Translations under genes and position numbers: made by a program
Notes under the pieces: model-generated
Database searches by the model: none
Seen by the model: only the letters and a program-made list of their open reading frames with translations
Told to the model about the DNA's origin: nothing
Shown here: positions 1 to 64,000 of the stretch, piece by piece
How positions within the stretch are numbered: position 1 is the stretch's first letter
Layout: every line of letters starts with the position of its first letter
From: Asterias rubens
Taxonomy: Eukaryota
Reading direction: 5' to 3'
NCBI RefSeq assembly: GCF_902459465.1
Contig: NC_047083.1
Span: 1,798,001-1,862,000 of the forward strand
Length of the DNA stretch: 64,000 nt

Positions 1-280
1 GAGAAACGGCTCCCTCTGAAGTGCCATAGTTTTCGAGAAAGAAGTAATTTTCCACGAATTTGATTTCGAGACCTCAGATTTAGAACTTGAGGTCTCGAAA
101 TCAACCAACTAAACGCACAAAACTTCGTTAAACTAGGGTGTTTTTTCCTTTCATTATTATCTCGCAAGTTTGATGACCGATCGAGCTCAAATTTTCACAG
201 GTTTGTTATTTTATGCATATGTTGAGATACACCAACTGTGAATGCTAGTCTTTGACATTTACCAATAGTGTACACTGCCT
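1..280 (+). mobile_element. Kolobok-type TTAA MITE family A, copy cut by the window edge
   Basis: Ends ...accaatagtgtacactgcct|ttaa. The body matches the other family-A copies. Confidence 0.8.
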
Positions 281-1210
281 TTAACTATACCAAGAAATGT
301 TGGAAAGAATGTGCAACTCGGCTGCCTGTCCGACCTTGTAGGTTGACATTTGACCCCGTGTGAGTCAAAGGTCATGAACGGGAATGTACCTGACGAGACA
401 ACCGGACATCTTACATGTGTTCTTTCAATAAAATACTCGAACTATCTTTGGGGTAACGCACGCATGGAGAAGATAAAAACAAGTTTTAGGGGAAATACTG
501 AGAAAACATAAAAATTAACGAATATTCAAAGAATTGTCTGAATTTGAAGCATGTACAACCAAAGTGACATCACATGTTTACAACTTGAACCACAGAACCT
601 TGGCCCAATTTCATAAAGCTGCACAGCAGGAAATATTGCCGAACAAATTTCTACTCAGACGAAATGAGTCTAGGATAAAAAGTCATAAAAAGTACATGTG
701 ACATTCTGTTTGGCATGTTAACCTAATTCTGGTAAAACATGCTAAGCTATTTTCTGCTAAAGTAGCATCCATTAAAATTGGACATTGGTCTTATGGTACA
801 CACATCAGCTAAATGGAAGACCATTTAATGGAAATAACAGCACATCATTGTTATCAATTTATGAAAAATAATAATAATACCAAGCATTTATAAGGCACTA
901 TACAAAAATACCAGAGCGCCTAACAAAGGGGCGGAGTGGGGGGGGGGGGTGGAATGGACAAAAACGTAAACAAGAAAAAGAAACAATCAAACGACTAGCC
1001 AAGAAAACGCATTAAAAAGAGGAGAAAGTTTAGGTAGGTTGTGAAAGTGAATAAAGTGGCCACATCAAACTTCAAGTTGTTCAGCTGTTAATTTTTCACA
1101 AATATTATTTGTATAGTAATACAATAATGTATGGTCACTCACTTCATCCAGGGTGACGTGTAAAGTTTGTTTTCAACTCTCGATAAGATAAAGTTGCTCT
1201 TTTATTCCAG

Positions 1211-3045
1211 ATGCCGACTTTCTTTTCCTACTCGGTGAAAGCCCACCAAATGGTGATGACGATTTTGACGTCACAGACCCGTCAGGGGAGTCGGACACGA
1301 GCCATGATGACGTAGACATGAGGATCAAAAACATTCCCGACAGAGCATTCAAAAATGCGTCCGGGTTAAGACAATTGGATATTCGCGGCAACAAGATCAC
1401 CGGGCTCCAGCCCGGAAGCTTCGTGGGATTGCAATTTCTTGAGATTCTGTCACTGAAGGACAACCGTTTGAGGGCGCTAGATAGTGACGCATGGTGGGAA
1501 CTTCAAAGCATCAGAAGTCTCATCCTGTCTGGAAACAATCTCCGGAGCCTTCCGGAGCAAGGATTCAGGAACAGTTCCGGATTACTCGAGCTGGACCTCG
1601 GTGGTAACCTGCTCGAGGATCTCTCACCAAGGTCTTTGAGTTGGCTCCCTCAGCTGCGATTCCTGAATCTTTCACATAACCGCCTGGTTCAGGTTCCGGG
1701 AGGCCTGTTTTCGGATCTTGTTGAGCTCCAGGAACTTTATCTGGATGGCAACAGACTTGAAGACCTACCAGTTGGACTCTTTGATCAGAATTCCTTACTG
1801 GAAGTTGTGTCTCTTCGGAATAATAGACTCCATCGCATTCCGGAGCTCCTTTTCTACCATCAGGTCAACCTGAGGGAACTGGATCTATACGGTAACCACC
1901 TGATCGAACTGGGTAACTCAGCCTTCGCGACGGTACCTGCCCTCCGCTATTTAGACATATCACACAATATCATCGAGGAATTGAATAATGGAACCTTCCA
2001 GAATTGTTCGAATCTGCTTAAGCTAGACGCCAGCTTTAACAGGATCAGGGAAGTCAGGATTGGTACCTTCGGGAAGATACCTTCTCTCCAGGAACTCATT
2101 CTATCGAACAACAACATATCCTCGATTACTCCTGCCGCCCTAGCAGGCTTGAGAAACCTTGCCGAGTTAGATCTTACAAACAATGCACTGCGGCACCTGC
2201 GGGCCTATACGTTCTACGGACTCGAAGAGCTGATCTCATTGCAGCTTGATAACAACAGTGTGTTAGAGGTTGAACCAGAAGCTTTCAGCGTTGGCCTCTT
2301 CAGCTCCTCCTCTAAGCTTACCTGGTTGTACCTCAGGATGAACCTCCTTAGTAACTTGACCTCCAACATGTTTCAAGGTGTACCGTTCCTTAAGATGTTG
2401 AACCTGGCAGACAATAAGATCGACACCATAGGACCATCTGCTTTTCGTGGACTAAGAAGCTTGACTGCCCTGAGTCTCAAGGGAAACCACCTCTGGAGTC
2501 TCGAAGAGAGAGCCTTCTCAGGGATGGTCCGCCTGAAGAACTTAGACCTGAGTGGCAACTCTCTACATCGTATCGATGAGGGCGCCTTCCAAGGACTGCG
2601 TTTTCTGCAGGATCTTAACATGGAGGAGAACGAACTTGACGAGACAACCGCTGATTGGCTGGTGGGTCTGACGTCACTCTCTCAACTGAATCTGAACCGA
2701 AACCGGTTTGCCAGGTTACCACCGTTTGTGTTGACGAACCTACGGAGGTTACGTCAGCTGTTTGTGGCGGGAAACATTCTCGACACTTTCCGAATCCCCG
2801 AACTCGATCGGCCGGTCGGGTTGTCTCGACTGGACATTGCAGATAACAACTTACAGACGATAGAGGGCAGTCTGCACGGTATACTCGAGGCAGACAGCTC
2901 TGTGACCATGTTTGGAAATCCTTGGAATTGTGACTGTGGACTGACGTCAGACTTGATGGAGATGACGTCACTCGGTGTTCAATTTGAAAAAGAGAACATC
3001 ACAATATGTGAAACTATCGCGGGAAAGCAGCTTCAAAATATAAAG
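1211..3045 (+). CDS. Large internal exon of an LRR + serine-protease-homolog gene: about 21 typical-class LRRs and an LRRCT cap
   Basis: ORF 1318-3081 has about 21 LxxLxLxxNxL repeats spaced about 24 aa apart, followed by NPWNCDC...ICET (LRRCT). Acceptor tttattccag|AT at 1210/1211 (phase 1) keeps the frame open upstream of the ORF-track ATG. Donor AAG|gtgagt at 3045/3046 (phase 0). The 5' exons lie left of the window. Confidence 0.9.
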
Positions 3046-3568
3046 GTGAGTTCTGCAATATTATTTAGCAATAAAACTTAAAAACAAAAAGGCAAAAAAC
3101 TATAATTTTGCTGACACAAGTTATACACACAAAACAGTGTATAATTCTTGTGCAAAAAGCAAAGTTTGTACCTTTCTTTCAGTGAGTAACATTCCCCTAT
3201 TGATGGTAGGGCTTACAAAAAAAATGGAGACCCACGACAACAAAAACCGGTCTCATTATCAAAACAAACAAATAAAATACCTATCTTAAAATGTTTATGG
3301 TTGTGCAATCGCCACGAGTACATTTTTAGACATGCGATATGCAAGACTATTATTTATCATCATCAAAGTTATTGTTTTTAACATGAATCAAAAATCAGTG
3401 CTCAGTATTATCAATAATAGCCCATTGTAAATATTGACCAGACAGTAAAGTTGTTTTAACGTAAGACAAAGTTACTTTGTACACAACAAAGAAAACTTCA
3501 GGACATCTTCTTGACTTTCTTTCATTTGGAACCACTGTTTGTTCATGATATTAATCTCCACATTACAG

Positions 3569-3732
3569 ACAAGGCTTTTGCTGACCGAAGCAGCCAGCGA
3601 ACACGAGGCTCGTTGTGGATCGCAGCTGAGGGTGGCTCCCCTCATAGACAGGACCGCGGCTCGGCGGCTCGGTGACTCCACGGACTCCCAGACCGCTGCT
3701 CGTGTCGTAAGACGATGCAAGATCCCTGCAAT
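3569..3732 (+). CDS. Linker exon of the LRR-SPH gene (TRLLLTEAASEHEARCG...RVVRRCKIPA)
   Basis: Acceptor cattacag|ACA (phase 0) matches the upstream phase-0 donor. Donor GCAAT|gtaagt (phase 2) matches the next acceptor. The frame is open throughout. Confidence 0.8.
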
Positions 3733-3962
3733 GTAAGTGTTAAAAATCCCATACTTTCTGATTAGTCTGTCAAGGACACAAAAAGATGATCTTCTCGTAT
3801 AGGGAACTCGCCAAACTCCAACAAGGGGATATGAACACCAAGCTGGCAACAGCCAATCTTTAACGTCTATGAATTGACAAATCAAGAAATTGTAATCCAG
3901 TATAAACTAGACGACAAAACATGTACTTATTCTAGTCAATGTGAAAATCAGATGTTAGCTTT

Positions 3963-4027
3963 TAGGATTTGAACCTACAACCTTGTGATTGCAAGTCGTG
4001 CAGTCTAACCACTTGACCACGGTGACC
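3963..4027 (-). mobile_element. tRNA-derived SINE head or tRNA pseudogene fragment, in the last intron of the LRR-SPH gene
   Basis: The reverse complement GGTCACCGTGGTCAAGTGGTTAGA...GGTTCAAATCC has Pol III A and B boxes but no 3' acceptor-stem strand. Confidence 0.65.
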
Positions 4028-4243
4028 TAGTGCTCATGTTTGGCACATGAGAACAAGGACAATACAAGAAAAGGGAAAACAAAATAAAGACTGGGATGCT
4101 CCATGCAAAGTGATTAAAATTCAAAATAAGGCGGTAAAAAACCTGGGCTATAGAAAAAGTTGATTGTGTACCCTTGATCAATCTCTAATGAAACCAAGTC
4201 AAGTTCTTACAAACTTGTTTTTCTGCCCGCTTTTCCTAAAAAG

Positions 4244-4982
4244 TATCTCCAAAGGTAACGGGACTTGGCCCTGGCACGGCATCGTCTGGGACTCAAACAC
4301 GGACACTGCTCTCTGCAATGCCGCCCTCATCGGTAAAGATTGGGCAATCACAACACTGCGCTGCCTGCAGCCGATAGAGGGCGAGCTGTCGAAGATGCCC
4401 GGTTTCTTCGACGACATCGTGAGGCGGGGAAAAGACAGCCTCATCATGGCACCGCATGGTCTGACGGTCCGACTCGGCAAGAGTAGACAACTACAGGACC
4501 GTGAACCAGGCGAGAAATCCTACCACATCATGAATATTCATGTCCCTGCGAACGACAGAGGATCTGGTTTGGACCGGCCCATTCTGCTTCAGTTCGTCAC
4601 CATGGCTACTGTGACAAAGACAATTACCCCAGCATGCATTGCAAACTCTCCACTCAAATCCAAGAGGGCGCTTGTCCTGGGATGGGGAACGAAACGAGAA
4701 CAGACACGAGAACTCCTCCAAAGCTCCCGGATGAAACTAGATCCATGTGACTTCACCAATGACGTCACTGATACCGCCATTTTCTGCGGTGTCCGAGACA
4801 GAGGGAAGCCCATACAGTTTTCGATGGAGGGCAATATGGGTGGAAACTTGGTACTGAAGAGAGGGCGTGGGGACTGGATACTTCTGGGTATAGGGTCTAA
4901 CATGACCCCAAAAGGTCAAAGTGTTTTCGTTGATGTAGGCAAGTACGCCAGCTGGGTTTACAAGAAAACCGAAGTTCGGTAA
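4244..4982 (+). CDS. Terminal exon of the LRR-SPH gene: trypsin-fold domain lacking catalytic residues
   Basis: Acceptor cctaaaaag|T ATC (phase 2). Chymotrypsin-fold motifs are recognisable: WPWH, LCNAALIGKDWAITTLRC (for CGGSLI..WVLTAAHC), PACI, FCG, GNMGGNLV (for GDSGGPLV), W.LLGIGS and VFVDVGKYASWV. Stop TAA at 4980-4982. Confidence 0.85.
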
Positions 4983-4994
4983 GGAGACTAGAAC

Positions 4995-5032
4995 CATAGA
5001 GTTATATATAAGAACTTATATATAACTCTATG
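4995..5032. mobile_element. 38-bp perfect hairpin with an 8-bp target-site duplication (hAT-like mini element)
   Basis: ACTAGAAC|CATAGAGTTATATATAAG-AA-CTTATATATAACTCTATG|ACTAGAAC. Confidence 0.8.
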
Positions 5033-5056
5033 ACTAGAACGCATGAAGTTAAGACC

Positions 5057-5231
5057 AATAGACCTTATGCACATGACGTCATTTCAGTAGGGCGCCCTCA
5101 CCCAGAGGTCAAAAGGAGGTTGTTCATTGGCCAATACTGTGTGCCTCGCGTACAAATCTGTGCGTTTCGATTGTTTCGTAACCGTTTTTCCACTTAGATG
5201 GCCGCTGGATGACGTCAATGCATGGTCTATT
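5057..5231. mobile_element. Short TIR element with ATAGACC...GGTCTAT termini, carrying TGACGTCA near both ends
   Basis: AATAGACCTTATGCACATGACGTCA ... TGACGTCAATGCATGGTCTATT. Superfamily not assigned. Confidence 0.6.
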
Positions 5232-7076
5232 CAAAATCATGGCTATAGGCTATGGCTTTGACTTAAGCTTCGTGTGCTTTCTGTGCCGCAACATGGCTTA
5301 AGATAGGCAGACTGAGCCTAAGACAGAGGTGTGGTTTCGAAAGGCGCCAATTAAAACTTTCACATTCTCAGTCGAATGCTGAACATTGTAAAAATTAAAA
5401 TTACGTCCTCTGTCGACGTAACATAATAAACTCTTACCTACGCATTGGATTTATGCCTGGCATGGGAGTAGAGGGTACCCCTAATGTTTCCATACTTTAA
5501 TACATTAGTTTTCTGTTGTACAGAAGTTATCCCCTATATATAATTCTCCAAGCACAAAATTAAAACAAGATAGAGGGGATTGGGGTTACCCCATGCCCAA
5601 AAGCGGCACCAAAATAATGCAGATTTTTGCAAAAACAACCTTTGGAATCAAGTCTAGAACCTAGACGCTCAGTATGACCACATTATGTATGTACATGTAT
5701 TACCCAAGTGGGCTATTTATTATAAGGCATGCTAGAAGTAAATAAAGGCTTAACGGTGAAGATGATTTGGTTTCAAAAAGTATTTATAACTATAGACGAT
5801 GTGACCTCTGACGTCACACGAAAACCATAACATGATTCGCGCGCATACCGCCGGGCAAAAGCTTTGTGTTTTGGCTGCCAGCTAGAAAGTGTATGCAATC
5901 TCACCTCACCATGACTACGTGTCTTTTTGCCCGGCGAAACATGACGTATACAGTGTTTTTTCAACAGAGGACGGTTTGAATGTAAACATAGGTCACATCG
6001 TCTATAAAAGTAAACTTGCGGGTACAGTGTGCAAAATCTCTCTCGGGAGAAGTGTTGGCTCTGAAAAGAGCTAGCGTCCCAGGGATGTCCGCTTGATGGT
6101 GACTTCCCAATATGGAAAATAAACGTGGGCTGAAGGATGATGATTCAAAAGAGGGCGCTATCAAGAGAAGTTTGAACACAGTTCGCCGTATGTGGGGACA
6201 GAAGCTCTTTGGGGGGGGGGGCACACAGAATCTCCTGCCACACTGGGTAGGTTTGGTCTTGACGTTTCGACCAATGGTGGTAAAACTCAACTCTATGTTT
6301 GCTCTTTACGCCGTTGTGTGTTAAGAAAACTCCCAGCATTCTGAGCCAATTGTGTCAGAAACACAGACACCTCGATAGGGATCCGAACCTACGACCCTCG
6401 ACATTAAGATATCATAAAAGCGTTGTTAAAACTTGACCAACGGACATCCAACCTCCCAACCTGTTGGCTTGACAGAAGCCCAACCAGATTTCGGTGCAAA
6501 TCTCCGGCTCTATAATAGACGTTGTCATTCGTATTAAAGATCATCAGCCGCCATTCAACAGTATGCCTTGGGCACAATCAGAGACGTCCAGAAACCTTCC
6601 CTCCGTACGTAATGTTGAGTAGTATAGGCGTCCACACCATCCACGAACCCGACAACGCAGAAAATCAACTCCTCACCATTGTCACTCTCAAAGGTGACTT
6701 GCACTTTCTCTCTCCAACCCCCCCCCCCTTCATCCCCTGCCCTGCAGCCTGTCTGACCCAGACGTCTCTCTGACACGTCATACCCACTATCACTGTCAAA
6801 GTCAACACGGTCCATCACGGTCTCCGCCTTTTTACCACCTCACAACCACGCCCCTCCTCCCAGGTTTAACCTGCTCGTAACCTCGTAACCTCGCCTCTGC
6901 ACTTTAACGGTCTCCTCCATTGACTCTGCAAACAGAACTCGGCCTTTGCAACTCGACCCCGGAAACGACGTTGTTTAAAAACGAGGTTCGTGGTTTCTTA
7001 TTATACATATATCCTCAAAGTAAAAATCAAATTCCATAATTGGGATCAAAGAAAGTGCTTAGTATTATTTCTTTAA

Positions 7077-7430
7077 AGACACTGGACACTATTGGTAAAT
7101 GTCAAAGACCAGTCTTCTCACTTGGTGTATCTCAACACATGCATAAAATAACAAACCTGTGAAAATTTGAGGTTAATCGGTCATCGAAGTTGCGAGATAA
7201 AGATGAACGAAAAAACACCCTTGTCACACGAAGTTGTGTGCTTTCAGATGCTTGATTTCGAGACCTCAATTTCGAAGAAAATTACTTCTTTCTCGAAAAC
7301 TACGTCATCTCAGAGGGACCCGTTTCTCACAATGTTTTATACCATCAACCTCTCCCCATTACTCCTTTATACCAAGTGAGGTTTTGTGCTAATAATTATT
7401 TTGAGTAATTATCAATAGTGTCCACTGCCT
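7077..7430 (-). mobile_element. Kolobok-type MITE family A, full length
   Basis: ttaa|AGACACTGGACACTATTGGTAA ... TCAATAGTGTCCACTGCCT|ctaa. Terminal inverted repeats with AG..CT ends and a TTAA-like target, as typical of Kolobok. Confidence 0.8.
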
Positions 7431-7581
7431 CTAAGTATACTGGTGGTATATTCCGCTTGCAACCTGACAACATATATAGAGCCCAATAGCATAATGGTGG
7501 TTAAACAAAAAGTGTACCCATATTTTTATAGCCATGTTTACCTACTTACTTCCAAGTTTTGAACTTGAAATTAGGAACTTG

Positions 7582-7790
7582 TCGAAAAGAGAATAGGTTC
7601 ACCCGGTGTTCCTGGTTTGATTGAGTGTACATTGCGCCACAGCACCTTGTAAACCAAGACAAGTAAAGGAATTGATCTCGTACTTCAAAAACGTGGCTCC
7701 ACGAAGTGCAGGTAAACACTGGTAGGTGAAGATTGATTTGAGCGTCACTGTGTGACGAATATGAGCGCTTTAAAAGAAGCCACTGTATAA
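7582..7790 (+). mobile_element. SINE body and 3' tail fragment
   Basis: gaaaagagaataggttcacccggtgttcctgg...gcgccacagcaccttgtaaacc is homologous to the reverse complement of 40538-40610, and is followed by a tgagcg...gagcgctttaaaagaa tail. Confidence 0.55.
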
Positions 7791-8064
7791 AATATTTATT
7801 ATAAAAAAGGAAACTTTAACCACCACAAGTTGAAACTTTCCTTCGGGTCTTTTGACAGTGGGACATCTCGACACGGGACGTTTTATCTGAAGGGAAAAAC
7901 GTAACGGTCTGACGCCTTGGATTTCGCATTATCCACGGCACCGACTCGACGCCCGATTGCCTACATCATTTCAAATTCATTGCCCTTCGTTTACTACTTG
8001 AGGATTTGACTGCCACTCCTTCATTGTTTACCTTCATTACTGTCGATACAGTGTCAGTCTTTAA

Positions 8065-8445
8065 AGGGACCGGCTAATATATTGGTAATTACTCAAAACA
8101 ATTGTTGGCATAAGAACTTACTTGGTAACGAGTAATGGAGAGCTGTTAACAGTATGAAACATTGTGAGAAACAGCTCCCTCTGAAGTAACCTAGTTTTTG
8201 AGAAAGTAATTTCTCACTAAAATATTGAATTGATTTCGAGACCTCTAAAAGCACACAACTTGTGCGACAAGGGTGTTTTGTCTTCCATTATTCTCTCGCA
8301 ACTTCGACGACCAACTGAGTTCAAATTTTCACAGGTTTGTTATTTTATGCATATGTTGAGATACACCATGGAGGTAGATTCTATCTCCATGGATACACCA
8401 AGTGAAAAACTGGTCTTTGACAGTATCCAAAGGTGTCCAGTGCCT
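8065..8445 (+). mobile_element. Kolobok-type MITE family A, diverged copy
   Basis: ttaa|AGGGAC...ATTGGTAATTACTCAAAA ... GTGTCCAGTGCCT|ttaa. Internal sequence is shared with other copies. Confidence 0.75.
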
Positions 8446-8680
8446 TTAAAGAAAATGTATACTTTGATATTTTGAACTGTTCAATTATTGTTGTAATCCT
8501 ACATAAATGTTAAAATATACAATAATAACTAACTAGTGAGAAAATAATTTCAAAAGGTTGTAAAGTTGTTAAGATATTGCCGAAAATCTGGAGTGGTTAT
8601 GTCCGTCACACAGGAAGATTAACCCGTAATTGGAATACACAGTCTGAGAAACTTTTCTCAGATTGAAGATCTTCATGCAC

Positions 8681-8721
8681 TTCTTGAAGACGAGCAGAGC
8701 ATACTGTTCGAAACGTTGATG
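8681..8721 (+). ncRNA. Decayed copy of the same hammerhead-like motif; a third copy lies at 38671-38710
   Basis: TTGAAGA-C-GAGCAG agcata CTGTTC-GAAAC-GTT. Stem II is intact; C3 and C17 appear mutated to T. Confidence 0.45.
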
Positions 8722-9361
8722 CCACATCATTTCTTCTCAAAGAGTTGAATACATAGTTGTACTCGCAAGTTTACAACTATAGTTTTTCTTATGATCAACA
8801 CCATACAATGCATTACAAGCATACCATACCATACCATACAATACAATGTTTTTTCATTTCATTTTATTTGACAGCAAACATGAAAAACACAAACATGTAT
8901 TAAAAAATTGCACATCAAAGATTTACAAGAAAAAGCAATACAATGGTTATAAAAAGAGAACAGCAAAAAATATGCAAAAACACAAGCAAATTACTGAGAA
9001 ACCTGGCCTGGCCGCGGGCAGATATAAGGATTGTGTAGGAAACACCTCCAGTGAGGGTGGAACACAAAACACTACAGACGAAACAAAAGACAAGAACCCT
9101 GGCAGGGAAAGCCAATAGCGACAAAAACTTGTCTTGAGGCATTGCAATGCATCAAACGTCACCGCGTCTTGTTTCGATCGCTGCAATCAAAACAAGCCTC
9201 TTGGTCTGTGTACATGGAACGTCCTTAATAACCTTGACTGTTTTTCAGATTATATTTATTCCGATGACGATTGGTAAAGACAAGTTTTCAAAGCCAGACA
9301 ACCTCTTAGATTGAAGTGATTGATTTCTTTCACCGATTACCTAGTACACTTTCGCCTTTAA

Positions 9362-9730
9362 AGGGAAGGTACACGTTTGGTAATTACTCAAAACAAATAT
9401 TAACTTAAAAACTGACTTGGTGACGAGCATTGGAGAGCTGTTGGTAATATAAAACATTGTGGGAAACGACTCCCTCTGAAGTAACGTAGTTTTTGAGAAA
9501 GAGGCAATTTCTCACTAAAGTAATAAAATACTTCTAGCTAGAAGTCTTTAATTCTTATCTGAAAGCACACAAATTAGTCCAACAAGGGTGCTTTTTCTTT
9601 CATCATTTTCTCGCAACTTCGATGACCAATTTAAACCCAAATTTCCACAGGCTTGTTATTTTATGGTTATGATGGGATACACCAAGTGAGAAGACTGGTC
9701 TTTGACAATTACCAAACGAGTACCCTCCCT
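9362..9730 (+). mobile_element. Kolobok-type MITE family A, variant TIR subfamily
   Basis: ttaa|AGGGAAGGTACACGTTTGGTAATT ... AATTACCAAACGAGTACCCTCCCT|ttaa, with TTAA on both sides. Confidence 0.8.
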
Positions 9731-10459
9731 TTAAGCACGAAGTGTCCGCCCATACAGTCTTTGTTTTGCCCCGTTCAATCGACTGCTATTTAATGCGCAA
9801 TTTACAGCAATCACCCACGATGTAATGACTGTGAAGAGAAGGTATCGCTCCATGAAACCCCCGGCACAACCTATCACCTCTCAATTAACATTATTCTCGG
9901 ATTAGCAGATTAATCACTTTCACTTCATCTGTCACAATTTTTTCCCCCCATTCCATGGTGACTTTTCCCTCTGTTATTTTCAAATGATGCAGTTTTTACA
10001 ATCTGGGTAAAGCAAGAAAGAAAACAGTCTCTAACTTTTGTCATTCAACCACTGTTTTTATATCTCTGGACATTCCTTTGTTCTATGTATTAATAGAACA
10101 AAATATTTCCCATTACTGGTGCTAACATCTTTTGGACAGTAAGTGTTTAAATTCTCTCCCCATAGAAATTACCCCCAAAACTTGTTCTACTGGTCAGCCA
10201 CTAAAACAGTTACGAACAAACTCTGTAAGTTTTCAGTCCTACCTTAAGTATGCACATAACAAAGACTCTCCACTACAGCTGCCACACGCATGAGAACACA
10301 AGAATCTACACAACAAAGAAAACATTAACAAGTGAAGTTATTGCAAAAAAGCTTGACCACTTTGTGAAAGAAAAGCAAGAGAAAGACAAATGTTCCGAGT
10401 TGAAACAAGGTGTGGTGAATCACCATCCCTAGGGAGAAGCATTTGCTCAGAGAAGGGAC

Positions 10460-10910
10460 AAGAGTACAGGGGACCAGACTGGTTCTATCCAACCTCGATC
10501 TCACCCCTATGACTTTTCGCAAACTTTACCTTACGTTACCTTTCTCAAAAGTCTGTTGCTGGACATTGTTCAAATCAGTGCCAATATAATTGTCACACAA
10601 GGGGCCAAAGTAGCTAGTAGGCCTACCATGTACCAGGGACCACACCAGAGACCAAACAAAATCTTACCAACCTCGCTCTCATCCCTTTGACTTTGTGCAT
10701 ACTCTACCATAACTGTATACCTTTCCCGCAAAGTCTGTTGCTGGACGTCTCTATTGCAGTGCTCAAATCAATGGCAATACAATCGTCACATAAAGGGGAC
10801 CAGGGACCAAACCAGAGACCAGACTATTTCCTACAAGGCTCAACCTCATCCACTACACATACTCCACCCCATCCATGAACTTTCTCTTCCTCAGTTGTTG
10901 GACGTCTCTC
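10460..10910. repeat. Old degenerate tandem repeat with a period of about 170-185 bp
   Basis: Recurring blocks: ccaacctcg.tctca.ccct.tgactt (about 10489 and 10667), aagtctgttgctggac (about 10549 and 10732), and gggacca.accagagacca (about 10635 and 10802). Confidence 0.6.
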
Positions 10911-11657
10911 TTCCAATGTTTGCTTGATTCGCCAAGGAGTATCCTTCTCTCCCCCGATTACCTTCCCGCCAAAATGACATCAACTCGAGTGTATCGTAGC
11001 ATGATGCCTTGCTCTTCTGATTCAGCGCCCCCCATTTCGTCCATGGCAACCACGGCCTCTGAGCCCCGTAACACAATTATCAACACTCCGTCAAATCCAT
11101 CCCTTTTTCTTTCCGGTAATACCAGACTGCCACTCCTCCCCCTTCTCTCTCTCTTCAGTCTAACCCCCACCACTATCATCTCAAGATCCAACAACGGGAT
11201 CAAAAGTTACAGCTTGACGGGTAGACGGGATGAGGAAGTGGGGGAAATGTTGTCCCTTGACAGCGTGAAATTTCAAGTAGCGTCGACCAAAACGAAAAAA
11301 CATGTGCACTTTTCATTTCACTGACCCTCATCGCACAATGTTTGTCTGGGTCTCGGTTGACGTACTATCGATTATAATAACATGGATCTTGCAAACATAA
11401 GCCCCTTTCACATGAGAAATTTAGCAAGGGTCCCTTGCTAAAATTGTAGCATGTTTGTACAACTTTACAAAATGTTCCTCGTGTGAAAAGACAACCATTT
11501 TGTCTTCTGTCCAAGTTCTCTTGCAAAATCTCGACCAAACATTGCTTTATTTTACGACCATGCTAAAGCAAGGGACCCCAGTTTAATTGCTGTCGTGTGA
11601 GTGGCACTATATACACCAGACTAGTCTGGTCACCAACCTCGGATTAAATCTGATTTT

Positions 11658-11903
11658 GGGTGCGTTCGTTTAGCTTCCCTTGGTCGACCCCGCAGTGCTC
11701 ACTCGGGTGAGCCCCTGACAAGAGCTAATCGAACGATCACACTCGCCCTCTCGTGGTGACGGCATGTACGACAGGTCATCCCTAAGTGATCCACTCCACA
11801 AGCAGGGCACTGGGGGCTGATGACCCGGGCGAGCCCCGTCAAATCTATTCGAACGTACCGGGGCAGACCGGGGTCGACTCAGGGAAGCTAAACGAACGCA
11901 CCC
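11658..11903. mobile_element. MITE with 23-bp perfect TIRs (probably PIF/Harbinger)
   Basis: GGGTGCGTTCGTTTAGCTTCCCT ... AGGGAAGCTAAACGAACGCACCC. The target duplication is not clear. Confidence 0.75.
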
Positions 11904-14062
11904 AATACTAAAGCTGCAAAAAGCTATCGCAGAAATGCCACCACAAGGTGCATTCTAACTAACAATAATACAAAGCAACCAGAAAGAATTTCGGATAATC
12001 GCAATGCTTTGTGTCGCAAACATAACACTCGGCATGCCTTTCGACCTGGTATTACATCATCACAGGTATTTCACACTCTGGTCCCTGTTGACTTTACATC
12101 CCATTTCTGAGGGTATTTTTACGGAGCTATCTAACGCACACGAAATGGACACACAGAGAACGCACTAAAACTTTAACTATTGCACGACTTCACGTTTGTC
12201 ATAATAGAAAATCATGAAAATCAATACAGACATATCAAATTGGAAACAGGGTTCAACTCTAAGGTTCATCTCAACTGTAACACTTCACGTATATGTCTTT
12301 TCCTAATCCCCAACAATGTTTGCTGTCAAACCCTGTACGGAAAACTCATTCTCACTTGGTGTTTTTGTCTGACTGCCTTCCAAGCACCAGTTCTCACGCC
12401 CATTAGACCCCTGCCAAATGGCAGCAAATTAAGGGTACCCTTGCAGAACCACAAGCCCCACTGTGCCTACCTACTATTTCCCCTCCCCCTCTTTACTCTA
12501 GGTAGCTACCTAGGTTCATACCTCCAGCATCCTTTTGTAGAATCCGTGTTAATCCTTCGCCATTCCGCTTGTCGGTTTGCTTGCTGTTCAGGCTGTGCTG
12601 CCAAACAATGCATGCGTGCACAGGATGCCCAACATGCGTGATATTCCATCGCGGGCTTGTTTTTCGCGCCAAAGGATCTTGAGAACCCGACGGCTGATGC
12701 GTGTATGATAAAAACACAACCAAGAAGTGTGGTTGACACATCAGCAATTCAAGAGAAAAATTCAAACACATTTAAGATAAAGATAATTATTCATTGATGT
12801 AAACCTGTGGTTTTGGAGGTATTATTCCTTGACAACACAGTGGTCATAATGGCACTTCACTCCCAATAGCTTAAGGGATCAGACTATTCCCTGCTAGCCT
12901 CGGTTTGGCTATTTGCTTCTAACAGAAATGACACAAACTTGAGATTGGGAAAAACGATCAAAATGGCGATAAGTTTACGAGCATACCTCTGTGATTTTCT
13001 CAAACTTGTTTTTGTACTTTCGGCACACCATGCACCATCGTTCGTTTTGGACAAAGTTATCTTTTGTCAAGAAATATAAAAAAATCAACTACCTTTTGTA
13101 ACGTAAATTTTCTGTAGTTTTAAATTGAACTATACTTGCAAATTTATTATTATGCAAAGAAAATTATTAATTCAAGCATAGTTTGACGTATTACTTTTTT
13201 TTAAAGCCTTATTTGTGATTGAAAAGCAAATTGCAGAATAAGACAACCTATCGCTTAGTACATCTGAGACCCGAACTAACCAAAACTCATAAAAAATGAC
13301 CTCACATGCAACAGCCGTCAGTTCCAATAACACCAAATCTGTATATTAAAAGGTACACAAATCCGCAAATCTCCGAATGAGCTCCGTCCGATATGGCACT
13401 CGTTCCTACCCGGCTTCGTTTCCTTTCAATTCTCCATCTTTGACTGACCCGTCCCGTACTTTGCGTGGATAACAGACTCAGCTCAACTAAAGCCACAAAT
13501 CCAGTCCCCAAATCAGGGAAAAGAGAAGCGAAAAAAAAAAAAAAAAAAAATGATACTGATAAAGGAAAACGCGGGGAAATGGATTATGCCCGTATTCAAC
13601 ATGGCGGTTAGATTGTTGAGAAATTGGACGGAGGATTTAGGGGGTGAATTTCACAGCTAGGTTAGGCTGTAAAAGATGTGTCACACAGACACGCTGGATG
13701 TATTACTTTCTGTATTATGGATTCCACGTATGACGTCACGCGAGGTCATGGGCTGGAGAACACTGGGCGTGGTCACTTGCGGATCTAGAGGGGGGGGGGG
13801 CTGAGGACATTCGGGAACGACTCCCCATCTCTCTTATTTTCTGCTGTACAAATGCCATCAATGTACGATAATTTTTGACATGATGTCAAGTGCACTAAAT
13901 ACAGCCCCAACATATTCTGGGTAAATATTACCCAGGTCACCCATCAGATCACACGATTTGGGGTTCCTTCGAGGTACAAAGTTGGGCTAAATTTAGTCCC
14001 AGAATATTTATTTAGGACACAGATGAGTCCAAAGTACAAAGGGGAAGCACATACACACTTAA

Positions 14063-14434
14063 AGGTAGTGGACACTATTGGTAATTACTCAACATATTTA
14101 TTAGCATAAAACCTTACTTGGTAACGAGTAATGGGGAGAGGTTGGCAGTATAAAACATTGTGAGCAACGGCTCCCTCTGAAGTGGAGTAGTTTTCGAGAA
14201 AGAATTTTCCACGAATTTGATTTCGCGACACCAGATTTAGAATTTGAGGTCTCGAAATCAAGCCTGAAAGCACACAACTCCGTGTGACAAGGGTGATTTT
14301 TTTTTCATTATTATCTCGCAACTTCGATGACCGATTAAGCTCAAATTTTCACAGGTTTGTTATTTGATGCATATGTTGAGATACACCAAGTGAGAAGATT
14401 GGTCTTTGACAGGTACCAATAGTGTCCACTGTCT
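14063..14434 (+). mobile_element. Kolobok-type MITE family A, full length
   Basis: ttaa|AGGTAGTGGACACTATTGGTAATT ... CCAATAGTGTCCACTGTCT|ttaa. Confidence 0.85.
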
Positions 14435-15017
14435 TTAAGAAAGATTAAGACAAATTAGAATACAGGAAAATATGGTTCTTTTAGTGTCGTTTGTAATTTT
14501 ATTTCAATTGCCGATTAACTTAATTCTTCTACATTGAATTCCTTGCATATTATTATTTGAGTCCCAAAAACTGACAGTCTTCCACAAAACCAGCACCAAT
14601 CTCAGGAAACGGTGGCGGCGCCCTTCGTCAAGTGACCCAAATAGTTAAGACTTGAAACAGTCGTCGGACCGTGATATGCAAATCACCGAGAGGAACTTTT
14701 CGGCGCGGGTTTTTAATAAAAAGAAGTAAGAACAACATTGTTTTCATCATTTTTCTTTTTAAGTTAATGTTTTACAATTCCAACCAGATGACGTCTTTAC
14801 AGTGATTAATATGCACAAAAACTCCTGTCAATCATCCTTGGCCACGCCCATGTAGATTTATTCTTTAAACGACGAATACAACATACAATACGTACATAAA
14901 ACGTAAAAAACCTCCATAATATAATAATGACGAACTTATTATTAACATAGACATGATGAATAACCCGACTGTCTTGTTTGTTTATTCTATTAAACAAATC
15001 TGATGAGCTACTAATGG

Positions 15018-15072
15018 ATCAATTCTTATTGATCATTAATCGATATCAAATACTATCGATAATATAATCGAT
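15018..15072. promoter_or_regulatory. Homotypic cluster of five ATCRAT (Onecut/Cux-like) cores downstream of Pax6
   Basis: ATCAAT 15018, ATTGAT 15028, ATCGAT 15039, 15055 and 15067. Function is inferred only. Confidence 0.35.
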
Positions 15073-17071
15073 AATGGATTTGTTGTGTCTTAATTATGAC
15101 AGAGCGTAACATTTTTCAATCATGCCTTGTGCGATGATAAAAGCGCCATTTTGTCTCAATGGTTCCCGATCGCAAGTAATTTAAACACTGTGTGCTGTAC
15201 GTACAAGCACCAGTTTAGGAGCGAATTTTAAAAATATATACTGATATAATAATATTTGATAATCCAAGTTCGTTTTAGAGCTTTTTGTTTTAGGTAAGGG
15301 AGAGAAAGTGCATTGTGGGATTCCTAGCGTAGATCTCTGTATCATAACTAATGTGTACAAAATGTGTACATTGTGCATTGCGCAAGACTTTCGTGACGTC
15401 ATCATGATCACGTCACGTGCATGTACTGGCAAATATTTTTGTAGTTGCCTCTCAGCTGATGAGATTGTCGAAATAGACAGGTCAAAGGTCGACCAAAATT
15501 GTCTCGGCACAATCATCGCAAGTAATGAAAAATACATCACCTGTATTCTGTCTACTATGGAGTGCAAAAGATTTTTAAAATGAAATAAAAACAGGTTTGA
15601 CTATGGTGTGCAGATGTTGTAATAAATACCCCCAAAAGAAAAGAGTTGACGATTGTAACGGAAGAGACGCGATTTACAAAACGTTTTATCGTAAAGGCAC
15701 AGGTGTAAAAACATAAAAAACAAAACAAAAAACTAAGATTAAGAACCATAACTATGAAATCTGGTGGAGGAAGAATTACCTTTTAAGTAAAAAAAAAAAT
15801 CAAAAGTAATAATATCTATAAAACAATTTGTTGTAAAATATCTCATAAAATAAATCCATTATAACTAATGTGATTTTTTTTCAGCTAACAATAGTTTTTA
15901 TTTGTTTTGTTAAATGTCTGACGTATTTGTACAGTAAATTCTCTAAAAGTTTCTTTAAAGGATCCCTTTGCGTCTGCGCAGTGGCGTAATACTATTGGCG
16001 GGAAAGATAAGTGGCATTTTTAAAATTTGTTTGAAAAAAAAAAACAACGCCTGCGATTGTTTAGTTGGGAACATACAGACAAGGCGGACAGTGAAAACAA
16101 CGTCTCGTCAAATTTGTAAAACAATGTGGCAACATAATAGGACTCTGCACCAATGACGTCACTTTTGCTCAAACAAACTTGTCACCACTCTCGCAACCAC
16201 TAGTCTGTCTGCTGCCACCTAGCGTTCCGTAGTCACAAATTAAAGAAATGTTTCTTAGTGGTGTTGTGGTACGCGTTTGGATCCAAAGTGAATAATAATA
16301 GATTTGTTATTAGATTCTGAAAGCAGTAAGTTTATTTCAGCTTGAAGTATCACAAGGAAAAATGTGATTAAAGTTGATTTGAGGGCATTACTTAAGAAAG
16401 GAATGCATCCATTTAATACTTAATTTAATAATTATTTAATTAATTCATGTATCTAAAAGATATTGGGGCTGTGACACGGCTGTCAATGTTACAGTTTTAC
16501 ACTAAAACTTAATACTCAATGTGTAACTCTCATGCGGCATTTTGCAAACCTTTAAGGTGTTGGATGCCAATGAAACGCTCTTTCGAATTGACAAAATTCT
16601 AGATTTTCACAGCTTCAAATACTTACGCTGGGTAATTTGGTGGTGATTTTTATATCTTGGAATGAATTCTCCCCAATTAAAAACAACAACATACCATTTC
16701 ATTGCGGTATGTATCTTGAAAAGTTCAAGATTGGAATGAATGTTTTTTTCACCAGCAAAACGTTGTCCTATCCCTTAAATAGGGACCACAAAGTGTCAAA
16801 TAAATATTTTGAAATGACTAGAAGTGTACAAAACGAAATCCATGGTCAGAAATAAAAGCAATGTTTTTTGTATAAGATCATGTCAAACTATATTTATCAG
16901 ATTGAAAATGAAAACAAAAATCAAATTAAAAACAAGAACAAAAACTTGGTCGCATTTTTAACATAACAAAACACACGACATTATGTTACACCCAGAAATG
17001 GTTCACTTTATAACAACAATAACGATAAAATCTTACTAGAAAAATCCCCCTGTGTTTACCACCTATGATAC

Positions 17072-17227
17072 CATAGACCTTATCGCAAATACCAATGTGC
17101 AAGCGCAGACTGTTGAATGAGGTGCATTGTGGGATAGATATGGATCAAATTTGGATACCAGCAAGACCACAATGCACCTAGTTCCAAGCTTTACGCGCGC
17201 GCCCCGGTATTTGCGAAAAGGTCTATG
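17072..17227. mobile_element. Short TIR element with ATAGACC...GGTCTAT termini
   Basis: CATAGACCTTATCGCAAATACC ... GGTATTTGCGAAAAGGTCTATG, 22-bp TIRs with one mismatch. Confidence 0.7.
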
Positions 17228-18531
17228 TAACACCTATTTACAGTTGGAGCGCCCTCTCTTGACACCAACCATCGAAACTAAAACCCATCTCGATTTTAAT
17301 TTCAACAGCGTTTTCTCAGACTCTGTGTCTCTAACGAGATGTTTTGTTCAACAGAGGGCGCCCTACACGTAAATGCAGTGACGTCATTATGTCATATCTA
17401 TTGTTTAGAGAGAATTGCATCACTACTAATATCTACATATCACTACAATCTACAGTAACAAGTCTATTGATCAAATACAACGAGGAGTATCATACATTGT
17501 TTTTTTCTTCTTTTTCCCCCTTTCAAAAGATTGTTTTAAATTAACGATTACATGAAAGATTTATCACCAGAAACAATACACCGACAACATGAAAGTTCCT
17601 GAGATAGTAGAAAAGTTGTCAACTAAAGTGTTTTGTTTTCCTTCTCCAGTCGGTGAGTTACAGATAATTATCTCAGTTTTTGCGTGGATCCAACATGGCG
17701 GCCTCCACAGGGATGCTGCATGAAAGGTTTCCCATAATGGACATCGAGTCTCTTAGCGGCGTCAGTAATCGATCATAAATCGTCTTTGACCTTTTTGTTT
17801 GTGGATGGAGAGACTGATGCTGTTGCAGGAAATCTCCCGGACCACATGTTCAAAAGCAACTGAAAGACTTATACAAAATCTCATCTGCAGAGCCGGTAGT
17901 TTGGTTTTGAAACACATTATCTCAGTCAGCCTCTGAAGTGTAAGCCTCGTTTTGATGAATACAGTCTCGTTTTGGAACACGAAGTGCCGAGTCCCGTGCT
18001 GGTCAACGATATTGATGGTGTCTCGTGTTCGACTCGAGTCGGCATTCGGATAGTGTAATGAATTGACGAGGTGCTTTACAACGCATAATAATGTTATGTT
18101 TGTTCAGTTGCAACATCCAGTTGAATCTGTACGATAATGTTTAAGACGATTCACAGTCAACTTTAACAGCATTATGTTCCAACGAGGCAGAATCCATTCA
18201 CGTATTGGTGCCTCTCAGACTGAGTTCAAAACCTATGACCTTTGACACTCGAACACCACGAGAGGTCAACTCTGGAATGTACATAATAATATTTCTTCGT
18301 TTTTGACCTACAACATTAGTCACCAATGGCACCTGTGCGATTTGGGGACGAGGTTATTGGTGTAAGTCATCGAGGATGGTATTAGCACTTAGCTGAAGGT
18401 TACTGTGTTCTACGTCATCAAATGTTGCTTTTAACCTCATGTCTTCTTACACATAGCATCCACCCAACTCTCAACCTCGTTACATGGGGAGCGAGTCCAA
18501 TCAACCTTGATCCCATGGATGTGCCCTTGCT

Positions 18532-18626
18532 TTACTGTATACGTGGCCAGTACTGGGACGTGTGGGAGTCTCCAGGGTTACCCCCTGGAACTTGGACTGG
18601 TACTGACACCCCTGGAGAAATAAGAC
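18532..18626 (-). CDS. Pax6: Pax6 last coding exon ([30 protein letters not shown])
   Basis: Acceptor ccactacag|GT (phase 1). Matches the conserved Pax6 C-terminus [14 protein letters not shown]...SQYWPRLQ. Stop TAA at 18534-18532. Confidence 0.97.
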
Positions 18627-19131
18627 CTGTAGTGGAAAAAAGAAGAAGACAAAAAAAACCCAATAAATATTTACGTTTTAAAATGTTCTAAGAGGAAAAG
18701 TCTGCCCTTGTGACGTATCATTAGCTTGCCAAAGCATGGATCACAAGTTACCTTTGTCTTGTTTCCTTATTCACACAAACATTGATGACCGGTTTTCAAT
18801 TCAACTAAATATCGCAATCATTCAGTATTATTATGTCTATTAATTTCAACAATATTGATTAAAAGACACTTCCTAGCAGTAAAACTACTGAATTGTGATT
18901 TTGAATGTACAATTATAGAAGTTTAAACAATAAAGTGGTAGTTAAAACGATTAAAAGCAAACACTTGACCCCCAAAATAAAAGAGCAAAAAACTCAGAAT
19001 TGCAAAAAAAGAAAACTATCATAGTACAGTCCTTTACTAGAAAACAGTACCAGTATTAGAAGAGTTTGTTTTGGCTTCCAGCCTCGATTTGGTTACACTA
19101 ATTTAGAACAACAAAATGGCGGACTACTTAC

Positions 19132-19318
19132 TTGAGAATGCACCGTTGTTGCAAGCACTGTTCATGTGGTGGCTCTGCATGTGGCCGTGGGAGGAGTGGG
19201 TAGCATGGTGGGATTGCATGGCGTGATGCTGGCTCGGTGTACCGTAGAGGGATTCATGGTGGTAACCATGGGAGACGGAACCCATCATGCTTCGGTAACT
19301 TCCGGAATCTCTCGGTGG
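19132..19318 (-). CDS. Pax6: Pax6 His-rich PST exon (PPRDSGSYRS...HMQSHHMNSACNNGAFS)
   Basis: Acceptor cgttaacag|CCA (phase 0), donor TCAA|gtaagt (phase 1), 187 nt. HMQSHHMN resembles vertebrate HMQTHMN. Confidence 0.9.
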
Positions 19319-19632
19319 CTGTTAACGAAACAAGGAAATACTTTTAGTCATTTTAGTCATGGGTTTTCATTCAGGTTTGGGGATGAGGTTGGCTCGGTTA
19401 GTTCCTTTCCCTGCCTTTCACCACTGTGGAACTCGGTTATAATCCCGCCTCATACAGGAGCATTGCGTAACTGTGTATTGGGTCTTCAGTGCCTGCCTCA
19501 AAAAGATACATTACCTTTAATTTATTGCATCTTCAATGACCATTTCGAGCCCAAATATTCACAGTTTGGTTACTTGGTACATAATTATGTTGGGATACAC
19601 CAAGTGGTTATACACACCAAGTGAGAAAACTG

Positions 19633-19779
19633 GGGTGGATTTCACAAAGAGTTAGGACTAGTCTAATCTCGAGTTAGGACCAGTTACTCGTCCTAACTTA
19701 GGACTATCCATGCAATTTGTATATCTCCTAGGACTAGTCCTAAGTTAAGACTAGTCCTAACTCTTTGTGAAATCGACCC
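19633..19779. mobile_element. PIF/Harbinger-type MITE, 147 bp, almost fully palindromic
   Basis: ctg|GGGTGGATTTCACAAAGAGTTAGGACTAGTC ... GACTAGTCCTAACTCTTTGTGAAATCGACCC|cag. TIRs of about 31 bp and a 3-bp CWG target. Confidence 0.8.
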
Positions 19780-19924
19780 CAGGTCTTTGGCAATTATCAA
19801 AATTCTTCATTGCCTTCAATTTCTTGCAACTTCGATGACCAATTGAGCCAAATGTTTCACAACTACTTGATGAATATAATATGTTGGAATACAACAAGTG
19901 GGGATACACCAAGTGAGGATACTG

Positions 19925-20182
19925 GGACCAATTTCATAGAGCTGCTTAAGCACAAAATGTTGCTTAAACAAAAAAAAAATCCTTGCTTAGTAAAATCAGA
20001 TTACCGGCCAAGACTCCACTCAATATTGTTATGCTAAGTTAACAACAGCTAAATACCAGTCACAAGCAAAGTATATGGCATTAAATTTTGGCCAGTAACA
20101 TGTGTAAAATAAGCGAGCTATTTTCGTACTTAAGCAATTCTTAAGCAATTGTTTTGCTTAAGCAGCTCTATGAAATTGGTCC
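19925..20182. mobile_element. PIF/Harbinger-type MITE, 258 bp
   Basis: ctg|GGACCAATTTCATAGAGCTGCTTAAG ... CTTAAGCAGCTCTATGAAATTGGTCC|ctg. Perfect 26-bp TIRs and a perfect CTG duplication. Confidence 0.85.
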
Positions 20183-20227
20183 CTGGCCTTTGACAATATC
20201 AAAAGCACTCTCTGCCTCTGAACTGAC

Positions 20228-20488
20228 CTGCACATTCAGATTTGGAGCTGCCGCCATACTAAAACTCGGAACGGGCGGGAGGGCGCTATAACTCTCAGCC
20301 GTGCGAGGTACCATCGGAGCAGATGGCTGAGGAATAGGCTGGTATACACTGATGTTATTGGAGAATCCGCCTAGGTTACTAATGGGCAGATGACTGGAAG
20401 ACTGAGGCGGGGCCTCGGTCTGTTGCCGCCGCTGGTTCCGGAGTTTCTCCTCGCGACGCCATTTGGCGCGGCGATTCGAAAACCAAAC
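20228..20488 (-). CDS. Pax6: Pax6 exon: homeodomain helix 3 and start of PST domain ([21 protein letters not shown]...YQPIPQP...APNLNVQ)
   Basis: Acceptor tcttttag|GTT, donor CAG|gtcagt, phase 0-0, 261 nt. Has Ser50 in VWFSNRR. Not in the ORF track. Confidence 0.96.
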
Positions 20489-21970
20489 CTAAAAGACAAA
20501 ACAATAATTTGGGAAATGTCATTATTTTGTTATTGATTTGTTTGGACATGGTAGTCTTATCAGTTTAACAACTGCTATCCCTAATGCCCCTGTGTCCAAA
20601 CGGACAACTTGAAAGCTGTTGTAAGGTCTAAGATCTATCAGAAATACGCTCCATGTTCCTCGAACTCGACTGGTCAGTTATGGGGACAGGGCTTACTCCA
20701 ACATAGCACCAAGACTCTGGAACTCACTTCCGGATGACCTCAGACAAATACACAACATCACTCTCTTCCAGCAGAAACTCAAAACACACTTATTCTTGCT
20801 TGCTTTCCAACATCTTGACAAAACTTGACCGGCGCCTTTGAATGTTTCTCCTTTTCAGTAAAGTGCGCCTTATAAATGCTGTAGTTTATTATTATTATTA
20901 TTTATTGTATTATTTAAACTTACAATATGCTTTATTTTTTATTAGTTTAAGTCATGTAACATTATTTTTTATTTATTTGAAAACGTGTACCACTAACTAG
21001 GCATATGTAAGTAGGATTTAAAACTGCATGGTGAGGAAACAATGTATTAAGTAATTTTATTTATGTATTCATTCATCAATGGTTTATTATATAAATTAAC
21101 AAAATTAAGTACAATCACAAAATGGAAAAAGAAAAACAATTAAAACAAAGCAAAACATGAAAAATTGCACTCAGAATAGAAATCATCGTATAATAATTTA
21201 TAACAAAACGACGATTTGACCAGTATGCTCTGATCGTCTTCAAGATAAACGAATTCTATTGAGGGAACATTTTCATGAGTATATTGTGGAATTATTCACT
21301 AACTGATATCAGAATATTCCCATCACCACACTCGTATTCTTAGAAATGTTTTTTTTCATTATTATGAACACCAATTGATACACAATCAAATATAATTTAA
21401 TCATAATTGTATCAGCGAGGTGGTCTGACAAAATAATTCAATATAAAAAAAATGTTCCAACGATATCATCGCTAGAATTAGATTCTTCCACCACGCAACT
21501 AAAAAAAAGTACCCTGCCTTTGGTGTGTTTTTGTTGAACCTGTGTCCAGATTTTGTTCTTGATACATGTTTAGTCATATGAATAATAGACATTTCCAGCA
21601 CGAGCCTTAAAAAGCCCCCTAGCCGGGCGATTTTTATCTCCTGGCGTTTAAGTAAAATAAATGAACAAGCTCAACGCGGGCGTTTTAACTTGATTTGTGA
21701 AGTTATCATTTCTGTACGTGAGAAATCAACATCACTGTAGCCTAGTGCTATGATTCATATCTGGCGTCCAATTATAGAGGGCGTTTTTAGAAATCATATC
21801 TCTAACTTCTTCTGTTTGTGGACACATTGCTAAACTCATAATGTGAAGATTTGTAAGCCACTTTTTTAAAGAATGTGGAGTCCCCGTCGTGTTGAACAAA
21901 AATTGAGGTGTGTGTTCTCATTCGAGCAAGAGGAGTGCAACGTTGGAACCCACTTTAAGTTGTTGATTAA

Positions 21971-22332
<362 letters not shown>

Positions 22333-23138
22333 TTAAGTTGTCATAAAATATCAAGAACTATTTGGTTATAGTGTTTAACTTGACATTAATGACAACAATT
22401 TGCAAGGCCAGAATGACAAACTACTACACACAAAAGTGTCTGCAAGTGACGTCATCACGTACAGCAAGGGCGCCCTCCGTGCACATTTCAACACACAGAA
22501 TACCACACTTGTTGTATCAAGATCACAATAGTTTTTCACGCGAGTTTAGAGACAAAATTACCCGGCAATTTTAAACCCATCTTGCACAACAAAACATTTT
22601 GGTCGGGCTGTGTCTCGGGTAAATGAAGCAAGCGACGACACTTTAACTCGATTGGTCAAACCGCTCGCACTGGAGATAATTAATTCCGCCGTTATCAGAA
22701 TTAAAAATATATGTACCCCCTCGCGAGCTTGGTAATTGACCCCAAGGACATGTGCATTGTGTATGGAGAAGTTACTCTATCATTCATAGGGTGGGGGTGA
22801 TCAAAGGCATTGACAATGAGGGGCTATTGTGTTTAATTCATAGCTATACAAATTAAACTCGTATTTATTTATGAAATGACCTTTTGAAATTATTGCTTTC
22901 CACATCGTTCTTGATCTTATTTTAAATGAGGTGCGAGGAGCTTCGGTATAAAATTAAACTGGATAGAATAATATTGGGTGGCTGGTTTTTTTTCCAGACG
23001 TAGAAAAAATAGTTTGGGAAAAGACTGTGCTTGTCTCACGAGTATTCGATCGCTGTGAACCGTGAAAGCGCGCGATTTTGTTCCTTCACAAAATGTTCAT
23101 AATACAAATTTTAGGAACCGATGCAATTTTGAGGCATG

Positions 23139-23330
23139 TTGGACACAGTCGTGGCAGTATTAGTTTGGGGTAAATTTGTCTGCATACACCCAAACCAAAC
23201 AGTGTCCACAAATGTTGATGTATTTTGGACACATTACCATCCCTTGGGGGTAAATATGTCTGCATACCTCCAAACCAAACAGTGCACATCCAGTGTCCAC
23301 GAGTTTTGAGGTATTATTTGGACACACTGC
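23139..23330. repeat. Imperfect tandem repeat with an 80-bp period
   Basis: ttggggtaaatttgtctgcatacacccaaaccaaacagtg at 23165 and a near-identical copy at 23244. Confidence 0.8.
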
Positions 23331-26300
23331 TAAAGTTTTGGTTCAATTTTTCTGTGTACACCGAAAACACAAAAACCAACAGCGCACTTCTACAGTGTCC
23401 AACATATCTCAAGAATCCACACCAATGTTCGAAGACACTTCGACTTTTAGACACTTAACTGTGTCAAATTGGAAGCTACCTTCGGGAAAATGATCTCACA
23501 GCTCATGAAGACGTTTTTGTATTATTTCAACAGGCTTGGAATATCATTTTGCATAGAACGCACACTTAGTAAGGTTTGCATTAAACAATTTTAGTGACTG
23601 GCAAAAGCAGGTTAGCTTGTCATTTCACAAGTCTGCCAGCTTTTCACGGACGGTCCGTTTGTTTTTCAGGAAATAGGAATTATATTCAACACTGAACTAG
23701 CCAGCAGGATCACATTGTCACCATGTTAAGTTTATGAAAACTACATTATCAAATTAAAAGTTGCAAACTCAGTTATGGAGGAATTGTTATCAACAAATTG
23801 TCACTCTGAGTATTACATTTTATAATAATGAATGCACGAGTAATACAACAAAACCATCTTCCAAATTGATGTTTTCCAAATCTGAATTTGAAAACGAATT
23901 AAAGTACGCCTTGACAAAAGACTACTGCAATTATTTATGTATGAGACTGCCATTTCTGTCGGTGGAAACTACGAAGAATGAGCCACTGATCGGCCACCAT
24001 CGCCCGCCGTCTGCTGCGAGTTATTCACGGCAGTGGATTGCCCTGCCAAACTCGCAATTACGCGGAGTGCGTAACAATAGATTGCATTTGTGGGTGATAT
24101 TAGTTTCCCTAACGAGGTATTTTAATGCAATATTGATGGTGCTCATGTGATGGGAACATTAATGTAAGAGTAGTGAACAAAGCTTCTCATTTCTATACGA
24201 CAAAGAATTTAAAAAAGTGTAAAAAAATTCATCGGTCTAATTATTTGCTTTTTCGTCGTTGCTTTGTTCTTTTCGATAAGTACACGCATTCCACTCAGGC
24301 AAAACCATGTACTTATCGATCCTCACACCCGGACCTGCAAGTCATTTCCCCGGAGGATCAAGAGCTCAACAACTGGCCGATGTAGCCTTGAAGATATTAC
24401 CCCTTTCGTCTTGAAATATGTCTTTAATTCCAAGGAGACCCCCTCTAGGGGATGCATGTAATGCAAAAGACGGTGGCCACGCGAAGAGTGGGGCCGGCAC
24501 ATCGCGCGCGCGCCTCACGATTAGGCGCGTGAAATCGTGTTTTTGTCTTTGTGTCGCTTGGGTGTGTGCTTATTTGCAGATTGCACTGTATTAAGAATGT
24601 ACTGTGATAAAGCTGACCCTGCCCATCGCCCAAGTCTCTCTGCGAATAGTTTGTATGTACAGTCGTAATTCCCAGCATCCAATATCTCAGGTAGCAAGCC
24701 ATGCGTGCACTCGCGGCTCGTTTTCTTGGCGGGAAAAACTAATTGCGCGCTGATCAAAAGAAGAGCCAAAAAGGAGACAGAGTAGAGGGGGAGAGAAAAA
24801 AAGAGGCGCAGAATGGAATGACGCCCATTGGCTATTATGCGTTCTTCATTTCCAGTGTTTGCGCATGGCTTGGCAAGTAGAAGCCAAGGTCATGGCGCTT
24901 TAGCGATGTCGCTAAGAAGGAATCTTCTTCTTTTGTTTTAGCCGCCGATGGACGGAACTCTCGCGGCTTTACGTATTATAAGATGAAGTACTAACACCGG
25001 TTCCTCTTCCACCACAAACAAAATTATTAAATTTGGCTGGTGAAAGTCATTGCATGTTAAGCTTATTATGGCTCAATTTCTGCGGGTAGGTTTTTTTTGA
25101 AGGTGCACCAGGTCACATTCAAGAGAGACACACGAGAGGGAAAAACAAACAGATGGTTTAAACTTTGATTCTAAAATGTCCCTCGTCCATTACTAACCTG
25201 ACTATCAAAGTGGGTCACATTATGAAAGTTGATTTTTTTATGTCAGACTGGTTTTCTTTCTTTGCAAAACTTGGCTGTTAAAATTACACCATTGCTGTTG
25301 CCGCAATATAGATAACCAAGAAAGAACCCACATTTTGTGTTCAGAAAAGTGCTAATTTAATACCACCCTTTGCTGCAAATTTTGTTTCTTTTTGGTACAA
25401 TGTGCTAACACCCATAAACATAAATAAGAATTTGTCCTAATCTGCTCAACAAGAACGACAAAAAAAAGAACCACCTAACTTACGTTGAGATCTCAACTAT
25501 GCATTTTGTTCACCGAGGTCAAAGTAAAGGCAAGTTTCTGACACGCAATGATGGGTAAAACGGTTGCATAGCCTAGTTCGATCGCCATTTTGTTTTTGTG
25601 GCGTCACACCAAATTTGGTGATTACACTTTTACAAGGGGTCACTGGCATGGTGTCGGCACCTTTTTATTAAACAAAATGGTTATTTATTTCTATACGAAC
25701 CCTTGAAAAACAGGAACCACAAAAGGTGTCATGGGTTGGGACCGCCTTGTCGGTATACCAATAGAGAAAGGACCGGGTACAGACGGTGAGTTAAGGATCT
25801 CTCTGTGTGTATTGACCACGGACAATAGAGACGGGCACCAGACACAATGAACGTGTACAAATAGGGCCCATAGATCATCCGTGTACAGACGTCGCCTGTA
25901 GTTACCACTGAGTGCTAAATTGTGCAATTTTGATAATGTACTCCTACCCCTTATTCGGGATGGCTGTAATTTCTCAGCAGGTAACGTTGTTTGTGAGTTT
26001 GAGGGTCGGCCAAGCAGAACGGTGAACGACCGAAAGTATTTATTTTTCCCTTCTACCTGGCCTTCCCTAAAATTGTGTTGAGCATAGGGTTGGTGGTAAG
26101 TGCTTTTAAGATTCAAACCAGAGGTACTATTAAATCTTTGAAGAGACACAAAATGATATTTTTTTTTTTAAATCGCGTGACTGGAATTACGCACGAACAA
26201 GTCCCCCTGTTCCCGAGAAGAAAATTAAATTGTCAAACCAAACTCGTTTAAACCATACCATTTCCCCCCCTCAATCCCCTTCCGATTTAAAACAGCCGTC

Positions 26301-27426
26301 TGATTAATCCCTGCACGAAACGGTCGTTGTTTAATTGATTAAGTCATACTTGAACAAGTCTCAGTCGCCTTTATGAATAACAATTAAATATCAATTTCGT
26401 TCATGGACAGAAATATAATAATTTAAACAACAATGAAATAAATATATAAAAAAAACGCAAGCGGAAAGGTGGAAAGGTAAATGGTCGGGATATTGTATAA
26501 AAATACCTCGTTAAACCAGAGAGTATTTTTTTTATTTTGTTTTAAGGAAATAAATACATATTTATTTTTTACAGATTAGGAGATAAGTCATGTGTTTTCG
26601 AGTGAGAGGTAAATGACTTGGTCCTAACCCGGAATATACAGTTTTGCGAGTGATTTAACGAGCAGCGACCCCCGATGAACTGGCCAGATAACGAGTCAAG
26701 GTTACCACCAAATTGCAAATGTGAATTATAAGAAGAAAAAAAAAGAAAAAAAAGATGTAAAAGAACAGAACAAATGCTGTGAATCGAAATGTTGTTTTCC
26801 CTTCAACAATCTAAAGTGATTTTATTTTGACACGGGACTTACGGAAGATACAAATTGAAGATTTGATTTCGTCTCTAGAATAATCAAGTTTATTTTTGTT
26901 TAATGATTAACCCCAACGGTCGGTCATTGATTTCTTGCGTTCTACCTGTTCACTACCCCCCCCCCCCCCCGAGTATAATTCGTGGGGGACTACAGTTTCA
27001 TTTTATGATTGTAACAAGTTTGATTAAGAAGAAAACATTGATACCGTTTGTAATTAATTGAAAAAGCAAAATCAACGTTTTCTTTTATTTTTATCTCGTT
27101 CCAATGATCAGTTTGTCGAGGATGGTCGTTGTTCTTGACGATTAGTTTTCTTCGAATAATTTAGATATAATTAAAAAATGAAATCAACGTTTTGTTTGTA
27201 TCTTGCAGTTTGGCAAGGGAAGACTTTGATATTGGACTCGAACAATTAAAGGAAACATAATTATTTTTCTACAAAATAATTAAGACCCGAATAATACTTG
27301 ATGGTCAAGGGCGATCGGCATTAAGTTAATATGTTTCATTGGTGATGTTTTACTATTATTGCTGTATTTATCTTTCACTTGAGTACCAGTTTCTGCAAGA
27401 GCCTTCACAATAAGACATCATTTTAA

Positions 27427-27819
27427 AGACATTGGACACTATTGGTAATTGTCAAAGACTAGTCTCCTCACTTGGTGTATCTCAACATATGCATACAAAT
27501 AATGACAAACCTGCGAAAATTTGAGCTTTTTCGGTCATCGAAGTTGCGAGATAATAATGAAAGAAAACACACACTAACTAATTTTTGTCACTATAAGTTG
27601 TGTGCTTTCAGATGCTTGGTTCCGAGACTTCAAATTCTAAATCTGAGATCTCGAAATCAAATTCTAGGAAAAATACTTCTTTCTCGAAAACTACGTCACA
27701 TCAGAGGGAGCCGTTTCTCACAATGTTTTATACTATCAACAGTTCTCCATTACTCGTTACCAAGTAAGTTTTTATGCTAATAATTATTTTTATGTAATTA
27801 CTAATAGTGTCCACTTCCA
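27427..27819 (-). mobile_element. Kolobok-type MITE family A
   Basis: ttaa|AGACATTGGACACTATTGGTAATTGTCAAAG ... TAATAGTGTCCACTTCCA. The right end is degenerate. Confidence 0.8.
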
Positions 27820-29631
27820 TTAATTTATGTTTCATTTATGATTTTTTTGCTATTATTCACTCGTGGACCAGTCTCTGCGAGAGCCTTCAAAATATGACAT
27901 CATTTTTACAAATCAACCAGTATTTAGAAAACTACGAATTAAGCATGGAGGTTGGTCTATGGTAAAATACGACGTCGTGCGTCAAGAGCACGCCTCATCG
28001 TCGTGACATTGAGTCAACGTGCTTTCTCTCTTTTTCTCGTCACTTCCTCTCGTCATATACCGTATCGCTTATTTGTAATGACGACGATTGGGTTATAGCG
28101 GCGAGTCACCGCCATTTAATTTCTCAACACCGAGGACGATTTCTATGACTGTTTGAGGAGATAAAACACGTACGAAACGTCATAATTCGTCATAATTCCA
28201 TTGGACAAATTATTTTTTGATTAACAATTGTGTATTATAGGCACTTGTTGGTCGCATCGCGCTCACTGAAACAGCAGACTCCATATCCGATTCAGCTCGT
28301 GTTTTTATTTAGAAAAAAATGATGTCCATGAATAATATATGTGGGTTTTGCATCTAAGATAAAGAAAACAATTTAGTTTTACCCTTCATCGATGTGTATA
28401 AAGCACTTTAAACTCCAAGCCTACACCCGTATGGACTGTAAAGGGGGTAACCCTGTTTCAGCAATTCATTTTACTCCAATGTTATTGAACCCCTTAATGC
28501 AGAATGACATCATTTTTGACAAGGTCTTGTGGAAGAGTGGAATTTTTCTCTTAAAATGAAATGAAAGAGGTCACAGAAAGAATGATAGAAAAATGAAACA
28601 TTTCGTAGTAAAAACAAAAACATCGAACACATTTCGTATTCAACCAAGCCATCTGCCCGTTGCATGTTATATTGTTATTTTTCTATTATTCTCGCAGCAA
28701 CAGTTGTCGCCTTTATAATATGAAGAGAAATATTACCCTTCGCAAAAAAATTGTCAAAACAATGGGAAAATTATGGCAAACTTTGTGATAAAAACACAAG
28801 ATGGGTCACGAACATGTCTATATTCAACCAAACCACCTGGTCTTTGCATTTTTGTGTGGGTGTCTGTGTCTGCGTGCATGCAGCAACAGTCACCACCTTA
28901 ATTTGTTAAACAGAAAAATATTTCGTCCTTGGCAGTTTATTTCAAAAGCACGGGGAAATTAGAGAGTTATACAAAAAGTACGGGCGTACGTGACAAAATG
29001 GTATTCATTCCTCATTATCCGACCGGGGGAGAGGCGACTTTGGGCCCGGTGAAAAACGGTGATCAAAGGGGGACGGCAGTGTGCGTTGGCCGGAGTTGTA
29101 CAATGTTTGCGTGCAGATGGGTTGGAATATTGTAGAATGTCAGAGACGATGACATGGGAATGGCAATTTTGGGCAGTTGTTATTTGTGTAATATTATTTC
29201 CTAAGTTAGAAATTGAAGCTAAAGGTTGACAAACTCAGCAATGGCAAGTAAAGTGACACTTCCTTTATAAACTGAATTGACCGCACACCATTGGAAAACA
29301 ACAAAGTCATTTCAATTGAACTTGTTCTTTTAAACCGAGGTGTCAACAAGTCTAAATTTCGAAAGAATGCAAACATTTAGACAAGGAAACCATCTAAGAA
29401 ATATGGGAAATAAAAATGAAAAATAAAAATTTGTTGACCATTTTATTTTTACCACACGGTCATGTATCACACAGTTTGAGATAAACTGTCTTCCCAAACG
29501 GTTTTTCTTGTTGGTTTTGATGACGTAAAACCTTGAAAATGCAGCTTTGATTGTTTTATTTGAAGAAAGAGTAACAGTAACAACAAAACAGAACTAGACA
29601 TAGGAGTTTTACAACTGTACAATATTGTTAT

Positions 29632-29688
29632 ATATTGATCGATCAATATTATTAGTATCAATATTGCTGGAAAGAACATGTAATCGAT
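29632..29688. promoter_or_regulatory. Second ATCRAT cluster, including an 18-bp perfect palindrome, next to the helix-1 exon donor
   Basis: ATATTGATCGATCAATAT at 29632-29649, ATCAAT 29657, ATCGAT 29683. Confidence 0.35.
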
Positions 29689-29714
29689 GTCAAGCTAATA
29701 TCTACACAGCTTAC

Positions 29715-29834
29715 CCTTCTCTAGTTCTTCTATTTGTTGTGCCGTGAATGAGGTCCTGTTTCTCTGGAGCTTCCTCTTCAATCTCAGCCTAGCCTGTGCC
29801 TCCTCGCTATCATCATCCTTGAGGTCCCCGTCAC
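29715..29834 (-). CDS. Pax6: Pax6 exon: late linker and homeodomain helix 1 ([40 protein letters not shown])
   Basis: Acceptor ttatccag|GT, donor AAGG|gtaagc, phase 1-1, 120 nt. Contains the hallmark [17 protein letters not shown]. Confidence 0.97.
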
Positions 29835-32800
29835 CTGGATAAGCACACAAGAACGCCATGTTGGTGTGTTGAGGCATTGCAATTAACAGATTGATTGTCT
29901 TTTATACATGTTCAGGGGCGATGGGTGGAAAGAAAGAGAAGCAGACGAAAATGCCTCTAAATAAAAAAGAGCGGGAAACAGATTTGTTGCTTCTGAACTA
30001 AAGGAGGAAAATGATTTGAACAACTCCTCAGAATAACTGTAAAAATGATCTCAACAAAAACTTAATTCGCTTTAAATTCAATTTGTTGTGCCTTGCGTAC
30101 GGATGGTCGATTATGCAGCTGCCCCTAACCGAAAAGGGGAAAAAACTAAAGTTGGGGGACTATAAAAGAGGGTGGAAAATGAGGTCTTATCTACCGGAGC
30201 GATCTTGCGCCACTTCGCTGCCGTTTCTGAATGCATAGTCCCCCGAAGCATCACGATTTGTGTACAAACGCCACGAACTTATTTGGGTCTGGTGGGCCAT
30301 GGTTGTGGGACCTGCCGTCTGCAACGGGTACTTTTTGACGGCGTTGGTAGTCGGCGGGACCGGTGTATAGTTGTAGCCTTTTGAGGGTATCGACCCAGGG
30401 TTTCTGTTGGTGTTTTTCAGCGGAAGGTGGTGGTGTGTGTATCCTCGATTTGGATAACCTCTGGGCAAACTTCACTAGAGGTCACAGTCCTTGTGGAATA
30501 CCTCTCTGGCTGAGATTGTTCCCCCCTCCATTGAAGGAATTGACTTCTCACAATACAAGTTCGTTTGGTGCGAGTTTGAAAAAAGGGCTTTGTTTGATGA
30601 GTTGGCTGGCGATAAACACATTCTTCTAACGGAGTATATAGTCGGTTGTTTTGAGCGTGCTGTTGTGATTTTTTTCAATCGGTTCACAACAACAAAATGC
30701 TTCACCCTCAATTGATCAGACAAAAATGGGGACTCAGCGCGGCATGTTGAGCCACAAACGCCGCACGAGGATAACAAATGGAGCGATTCTTTACATTTAT
30801 AATCGGGAATTGGATATGAACTTAATTTTTGGTAATTGTGAGGTTGAAAAGTTGAATGTTGCACACGAGAGAGAGCGAGGCGTGACGTGATGTTTTGGGG
30901 TTGCAGACACAAATGGGAATTATTGGAAAATTGAAATTAAAATGTTTCTTTTGTTGACGTTTGATTGGGTGAATGTGAGCAGGACTCCAAAGTGGGAAAA
31001 GTCTTATTGATAGTGAAGGAGTTGTAGGAGTAGACGTGATGGATGAATTCGGTTGCTTGTAATGTTAGAAAATTATCTATTTAATTAATTGGACTCGGAC
31101 ATAATATTTATAGTACTGTCTTTTGAAAGAGATAGGAATAACATGTTTGTGCAATTCCCCCTCAAATACATCAATGAAACTGTCCAATCGACACTTGTGT
31201 TTCTCTGTGAATCTTAAAGAAAATGAAACGCCAGTTTGAATTGGTCGACCGGACGGGTTGAACGACATTAGGCATTTGAACAACGCCCCCACCGGTTCAA
31301 TATAGTACAGTCACCCGTTCTTTTGTGTCGAAGAGGGCAGAGCGGTTTTCTATTGGTGCTGTTGTTGGTGGCGGAGGGAATTTCGGGGGTTGACATTGTG
31401 CAATAGATTTGCCCCAAATTTGATCAAGTCAACAACAATTGTCGGCCGAACAAAAGCCGGATATTTTTCATTTGGCGGGAACAATGTCATTTTAATAGTG
31501 TAGCTCTAGGTGTTAAATTGGCTTCACTTGTGTCTTGAAAAGACCGGGCGCGTCGGGACAAAGCCTATAGCCAGCGTGGTTGCTTGGATGATGGGTTTTC
31601 AAACGGAGCGCTATTTGTATACACTAGTTACATGTTCGTGATTGATCGTCCAACAACAAGTCGCGTTCTCCTCCTGAGTGGTAAAGGTGACGAGTTTGCC
31701 AATAAATATATTTGAATGTGGTTTTGGAACGATCGTTTCTACTGGCAGAGCAATTACTCAGTGTATTGGCTTGCCGAACTTTACGAGTGATGTCTTTTCA
31801 TTGCTTTACTGGTGGAGGTCGATTGCTTCAGGTTATAATAGACTAGAGGCCGTCACGCCTCAAAGTCACGCCACTGTCCCAGACTAAATTGTATTGGTGA
31901 TCATAAAGTACTTTTTTTCTTTAAAGCAATCCTACCGAAAAGGAGTCTATTTCCGACACCATAGCTGCGCCATATTGGTTTGTCTTTTGAGCTGTCGTCA
32001 GCTGCCATTGTGTGCCAGAAGGGTGATATGATAATTGGTTAAATGACGTCACGCTTCATCAGCCGCAATATAATTTCGTGCCTGATGTATCACTTCAAGC
32101 AATAGACTGAATTCAAAGCTCAAATAATTGAGAATTTCAAAGAGGTGATTCTGCAGCTTTTTGAAGGCCACTTAGAGTTCACCTGCACGTCGAGCCACTG
32201 TATGTCAACAGTTACATGTTTTCGGTTTAGGAGAACCTGGGGACGATTTCACGAAGAGATCAGATTTATCTTAATTGATCTCAATCATAATTGTTAAGCA
32301 AAGTGTGATGTCACAATACAAAACACTACACTGCTAGAACTGGGGCGTTAAAACTGGCGCCATGGGTGTTGTTACATATATAAAACGAAGAGGGAATCAC
32401 AATTTACGCAAAGGGTGTTAAAATAATATAAATGGTTGCCAAAACAATTACACTGGTGTTATTTTAACACATGTGATGCTAGATCTGGGTAGGTTTGCAT
32501 GGGTATAGTGTACAATTTTGTGCACAAAGTGTATGGGTGAAAGTATTTTCTAGCCCATTAAAGAATAAAAAAAAAAGAAGATAATAATCGGAAGGTCCAG
32601 TTTAGGATATCAATGACTTTGACTTCCCAAAAGAATCGCACTTTGGAGAAAACAGTTGATTTCTTCGAGAAAGACTCTGCTAGTGTCGAAACGTGAGGCC
32701 ATTAACTAGTATTTGCATTTATGCCATCGGTCCATTTTGTTGGTTATTTGTTTGCAACAGCTATTTCTACTTTCTGAAGTAAACACACATGTGTCATGAC

Positions 32801-34790
32801 TTAATAGTGTAATCCCGCACTCTTAAGGATTAAAAAACGCAGTTGCTTTGGTTGAAGAGACATACGTTCTCGTCTTTAAAATGTACCGGCAGTACACGAC
32901 ATTATAACTTAATTTAGAATCATTTTTTTGCAATCTATAAATTATGCCTACCAAACCATTTTGCGTTTCACTGAAGGCAACAACGAATACTTCTCTTGTA
33001 CAAACTATTAAAAAACTCAAAACTAAATTGAGATCAAATTGAATTGCTCTTGGTTACACTTGAGGACAGAGATAAGGAACACACGGCAACCATAGGTCGT
33101 AGTAATGTGGGCCAAACGTCGATTAAACGAGGTCGACACCACCAAAGCCTCACGAGAACAAGTAAAACACCGCGAGACGTGATCGGATTAAGAGTAGACT
33201 TTGATTATCGCGAGTTCATTCGGGGATTAGAGGAATTTAGTAGCTTTGAGGATTAACCTTTGTTCTACTGCGATGTTGGGGCATGGGTTAAGCAATCTGA
33301 ACGAAGGGATTACATTGATTTGATTGGCTAATACGAGAAGCACCTTTGGGCGGTTGAGGGCGCAATGCTGCAGGGCATGCGCAAACGTCAGACTGGGTTT
33401 CAGGATTAAGCGATTGATTGCTCGTTGTTATAATTATATCTCAGACACAAGCCAAAAACTGTGATATTTATTAGAGTTTTAATTTGTATTTGATAATGGC
33501 TTCAGACCAATATAAAACATTGTTACGTCACGATTAGGGCACAAAATTACTAAGAGTGGTAATTCAAAGTAAATAGTTTTTTTTTTGTGAGAACAGGCAG
33601 ACATGAAGGGCACTTACTTTAATTTATAAAGAGTGACCATACATGTTTAGATATGGTGTGGAATGAGTGGCTCTAATATTGTTGGCATTTTAAATACACC
33701 TTCCATTTGTTTAAAGGTCACGCCAATCAATTTAAATTCAGACATAAAGTAAAGAGTGCGAACTAAACACAAACACATTAAAAATTGAAATCGACTGATG
33801 TAGAAGTCATTATTAATAAGCCTTCCTTACAACTTCCGCTGCATCTTCCTGGAGAAAGCCAAGAGGAGAGAAGAAGATGAAGAGGGGAAAGGTGGATGGT
33901 GTGGGAGTTGGAGAGAGAGAGAGAGGGGAGGAGGATGATGAGATGCAAAGTTGTTTTCAAGAAGCCGCACGCGCGGCATCGTTCTCTGATCGCGCAATGC
34001 TGATGGGACTGAGCGGTAATGTGACCTTGAGCCCGCAGCATGGCAATGGTACTATTGATCAGCCAAGACTCTTCCACCTTGCAGAGTTCCTCCCCCTGGG
34101 GCCACGCTTGTGCACGCACCCGTGCACCTTCATCGTTCATGAATATCAGATGGCTCTTTTTTTTCTTTCTTCTTCTTCTTCTCGAATATATCCGGAGGGT
34201 TTTTATATTTCCCCCCTTCCCCTCTTCTAGCATCGTAGTCCCAAGTCATCCCCGCACGCAATAAATATAATTGGAGACCGAGAGCCTTTGTGACTGGCCG
34301 CGGGGCCGGCGGTGCTCCCACCCCGGGCGGTAAGCCCACACAACCTCGCTCCCTCTCATTCACTCCACCGTACTATTTACTAATAATCAGTTCTCATATA
34401 CAGAGATCATATTATATGATCGCCTGCTATAAAGCTTCCTTCTTAACTCAAGGTTTTTCTCTCGCGATCTTTGTGTTAGTCTTGAAATCCAGCCTGCCTT
34501 ACCAACACCTATACAAATCGTGTGCCTTTTGTGTATGCATGGTCGGGTATCTGCAACGGTGACTGTGTGCTTTATAACTCTACGGGTATTACGCGCGTAA
34601 TACAAGTTCTGTTCAAACTTTACACGCCAACTAAAAGAGGTAGCGTAAGGGATTTAAATGTTCACTGTAGGCCTGCAACACAAGTCTTCCAAAACTCAAA
34701 AGTATATCATTCGCCGACAAAACTCGTAACAGAACAGTGTTATATCATAACTAGCCTACATTGCACTAGATATTACTGTTGAAACACCAG

Positions 34791-35030
34791 GGGCCAATTT
34801 CATAGCGCTGCTAAGCACACAAATTTGTTAGCATGACATTTTGGCCTCGATAAAAACACAATTACCAACCAAATTTCCACGTGGTTTTGAGGATAAACAA
34901 ACAACAGTTGAATAAAAGTAACAAGCAATATGCAACAAATGGAAATAACGGTTGGTAATCCTGTTTTTATCAAGGAATACATTTCATGCTAAGCAAATTT
35001 GTGTGCTTAGCAGCGCTATGAAATTTGACC
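34791..35030. mobile_element. PIF/Harbinger-type MITE related to the 19925 element
   Basis: gaaacaccag|GGGCCAATTTCATAGCGCTGCTAAGCAC ... GTGCTTAGCAGCGCTATGAAATTTGACC|ctg. Confidence 0.8.
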
Positions 35031-37074
35031 CTGTTCCTACATCCCTACGTTCAACATCCCTTTACGTTCTAATGTTCAGACACCCTAAGTCCCGACAACC
35101 CTACAAGTGTATGATCCTAACCCCACCTCTATATACACAAACCCCACCATAGAGTATAGATCACGAGGAATTATCTCAACATAGATGTTTCTGAACATGG
35201 TCACCAAGTTAAGAAAACCCCAGGTGAGATCATAGAGCAAGGGTGAGATGAAGAACTTCGAATGGAAGGTCAAACAGAGGTGTCTGTCACCCTAAAATAC
35301 AAAAATTATTGTAAAATGTGGCATGATGGTGTCTTCTTCAGACACCATCAACATTTCCATTAAAAGTTTCACGTGAGTGATAACATGATGGTGAAGCAAG
35401 TGACTGACTTGGGGGACCTCACCACGTGTGAAAGCATGTTAATCAAAATATCAACCATGCGAACGATCGTCTGCACGCTCAGTGAAGACAGAATGCCCGA
35501 TGCAAATACTTCCCGCCAAAACTAGGTTAATCTGTAATTTGCTCATCAAAAAGATAACAAGAAGCGCTTTCAGGCACACCACCTTGTAGGTATGTCTCAA
35601 CAACGGTAAGAAATCTTGTAACTTTCGATGTCAAGGGCGGTGTATACCGGTTGCCTTTTATCTTCCACTATTGCCGAGAACCAACTGCTTTATTTTGGAG
35701 TTGGGTGTCACTGCGATAAATTGCAAAAGAGGGAAGAAGGAAGGTCATTAGGCCAACCGACCCGGATCCAAAAGACTGTGGAAGTCCACAAACGTTTGAA
35801 CTCGTGGATCTAAACAATTTTGTTTCGGTCCAAAGTCTCCCAAAAGGTTCGACAGTCTTCCAAAGTCTGAACTCGATTGCTTTAAAGCTTTGAGCTTTTT
35901 TTCTTTTTTTGTTCTTCTTGAAAAACCAAGTTGTGTGAATCAAACTCAATCTGTCGGGCAAGACAGTAAAAAGGCAAGAGAGACCCAAACAAAAGTCAAT
36001 GAATTCATTACGAATTCACAGCACGAATCCCTCCTCAAAGAACCTTCATCAAATCTCCAATGAACAGTTTCCATTTCACTGCAAAATAACACCATCTTCT
36101 AGCCAATGCCAAAGCCGACCTATAATTGGAAAATATATTCCACGAGTAGAGTTCCTCAATCGCAACACAGCAGTCATTTCCCCTTTTTTTCTTCGAAGTT
36201 CTAACACGTACCGAATCTCCGAGAACCTTTCGCCCGAGCGCGCACGAACAAAGTTTGCTCGCCTGTGTTCCGAGGCGAATTGCCCCACTATAATTGCAAC
36301 CCGCGGCCGCTCTCTCTCTGTTACGTTGTTGTGTGATTTTGTCCACACGAACGCCCCATTTGTGTACAGTGCCGTGGTTGTAATGAACTCATTAACACAC
36401 AGGACAGGGTGTAGGGGGACAACGGTCAATAATGATTGCGTTGCTGCTCGTTTGGGTTACTAAATCAAAAGGTGGATGATCACATTTGGTGGAGGGATCG
36501 TGAGGTAGGGGATTGAGACACAGTGAACAAGCAGTGTTCTACAGGTGTGCTCTTTATCAAGCTCCTCCCTCCGTCTTTGGCGAAATTTCTGTTGTAATCT
36601 GAAAAGGAGATTCAAATCCACAGTCAAAATATGGATAGAATACCTTTTATTGCCACATATTATGTATATACACATATTCAGTGCAATTCACTTTGGTTTG
36701 CGGGTATAAAAAAACATTGAAATTACAAAAATACATTAAAACCACGAAGGCTTCACAATAACAAGACATGTCAACTTTAAGAATCATAAGTATTGAGAGT
36801 ATTAGAGTATTTTTAACTTTGTAAAAATTGCACAGAATGCCTCGTGACAGCGAACGTATACACTTCAGTGATTGACAAACCAAAAGTTTACCAATTTAAA
36901 CAAAAACGAAAAGAAAAGTGTTTATTTTCCCCCTAGAGAAAGGGTTTACATCACCTTGTAAACCATTAAACCATGGTGCTATGTAAAAAGAGTAGGTCTC
37001 ATAATTCAAACGTAGACCTACTTACCTTGCAGGAAAATACTGAATGTAAAGACGAACATTATTTTAGCATGTAA

Positions 37075-37195
37075 AAACGTTTTTTTCATGACATTGTTTT
37101 ACCCATTTCTCAAAAACTACAGCACCTCAGCGAGTAATATTTTAATGAAAATCTGTTGACCTTGTGTTTTGTGTTACAAAAAGTACCCAAATCAT
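37075..37195. mobile_element. Fragment of Kolobok-like family B
   Basis: ttttcatgacattgttttacccatt..aaaactacagcacc..aaaaagtacccaaatcat|ttaa, shared with the 63290 copy. Confidence 0.55.
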
Positions 37196-37717
37196 TTAAA
37201 GCAAATTCAAAATTACTATCATATTTTGTGAGGAGTAAAACATAGTTTGTAGTTGTGTACAAAAGTCGACAAAACACTATAGGGACCTAGGCTACCATAA
37301 TCTTATCGTGGCACACAGAACTCCGCGAACAATTTTGAGGAATAGACGTCAGCAATTATAGAATGCCGGATGTAAAATTAACTTGTAAAAATTGCACTAC
37401 GGGTTGGTTCCACACTACGCCAAGTCGTATAAGGGCAAGGTTGGCGGTGGTGCCGGCGCGTCGAGCCCCACTATATCAGGGCCAAGTCCACGCTCAATAC
37501 CTGAAGTCTAACGAAGCAGACACTAATGACCATTGTCAACAAAACGTGTGAAGAAGAAGAAAAAAAGACTTATACAAACTGTTGCTCTGTATTAAAAAAA
37601 AAACAGTTCACTTTTTAATAATATAATCACGCTTTGACATGAAAAAAACAAAACATGGTTTTCTTTGCGAACAATACGAAAGACTTGATTCAGAATATAA
37701 AACCGCATGTATTCCAG

Positions 37718-37900
37718 GACCCAAATGCATAAAACACTGCTTAGCGAATTGATTTGCTTAGCAAACAATGAGTGGGTACCAGTTGCAACAATGTAAACTT
37801 AATTGAATTTTGGCTGATAAACCACTTGCTGCTAAGAATGACATTTCTGTGCTTAGCAAGTTTTTTATGCTTTATACAGGTATTCTGAAAATGGGCACGG
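37718..37900. mobile_element. Decayed Harbinger-type MITE; a related fragment lies near 62530-62640
   Basis: cag|GACCCAAATGCATAAAACACTGCTTAGC ... GTGCTTAGCAAG ... TGAAAATGGGC. The internal block gtgggtaccagt..caacaat.taaacttaat recurs at about 62550. Confidence 0.5.
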
Positions 37901-38398
37901 GTGATAAGCAACAACGCACAATAACGAATGGAACGGTTTAAACTCGATTTTTATAGGCGCTCATTGAAGTTTGCCCAGTTTCCGGTCGACCTTGAACTTG
38001 GCTTAAAACACGGAAGGGTTTAGCGTTCATACCCTGGTGTAGAGACGACGTAAATGACATGATTTTCGGTACTTAAAGGTTTACAATCTGGGATAATTCT
38101 TTCCATCTGCAGATAGATAGACATGAAACCCTCCGGCGAACTTGAAACAAAAATACAGGTTTCATTTTATTATCGGGGATTTTGTTTTAATCATTATTAA
38201 AAGATGAGCACAGCATTGGTACCACTAAAAGTGTAGACGATGCGACTTGTGACATCACATGTTTACAAAAGAGCTTGGAATTCCTACACGGTCCAAATCT
38301 TACAATTTGTGGAGATTGCACTGTCAGATTGTTTTCTGTCTAAAATAGTGAAAACATGTCTTTTTGTGTGATGGCCGATTGAGCCTATACACTGCACT

Positions 38399-38440
38399 TC
38401 TCCTGAAGACGAGCAGAGTATACTGTTTGAAATGTCGAGA
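38399..38440 (+). ncRNA. Minimal type-I hammerhead-ribozyme-like motif (Penelope-like element remnant), partly decayed
   Basis: TCTC-CTGAAGA-C-GAGCAG agtata CTGTTT-GAAA-TGTC-GAGA: stem I TCTC/GAGA, CUGANGA core, 6-bp stem II, GAAA and a GUC cleavage triplet. Confidence 0.55.
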
Positions 38441-39305
38441 CCAAACCGGCTCTTCTCAGAGCCAACACAAAAAGAGATTTACACATGGTTGTACCCGCAA
38501 GTTTACTATTTATTTGTAGTTTTTTTCCTGTTTCTCCACACCATGCAAAGCTTCAAACAATACTATACACTTTAACAGGTTTGTTATTTTGTGTATGTGT
38601 CGGGTAACATTAAGTGCGAATAATGAAAACACCAATTAATGTTGTGTGCGTGATTTTAAGTGTACACATTTCTCTTGAAGACGCAAGAGCTTACTGATCG
38701 AAACGTCGCTTCTTTGTACAACAGACGTTCTTCTAAAACAACCCTCATATCAACTCACGTGCATGATATTGTAAGCCGTTCTGGATTGTATTCCTATACG
38801 CGGTGCAAAGTTTCAAATCCAGCTATTCATTTATACATATACATTATATTACCACAACCCTTACTGTTATCATTTTGCAGAATGCTTACTAAAATTACAT
38901 TTTTTTTAACGACAAGTGGGCTTTCGACAAAAGTATGACCAAAGTACGACCCTACCTTTTAATTACTAATAGAACAATGGCATATAATAACCCAAGGCAA
39001 TGAAGTATCCACTCAGGACTTCTGACGCCTCTAATGCTTTGTACACAAATAAGTACAGATATCACATTGGTTGATAGTTATTATGAAATCTCGAAACAGT
39101 AATGGACAGACGCGGGTTCATTATCAACTGAGCAATCGCAGAGTCCGCAGCACAGATACCAAATCTCTCGAGATTACACCAACGAACTTCAGATTCGTAA
39201 TTTTGTCAGTTTCTTGGAAGGGTCTGAAAACAGGAAGTGCCACGCTCCGAAAGAGCCACAATATAATTCTTTTTAAATTGTTGCTTTTTATAGTTTCTAG
39301 GAATG

Positions 39306-39313
39306 TATAAAAG

Positions 39314-39345
<32 letters not shown>

Positions 39346-39407
39346 GGAAGAAGGCATTTGCATCGCGTCCAATCAGGGTAGCGCGCGCCGCGCGGCCCCC
39401 ACCCGCC
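39306..39407. promoter_or_regulatory. Compact promoter/enhancer-like module inside the largest Pax6 intron
   Basis: TATAAAAG 39306, octamer ATTTGCAT 39356, CCAAT 39369, GC box ccccacccgcc about 39396, in a CpG-rich patch. Confidence 0.3.
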
Positions 39408-40537
39408 AAAAGAAGGAAACATTACTGACGGTCGAGTGCGCTTAAATGCGTGTCTTGACGGTCTATACTGGAGATTATTCAACGATTCCTGCTGGTGGGC
39501 AGCTTTGAAAATCCCGGCTACATCCGGCCCCGATGAGAAATGGTGAGATTTCATGATTGGGGAGGGAAAGGAGTGGATGAGAAGGAAAGAGTGGGATTGT
39601 CTGGAAACAGACGAACTGAATTAATGGGGTTGTGAAGGACTTAAATGCCGTTTTTACAGAGCTTTTTATGCATAGTTCTTAAAGCTTGTGTAAGAAGTAT
39701 AGCATCCAAGTTGGTCCCAGTAATGAAGACACTGGGTAAAGGGAAACTGATCCCTAACCTCGACCCCATCGCGTTCTCTGTGCGGGGAAGTTGAACACTT
39801 GTTTTTCATGGAATGTGTACATTCATGTCAAGCCCACCTTTGCCGAACGAACTGATGTCAAACTTATCACATTATTTGAGTAATACTTTTTGGGGAAAAG
39901 TACATCTTTGTTTGCCTATATACAGTTGAAAGTTTCTTTAAAACAAAACCCAAAACCTGCTTTTAGAAGCTGTTCTGATTTTCAACTTCTTGATTTTCAA
40001 CTTCATTAAGTTTGATATAAGAGATTTTTTAGTAGCAGGTTTGATCGTCCATGGTTTGATGAACTTTAAAACTTCAAAAACGTTGGTGGCGCTCTTAATA
40101 CGCACCACTAATTTGATCCGATGAGTGCCTTCTAATAGATTGAGGGCGCTGTTTAAACTATCCCAGTAAAGTTCGGTTTGATATTAAAGTTCAACAGAGG
40201 GGCAACTGATATAACTCACAGGCGCAGACCGAGCGAGTTTAATGTGCACGAGTTCAAAGGAAAAATAATAATAACATTCACACTTTAGCATTATTGGAAT
40301 TAGGTGATAATAGTCCACGTGTGAGAGGCAGCGTAAAGGCCTTGTCACACGGGACATGGAGGCAACCAACTACAGTGTATGCTACAACTTATAATATAAT
40401 AATATAATATCGAAGTCTTACACAGCGCACGTATCTACCAAACAAGGTACTCAAGGCACTGAGTATATACAAATTTTCAGAAAGATAGGTTATTGCAGTG
40501 ATGAATTCTGAGACCCAATTATTTAGCACCTTATAAG

Positions 40538-40708
40538 GGTTTACAAGGTGCTACGGCGCATACAGCAGCCACAGCCAGGCACACAGTGGTGAACCCCTTT
40601 TCTTGTTGATAAGGGTTCTTTTACATGCGTTACACAACACTCGGGACCAACAGCTTTACGTCCCATCCGAAGGACGAAGCAATGTTTAAGTGTCTTGCTT
40701 AAGGACAC
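40538..40708 (-). mobile_element. SINE core/body fragment
   Basis: The reverse complement contains GTGTCCTTAAGCAAGACACTTAA (a core typical of deuterostome tRNA-SINEs), then CTTCGTCCTTCGGATGGGACGTAAAGC and the block shared with 7582. Confidence 0.65.
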
Positions 40709-40822
40709 AAGGTAGCACATGTGTAAAATGTCAAACAATGACATACAATCCCCAAGTGTCTTGCTTAAGGACACAAGGTAGCACATGTGTAAAATGTCAA
40801 ACAATGACATACAATCCCCAAG
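40688..40822. repeat. Perfect 66-bp tandem duplication at the SINE junction
   Basis: aagtgtcttgcttaaggacacaaggtagcacatgtgtaaaatgtcaaacaatgacatacaatcccc at 40688 and again at 40754. Confidence 0.95.
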
Positions 40823-43800
40823 AAACATTATGTGAACGTTCAAATGAGAATGTCTTTCCTTCTGTGAGATTGCCTTGAGCTAGTTGCCTGTAAATTCCCT
40901 CGTTTGGTAATGACAATAAAGCACGAACAATTAGTACTCAAAGGAATTGTATACTAAAGCAACTGAATTTCTACTTCTGAAAATTGTTTCAATTTTTCAT
41001 CGAAAGATATCCTCTTTGTGGTCGAATTCTTTCGACTAGTAACTGCTGTCAAAATTGCCAAACTGATGACAGAGAAAGCACTTCACGGCAAAACTTTAAA
41101 TCTAACCTAGACATTCATCAGCTACCTGTCTTCTTTTGAAGGCGAAGTGAACACCGAGAAGAATTGACAAAAAGGTCCTTTCCTCTAAGATTGGCAATAA
41201 TCCGAGACATTGATTATTTCATTGAAAAGCGTGCGATAAAACCATGGCTTTGATGCAAAAGAGATAGTTACTTGTAACCGGTACTGTACCAAAGTGTCAC
41301 GAATTTCTGTGCATCTTTTATATTGCAGTTTTACCCTTTTCCGGCTTCTAGTCTTTTGAAAGTCACACAATAAAAACGGGTAGAAACTTGCCATTGAGGC
41401 TGGGATTCTGTGAATGAGCACGAATGAAACATAAGTATTTTCTTTGAGTTGCTTTTTATCTTTTGATGGAGTGTTCTCCTTCCGGCTTCTAAACGATGAA
41501 GTATCTATTCTTCTTTTCGAATCGTCACGCATTGTCCCTTTAAGTTGTCGATGTACAGATACGTTGCAATTCGAAGTGTGGGGGTAATACTTCTTAAACC
41601 GATACACAAATACTTGTGTTAAAATTGCGCGGGAAAAAATAATTATCGTCATTGGCGTTTGGCGCTCATTGGGGAGTTGCCGTCTCAGACGACCGGCGCC
41701 TTCCCGCCAAAAATCCCCAGTGAGCGCGGAAAAAAAAAAGTTGAGGATAAAAAATGTCTTGTCTCTTTCTCATTGCATTGAACGGCCGGCAATGAAAGGC
41801 GCGAATCAATGCTCGTTTCACACAAACACATGGGAGCTTCTGATCAGATTTGAGAAAATGGAATTTCCTTGGATAAGAATCTCTTAAGATTTTTTTTTTA
41901 TATTTCCCCCCACTCTCTCTCGAACAAGAAGCTCTTAGAGCAACCCACGGGGGAAATCGCCTCGGGGAACGGCGGCATGGCGTGTAGGGGGAGAGATAAA
42001 ATGAGCAAGCGGGAAATGGAATAATAAAAAAAAAAACTGAAGGGAAGTGGGAAGGGAAGCTGCGGCTGACCCTGAACTTGGCTCGAGCGGACGGTAGGAG
42101 GTTGAGGCGTGAGAGGGAAAGACACTGATAAACCCGTCTTTAAACATCCGGCTAACAAAATCCCTTTCCTGTACACCCCTCTGATCAATTGATTGACCAA
42201 TTATTGCACTTGCTCCCCACCATTTTATGATGACGAAAGAGTTTTAAACACGAGGAGCCAAACTGATTGGAGATCAAAAGACGAAAGTGAATGTTGAAAA
42301 CCCTTCAATGTTAAAACTTTACTTTTGATTGCTGGCTGTATCTATGTGGGTTCGATGTGCAGGGTCGAAGTTGTGGGTTGGAACACAGGGAGGGGATGCT
42401 TTGGGGGTGTGGCTCACAAATTCCCCCTATTTTTTCTTCTGTTGAATTCAAAAACACACCTTCAAGTCCCGACTGCAAAATAACACAACCGACAGGGTTT
42501 GACCAACAGCATGGAAGTAATTTGTACATAAAATTGCAAAAAAAAAAAAAAAAACTGTTTTGTTTTTAGTTTTTAGATGAGAAACTGAATTATACGCATC
42601 CGAAACAAGCAACGATTACTCTATTAGATTGTTACTATTTCTTCTCTTGTTTTTAAAACATGTTTTCTTTCCACATGAAGGGAATTTATGAAAATTTTCA
42701 TTTTGGGACAACGGCTGGATCTAATTTTGAAGTATCTTTGTGATGCAGAATAATTTTCGAGGAGGGAAATCGAGCTTGCTCAAGTGTAAGTTTTGGAAAG
42801 GGTAACCAAATTATAAAGGTTCAACTGTTGTTGGCATGAAGAAACAAACTTGCCTTTATTCCATTTTGTTACCAGACCGTAAATTCTTGCCAGTGCTCCG
42901 TTTGGTACAATCTTTCATTACAATCAACATAATTGTTATTTTGGTTTGTTGACTGTTCTGTTGTATGTAATTTTCCTCCAAATCAATTAATTCATCAAAA
43001 AATGCCATTACAACTAGTTTGAATATGTGACCAACTCCATCATTTCGTGTGAGCAGAATACAACAACGACCTGCACTTCAGCTGAATTAATAAGAATGAT
43101 CACAAACAGCAAAAAAAAAAAAAAAACAACACTTTTGACATCCCGCTTCCCAAAAAAGAGTTGGTCCTCAAAATGGTTTTGATCTTCCAAAACAAAACGT
43201 TATCCCACCGACTCCAGCCTTGACTATGATTACCCTTGGCCCCTCTCTTTCCTACCCGCAACAAATCCTCTTCGCCAACCCGTTCCGAACAAAGAGAAAC
43301 TCACAGCGATATACCAGTTAATTTTTCATTATGAAAACAAAGTATTCTGGGCAATTACTGAGGAAGGAAAAATAGGAAGCTGTGAGTGGCGGTAGTACTA
43401 GTCAAGAGTCTGATGGGGGGGGGGGGGGGGACTTAAAACATGTCCTTCGGGCCGAGAAGGGCAGATGGCTGGGATGAGAGTCCACCCATCATTCCCGGAC
43501 TTCACGTATGCTTCTCCCCGCTATGCATATTTTATGAGCTCAGCAGACGAGGACTTGAAAATGGCGGGAAGATTGTGATGGAGGTAAAAATAAGAAGAAG
43601 AAGAAGAAGAAGTCTGCTCCGGCATGCGGGACGAGGATTTAGATATTATGTTAAATAAATTAGTTGCTAGTCCTTGGTGGGTAGGTTGACCACTCCAACT
43701 GAAGGTTGTTATTATGGCTTTGTTGTTGTTTTTTTGTTTTCAGTCGGTAGATTCTGGCGTGTCTTCGTACTGCCAACTATACTTTAAGCTACTTCGTTTT

Positions 43801-44021
43801 AAAGCATGTTTCTACTGGTAAGGGTAGGGTCATAGCTTTTGTTGTCAAAGATATTTTGATACTTTAGACCAAACTATACAAACAAAGCCACATGTAAAAG
43901 TTTCAGGTAAAAGAGTTTCTTGCTAAGGGGACAAACACAGCAACAACCGCTAGGGTGTTTGAAGCATCTCTGGCCGCAGCATTCAAGTTTGAATCTTTTC
44001 CAAAACCCGACTCGATTCAAA

Positions 44022-44094
44022 TAGCTCGGTAGGATTTAAACCCACAACCTTGTAATTGCAGGTCCAGCAGTCTAACCACTGGACCACGGTGACC
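44022..44094 (-). mobile_element. tRNA-derived SINE head or tRNA pseudogene fragment, same family as 3963
   Basis: The reverse complement GGTCACCGTGGTCCAGTGGTTAGA...GGGTTTAAATCCTACCGAGCTA is highly similar to the 3963 copy. Confidence 0.65.
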
Positions 44095-44713
44095 AGAGGT
44101 TTGCATTCGTCTGCTAACCTCTGACCTGTAAGCACGTCAATACTGAGTCACACAATGCTAGATATGGTAAGAGAGGCAGTTCCTTTAACGGTAGATAGTT
44201 CAATTCCGAGTCGAGTTTGCAACCGTGACGGTTTGTGGCACCGTGCAAAAAGAAGGGCGCCCTCACTTTTCACAACTCGCAAAACCCACATGAAGCCAAT
44301 TCGACTGTGAATTAAGTACATACGAAGAACAACCGAAACAAAAAAGGGCAGAGTGCTAGAGATATTTCTCAGCGACCTGGGAAGAGAACGATTCCATATG
44401 GTCTGTATACTTTACATATACAGATATCAATAAAGAAAACAAAAATCAAGAAAAAGTTACGATTCTGAATGTTGATTTAATATTGAGGGCGAACCCCCCT
44501 TTTTAATACAAAAATGCCAAGAAAGGGTTGGACAACAATTGCACAAAACAAAAATAAAATAAGAGAGGAGCAAAGGCATCTATCTATAGAGGGGTGAGTC
44601 TAGCCGAGCGCGTCTAATAAGCACTTTGGAAGCGCGTCGTCATCGTTAATAATCCAGAGTTGGAAAGGTTCGGGTCGGAGGTAGTGGATGCCACGACAAA
44701 GAACAGCAGCAGC

Positions 44714-44739
44714 GGGGGGGGGGGGGGGGGGGGGGGGGG
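44714..44739 (+). repeat. G26 homopolymer, the longest of many poly-G/poly-C tracts in the window
   Basis: Read directly. Other tracts lie near 937, 6209, 6718, 13792, 26957, 43416, 44911, 47836, 48424, 53453, 55695, 59686 and 62724. Confidence 0.9.
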
Positions 44740-45108
44740 AGAAAATAGAGAGCGCCAAGAACTGTGGACAGCTCTGCGATGTTTTACAACTGAGTCTCCA
44801 AAAAGAGAATTGGGTGTTTTTTATTTGTGGTCAAACTCTTTGCAGGAGGAAAAAAACCTCGCACTTAATAAAATTGTCAACAATTAGACTTGGGGTTGCG
44901 GGTGGGGAAAAGGGGGGGGGGGGGGGTTGGAAACCTCGAAGTGGCCGGAATTTATAGAGCTGTTGGTTTATAGAATTTGGACGGTTGATGGTGATGGTGA
45001 TAATCAAATTAGAAAGGGCTTTTAATTTGTGGAAGAGGTTTGGTGATAAGATGGACAATTATTATTGCAAGTTTTGTTAAGAACAGGTCAGTAACGGTCA
45101 ATAAAGGT

Positions 45109-45150
45109 CTTGACAAGATTGAATAAACACTTGACAAGATTGAATAAACA
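45109..45150. repeat. 21-bp tandem duplication
   Basis: cttgacaagattgaataaaca, twice. Confidence 0.9.
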
Positions 45151-47116
45151 TTTTTGATAAGTCAAAAAGACCTTGTTCCAACACTTTTGTGAGCAAACTA
45201 GGCTTTCCAGCGAAAGTCGCTGACGTTTTTTATTTCTTTTCTGTTTAACTATACTTTTATTGTGCTATTTTATGAAATTTAATGTTTGTATCCATCGTTT
45301 CATTGGCGCTTGCGCTTTTGGACGTGGCTGACATTAAATAAATGAAATAAATAAACTTCATCTCTTTGATAATCGTGTACTCAACTTCTTGTCCACTATT
45401 CAGCTTCATTCTATAATAAAGTTTGTTTCTGTTGGTTTTTAGAGACGCTTCCAGTGTGTACTCATTGTTCATACGATGCAACATCGTGGCATGCATCTAA
45501 AACCAAAGAGTTTTACTTGCTAAGTGATTTAGAATAATACGAGCGACTAGAAACAAGTCTATTATGCACATCTCTTCGTTATAAATAATGACACATCACC
45601 GCAATTTGTGTTTTGTTTTGTTTGTCAAAACAATGTTTTTAACGACATGAGAGGCTACATAGATTCTTCAGATGAAATGTTTTGATGGTTAGTGTTTTTT
45701 TATTCGTTTAAAAAGTTGATAATACAAAAAAAAAATGTTTTGTTGCTTTTTCGAAGCCTCTGCGCAGGTCTGGTTCTGGGCTCCGTTTTATGTTGGAAAC
45801 ACTTTGCAAAATGTACACTGCTCAAAAATTGATGGGCGACCCTAAGCCTGAGCTCATGCCGATGTTTGGAAAAGGCCCTTTGTTACACTCGCCGATGACA
45901 GCAGATTTTTTTCACTCAAAGTTCACTCCATATGGACAGAGAAAATAAAACGGCTAAAATGCCACCAATCACTCATGCTGTGCCCAATCCCTCCAACTGA
46001 CATTAAGTCTTCAATATGGTAATTAGCACTCAAGGGACAATCCAACAAAATTTGGCGGGAAAGAGAAGAACAAAAATGGCGCGAAGATGATGGAAGTGGT
46101 GCAGCATGGAAACAAATGGTGGTCGCGATCATTTTTTAGTGTGTGAAATAACGCGCGGTTGATTAGCTACGGATTTAGTGGGCGCTGTTAAGAGCGATGT
46201 GGGGGACTTTTTTTGTGTATCTTCCTCTCTTCCCGAGTCCTTTCTGAGGTTGGGAGGTACTTGAAGGAGATGGGTCGCACTTGGAGAGGGAAGGAGATGG
46301 GGTTCTGGTGAGTTTGACGAGGGAGGAAATTACTTGTGTGGTGGGATTGAAGACGGCAATCACCAGTCTCCAGGACCGGTGGGAATAACCCACGTATTTG
46401 GGAAGCCCTTTAAATAACGTCAGTTGATTGACGCTATAGGCCAATCATCAACTTAACAAAAACACAGCCTTTTTGTTGGCACTGTGCGCCCTTTTTCGTG
46501 TCTCGAGACGATGTGGTGGATATCACAGGTTTCTGACTTTTTTCTTTTTCAATGATTTGTTTTCCTTCTTCTGGAATTTCTTTCGCCCGATTGAATTGTT
46601 TATGCCTTGATGCTGATTGGGTGGATTAATATAGTACGGAGGAGTCAGGGAATTAAGTGACACGAACGGAGCCTATAAACGGTGGTCGAGAGATTTAGGG
46701 GATCAACGATAACAGAAAAACGAAGAGTCTCCAAAATCCCGGTCTAAAAAATGTGATGAGCCCAGTTTAAAAGTCCAGCTTAAAACTGAGATATGGCATC
46801 GCTGTCGATATCAAAATCATGAATATGACGCATTGGACTATGACTTGTCAAAATATTTGTATGGAAATGTACATTTTCAACTTATTTGCCATTATCATTA
46901 TGACCCATTTTGGGGTTGTTATTTTCTTTCTGGTGTTTTTTTTTTCGAGTGAGTCCTATCGATTTTCGTTGAGGCGAGGTCAACTTTCAAACTATGTGTT
47001 GCCAAACTTTCCTATTTGGTCAAACCATTATGTAAAACATATTGACTGGAAGGTCCAAAAACTAACACTATGGACTGCTAGTGAGTAAACAAAAACAATA
47101 CTAATGCCCTACTAAC

Positions 47117-47315
47117 CTTCTTTTTTGCAGTTTTCAACCTCGTGCACGTGGTTCATCTGCGTCATGTGCTGACCGGGCATGGAGGCGTTTGGAGAATACC
47201 ACGTGCCCGGCCTCGGCCATTGTCCATTGAGCATGCGCAGTTTATCAAACATGGCGTCGTGTCCCATGTTCTTCTCTGCAGCCAGGCTTCGTAGCACTCT
47301 ATTGATTGATGAGAC
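47117..47315 (-). CDS. Pax6: Pax6 exon: end of paired domain and linker (VSSINRVLR...[12 protein letters not shown]...CKKE)
   Basis: Acceptor ttcag|GTC (phase 0), donor GAAG|gttagt (phase 1), 199 nt. Contains the conserved Pax6 linker motif M(Y/F)DKLRMLNGQ. Confidence 0.97.
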
Positions 47316-50152
47316 CTGAAACAGTCGTAGAGGAAAACGGAGAAAATAAGTATCAACGAGAATCACCGAGATTTAAACGAGAACGTGCGAGGTGTTACCA
47401 TGATACATTAACTTAAGTCAATCTCTTATGAACAATTACTTCAAAATGCCCTTTGAAAGTTTTAAGTATAGTTAAAACTTCCCGTTATGTTTGTAAGCTT
47501 TAAAGATTTGTGTCAACAATTCATTATAATACCGCCCTCTGTTGACAGTTTCAAAAACGCCACAGCAAAAAGCATCAGTCCTTGCTCATTTTGAAAAGGT
47601 GAGACAAAAAATACATTATGAAAAAGTGCATATTAGGATAATCTCATGCTCTATTAGGAGAGGGGTTTCTAGCGAGTTGTCAGGTGAGTATGACAGACAG
47701 TGAATCTCCACCTCCCTCGGGTGTGAGCATCTTACAAAGATCGCGCAAAAAAAAAAAACACTGAGCGCCGAGCGCGAACCATTCACCAAACTCTGCCTCA
47801 GAATGTGCTCTAAAAACTCCGGGAATAGACGATACCCCCCCCCCCCTCCATCACAAAGGAGAACCGAGTAATGCTTCCCCACGCGTGTATTAGCAGAGCA
47901 AAGGGCACGGCACTAATCGTGATTTGTAGGGGAAATAAAAAAAGGCGCGAAAATGACTGTGGTTTAAACTTGATTTGGCGCCCTTCTGTGACCCGGTGGG
48001 ACCTAAAGTGCGTTCGGTGTGACATATTGACACCTTGCTCTTCACAGGCATTTTTTGTCTCTCGTCTATTTCTTCTTATACAACTGGTTAAAATGACAGC
48101 CGCTGATGTACACTATTAAGTTGAATCACTACTTAGGTTTGATTGGCAGCCAGGAACTGGGGAGCAATTTATTAAACAACAGCTGAAACTAATGATGACA
48201 CATCTTTTAGGCGCCTTTTTGATAGTGTTTTTCTTTGCACTGATGGCTCGGCTTAAAAAAAAGCATACGGTTCGGTCCGGACCCGAGGCAGAAACACAAA
48301 ATTAAAATTTGAATGCAATGATACATTTTGTTACTAAGGATGTGATTGGATTCGGGTTTAAATTTAAATAAAAGATCATTTGAACAATGGATTGCACTCC
48401 AAGTTGCCCGTTCCAAATCTTACCCCCCCCCCCCCTGCTCCCAAGCTAACTTGGAAACGCTACCCAGCAAATTTATCATCGGTCGACAAAACCGACAGGA
48501 GTGATGACAATTTCTCTACTTACAAAAATGTACAGGTCAGTTTGTCCGTCGAGCAATGGGTTTGTCCTTGCCGAGGTGTCGCCCGTTTGTTTTGATTTAC
48601 AATAAAAAAAGCCGAGGAGTAGATTTACAGCGACCGTAAACCTTCTTCATTTAGTGGGAGTATCAAAGTCTATTTTGCCCGTCGACCCTGCTCGCTTTAT
48701 CCCGGTTTGGTTGGTCTAAAGGTTGTCTGACAGCGAGTGCTTGGGTTATGATGATAATTAAAAAGCATATTGACGCATATTATAAACAAAGGAAGTGTTA
48801 ATTAGAGCCGTTAGGAATTCTCTTACAACGGCATGCCATGAGATAGTAGAGGAAAGACGGTGTCCTATGACATTCAATGTGCATCAGGCGTAAGTCTGTC
48901 ACAGGACTATTTTGCCCTGTACATAGCTTTTAGGTAAAGTTCTTCAGCGATCTGAGGGGACAGTTTCAGAGAGTTGCTTATGACGTCATGGTAATGTGTT
49001 TAGTTGCTGTTCTCGTCAGATGTTATAGGAAATGGTTTCATTTTTTAAGGAAGGAGCAAAATAAACCAAAAGGGCAAAATTTTCAGTAAACATTTGTGAA
49101 AAATTTGTAATGTGTATTGTTAGCCTACTATGTGTAGCTTTTACCCTAACACTGAATAAGGCCTACACATTTGAAGAGTATGCTTTCATCTACAATTATT
49201 ATTGATTACTAATTAAAAATGTGCAATATTCAACAATAAACATGAAAGTGTTCATTTCAACAGACCACATTGTACACACGAGAATCAGTTGACAGCAAAT
49301 CGAGACAATTTACATGTCAACCAGGTGGGAATCACTGAAAAGAATTCATTTTTAAATTAGCAAGAGTGTGGGAGGGAAGAGAAGGGGAAAAAAATCGACA
49401 CTCAGCGAAACAAAAACAATTTATCAATATTATCTGATAACAAAAAGTGCAGGCAGTTCACAACATGCGGGTATGCTGGGAAGACTCGATGTGGGTAGAG
49501 GCCCCCTGCTGAGCCCGGTGAATAGAGCGGGAACGGGAGGCCAACGCTGGGCCGTGCTAGCGCGCCGGGGGACGGTGTTATGAATCCGCCATATCCGCCG
49601 GGAAAATTCGCGTATGGCGCAAACATTACATTCACAAAACATACAGGGCATGATTACTTTTTTTAGGAAACCCACTGAGAAATTCGCAAGTAGATATTAT
49701 TATTGTGATATTGAAAGGAACATGAGGGAAAGGTATTTATTTGTTTTTGTTGACAGGAAAATGGCAACCTGTTGAGATGGAAATTGTTTCTCTTTTCGTT
49801 TCGAACAAAAACATTTAATATACAACAAACTTGAAAAATAATTAAATTTACAGGGAGCGTAGAAACCATTCTCCACGAAAAACTGAAAAGTAAATATCAA
49901 TAGTTTTAATTTGTTCACAATTAATATTTATATAGGCCCCTTATAAAAATATATTTCAAACTTGTAAGACAATTACTATTACATTTGAATTGGCATTCAA
50001 ATTTAATGCACCCCTTTCTCATTAAAAAAACAACCTTCCTTCGGCTTACTTATTTGATAAGTAAACTCATTATGACAATTTTAGCAGTCTTAGTTCGTTA
50101 CGTTATAAACAAACAAAAACGTGTTTACTTGCAGTATTATTGTGGTGTTTAA

Positions 50153-50534
50153 AGGCAGTGGACACTATTGGTAATTGTCAAAGACTAGCCTTCACAGTTG
50201 GTGTATCTCAACATATGCATAAAATAACCAACATGTGAAAATTTGAGCTCAATCGGTTGCAATCAAAGTTGCAAGATAATAATGAAAGAAAAAATCACAT
50301 TTGTCACACGAAGTTGTGTGCTTTCAGATGGTTGATTTCGAGACCTCAAGTTCTAAACTTGAGGTCTCGAAATCAAATTCGTGGAAAATTGCTTCTTTCT
50401 CGAAAACTATGGCACTTCAGAGGGAGCCGTTTCTCACATTGTTTTATACCATCAACGTCTCCCCATTACTCGTCACCAAGATAGGTGTTATGCTAATAAT
50501 TATTTTGAGTAATTACCAATAGTGTCCACTGCCT
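50153..50534 (-). mobile_element. Kolobok-type MITE family A, near-perfect copy
   Basis: ttaa|AGGCAGTGGACACTATTGGTAATT ... AATTACCAATAGTGTCCACTGCCT|ttaa: perfect 24-bp TIRs and a TTAA duplication. Confidence 0.9.
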
Positions 50535-52603
50535 TTAAACCATAGAAATATGAAATTCATCAGGTATACTGATATGAAAACACAGCACCAAGAAAATAGC
50601 CCCATGTAACGTGGTTTATAAATAGATCGATTGCTTTTGGCTACAGCTTATAAGATCCCCATGACAGGAACTGTAAGTGATGATAGTTATTTGCAATATC
50701 GTTTTTTTAACAAGACAAGATGAGTAAATTATAAAACTGACCTTGACTTTGACAATTTATTTCTGTCAATAACATGTTTCTTAATTGAACCGTCGATCCC
50801 TTGAAAAATGATTACCGTGGTTCAGTCCTCCCCCACTGATTATAAACTCGATATCTTTTCTTCTTTAAATAAAGAAAAGAAGAAAGATAACCCCTCTTTC
50901 TTAATCAACTTGTCTTGATATTCTCCATGAAGTCAAGTACAGTGGGACTGTCCATCATATAGTATAGGGGAGATCCGACTTGGAAGGGGGATCGATAGTA
51001 ACACGACGTTTGTATCTCCGACGTGTCATAATCGAAGAGGTACGATCATTGCGGGTTTTTTAACCTCGGTGGAGCGAGCCGAGACGGATCGAGGCCCCCG
51101 TGTCTACGAGCCCAGCCGCCCGTCGCCACTCGTTCTGGAAACACGGTGAAATGCGTTTTCGCTTACTTTCATCGGACGCGTGAGCTCGTGAAATTGGATA
51201 GATTTTTTTCTCTCTTCGTCGTGCTCTCGCCACGACCGGTGCGTTAGGAGCGAGGTCCCGGGTGAAGGACGGCCAGCGTACGGCGGCAATGATCGCGATT
51301 TTCTCGGTGCAGTCAGACAGAAGAAGCCAACGGCCGTAGAATTCGGTCAACATCGAATAATGAACTGGGAGAATCGAAGGAAATATAGATAACTATTACA
51401 CTACTAGGTGGAAATTGTACATTAAAATTGTACCAAGTGAACCTTTGTATCTGTAGCCTAACTAGTTGATAAATTAATGTTCATGTAATTCAACACCATT
51501 CTGTTCACAGAATTATTTTACTAGACTAACAATGTAAGATATTTCTTCTGTTTTGTAAAAAAGTATGGAGATGAAAAATATCTCACTTTGAAGATGTTAT
51601 TTATTTATAATTGCAACCCCAGTTTGAATTAAAGGAATAACTCTAATTCAAAAGAAAGGTAAACATGAAATATATTACAAACAGATTAATCGCTTTAAGT
51701 TTAGACTTTTATATTAAATTATGTTTTTTCTTCATTTATCATGCAATCGTTTTAAGGTAAAATCATGATGCCACACGGTAACACAACGATCAGTCACAAA
51801 CAGCTTAAGCATCGATGGAATTTCCTCACTAAAATAATGAAGAAAACAAACCGTGGGTCCCCCCCCCGGATTTATAAAAGAAGGGGAAATAATAAAAACT
51901 CGTCGATTCTCTAATCCCGCCGAATCCAAGGTTACCAATAATCGTGTATCACGGTCTATAGGACCGGCTTGCCTCAGGGTTCAGTCCATGGTCTATCGCA
52001 GCCTGAAAGCCGTTGACATCAGAGCGGTATACACCAAGTTCACGGACACACCAGTACCGGGTGTATTTCGGGTGGGAGGTCCCGTCTTTTTGGGGTTGTT
52101 TGGCCGGCTCGCACCCAAGCGAACGGAGCGATTTATAGGAGGGCATAGTTGAGAGTCACACAAGCGAGTATTCAGACCTAATTTTCGGTGAACCTAGTCC
52201 CCGTGGTCGTTGGAACCAATGAAGGGAATTTTATTGACAGGGTATAATAGGCGAGGTGCAACCCCCAAATCATGCGGAGATGATTTCTAATGTTGTTCTT
52301 TCACGAAAAGATGGAACGCTCTCCCGTTGTGGAAGTTTCAGTGTGACGTCACAACTGGGAACCGCCCAGTCCTTTAAGAAAAGCATTCCCAGGGACTATG
52401 GGAAACCGAAATGAAAATAATCACATCCACAATGAAAACCCAAAACACGATTTTGATACACAATGTACTGAATTGAATTGAGTTTTGATTGAACTGAATC
52501 GTGAAAAAAAAAGTCTGCAATTGGTGCAGTTTCAAAATGTTTTAAAGCACACAATAATCAATTGGTTTAACAGGGAAAGTGATTGTCCTTTGTTTCTCTT
52601 CAA

Positions 52604-52925
52604 AGGCAGTGTACACTATTGGTAATTACTCAAAATAATTATCAGCATAAAACCTTACTTGGTGACGAGTAATGGAGAGCAGTTGGTGGTATATAACATT
52701 GTTAGAAACGGCTCCCTCTGAAGATTTAGAATTGGAGGTCTCGAAATCACGCATCTGAAAGCACCCAACTCCGTGTGACAAGGTTTTTTTTTCTTTCGTT
52801 ATTATCTCGCAACTTCGACGACCAATTGAATTCAAATTTTCACGTTTTTTTTTGTGTGTGCATATGTTGAGATACACTAAGTGAGAAGACTGGTCTTTGA
52901 CAATTACCAATAGTTTCTACTGTCT
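52604..52925 (+). mobile_element. Kolobok-type MITE family A with an internal deletion
   Basis: tcaa|AGGCAGTGTACACTATTGGTAATTACTC ... AATTACCAATAGTTTCTACTGTCT|ttaa. Confidence 0.8.
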
Positions 52926-54453
52926 TTAAACCTCAAATGAAAGTGTTTTTGTATTTTAAACTTGCCCGTTTGTGTTTGGTGAAAAGAGAGAAATGCAGAT
53001 ATTTTCGTTTGCCCTCTTCCTCTGAAAGGCTTAAATGAAAAATCCTATTTTTATAGTTGCTCGGGTTGGCTGCGTACTTTTTACATCCGAGCATCAAAAC
53101 ACTCCAGCTTTCTGGCTCGAAATTAAAATCTGTCAGGCCACGGACTCTTCCCTACCATCATAACACCAACGCACTGTACAACGGGCCCATCGGATGCCGG
53201 CACACATGCATACTATACGTGGGGGTGCCGCAGGGCACGATGCTTGGCCCCGCCCAGAATTCGATCCGTTCTAATATGGGGCCAAATCTTGTCACGCACG
53301 TTCTTTTATTGCCTGCTTACTTTCCAAAATACCACTTTCGTTTGAGCGCCAATGCCACAGATCGTCTGCCGAGTCTACGCTTACTTTTTCAGCTGGCATC
53401 TCGCTTCGGTGAAAACACATTTCTTTTTTTCTATTTTTTTCTTTTTTTTTGGGGGGGGGGGAGGACAATTCTCAAAATATTTAAATGTGACCGAAACAAG
53501 GTTTAACCAACGGAAAATATTTCAGGTTGTTACTTCATTTGTGTTTCGTTTCATCACCATCAGTCATTCCAACCACGTTGTGTTCAACTAACAGACCATA
53601 AAACAAACGTGTTGAAATATCATCAAGTTTAGGTTGTCGTGTTTTCGCAGACGGGATTGTTACAATTCTATCTTGGATTCGTACAGAATTCGATTTGATT
53701 CAAAATGAAAACAAGTAATATTTGTGAGCGATTACTTTCGCACTTTAGAGGGGATAACATTATCAAAACAATTAGCTTGTGAATGTGTCCACATTGTGAC
53801 ACAAGAACAACACCTTGTTGTTATCAAAGCTTGAAAACCAAAAGCTCTTTTCAGCCAGTTTCCCTCAACGAATATGTCCTCTTTCAACATGTTAGGCCCT
53901 CTTGTCGTGTTTGCCTTGTACCCTTTTACATGTCACCGAAACCAGCAGTGCTTACAATTATGAAGAAAGGGACAGCGAATAAGTTGAGTTTTGGTGGCAT
54001 GAGAGGGCGCCCACTGTTGACTATTTGTTTATTGGTATTGTCCAGTGGCACAACAAGCATTTTTGTTAACTTAAAGTTTAAATCAAAGGAGGTTTTATGA
54101 AACAATTCACATTTGTTCAAGCACCAAGACCCGCAAAGGAATACCTGCTTATTTCCATTAATAAAAAAATTGCTTGGGATTACTATGTTTGCCAAAATTA
54201 AATAACTTCGAGTTTTGAAGAGAAAAAACTGCCGATAATAAAAATGAATGGTTGGTATCATAAGAACCGAAAGGCACGACGTGTAAAGCGTTTAGAGCAG
54301 TACTACTCACCCAAGTTGATTTAGACTTGATAAAGAATAACAAGCGAGCGAAAAGTGTTTTCCAACCACAAATTCTAAACTCTAAACAAAATATATATAT
54401 AAAAGAAAAAAGAAAACAAAAGAAGAAAACAAAAGTACAAAGCACCCCCCCTG

Positions 54454-54484
<31 letters not shown>

Positions 54485-57400
54485 AAGAAGGGTCGAAGCT
54501 GGTGAAAGGGGGACATACGGGGCACACAGGGTATACCGTCTCACGGTCGATTTAAACCCACCAATGGGGGCAACCAAGCATCAGTAAGAGTGTGTCGGCC
54601 TAACCTTGAACGGGTGTAGATTGCTCTGTGGTGATTATCAAAACATTCCCGAGGTCGAAGGCCAAAGTTATGTGAATGAATATTTATCAGACGGTGCATG
54701 GAGAGGGCATTGTGATCGCGTTTTGAATGGAAGGTTGGGGCGGGGCGGGGGGGGGGAGATATTTAAATGGAGATTCGTTTGTAACTCACAAACGAAATAA
54801 TAAAATATACAATTAATTTGTATAGTAAAAAAATTTATCACACTTATGCTTTGAACAATGCTTTTCGAATTTCAGAATTTGTAGTTTCGAATGATGCTTT
54901 TAGATTCATTTCAAATATATTGATCTATAATTCAAATCAATTAAATTCATAAGCAGAGGAACGGCCTAGGCCCAAAGTCTAGTGAAATGTTATTTTTGAG
55001 TCAATTATACTTTCTTTTTCAAAACTAAAAAACCGCGCATTTATTTCTCGGATCAGCATCAACCCACGCTTTTAAATGACAATTCTGTCAACAGATTTCA
55101 TAAAACAAAATTAATTACTGCTCCATTGTTAATTAAATGAAATAATCTAAAACCATTTAATTCGCTATACAAACTGGCTTTCAAAGAACTTACTATTTTG
55201 AAAAGATCTGCATTGCATTTTCATGGATTAAATTCCGACAATGAAAACACAATGTGTGAAAAACTCGCCGACTTGTTTTGATTTTCCCAAGAGTCAATCG
55301 AAATGAGAATGGGAAAACGGGTTCTCTGGAGACTATCTAATTACCGTATGAGCGTTAGTAGGTCTTTGCTTCGCCAGCAGTTCTCAAGGTCTAATACGAG
55401 TGACGTAGACTCTTCCCAAGTCGGTTGTTTCCCCTTATTCCCACGAGGTTAGTCCAGCTCACGATGCTATGTCATTCATTATGACAAACCATGACAATTT
55501 AGCTCAGTTTAAACGGATGCAATCATATAATTGAAGGCCACACATACCACACTCTTGTTAGATGAACTGTTTTCGCAACAAAGACAAATTTCTATTCCGT
55601 ATGGTGCTTCCCAAAAATCGTCTCCCACAAAACAGTGCGTTGGCGCATTTTATTTTGTCCACCATTAATTCTAGCATGAAATGAACAACAATACCCCCCC
55701 CCCCCCCCACATTCAATCCCACGAATCACCACCTTGATGGAATGCGCATCTCGGCAATCGTTTAGGACATCTCCGATTCAAGGAACAGTAACAAAGCTTA
55801 TCACCAAGTTAAATTGTTTTGCCAGTAAAAGAAACGCGAAATCTTTCTCGTATTTTTTTCCGCGTTCGTTTTGCAAAGTCTATACACCCATACGGCACGC
55901 TTTACTGTGGTGTGAGGAGGACGCTTACCCAACGTTCATCTATACAGAGTTGTTGGCGATCCGTAATTATTTACGGCTCATCTTTTTTTCTCGTTATTTT
56001 CTTTTGTTGAAAAGAGGAGCAAAGGGGCTCTTTGAAGTTTACCGAAGACGTGTTAGAACCACGGCACGGGGTCTTGAACTTCACATTATTGTCACATTTT
56101 GTGAACCTATTGTTCTTTACCATGGGAATGTTTTGTTACATTGGGTCATTCTTATCAAGAATACAATATTGTGTCTTAGAAACCATGTAACGATTTGTAT
56201 GTCTGTTATTCAGCACACTTTTTCTTCTTCTTGACCTATCAGAATTTCCCACAACTTGCACGTTGTACATGTTCTACACAGACAGTGTAAACACAACTAG
56301 TATCACTATCGCTCGTCCATCATTCATGAATAATGCATATACATTTGCATGGCTTATTGTTTGCTACCCGCGCAAGCGCATTTGTGCAACAGGTCAAGAA
56401 ATGCCTATGACGTAATACCAGTGGAAAGAAGCTGAATTAAACTCAATTTAATTATGGTTTCATTGTTTAAACATGAGCTCCCTTTTGGGGATGGAGTTGT
56501 CCACCATATTATTTGAAATTCAGTATTTTGTATATAAACCCAGCCCGAAAGTGATTTTAATTTCCGTACAAACAAAATTTCCCCTCATGTTTTTTCAATA
56601 GATTTTGTTATTGTAAACCACAACCACTAAGTAATAAAAAAAACCTAAAAATTAGAATAAAGAAATCCTACTAACATCGTAATAAGTTTTGATAGCGTGC
56701 TCAAAAGCAACCCACTAACAGCAATTGTACATTATTATGAATAAATAAACACACTACCGCCTGGTGAAGAGAATAACAAAAAAACGTACTTGAACCTTCA
56801 TATTCTGGAGCTATTCATGCCAATTCTAATGATAACAACTGCTATATGTGGTTACAACACTGGGTCGGCTAGAAAGCAGCGTCACGGCAGTCATTCTGGA
56901 GCCTGCTTTCCTCCCCGCAATGCCGGCCGACGAGGGAAAGAAAAACACGGCGGGTCTTTGTTCTCTGAGCTCCAACTACCCCGTACACCGCGGTCAAATG
57001 TACTTTTTTCTCCCTTTCTTTTTAAGAAGGGACCCTTTTGATTTTTTTTTTCTTCTGCTCTCTTTATTAACGTTGTAAAGAAAAAGGTGGTTCTTTTGGA
57101 GAACAGTCTTTTGAAGCAGCGTTTCCTATATGGTTTTTTATTTTATTGACTAGGTGTTGTTTAGGGGCTGGGGGTCGAAGAGGAGATTGTTTAGTTAAGG
57201 GACCCCCATCTATTATAGAAAATTTTCTAAGGTTTTGTTGTGTTGATAAGAAATATTTCATATTGTAGTTTGACGCAATAACTGGCTCTTGCCAATGGAC
57301 TATACTAACGTGGCTTCCGGATTACGAGTGAGAAAGCCTCCGAAGTTCAAGATCAACGATTTCTATCTGATCGACTACAATTTTTATTTTTTTTCAAGCT

Positions 57401-58126
57401 CATAAAAACGAAATTCTAATTTTACATGTTTTTTTAATCTGGGAAGATTTGGAATCAAGAACTCAAGTTGTTTTTATATTTTGTTACAGAAAACTTCAAG
57501 ATTGAAATTTCAGAAGCTCAAAGAAATTACTAAAGGCTTTGAATCAGTTCATCATGATTGCAAGAAAAAACTTTAACAATACATCGACAATTTCGTTGAG
57601 CATTGAATGTGGAAGCGAATTATTGTTGGTGTATTTGTTTTTGTTTTTCAGGAGCATCCCGTAGTGCCCAGAGACAAACAAGATCAATTGAGTACCAGGT
57701 CTGACAAGTCTTGTTGTTGTTGTTGTTGTTGTTGATTTTGTTGTTTACATTTCTGTTACATTCTGCTATACAAATAAATTATTTTACATTGCAACTCTAA
57801 ATAGTATTGCTATATTCACTTTAGGCCAACTCCCTTATTTTGATTTATTGAAAATACGTGTCTAATAGAAGTTTGTTAACAAGTTCTGGATTATACTACA
57901 TGCCGTTTTCGAAAACAAGGTTGAACATGGGCTTCGTCCAATTGCTTGAAGCCCTATATTAGGAAAGCACATGCTTTCTAAATAACTGACAGAGCCCAAT
58001 CCCAATTCGCCGTGGTTTCGAAAACGGCCGTACACATTCACCGTCTGTCTCAGAATCATTTCCACCCATCACCCACAGAGGGCGGTCGAGGTAAACAAGA
58101 CAAAAAAGAGAGGAAACTTGACTTAC

Positions 58127-58473
58127 ACTTGGAATGTTCTCCTGTGTGCACACCTTCTCAGCCAGGAGCCGGTCTCTTATCTCCCAAGCAAATATGGACG
58201 GACACTCTCTCTTGTAGTGGGCGACTCGGCTGACCACCAGAGGGGTGGCTACCCGGGGCTTACTGCCCCCGATAGCCCTGGGTCGGATGGAACCCGTCTC
58301 GTAGTATCGGCCTAGTATCTTGGAGACGCATCCATTGGACACCTGGAGGATACGGGAGATATCGCAGGGCCTGGCCCCACTGTGGGCGAGCTCTACGATC
58401 TTCTGGCGGGTGGTGTCAGGTAGGGGGCGGCCATTGACAAACATTCCGCCGAGTTGATTGACTCCACTATGAC
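58127..58473 (-). CDS. Pax6: Pax6 paired-domain exon ([10 protein letters not shown]...ENIPS)
   Basis: Translation gives a paired domain with the Pax6-specific ILQVSN (I42/Q44/N47). Acceptor catacag|GT CAT (phase 1), donor CCAAGT|gtaagt (phase 0), 347 nt. Confidence 0.98.
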
Positions 58474-58477
58474 CTGT

Positions 58478-58651
58478 ATGCAAATGAGACATGTGACAAT
58501 GAGACTTATGCAAATGAGACATGTGACAGTTACTCTTATGCAAATGAGACATAGCAATAAGACGTATGCAGATGGGACATATCAATAATTATACATTTGC
58601 AGTTAGATACCTATGCAAATGAGACATGAAAGGTACATTAATGCAAATGAG
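58478..58651 (+). repeat. Degenerate tandem repeat of about 30 bp carrying five perfect ATGCAAATGAG octamer units
   Basis: ATGCAAATGAG at 58478, 58508, 58538, 58613 and 58641, plus a degenerate ATGCAGATGGG at 58566. Confidence 0.9.
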
Positions 58652-61600
58652 AAACTCAAAGGATGTTGGTCAGTAATTAAAACAACTTGCAATACACAAA
58701 CAGACTCATTAAACCTGTTAATAAAAGGTAGCATACATATGTTTGCACCCGTCCGAGACATTGTAAAAGACAATAACCAATAACATAACATAACACGAAA
58801 CAGTCGTTGTGAGGAAGTCTGCCTTACTGACAGCCAAGCCACTTTTATTGGCTCATTTGAATCAACTGGGACCCTGTTCCAAATGCAGTAGGAAACTACA
58901 CAGTCGTTTATTGGTGCCCGACTGTTGTATATAATCCATTAAGGTTCTCATCAAAATATTTACAGTCATTCTTAAAAGAAATTCCGATAATGTATTATGG
59001 AATAATAACAAAAACAGCAAATAAATAAACAAATACAAAATGAGATTCTTAAAAAGTGAGGACAGTTACCACTGTTTATATTAAGGTATTTTCTATGATT
59101 TCGTTAGAGTCTGGTTTCCGGTCCCCCTGCGTACGTTCGATACATCGGACTCAGCACCGGAAGAATAGGCGACTACCGACTACCAACAACTGGGTCCATC
59201 ACTGGCATAAAAAAAATAAAATAAAAAAAAAATAAAAAAAAACTACGCGTGTCCCAAAACGGTTCGTTCCTCCCCCTCATTCCATTCTAACCTTACCATC
59301 CTAAAACCAAACTCATTTCATATCGACCTGATCACATCGATTCACAATCCCATCTCGTTTTTGTATCCTTTTTTTTCTTCTTCGGGCCCTGCCTTTGACG
59401 GTTCCATTCATCGCTAGCGCCCATTGCGACCATAACAATGTACGGTGTAAACATACTTTTTTTATTGTCCCCCGTCTCCCATGTCGGACTGTAGATGCAA
59501 AATTACAGCAACATTAATTAGCCTGGCTAGCATAATAATTGTCTTTAATAAAGTCGCGTGGCGGTCATTTATAAAAAAAATATTCATTTCAGCGACACTT
59601 TATTAAGACTACATTTTTCCTAAATTTGTTTGAAGTTGCATTATTGTATCGAAAAGGGCAAGGATGACAGACTGGGTGTGTGTGTGGGGGGGGGGGGGGG
59701 CATGAACAGAGCAAGGACTTGTCTTAATCGAAAACTGATCACTTTTTCACATTATTTCCTTTTTCCTTTTTCCTCTCAAGCTCTAAGGACATGGGTCGTC
59801 CAGGCGTTTTCGTTAGACCTCGTGATTGTCTTAATAAATGACTGCAATCAAATGGAGTTTTTATTATTAGAAGCAGTCACAAAGCAGCGTGCGATAAAAA
59901 TAGTTAATGAAATCTCCAGCAAATTATGTTCAAGGGGATTATTCACATCTTAAAGAGCATGTTTCACTTCTTAAAGAGCTTGTATATAGATCCTGTTTTC
60001 AGAATGACGCATAATAACAAATTTACCTTCAATGAATATCACTGTGTTTTAAAATAATATACCACTTGTTTTATTGATGCAGTTCAACACATAAGTCCTT
60101 TAACCCGGTAAAGATTTCTTTATATATATCTATATGTTGTTTCTGTTGTCATTTCCGATGTCCACCCTCTGTGAGAACAGAATCTCCTTTTGGCACTGAA
60201 ATCAAACAATGCAATCACTTCTTTAATAGCGCGCACATTTTGTTAGAAAATTCCCGAAATATTCTTAATATTTTGAAAGTCATCTTACTGCCGCCCCCTC
60301 TGCCTTTTTGTTTGCTCTTTTTGTTTCCGGAAAGTTCACATACCCCTCCTTCCACAAGGATCAAGGGGGGACATGAGTATCAAGTTTAAGACTAAATTCC
60401 ATTCCACCATCATTGCCTTTGGGTACATTCACTACGATCTGTCTCCCATCCGTTTAAATATATCCCCTGATACGCATGACTCGTGCATTACAACACGGCG
60501 TGGAAAGGCTTTCCCACCCGATAAACTTAAATTACATTTAGACCTTTCTGTTGCCGCGTTTTATGCAATAAGAGGCCCCTTGCCAGCCAGCAGCGTCGTG
60601 CGTCCCTCGTGCCGACCGTGGAGGAGAGCCCCCGCGCGAGAATGTTTATGTGAGGGCTACTTTAGTCTGAGCGACACTGTACCCGGAGTAAAGGAAGAGG
60701 GTTCAAGGGCAATAAAAGAACACTCCCCCGTAATTTGGCTGCTTTTCCCCCGGCGGCGAACTCCCGGCAGAAGCGTAGGACATTATAACAGCTTTTGCCT
60801 GTGAAGAGTTTTTTTCTTTTCTCCCCCCCCCCCTCCCTCTCTCCATCTCGCAGGAGTAGATTTTTTTAAATGGTGAACTGAAGATAAAAAGTCGCCGTTG
60901 CCACATCCTGACGACAGATTTTGATTTTAGATTCCAGAGATAAGACTTGCGTTCGTTTACTCGTATGCTGCAGAGATTTGAAGCAATGGTCCAGCAGTCA
61001 TTTTAAAGGGAATGTTCGAACCAATTATACAGTTACAAGAATAAGAATATTTAACAGAATAATACATTTTGGAAAACGAAAAATGTTAGAGCTTTGTTTT
61101 AAGGAAACAAATTGAGTGTGTGATGCCGAATTTCACAACCTTAGTTATAAATTAACAACATTTTGCGGTTTTGGGGTGAGTCAATTCATTCCAATCCTCT
61201 AGTTCTCAAGTAAATCATTGGGTTTTGAAAGAGTGCATTTTAAAATGTGTTCGTCTCATATTTATTTCACAAAGAGGTTGACTTGTTCGTCTTTTGATTT
61301 GCTCGTGTTTCAAAATGAGTTCTCTGCCACTGACTTGTAGACATTCCAATTGTCGTTTATTCACATTTCGAGGAATACCTTTAGATGCTGGACCGACTAC
61401 AGATATTGCCTGACACACAAAATTAGGTCATAGAAAATAATGACGTCATTTTGACGGCCCCATGGTGGCTGATACGAGTATTGTTTTCGGATTAAAATTC
61501 TGTAGACTATTTTAAGAAACTCATCTTTTTGAGTAGAATGATAAATGTAAGGTGATGCGATGGATTTAGCGCCCCCTACGTCATCCTCTTCATTTTAAAT

Positions 61601-63236
61601 GTATAACTTGGATGATATATTCGTGCTTTTGATATTATTCTATTGATATATAAATAGATGTTTGGCTGAATTCGGAAATAATGTTTTAGTTGATGCTAAA
61701 ATGACGCAAACGAACGTCAAAGAACGTCAACTAACGTACTAGGTGAAAAGGTGAATACTCTTCAATCGAAGTGCTGACACTGTCGTGTTCCCTTTATGGA
61801 ATATCATCAAAGAACACCGATTATAGCGTCAGACTAATATGGATACCAGACTATTTTGACCTTCTTGTGGCATTTGAAGTCTTGAAGAAGAAAAAAAATG
61901 GCAGCATCATGGAAAAGATGCTAAATTTTTAATGAACAGAAACAAAATATTATTTCTGTCTTGTCCTGGACTTGTCAACTATTGTGATGGGAGATTAAAT
62001 ATTCTACATCTACCCTTCAAAATAAACATGAATTTCTTGAGATACTCGAAGGATGTTTGAATAATTCACAATCACAAGGTGTGAAAAATGTCTGGGTTTC
62101 TTAAAGCAGATCTGAACATAATTTGCCTTTAAAGGAATTCAACTTGAAATAGGTTGACAAGAGGGCAGTGTATAGTTTGATAATATCCATGAGATATTAA
62201 ATTATATTTGTAGGCAGATACGGAAGTTTATTTTGACATTGGATGTATTAGGTTTGAGACATTATGAAAAATCCATAGTCATGTACCATCGATTTCAGAT
62301 TGGAGTATTTTTATTTTGGAATTGCTAGATTAAGATTGATTGAAAAATTATGGTGACACTACACACTGTTGACTTGAGATACACATAAAACATTACAATA
62401 TTATTGTTTTTGAATGTTTTATGGGAGTTGTCAGCGTCTGTTTTTTTTTTAAGTTCGTATTTTGTCAAGTTGACTGGGGTTGTATAGGTGAACATTAAAA
62501 TGACCAAAAGAACCTGTTGAAAAATTTCTTTTCTAAGCAAACATTAAGTGGGGTACCAGTCACAACAATCTAAACTTAATGTGACTTTGGCTGGTTACCT
62601 GTTTCTGTTGAGCAACACTTTTCTGTGCTTAGTAAGTTTTTTTTGACATAATTATCAATCAATGACCGGTGAAGATGACGGAACATTCAACTGTAGTTGA
62701 TTGAAAGAGGAAATATGGGGATGGGGGGGGGGGGGTGGTCTTATAACAGTGACGTTTCTTAGGATGAAGGAAATTAATGATTTTAATGTCACTTTATCGG
62801 ATATTTGGGGGAGGGGCTTTTTCTTTTAGTGGATGACACGTTCCATTAAGGAGGCAGGAGATGACAAGGAAAAGATTGACTGAGGAAGATGATGGGTACT
62901 AGAAGACAACTGTATAATGGGATGCAGGTGTAAACTTAAGACCATGAAATAAATTGGTAATCGAGATTATAGTTATCGACATTAAATCTTATATAGTCTG
63001 ATAACTAGTTACTATTTTAAATTGTTACTTTTAATAGATATCAACTGTCATATGATTTTGTTTACTACTGTGATGTGTGTTATTTATTTACATTTATTTT
63101 ACGTTTTGTGTTTGTTTATGGCTATGGTTGGGGTTCGGACTTGAAGTTTGAGAATCACCTTTCAGACATTAATATTATTACTTCACTGCTTATGTTTCAC
63201 TTAGTTACCTGTTCATGTTTGTTGTGTTGTCATTTA

Positions 63237-63275
63237 GCCTTCAAGAAAGATTCTGCTAGGGTCGAAACGTCAGGT
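63237..63275 (+). ncRNA. Second family of hammerhead-like/Penelope-like terminal motif; another copy lies at 32661-32699
   Basis: GCCT-TCAAGAAA-GATTC tgcta GGGTC-GAAACGTC-AGG; the 32661 copy reads TCGAGAAA-GACTC tgcta GTGTC-GAAACGTG-AGGC. The core is non-canonical. Confidence 0.35.
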
Positions 63276-63289
63276 CAGTAACAATTTTT

Positions 63290-63570
63290 TGCATTAAATC
63301 TTCCCTGAAAATATTACGTGCTGAGTTGCTGTAGTTTTGGGGAAATGAGTAAAACAACGTCATGAAAATAATTTGGGTCTCATGAGACCAAAATTAAACA
63401 TTTTAAACATTTACAAACGTATTTTCATGACATTGTTTTACCCATTAACTTCTCAATAACTACAGCACCCCAGTAAGTAATATTTGAAGGGAAGCTTTCC
63501 ACTATCATTATGTTAAACCCTGTAAGTTTAATGTAAATCTATGGACATTTTGAAAAAGTACCCAAATCCT
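63290..63570. mobile_element. Second Kolobok-like family (B), partial copy with an internal inverted repeat
   Basis: Ends AAAAAGTACCCAAATCCT|ttaa. Internal inverted pair tgctgtagtt..aaaacaacgtcatgaaaata / tattttcatgacattgtttt..aactacagca. Homologous to the 37075 fragment. Confidence 0.6.
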
Positions 63571-64000
63571 TTAATAAGAACTAAATGAATGTATATATTT
63601 ATTTAAGTTGATAGGTGACATCGTCAACATTTTCGAAGACGGGTTATTCGTCACCTTAATTATGATTCACGTTTGATCCAGATCGAAGAGAATCTCTATC
63701 ACGGACGGGGAGTTTTCGCGCCAAACTCTGACGCAAACTTGGGGCTATGATTAGTTCTTAATCATAAGTCAACGAACTTTTGAAATTTTGTGACATTTCA
63801 TATTCTATTTTGAATTTAAAGTATTGCCAAATATGATACACTAATAACACTGTTGTTTTCATGGCCTTAAAGCAATGTTAGGTACGTATTATTTCTCAAA
63901 TAAAAAGAACATTATTTTTGTTCATCAAAATTATTGTTTTTTAATGTTTGAAATTAAACTGGCCAAGGCAAATTAATAGTGCCGAATTTATACTCAATTG

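Follow-up and report, generated by a model that had tools for sequence, protein, structure and literature searches.

Positions 1211 to 4982 of a 64,000-nucleotide stretch of the Asterias rubens genome (the window) raise the question of whether a leucine-rich repeat (LRR) solenoid and a chymotrypsin-fold (S1) domain with degenerate catalytic motifs are parts of one protein and, if so, what such a protein might do.

A four-exon gene joins the LRR and S1 segments

The A. rubens locus is a real, transcribed, single-copy gene, with one strong match in the genome. Three of its coding exons lie in the window (Table 1), in frame and with the intron phases that the first-pass annotation had read from the letters, as borne out by splice sites and by RNA contigs spanning the junctions. 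Although these exons at 1211-4982 are real, position 1211 is not where the gene begins: another coding exon lies 1124-841 bases (0.84-1.12 kb) ahead of the first base of the window, supplying the 5' exon and signal peptide whose recovery had been proposed. Exon 2, flanked by an acceptor ttccag and a donor gtgagt, contains the last 2 bases of codon 90 followed by residues 91-701, i.e., an acidic spacer past the LRRNT cap, the 21 LRRs and the first three LRRCT cysteines. The junction 3045/3569 falls between codons, and contig-to-genome alignment sets this intron 2 bases leftward, at an equivalent AG. Exon 3 (acceptor cattacag, donor gtaagt) encodes residues 702-755 and the first 2 bases of codon 756; it carries Cys717 (within 3608-3622), the fourth LRRCT cysteine, as well as a linker of low model confidence and Cys751 (within 3710-3730); a Pfam scan of its 54 residues returned zero matches. 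The last intron interrupts codon 756 after its second base (AT/T, Ile756), and exon 4, preceded by an acceptor aaaaag, encodes residues 756/757-1001 and ends with a TAA stop at 4980-4982. A high-copy repeat lies inside this last intron, with very high contig depth over L004 4976-5373; the repeat is tRNA-like, and ARAGORN found no tRNA in it.

Transcript evidence comes from four runs belonging to four studies. Contigs of 3.2-3.5 kb in runs X1, X9 and X2, the last from a related species at ~96% identity, each cover all four coding exons with the introns absent, and a 2.9-kb contig in run X6 links exons 1-3, with exon 4 on a separate contig. On L004 the spliced contigs align to 177-460 and 2512-4344 (exons 1 and 2). 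Because single spliced contigs join the exons, the LRR and protease segments are encoded on the same mRNA, which contradicts the possibility that they represent separate genes. The translated spliced CDS is an exact match to RefSeq XP_033645709 (P0001), which, with XP_033645710, is entered under the automatic name "toll-like receptor 6 isoform X2".

Table 1. Coordinates of the gene and of its sequence features (window positions unless otherwise given)
Feature	Position	Strand	Basis or remark
Coding exon 1 (ATG, signal peptide, LRRNT)	G000:C23:1796876-1797159, upstream of window		Mapping of upstream exon
Coding exon 2	1211..3045	+	Sequence, splice sites, LRR_8 (E 5e-101), spliced contigs
LRR array, 21 repeats, residues 142-650	1366..2892	+	LxxLxLxxN starts at 142, 166 ... 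627
LRRCT cap, first part: NPWNCDC (Cys663, Cys665), Cys689	2917..3045	+	Cys pattern
Intron, GT..AG, phase 0	3046..3568	+	Skipped by single contigs, 4 runs
Coding exon 3	3569..3732	+	Spliced contigs contain exon
Intron, GT..AG	3733..4243	+	Skipped by the same contigs as intron 3046..3568
Coding exon 4, predicted S1 pseudoprotease domain	4244..4982	+	PF00089 (E 6.2e-11), PDB profile matches, AF2, Foldseek
TTLRC for TAAHC	4350..4364	+	His57 replaced by Arg795
LDRPILL for (N)DIALL	4569..4589	+	Arg in Asp102 column, Asp one residue earlier; HMMER alignment to protein C, column table
TPACI	4626..4640	+	Cys887, equivalent of chymotrypsin Cys122; column table
EGNMGGN for (Q)GDSGGP	4827..4847	+	Ser195 replaced by Met, Asp194 by Asn

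Architecture of the encoded protein

The 1001-residue product comprises a signal peptide, an LRRNT, 21 LRRs, a four-Cys LRRCT, a linker of ~40 residues and an S1 domain; the order of modules proposed earlier (about 21 LRRs, LRRCT, linker and chymotrypsin fold) is confirmed. The LRRs follow a 24-residue period, with one repeat of 29 residues, and their Asn ladder is invariant in the eight family members aligned. Invariant in the same alignment are the cysteines of the LRRNT (Cys39/43/45/77) and of the LRRCT (C663, C665, C689 and C717, in 8/8); the Pfam LRRNT and LRRCT models give no match on the caps, which are assigned from these Cys patterns only. In the eight members, the sole hydrophobic segment is the N-terminal signal sequence, with no Kyte-Doolittle peak above 1.6 elsewhere and no transmembrane segment, and no TIR domain (PF01582/PF13676) appears when the exons are scanned with Pfam or among the precomputed Pfam domains of P0001, in agreement with the first reading. 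The protein, which has 11 N-glycosylation sequons, is predicted to be secreted and N-glycosylated, and the view of one soluble secreted protein combining an LRR solenoid with a catalytically dead chymotrypsin fold stands.

In full-length AF2 modelling (6 sequences), pLDDT is ~80-95 over the LRRs and 22-29 over exon 3; the S1 part is poor and is not placed with confidence relative to the LRR. A predicted complex of the LRR portion (30-700) with the S1 portion (750-1001) scores 0.15, against a mark of 0.34, and is counted neither for nor against contact. The linker is probably flexible.

The S1 domain lacks the catalytic triad

The Trypsin model PF00089 matches exon 4 over profile positions 10-220, and profile matches to PDB entries, at 1e-19 to 1e-13, include protein C, FXI, kallikrein and MASP-1. 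Modelled alone, the domain reaches a pLDDT of 88 and a pTM of 0.89, and Foldseek aligns it with thrombin, APC and plasmin at a TM of ~0.7, with HGF and masquerade also among its neighbours; this structural match does not discriminate among S1 relatives. The three altered motifs noticed at the outset, TTLRC, DRPILL and GNMGGN, are indeed present, so that the His57, Asp102 and Ser195 columns hold Arg, Arg and Met. Just upstream of the last motif, Met occupies the Cys191 column and Phe the Asp189 column; Asp189 and the Cys191-Cys220 bridge are thus also lost. Retained are Gly193 and Gly196 of the oxyanion region in starfish and the Cys42-Cys58 pair, as Cys780 and Cys796; Cys780/796/924/937 are invariant and correspond to the Cys42-Cys58 and Cys168-Cys182 disulfides of the S1 fold. 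Cys887 is the presumed partner of the linker residue Cys751: both Cys751 and the Cys122 equivalent are found in starfish, amphioxus and P0008, and neither in sea urchins or Ptychodera.

Across the family, His57 and Ser195 are absent in 13/13 S1 domains and Asp102 in 12/13, the exception being B. floridae, which has Asp in this column; of the 31 S1 domains aligned alongside them as controls, 24 have the full triad. Asp194 is lost in starfish members and most others, with Asp kept in P0004, P0127 and P0276. No Arg/Lys-Ile16 activation site exists at the corresponding junction, which reads KIPA-IISK in A. rubens, KKHA-FVSK in Patiria and ENHP-VVSR in Acanthaster, and Pfam scans detect no CLIP domain (PF12032/PF18398) in any part of the protein. 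Judged by these residues, the domain cannot be a canonical serine protease and is assigned to S1 by fold only, i.e., as a pseudoprotease. Since no member of the 13 has a full triad, it was probably already dead in the common ancestor of the family.

A family of one-to-one orthologs under constraint

The same arrangement recurs in sea urchins, a hemichordate and amphioxus. The named members belong to Asterias (two), Patiria, Acanthaster, S. purpuratus, L. pictus, Diadema (two), Ptychodera and Branchiostoma, and one further transcript, P0008 (SRR32924703), also belongs to the family; the LRR-S1 fusion is present in at least 11 species, including as an intron-free transcript contig (L005). Members are one-to-one orthologs in Asteroidea, Echinoidea, Hemichordata and Cephalochordata, and the gene tree follows the species tree from amphioxus to starfish. 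The four-coding-exon layout is common to Asterias, Lytechinus and Ptychodera, and the eight-member full-length alignment is collinear from Met1 to the C-terminus. The family hallmark is a signal peptide, a CPxxCxC LRRNT with a long insert, ~21 LRRs, a four-Cys LRRCT, a linker and a triad-less C-terminal S1 domain. AlphaFold DB clusters contain two further LRR plus Peptidase-S1 entries, which may or may not be related to the family.

A word-indexed search with the C-terminal 302 residues retrieved Patiria alone because the S1 domain diverges too fast, and an exhaustive profile search was used instead. In this S1-profile search of 1.84 billion representatives, family proteins are the top single-domain matches; Pfam scans of the other large proteins with a C-terminal S1 domain revealed polyproteases and proteins with CUB, LDLa, Ig or CLIP domains, and no LRR fusions. 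A full-length family profile search was swamped by generic LRR proteins and gave no new PF00089-bearing member, and an ESM Atlas feature search yielded just generic trypsin clusters and "inactive serine protease" clusters, with scores that also arise by chance.

Between A. rubens and A. amurensis, dN/dS is 0.20 for the S1 domain (bootstrap 0.08-0.45), 0.46 for the LRR part (0.27-0.84) and 0.40 for the whole CDS; the S1 domain evolves under purifying selection. Identity between starfish and urchin or acorn worm is 21-26% in the S1 domain and 36-37% in the LRR exon. This fast divergence of the S1 domain between classes argues that the surface it uses is not strongly conserved.

Comparison with known proteins

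Automatic database labels for the family contradict each other, ranging over TLR6, TLR3, TLR2, artichoke-like (Patiria and Lytechinus) and IGFALS (amphioxus and hemichordate), and are misnomers. No paper on the family was found in full-text searches of the literature, nor a mention of it in an A. rubens proteomics paper; as far as the literature searched goes, the family is unnamed and uncharacterised, in keeping with the original remark that the protein was not recognised as a named family. The description "Toll-like", by contrast, reflects generic LRR similarity: the best solved structures for the LRR part are, in order, IGFALS (7wrq, E 6e-56, aligned over exon residues 158-471), LRIG1, TLR3 and LGR4/5. 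These proteins, and LRRC15, share the build of LRRNT, ~20 LRRs and LRRCT, arranged as an arc that is secreted or forms an ectodomain, but none has an S1 domain, and 26-33% identity marks likeness of repeat class and does not establish orthology to IGFALS or to any TLR. TLRs have the LRR ectodomain and caps in common with the starfish protein, whereas their transmembrane and TIR segments are missing from it and its C-terminus is an S1 domain. Drosophila artichoke and chaoptin, long extracellular LRR arrays that are linked to the membrane by GPI or a transmembrane segment, are the best non-family matches to the family profile; however, they contain 1200-1500 residues of LRR and no protease domain, and the matches span about half of the query.

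On the S1 side, non-catalytic serine protease homologs (SPHs) such as Drosophila masquerade, insect CLIP-SPHs (e.g., Anopheles SPCLIP1/CLIPA30) and vertebrate PAMR1 are likewise secreted multidomain proteins with a dead C-terminal chymotrypsin fold acting by binding (TM ~0.7), yet they carry N-terminal CLIP, CUB or EGF modules in place of an LRR solenoid, and in sequence they are no closer to the starfish S1 domain than any other S1 domain. Arthropod SPHs share the loss of Ser195 (Met here), a likeness in working that does not speak for descent. The plasminogen-related growth factors HGF and MSP, and haptoglobin, are also non-enzymatic secreted proteins, in which a dead S1 domain forms the head that binds other proteins, and HGF is among the fold matches; their other modules are kringle/PAN or CCP, not LRR, they are cleaved at an activation site, and these vertebrate families have no specific sequence affinity to the starfish protein. 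CLIP-SPHs require proteolytic activation according to PMC6901238, whereas the starfish protein has no site for such cleavage.

Proposed function and alternatives

The reading that we consider probable is that of a non-catalytic, secreted, two-module extracellular binder or adaptor. The LRR arc would hold one ligand, and the folded, constrained pseudoprotease would engage another partner by way of its exosites or degenerate cleft, in the manner of the dead S1 domains of HGF/MSP beta-chains, haptoglobin, masquerade and CLIP-SPHs, which act by binding; the whole protein would bridge, present or sequester partners outside the cell. With no activation site and no Asp194, the protein is expected to function as one uncleaved, zymogen-like chain, and in starfish, amphioxus and P0008 a disulfide between the linker Cys and Cys122 probably anchors the linker on the S1 domain. 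The fast divergence of the S1 domain between classes, and its poor placement in the full-length model, weigh against this reading.

Two rival readings propose a biological setting. A developmental, neural or matrix cue, in which a secreted LRR ligand or co-factor like Slit, Tsukushi or artichoke uses the dead protease as a receptor-binding head as in HGF and MSP, seems rather unlikely: developmental genes typically show stable single-copy orthology and a conserved exon structure, outside the family the LRR part is best matched by artichoke, chaoptin and Slit-type proteins, HGF and masquerade are structural neighbours of the S1 domain, and the transcript appears in several independent transcriptome studies, but the LRR likeness is generic and covers about half of those longer proteins, and fast S1 divergence would be unusual in the ligand of a conserved receptor. 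An immune recognition adaptor, the idea of the first-pass annotation and itself a special case of the binder, is unlikely; here the LRR would sense microbial or damage ligands in coelomic fluid, and the dead protease would recruit or regulate a complement-, clotting- or melanisation-like cascade, a role that the analogy of arthropod SPHs makes plausible. It draws on the similarity of the LRR region to TLR3 and TLR13 ectodomains (as also to IGFALS), on S1 profile matches that are strongest to coagulation and complement regulatory proteases (protein C, FXI, kallikrein, MASP-1), on the fairly high dN/dS of 0.46 in the LRR part and on a mosquito precedent in which, as reported in PMC3764210, the LRR proteins LRIM1/APL1C and the dead CLIP protease SPCLIP1 cooperate around TEP1. 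However, the first-pass annotation's tie to the expanded echinoderm immune repertoire gives way to a single-copy A. rubens gene whose one-to-one orthologs mirror the species tree over >500 My, unlike the expanded echinoderm immune receptor families, which counts somewhat against immunity; the CLIP domain and activation site are missing, Asp194 is lost in starfish and most members (not in P0004, P0127 and P0276), and the S1 structural match fails to single out any relative. A broader version, in which an ancestral deuterostome module wired an LRR sensor to a dead protease that nucleates or gates a complement- or clotting-like cascade or a receptor, as a one-chain counterpart of the separate insect LRR and SPH partners, the module having since been lost from vertebrates or split there past recognition, is quite unlikely.

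Three alternatives remain. Vertebrates have LRR carrier subunits, IGFALS with IGF-IGFBP3 and CPN2 with carboxypeptidase N, and the LRR arc might similarly cradle its own S1 domain, so that the unit presents one composite surface or acts as a decoy, whether for protease inhibitors or for substrates. Among solved LRR sequences IGFALS lies closest, and the tether between the modules is just ~40 residues, yet no model seats the S1 domain on the LRR with confidence and the IGFALS similarity is generic, and we regard this arrangement as improbable. That the S1 domain still hydrolyses substrates through non-canonical residues is highly improbable: its purifying selection, intact modelled fold and oxyanion glycines would fit an enzyme, but the substitutes for the triad vary by lineage with no conserved alternative catalytic set, and Asp189, Asp194 (in starfish) and the Cys191-Cys220 bridge are gone too. 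Chimeric gene models are generally frequent, and nothing else favours an annotation artefact in which gene prediction fused a neighbouring LRR gene to a decaying protease gene; single transcripts across all junctions in runs from four studies, the recurrence of the fusion among species and the S1 dN/dS render it next to negligible. The two-module binder or adaptor is retained as the best reading.

Significance

Pseudoproteases and LRR arcs are each already familiar as binding modules; their stable fusion, which selection has maintained from amphioxus to starfish, suggests a conserved role outside the cell. The contradictory names of its members would distort counts of Toll-like receptor and IGF-system genes in invertebrate deuterostomes. 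Pending a partner or a phenotype, the importance of the family is moderate. Several of the species that carry it are laboratory models, and since the gene is also single-copy, the family offers a tractable case for the role of a dead protease tethered to a recognition solenoid.

Gene structure and transcript evidence

Reading of window positions 1-6000 reveals canonical splice signals at all three open segments of the + strand. Junction 1 lies between codons and junction 2 splits a codon (AT|T, Ile), in agreement with the splice phases of the first-pass annotation. A search with the LRR exon retrieved P0001 (RefSeq XP_033645709), a 1001-residue model that is 100% identical to the exon, carries PF00089 and bears the title "toll-like receptor 6 isoform X2 [Asterias rubens]". 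The splice proposed in that annotation yields this very sequence, and the joined CDS translates without any difference from it. The first 90 residues are encoded before the window, in an ATG exon at C23:1796876-1797159 (C23 being the contig that carries the window, at 1798001-1862000) whose donor splits codon 90. The other RefSeq isoform differs solely by 16 extra residues from an upstream ATG. In that isoform, X1 (pair P0001/P0283, upstream of L003:8892), the ATG is in frame within a 5' exon, and the added residues MTGQTESTRARINRNI precede the signal peptide.

Contigs from four public RNA runs of four studies (X1, X9, X2 and X6) were placed on the 5.95-kb gene locus, L004. Three of the four runs each yield one 3.2-3.5-kb contig (X1 record 1, X9 record 17 and X2 record 6) that covers exon 1, the LRR exon, the middle exon and 4244 onward without introns; in X6, exons 1-3 are joined on record 11 (2.9 kb), with exon 4 on a separate contig. 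Run X2 comes from a related species, with 66 differences across the 1.8-kb LRR exon, and a 2-base shift at junction 1 in the contig alignment is the usual AG/AG alignment ambiguity. Because single contigs join all coding exons, the LRR and protease exons belong to one mRNA, contradicting the possibility of two separate genes. The contigs reach 185-598 nt upstream of the first coding exon, and at least one 5' UTR exon therefore lies outside the examined stretch.

Positions of the gene segments, S1 motifs and non-coding elements (window positions unless stated)
Feature	Position	Strand	Remarks
Open segment, LRR exon	1211-3045	+	acceptor ttccag, donor gtgagt
Open segment, middle exon (54 residues)	3569-3732	+	acceptor cattacag, donor gtaagt
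Open segment, S1 exon	4244-4982	+	acceptor aaaaag; TAA at end
TTLRC motif	4350-4364	+	as first quoted
LDRPILL motif	4569-4589	+	as first quoted
EGNMGGN motif	4827-4847	+	as first quoted
Hairpin element	4986-5040	+	starts 4 bases past the stop codon
High-depth intronic stretch	L004 1195-1592 (starting about 106 bases ahead of the window, ending at window 291)		contig depth
High-depth intronic stretch	3675-4072		contig depth

In all four runs, contigs pile up on both intronic stretches to extreme depth, with many rearranged joints, which identifies the two stretches as high-copy interspersed repeats; ARAGORN called no tRNA in the tRNA-like part of the second (about 3965-4030). The hairpin element contains a perfect 18-nt inverted repeat (4995-5012 and 5015-5032, spacer 2 nt) with a 9-bp direct repeat, GACTAGAAC, on its flanks, and the palindrome is absent at the corresponding site of the A. 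amurensis ortholog. The element has the appearance of a small, lineage-specific hairpin that inserted into the 3' UTR and duplicated its target site. Elsewhere in the window, an open frame at 57959-58585 (-) codes for a full paired-box domain (PF00292, E 8.7e-67) whose sequence reads as Pax6-like; about 53 kb separates this frame from the LRR/dead-S1 gene, which is on the other strand.

Architecture of the secreted protein

The sole hydrophobic segment spans residues 6-24 and is followed by RASA|LP, and no second hydrophobic peak occurs in any of eight family members; the protein therefore has a signal peptide and lacks a membrane anchor. A soluble product without TM or TIR segments had been anticipated, and both were tested and found absent, which rules out Toll-like receptor identity. 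In Pfam scans, LRR_8 matches the first segment in ten stretches (E 5e-101) and Trypsin (PF00089) the last (E 6.2e-11, profile positions 10-220); the 54-residue middle segment gave no match. Neither the LRRNT nor the LRRCT model of Pfam matched the caps, which were assigned by Cys patterns alone: an LRRNT pattern CPxxCxC...C (Cys39, Cys43, Cys45 and Cys77) with an unusually long insert, and an LRRCT starting at NPWNCDC, whose Cys 663, 665, 689 and 717 are invariant in the family, the fourth being encoded by the small middle exon. An acidic spacer separates the LRRNT from 21 LxxLxLxxN repeats, spaced by 24 residues from 142 to 650. Between the LRRCT end and the S1 domain (residues about 683-765), pLDDT of the full-length model falls below 50. 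Together with the S1 model described below, these data uphold the architecture first read from the sequence, i.e., about 21 LRRs, an LRRCT, a linker and a chymotrypsin fold.

The mature chain carries 11 N-glycosylation sequons and 15 Cys, an odd count. Cys355 (window about 2005-2007), within an LRR (NCS), is shared by the three starfish genera and missing from other classes. It would lack a pairing partner, and covalent dimerisation might thereby be possible.

The S1 domain is folded and catalytically disabled

The three degenerate motifs singled out by the first-pass annotation (TTLRC, DRPILL and GNMGGN) are all found in the sequence. AlphaFold2 models the S1 domain confidently (pLDDT 88, pTM 0.89; 44-sequence alignment), and the model superposes with TM of about 0.7 on many S1 domains, among them those of thrombin, activated protein C and plasmin; two short helices after the TTLRC strand form an insertion at the 60-loop position. 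With a profile built from six family S1 domains, matches of 1e-19 to 1e-13 were obtained to protein C, factor XI, plasma kallikrein and MASP-1 chains in the PDB. Column-by-column alignment places Arg at His57, Arg at Asp102 (with an Asp one residue before), Met at Ser195, Asn at Asp194, Met at Cys191 and Phe at Asp189 (chymotrypsin numbering). The Cys42-Cys58 and Cys168-Cys182 bridges are retained, Cys191-Cys220 is gone, and no Arg or Lys stands ahead of the Ile16 position.

Across the family, His57 and Ser195 are missing in all 13 S1 domains examined and Asp102 in 12, B. floridae being the exception with Asp in the column; the residues replacing the triad vary by lineage. Of the 31 unrelated S1 domains aligned with them, 24 keep the triad intact. 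Cys887 (TPACI; the Cys122 equivalent) and the linker Cys751 are both present in starfish, amphioxus and P0008, a family member from a transcript run, and both missing in sea urchins and Ptychodera. This co-occurrence fits a Cys1-Cys122-type tether, here a predicted disulfide.

Selection and age of the family

Both CDS were spliced from their loci for Nei-Gojobori estimates between A. rubens and A. amurensis, giving dN/dS of 0.40 for the whole gene and, with codon bootstrap ranges, 0.46 (0.27-0.84) for the LRR array and 0.20 (0.08-0.45) for the S1 domain. By the last value, the pseudoprotease domain is clearly under purifying selection, and in this recent comparison its constraint exceeds that of the LRR array. 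Over long range, the S1 domain is the faster-changing part: starfish compared with urchin or acorn worm show 21-26% identity in it and 36-37% in the LRR exon. A co-evolving partner would be in keeping with the moderately high dN/dS of the LRR array and with the rapid change of the S1 domain over long time spans.

An S1-domain profile was searched exhaustively against 1.84 billion representatives, and Pfam scans plus a look-up of names then showed the full architecture in the starfish Asterias amurensis, Patiria miniata and Acanthaster planci, the sea urchins Strongylocentrotus purpuratus, Lytechinus pictus and two Diadema species, the hemichordate Ptychodera flava and several Branchiostoma species, as well as on one intron-free transcript contig (P0008, SRR32924703). 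The S. purpuratus ortholog is XP_030845376, and the genes of P. miniata and L. pictus carry the label "artichoke-like". The A. rubens genome holds one strong match to the S1 profile, the remaining matches being weak, ordinary trypsin exons. A maximum-likelihood tree recovers the species tree, with echinoids and asteroids together, Ptychodera next, and amphioxus and P0008 outside, the placement of P0008 being unsure on its long branch. Four coding exons (signal peptide plus LRRNT, LRRs, linker, S1) are common to both Asterias species, L. pictus and Ptychodera; the amphioxus gene has nine. Fusion and catalytic loss are thus probably older than the Ambulacraria/Cephalochordata split, provided that the amphioxus genes are orthologous, as their collinear alignment suggests. 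Two AlphaFold DB cluster entries (A0A7R8X204 and A0A7R8WXT1, ranks 14 and 25), both called 'Peptidase S1 domain-containing protein' and about 1250 residues long, align structurally across the LRR and into part of the S1 region, and may represent fusions of LRR and S1 that arose separately in another phylum.

Proposed function and relation to known families

The protein is thus secreted, glycosylated and single-chain, conserved and constrained, with an LRR arc joined to a folded, catalytically disabled S1 domain. It would act through binding: the LRR arc and the dead protease may hold one partner each, bridging, presenting or sequestering them, presumably with no activation by cleavage. By analogy, this mode of working would resemble that of serine-protease homologs such as masquerade, CLIP-SPHs, PAMR1, the HGF/MSP beta-chain and haptoglobin, yet their defining N-terminal modules and activation site are both absent, and the S1 domain shows no special closeness to these homologs over active proteases. 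As to the process served, a developmental or matrix-cue role and service as an immune adaptor are both possible, each with low probability. Stable single-copy orthology speaks somewhat against membership in the fast-expanding echinoderm immune repertoires; the link to those repertoires drawn in the first-pass annotation accordingly does not fit.

In sequence, the LRR part is nearest to IGFALS, LRIG1, TLR3 and LGR4/5, and also to artichoke/chaoptin, a likeness of repeat class only. No study of the LRR plus dead-S1 architecture was found in the full-text literature searched, a set that misses most subscription journals, and the members bear automatic names only (TLR6, TLR3, TLR2, "artichoke-like", IGFALS and "uncharacterized"), so the initial impression that this is no named family stands. 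The family is an LRR-headed serine-protease homolog, whose members are already in the databases as unstudied predictions under wrong names.
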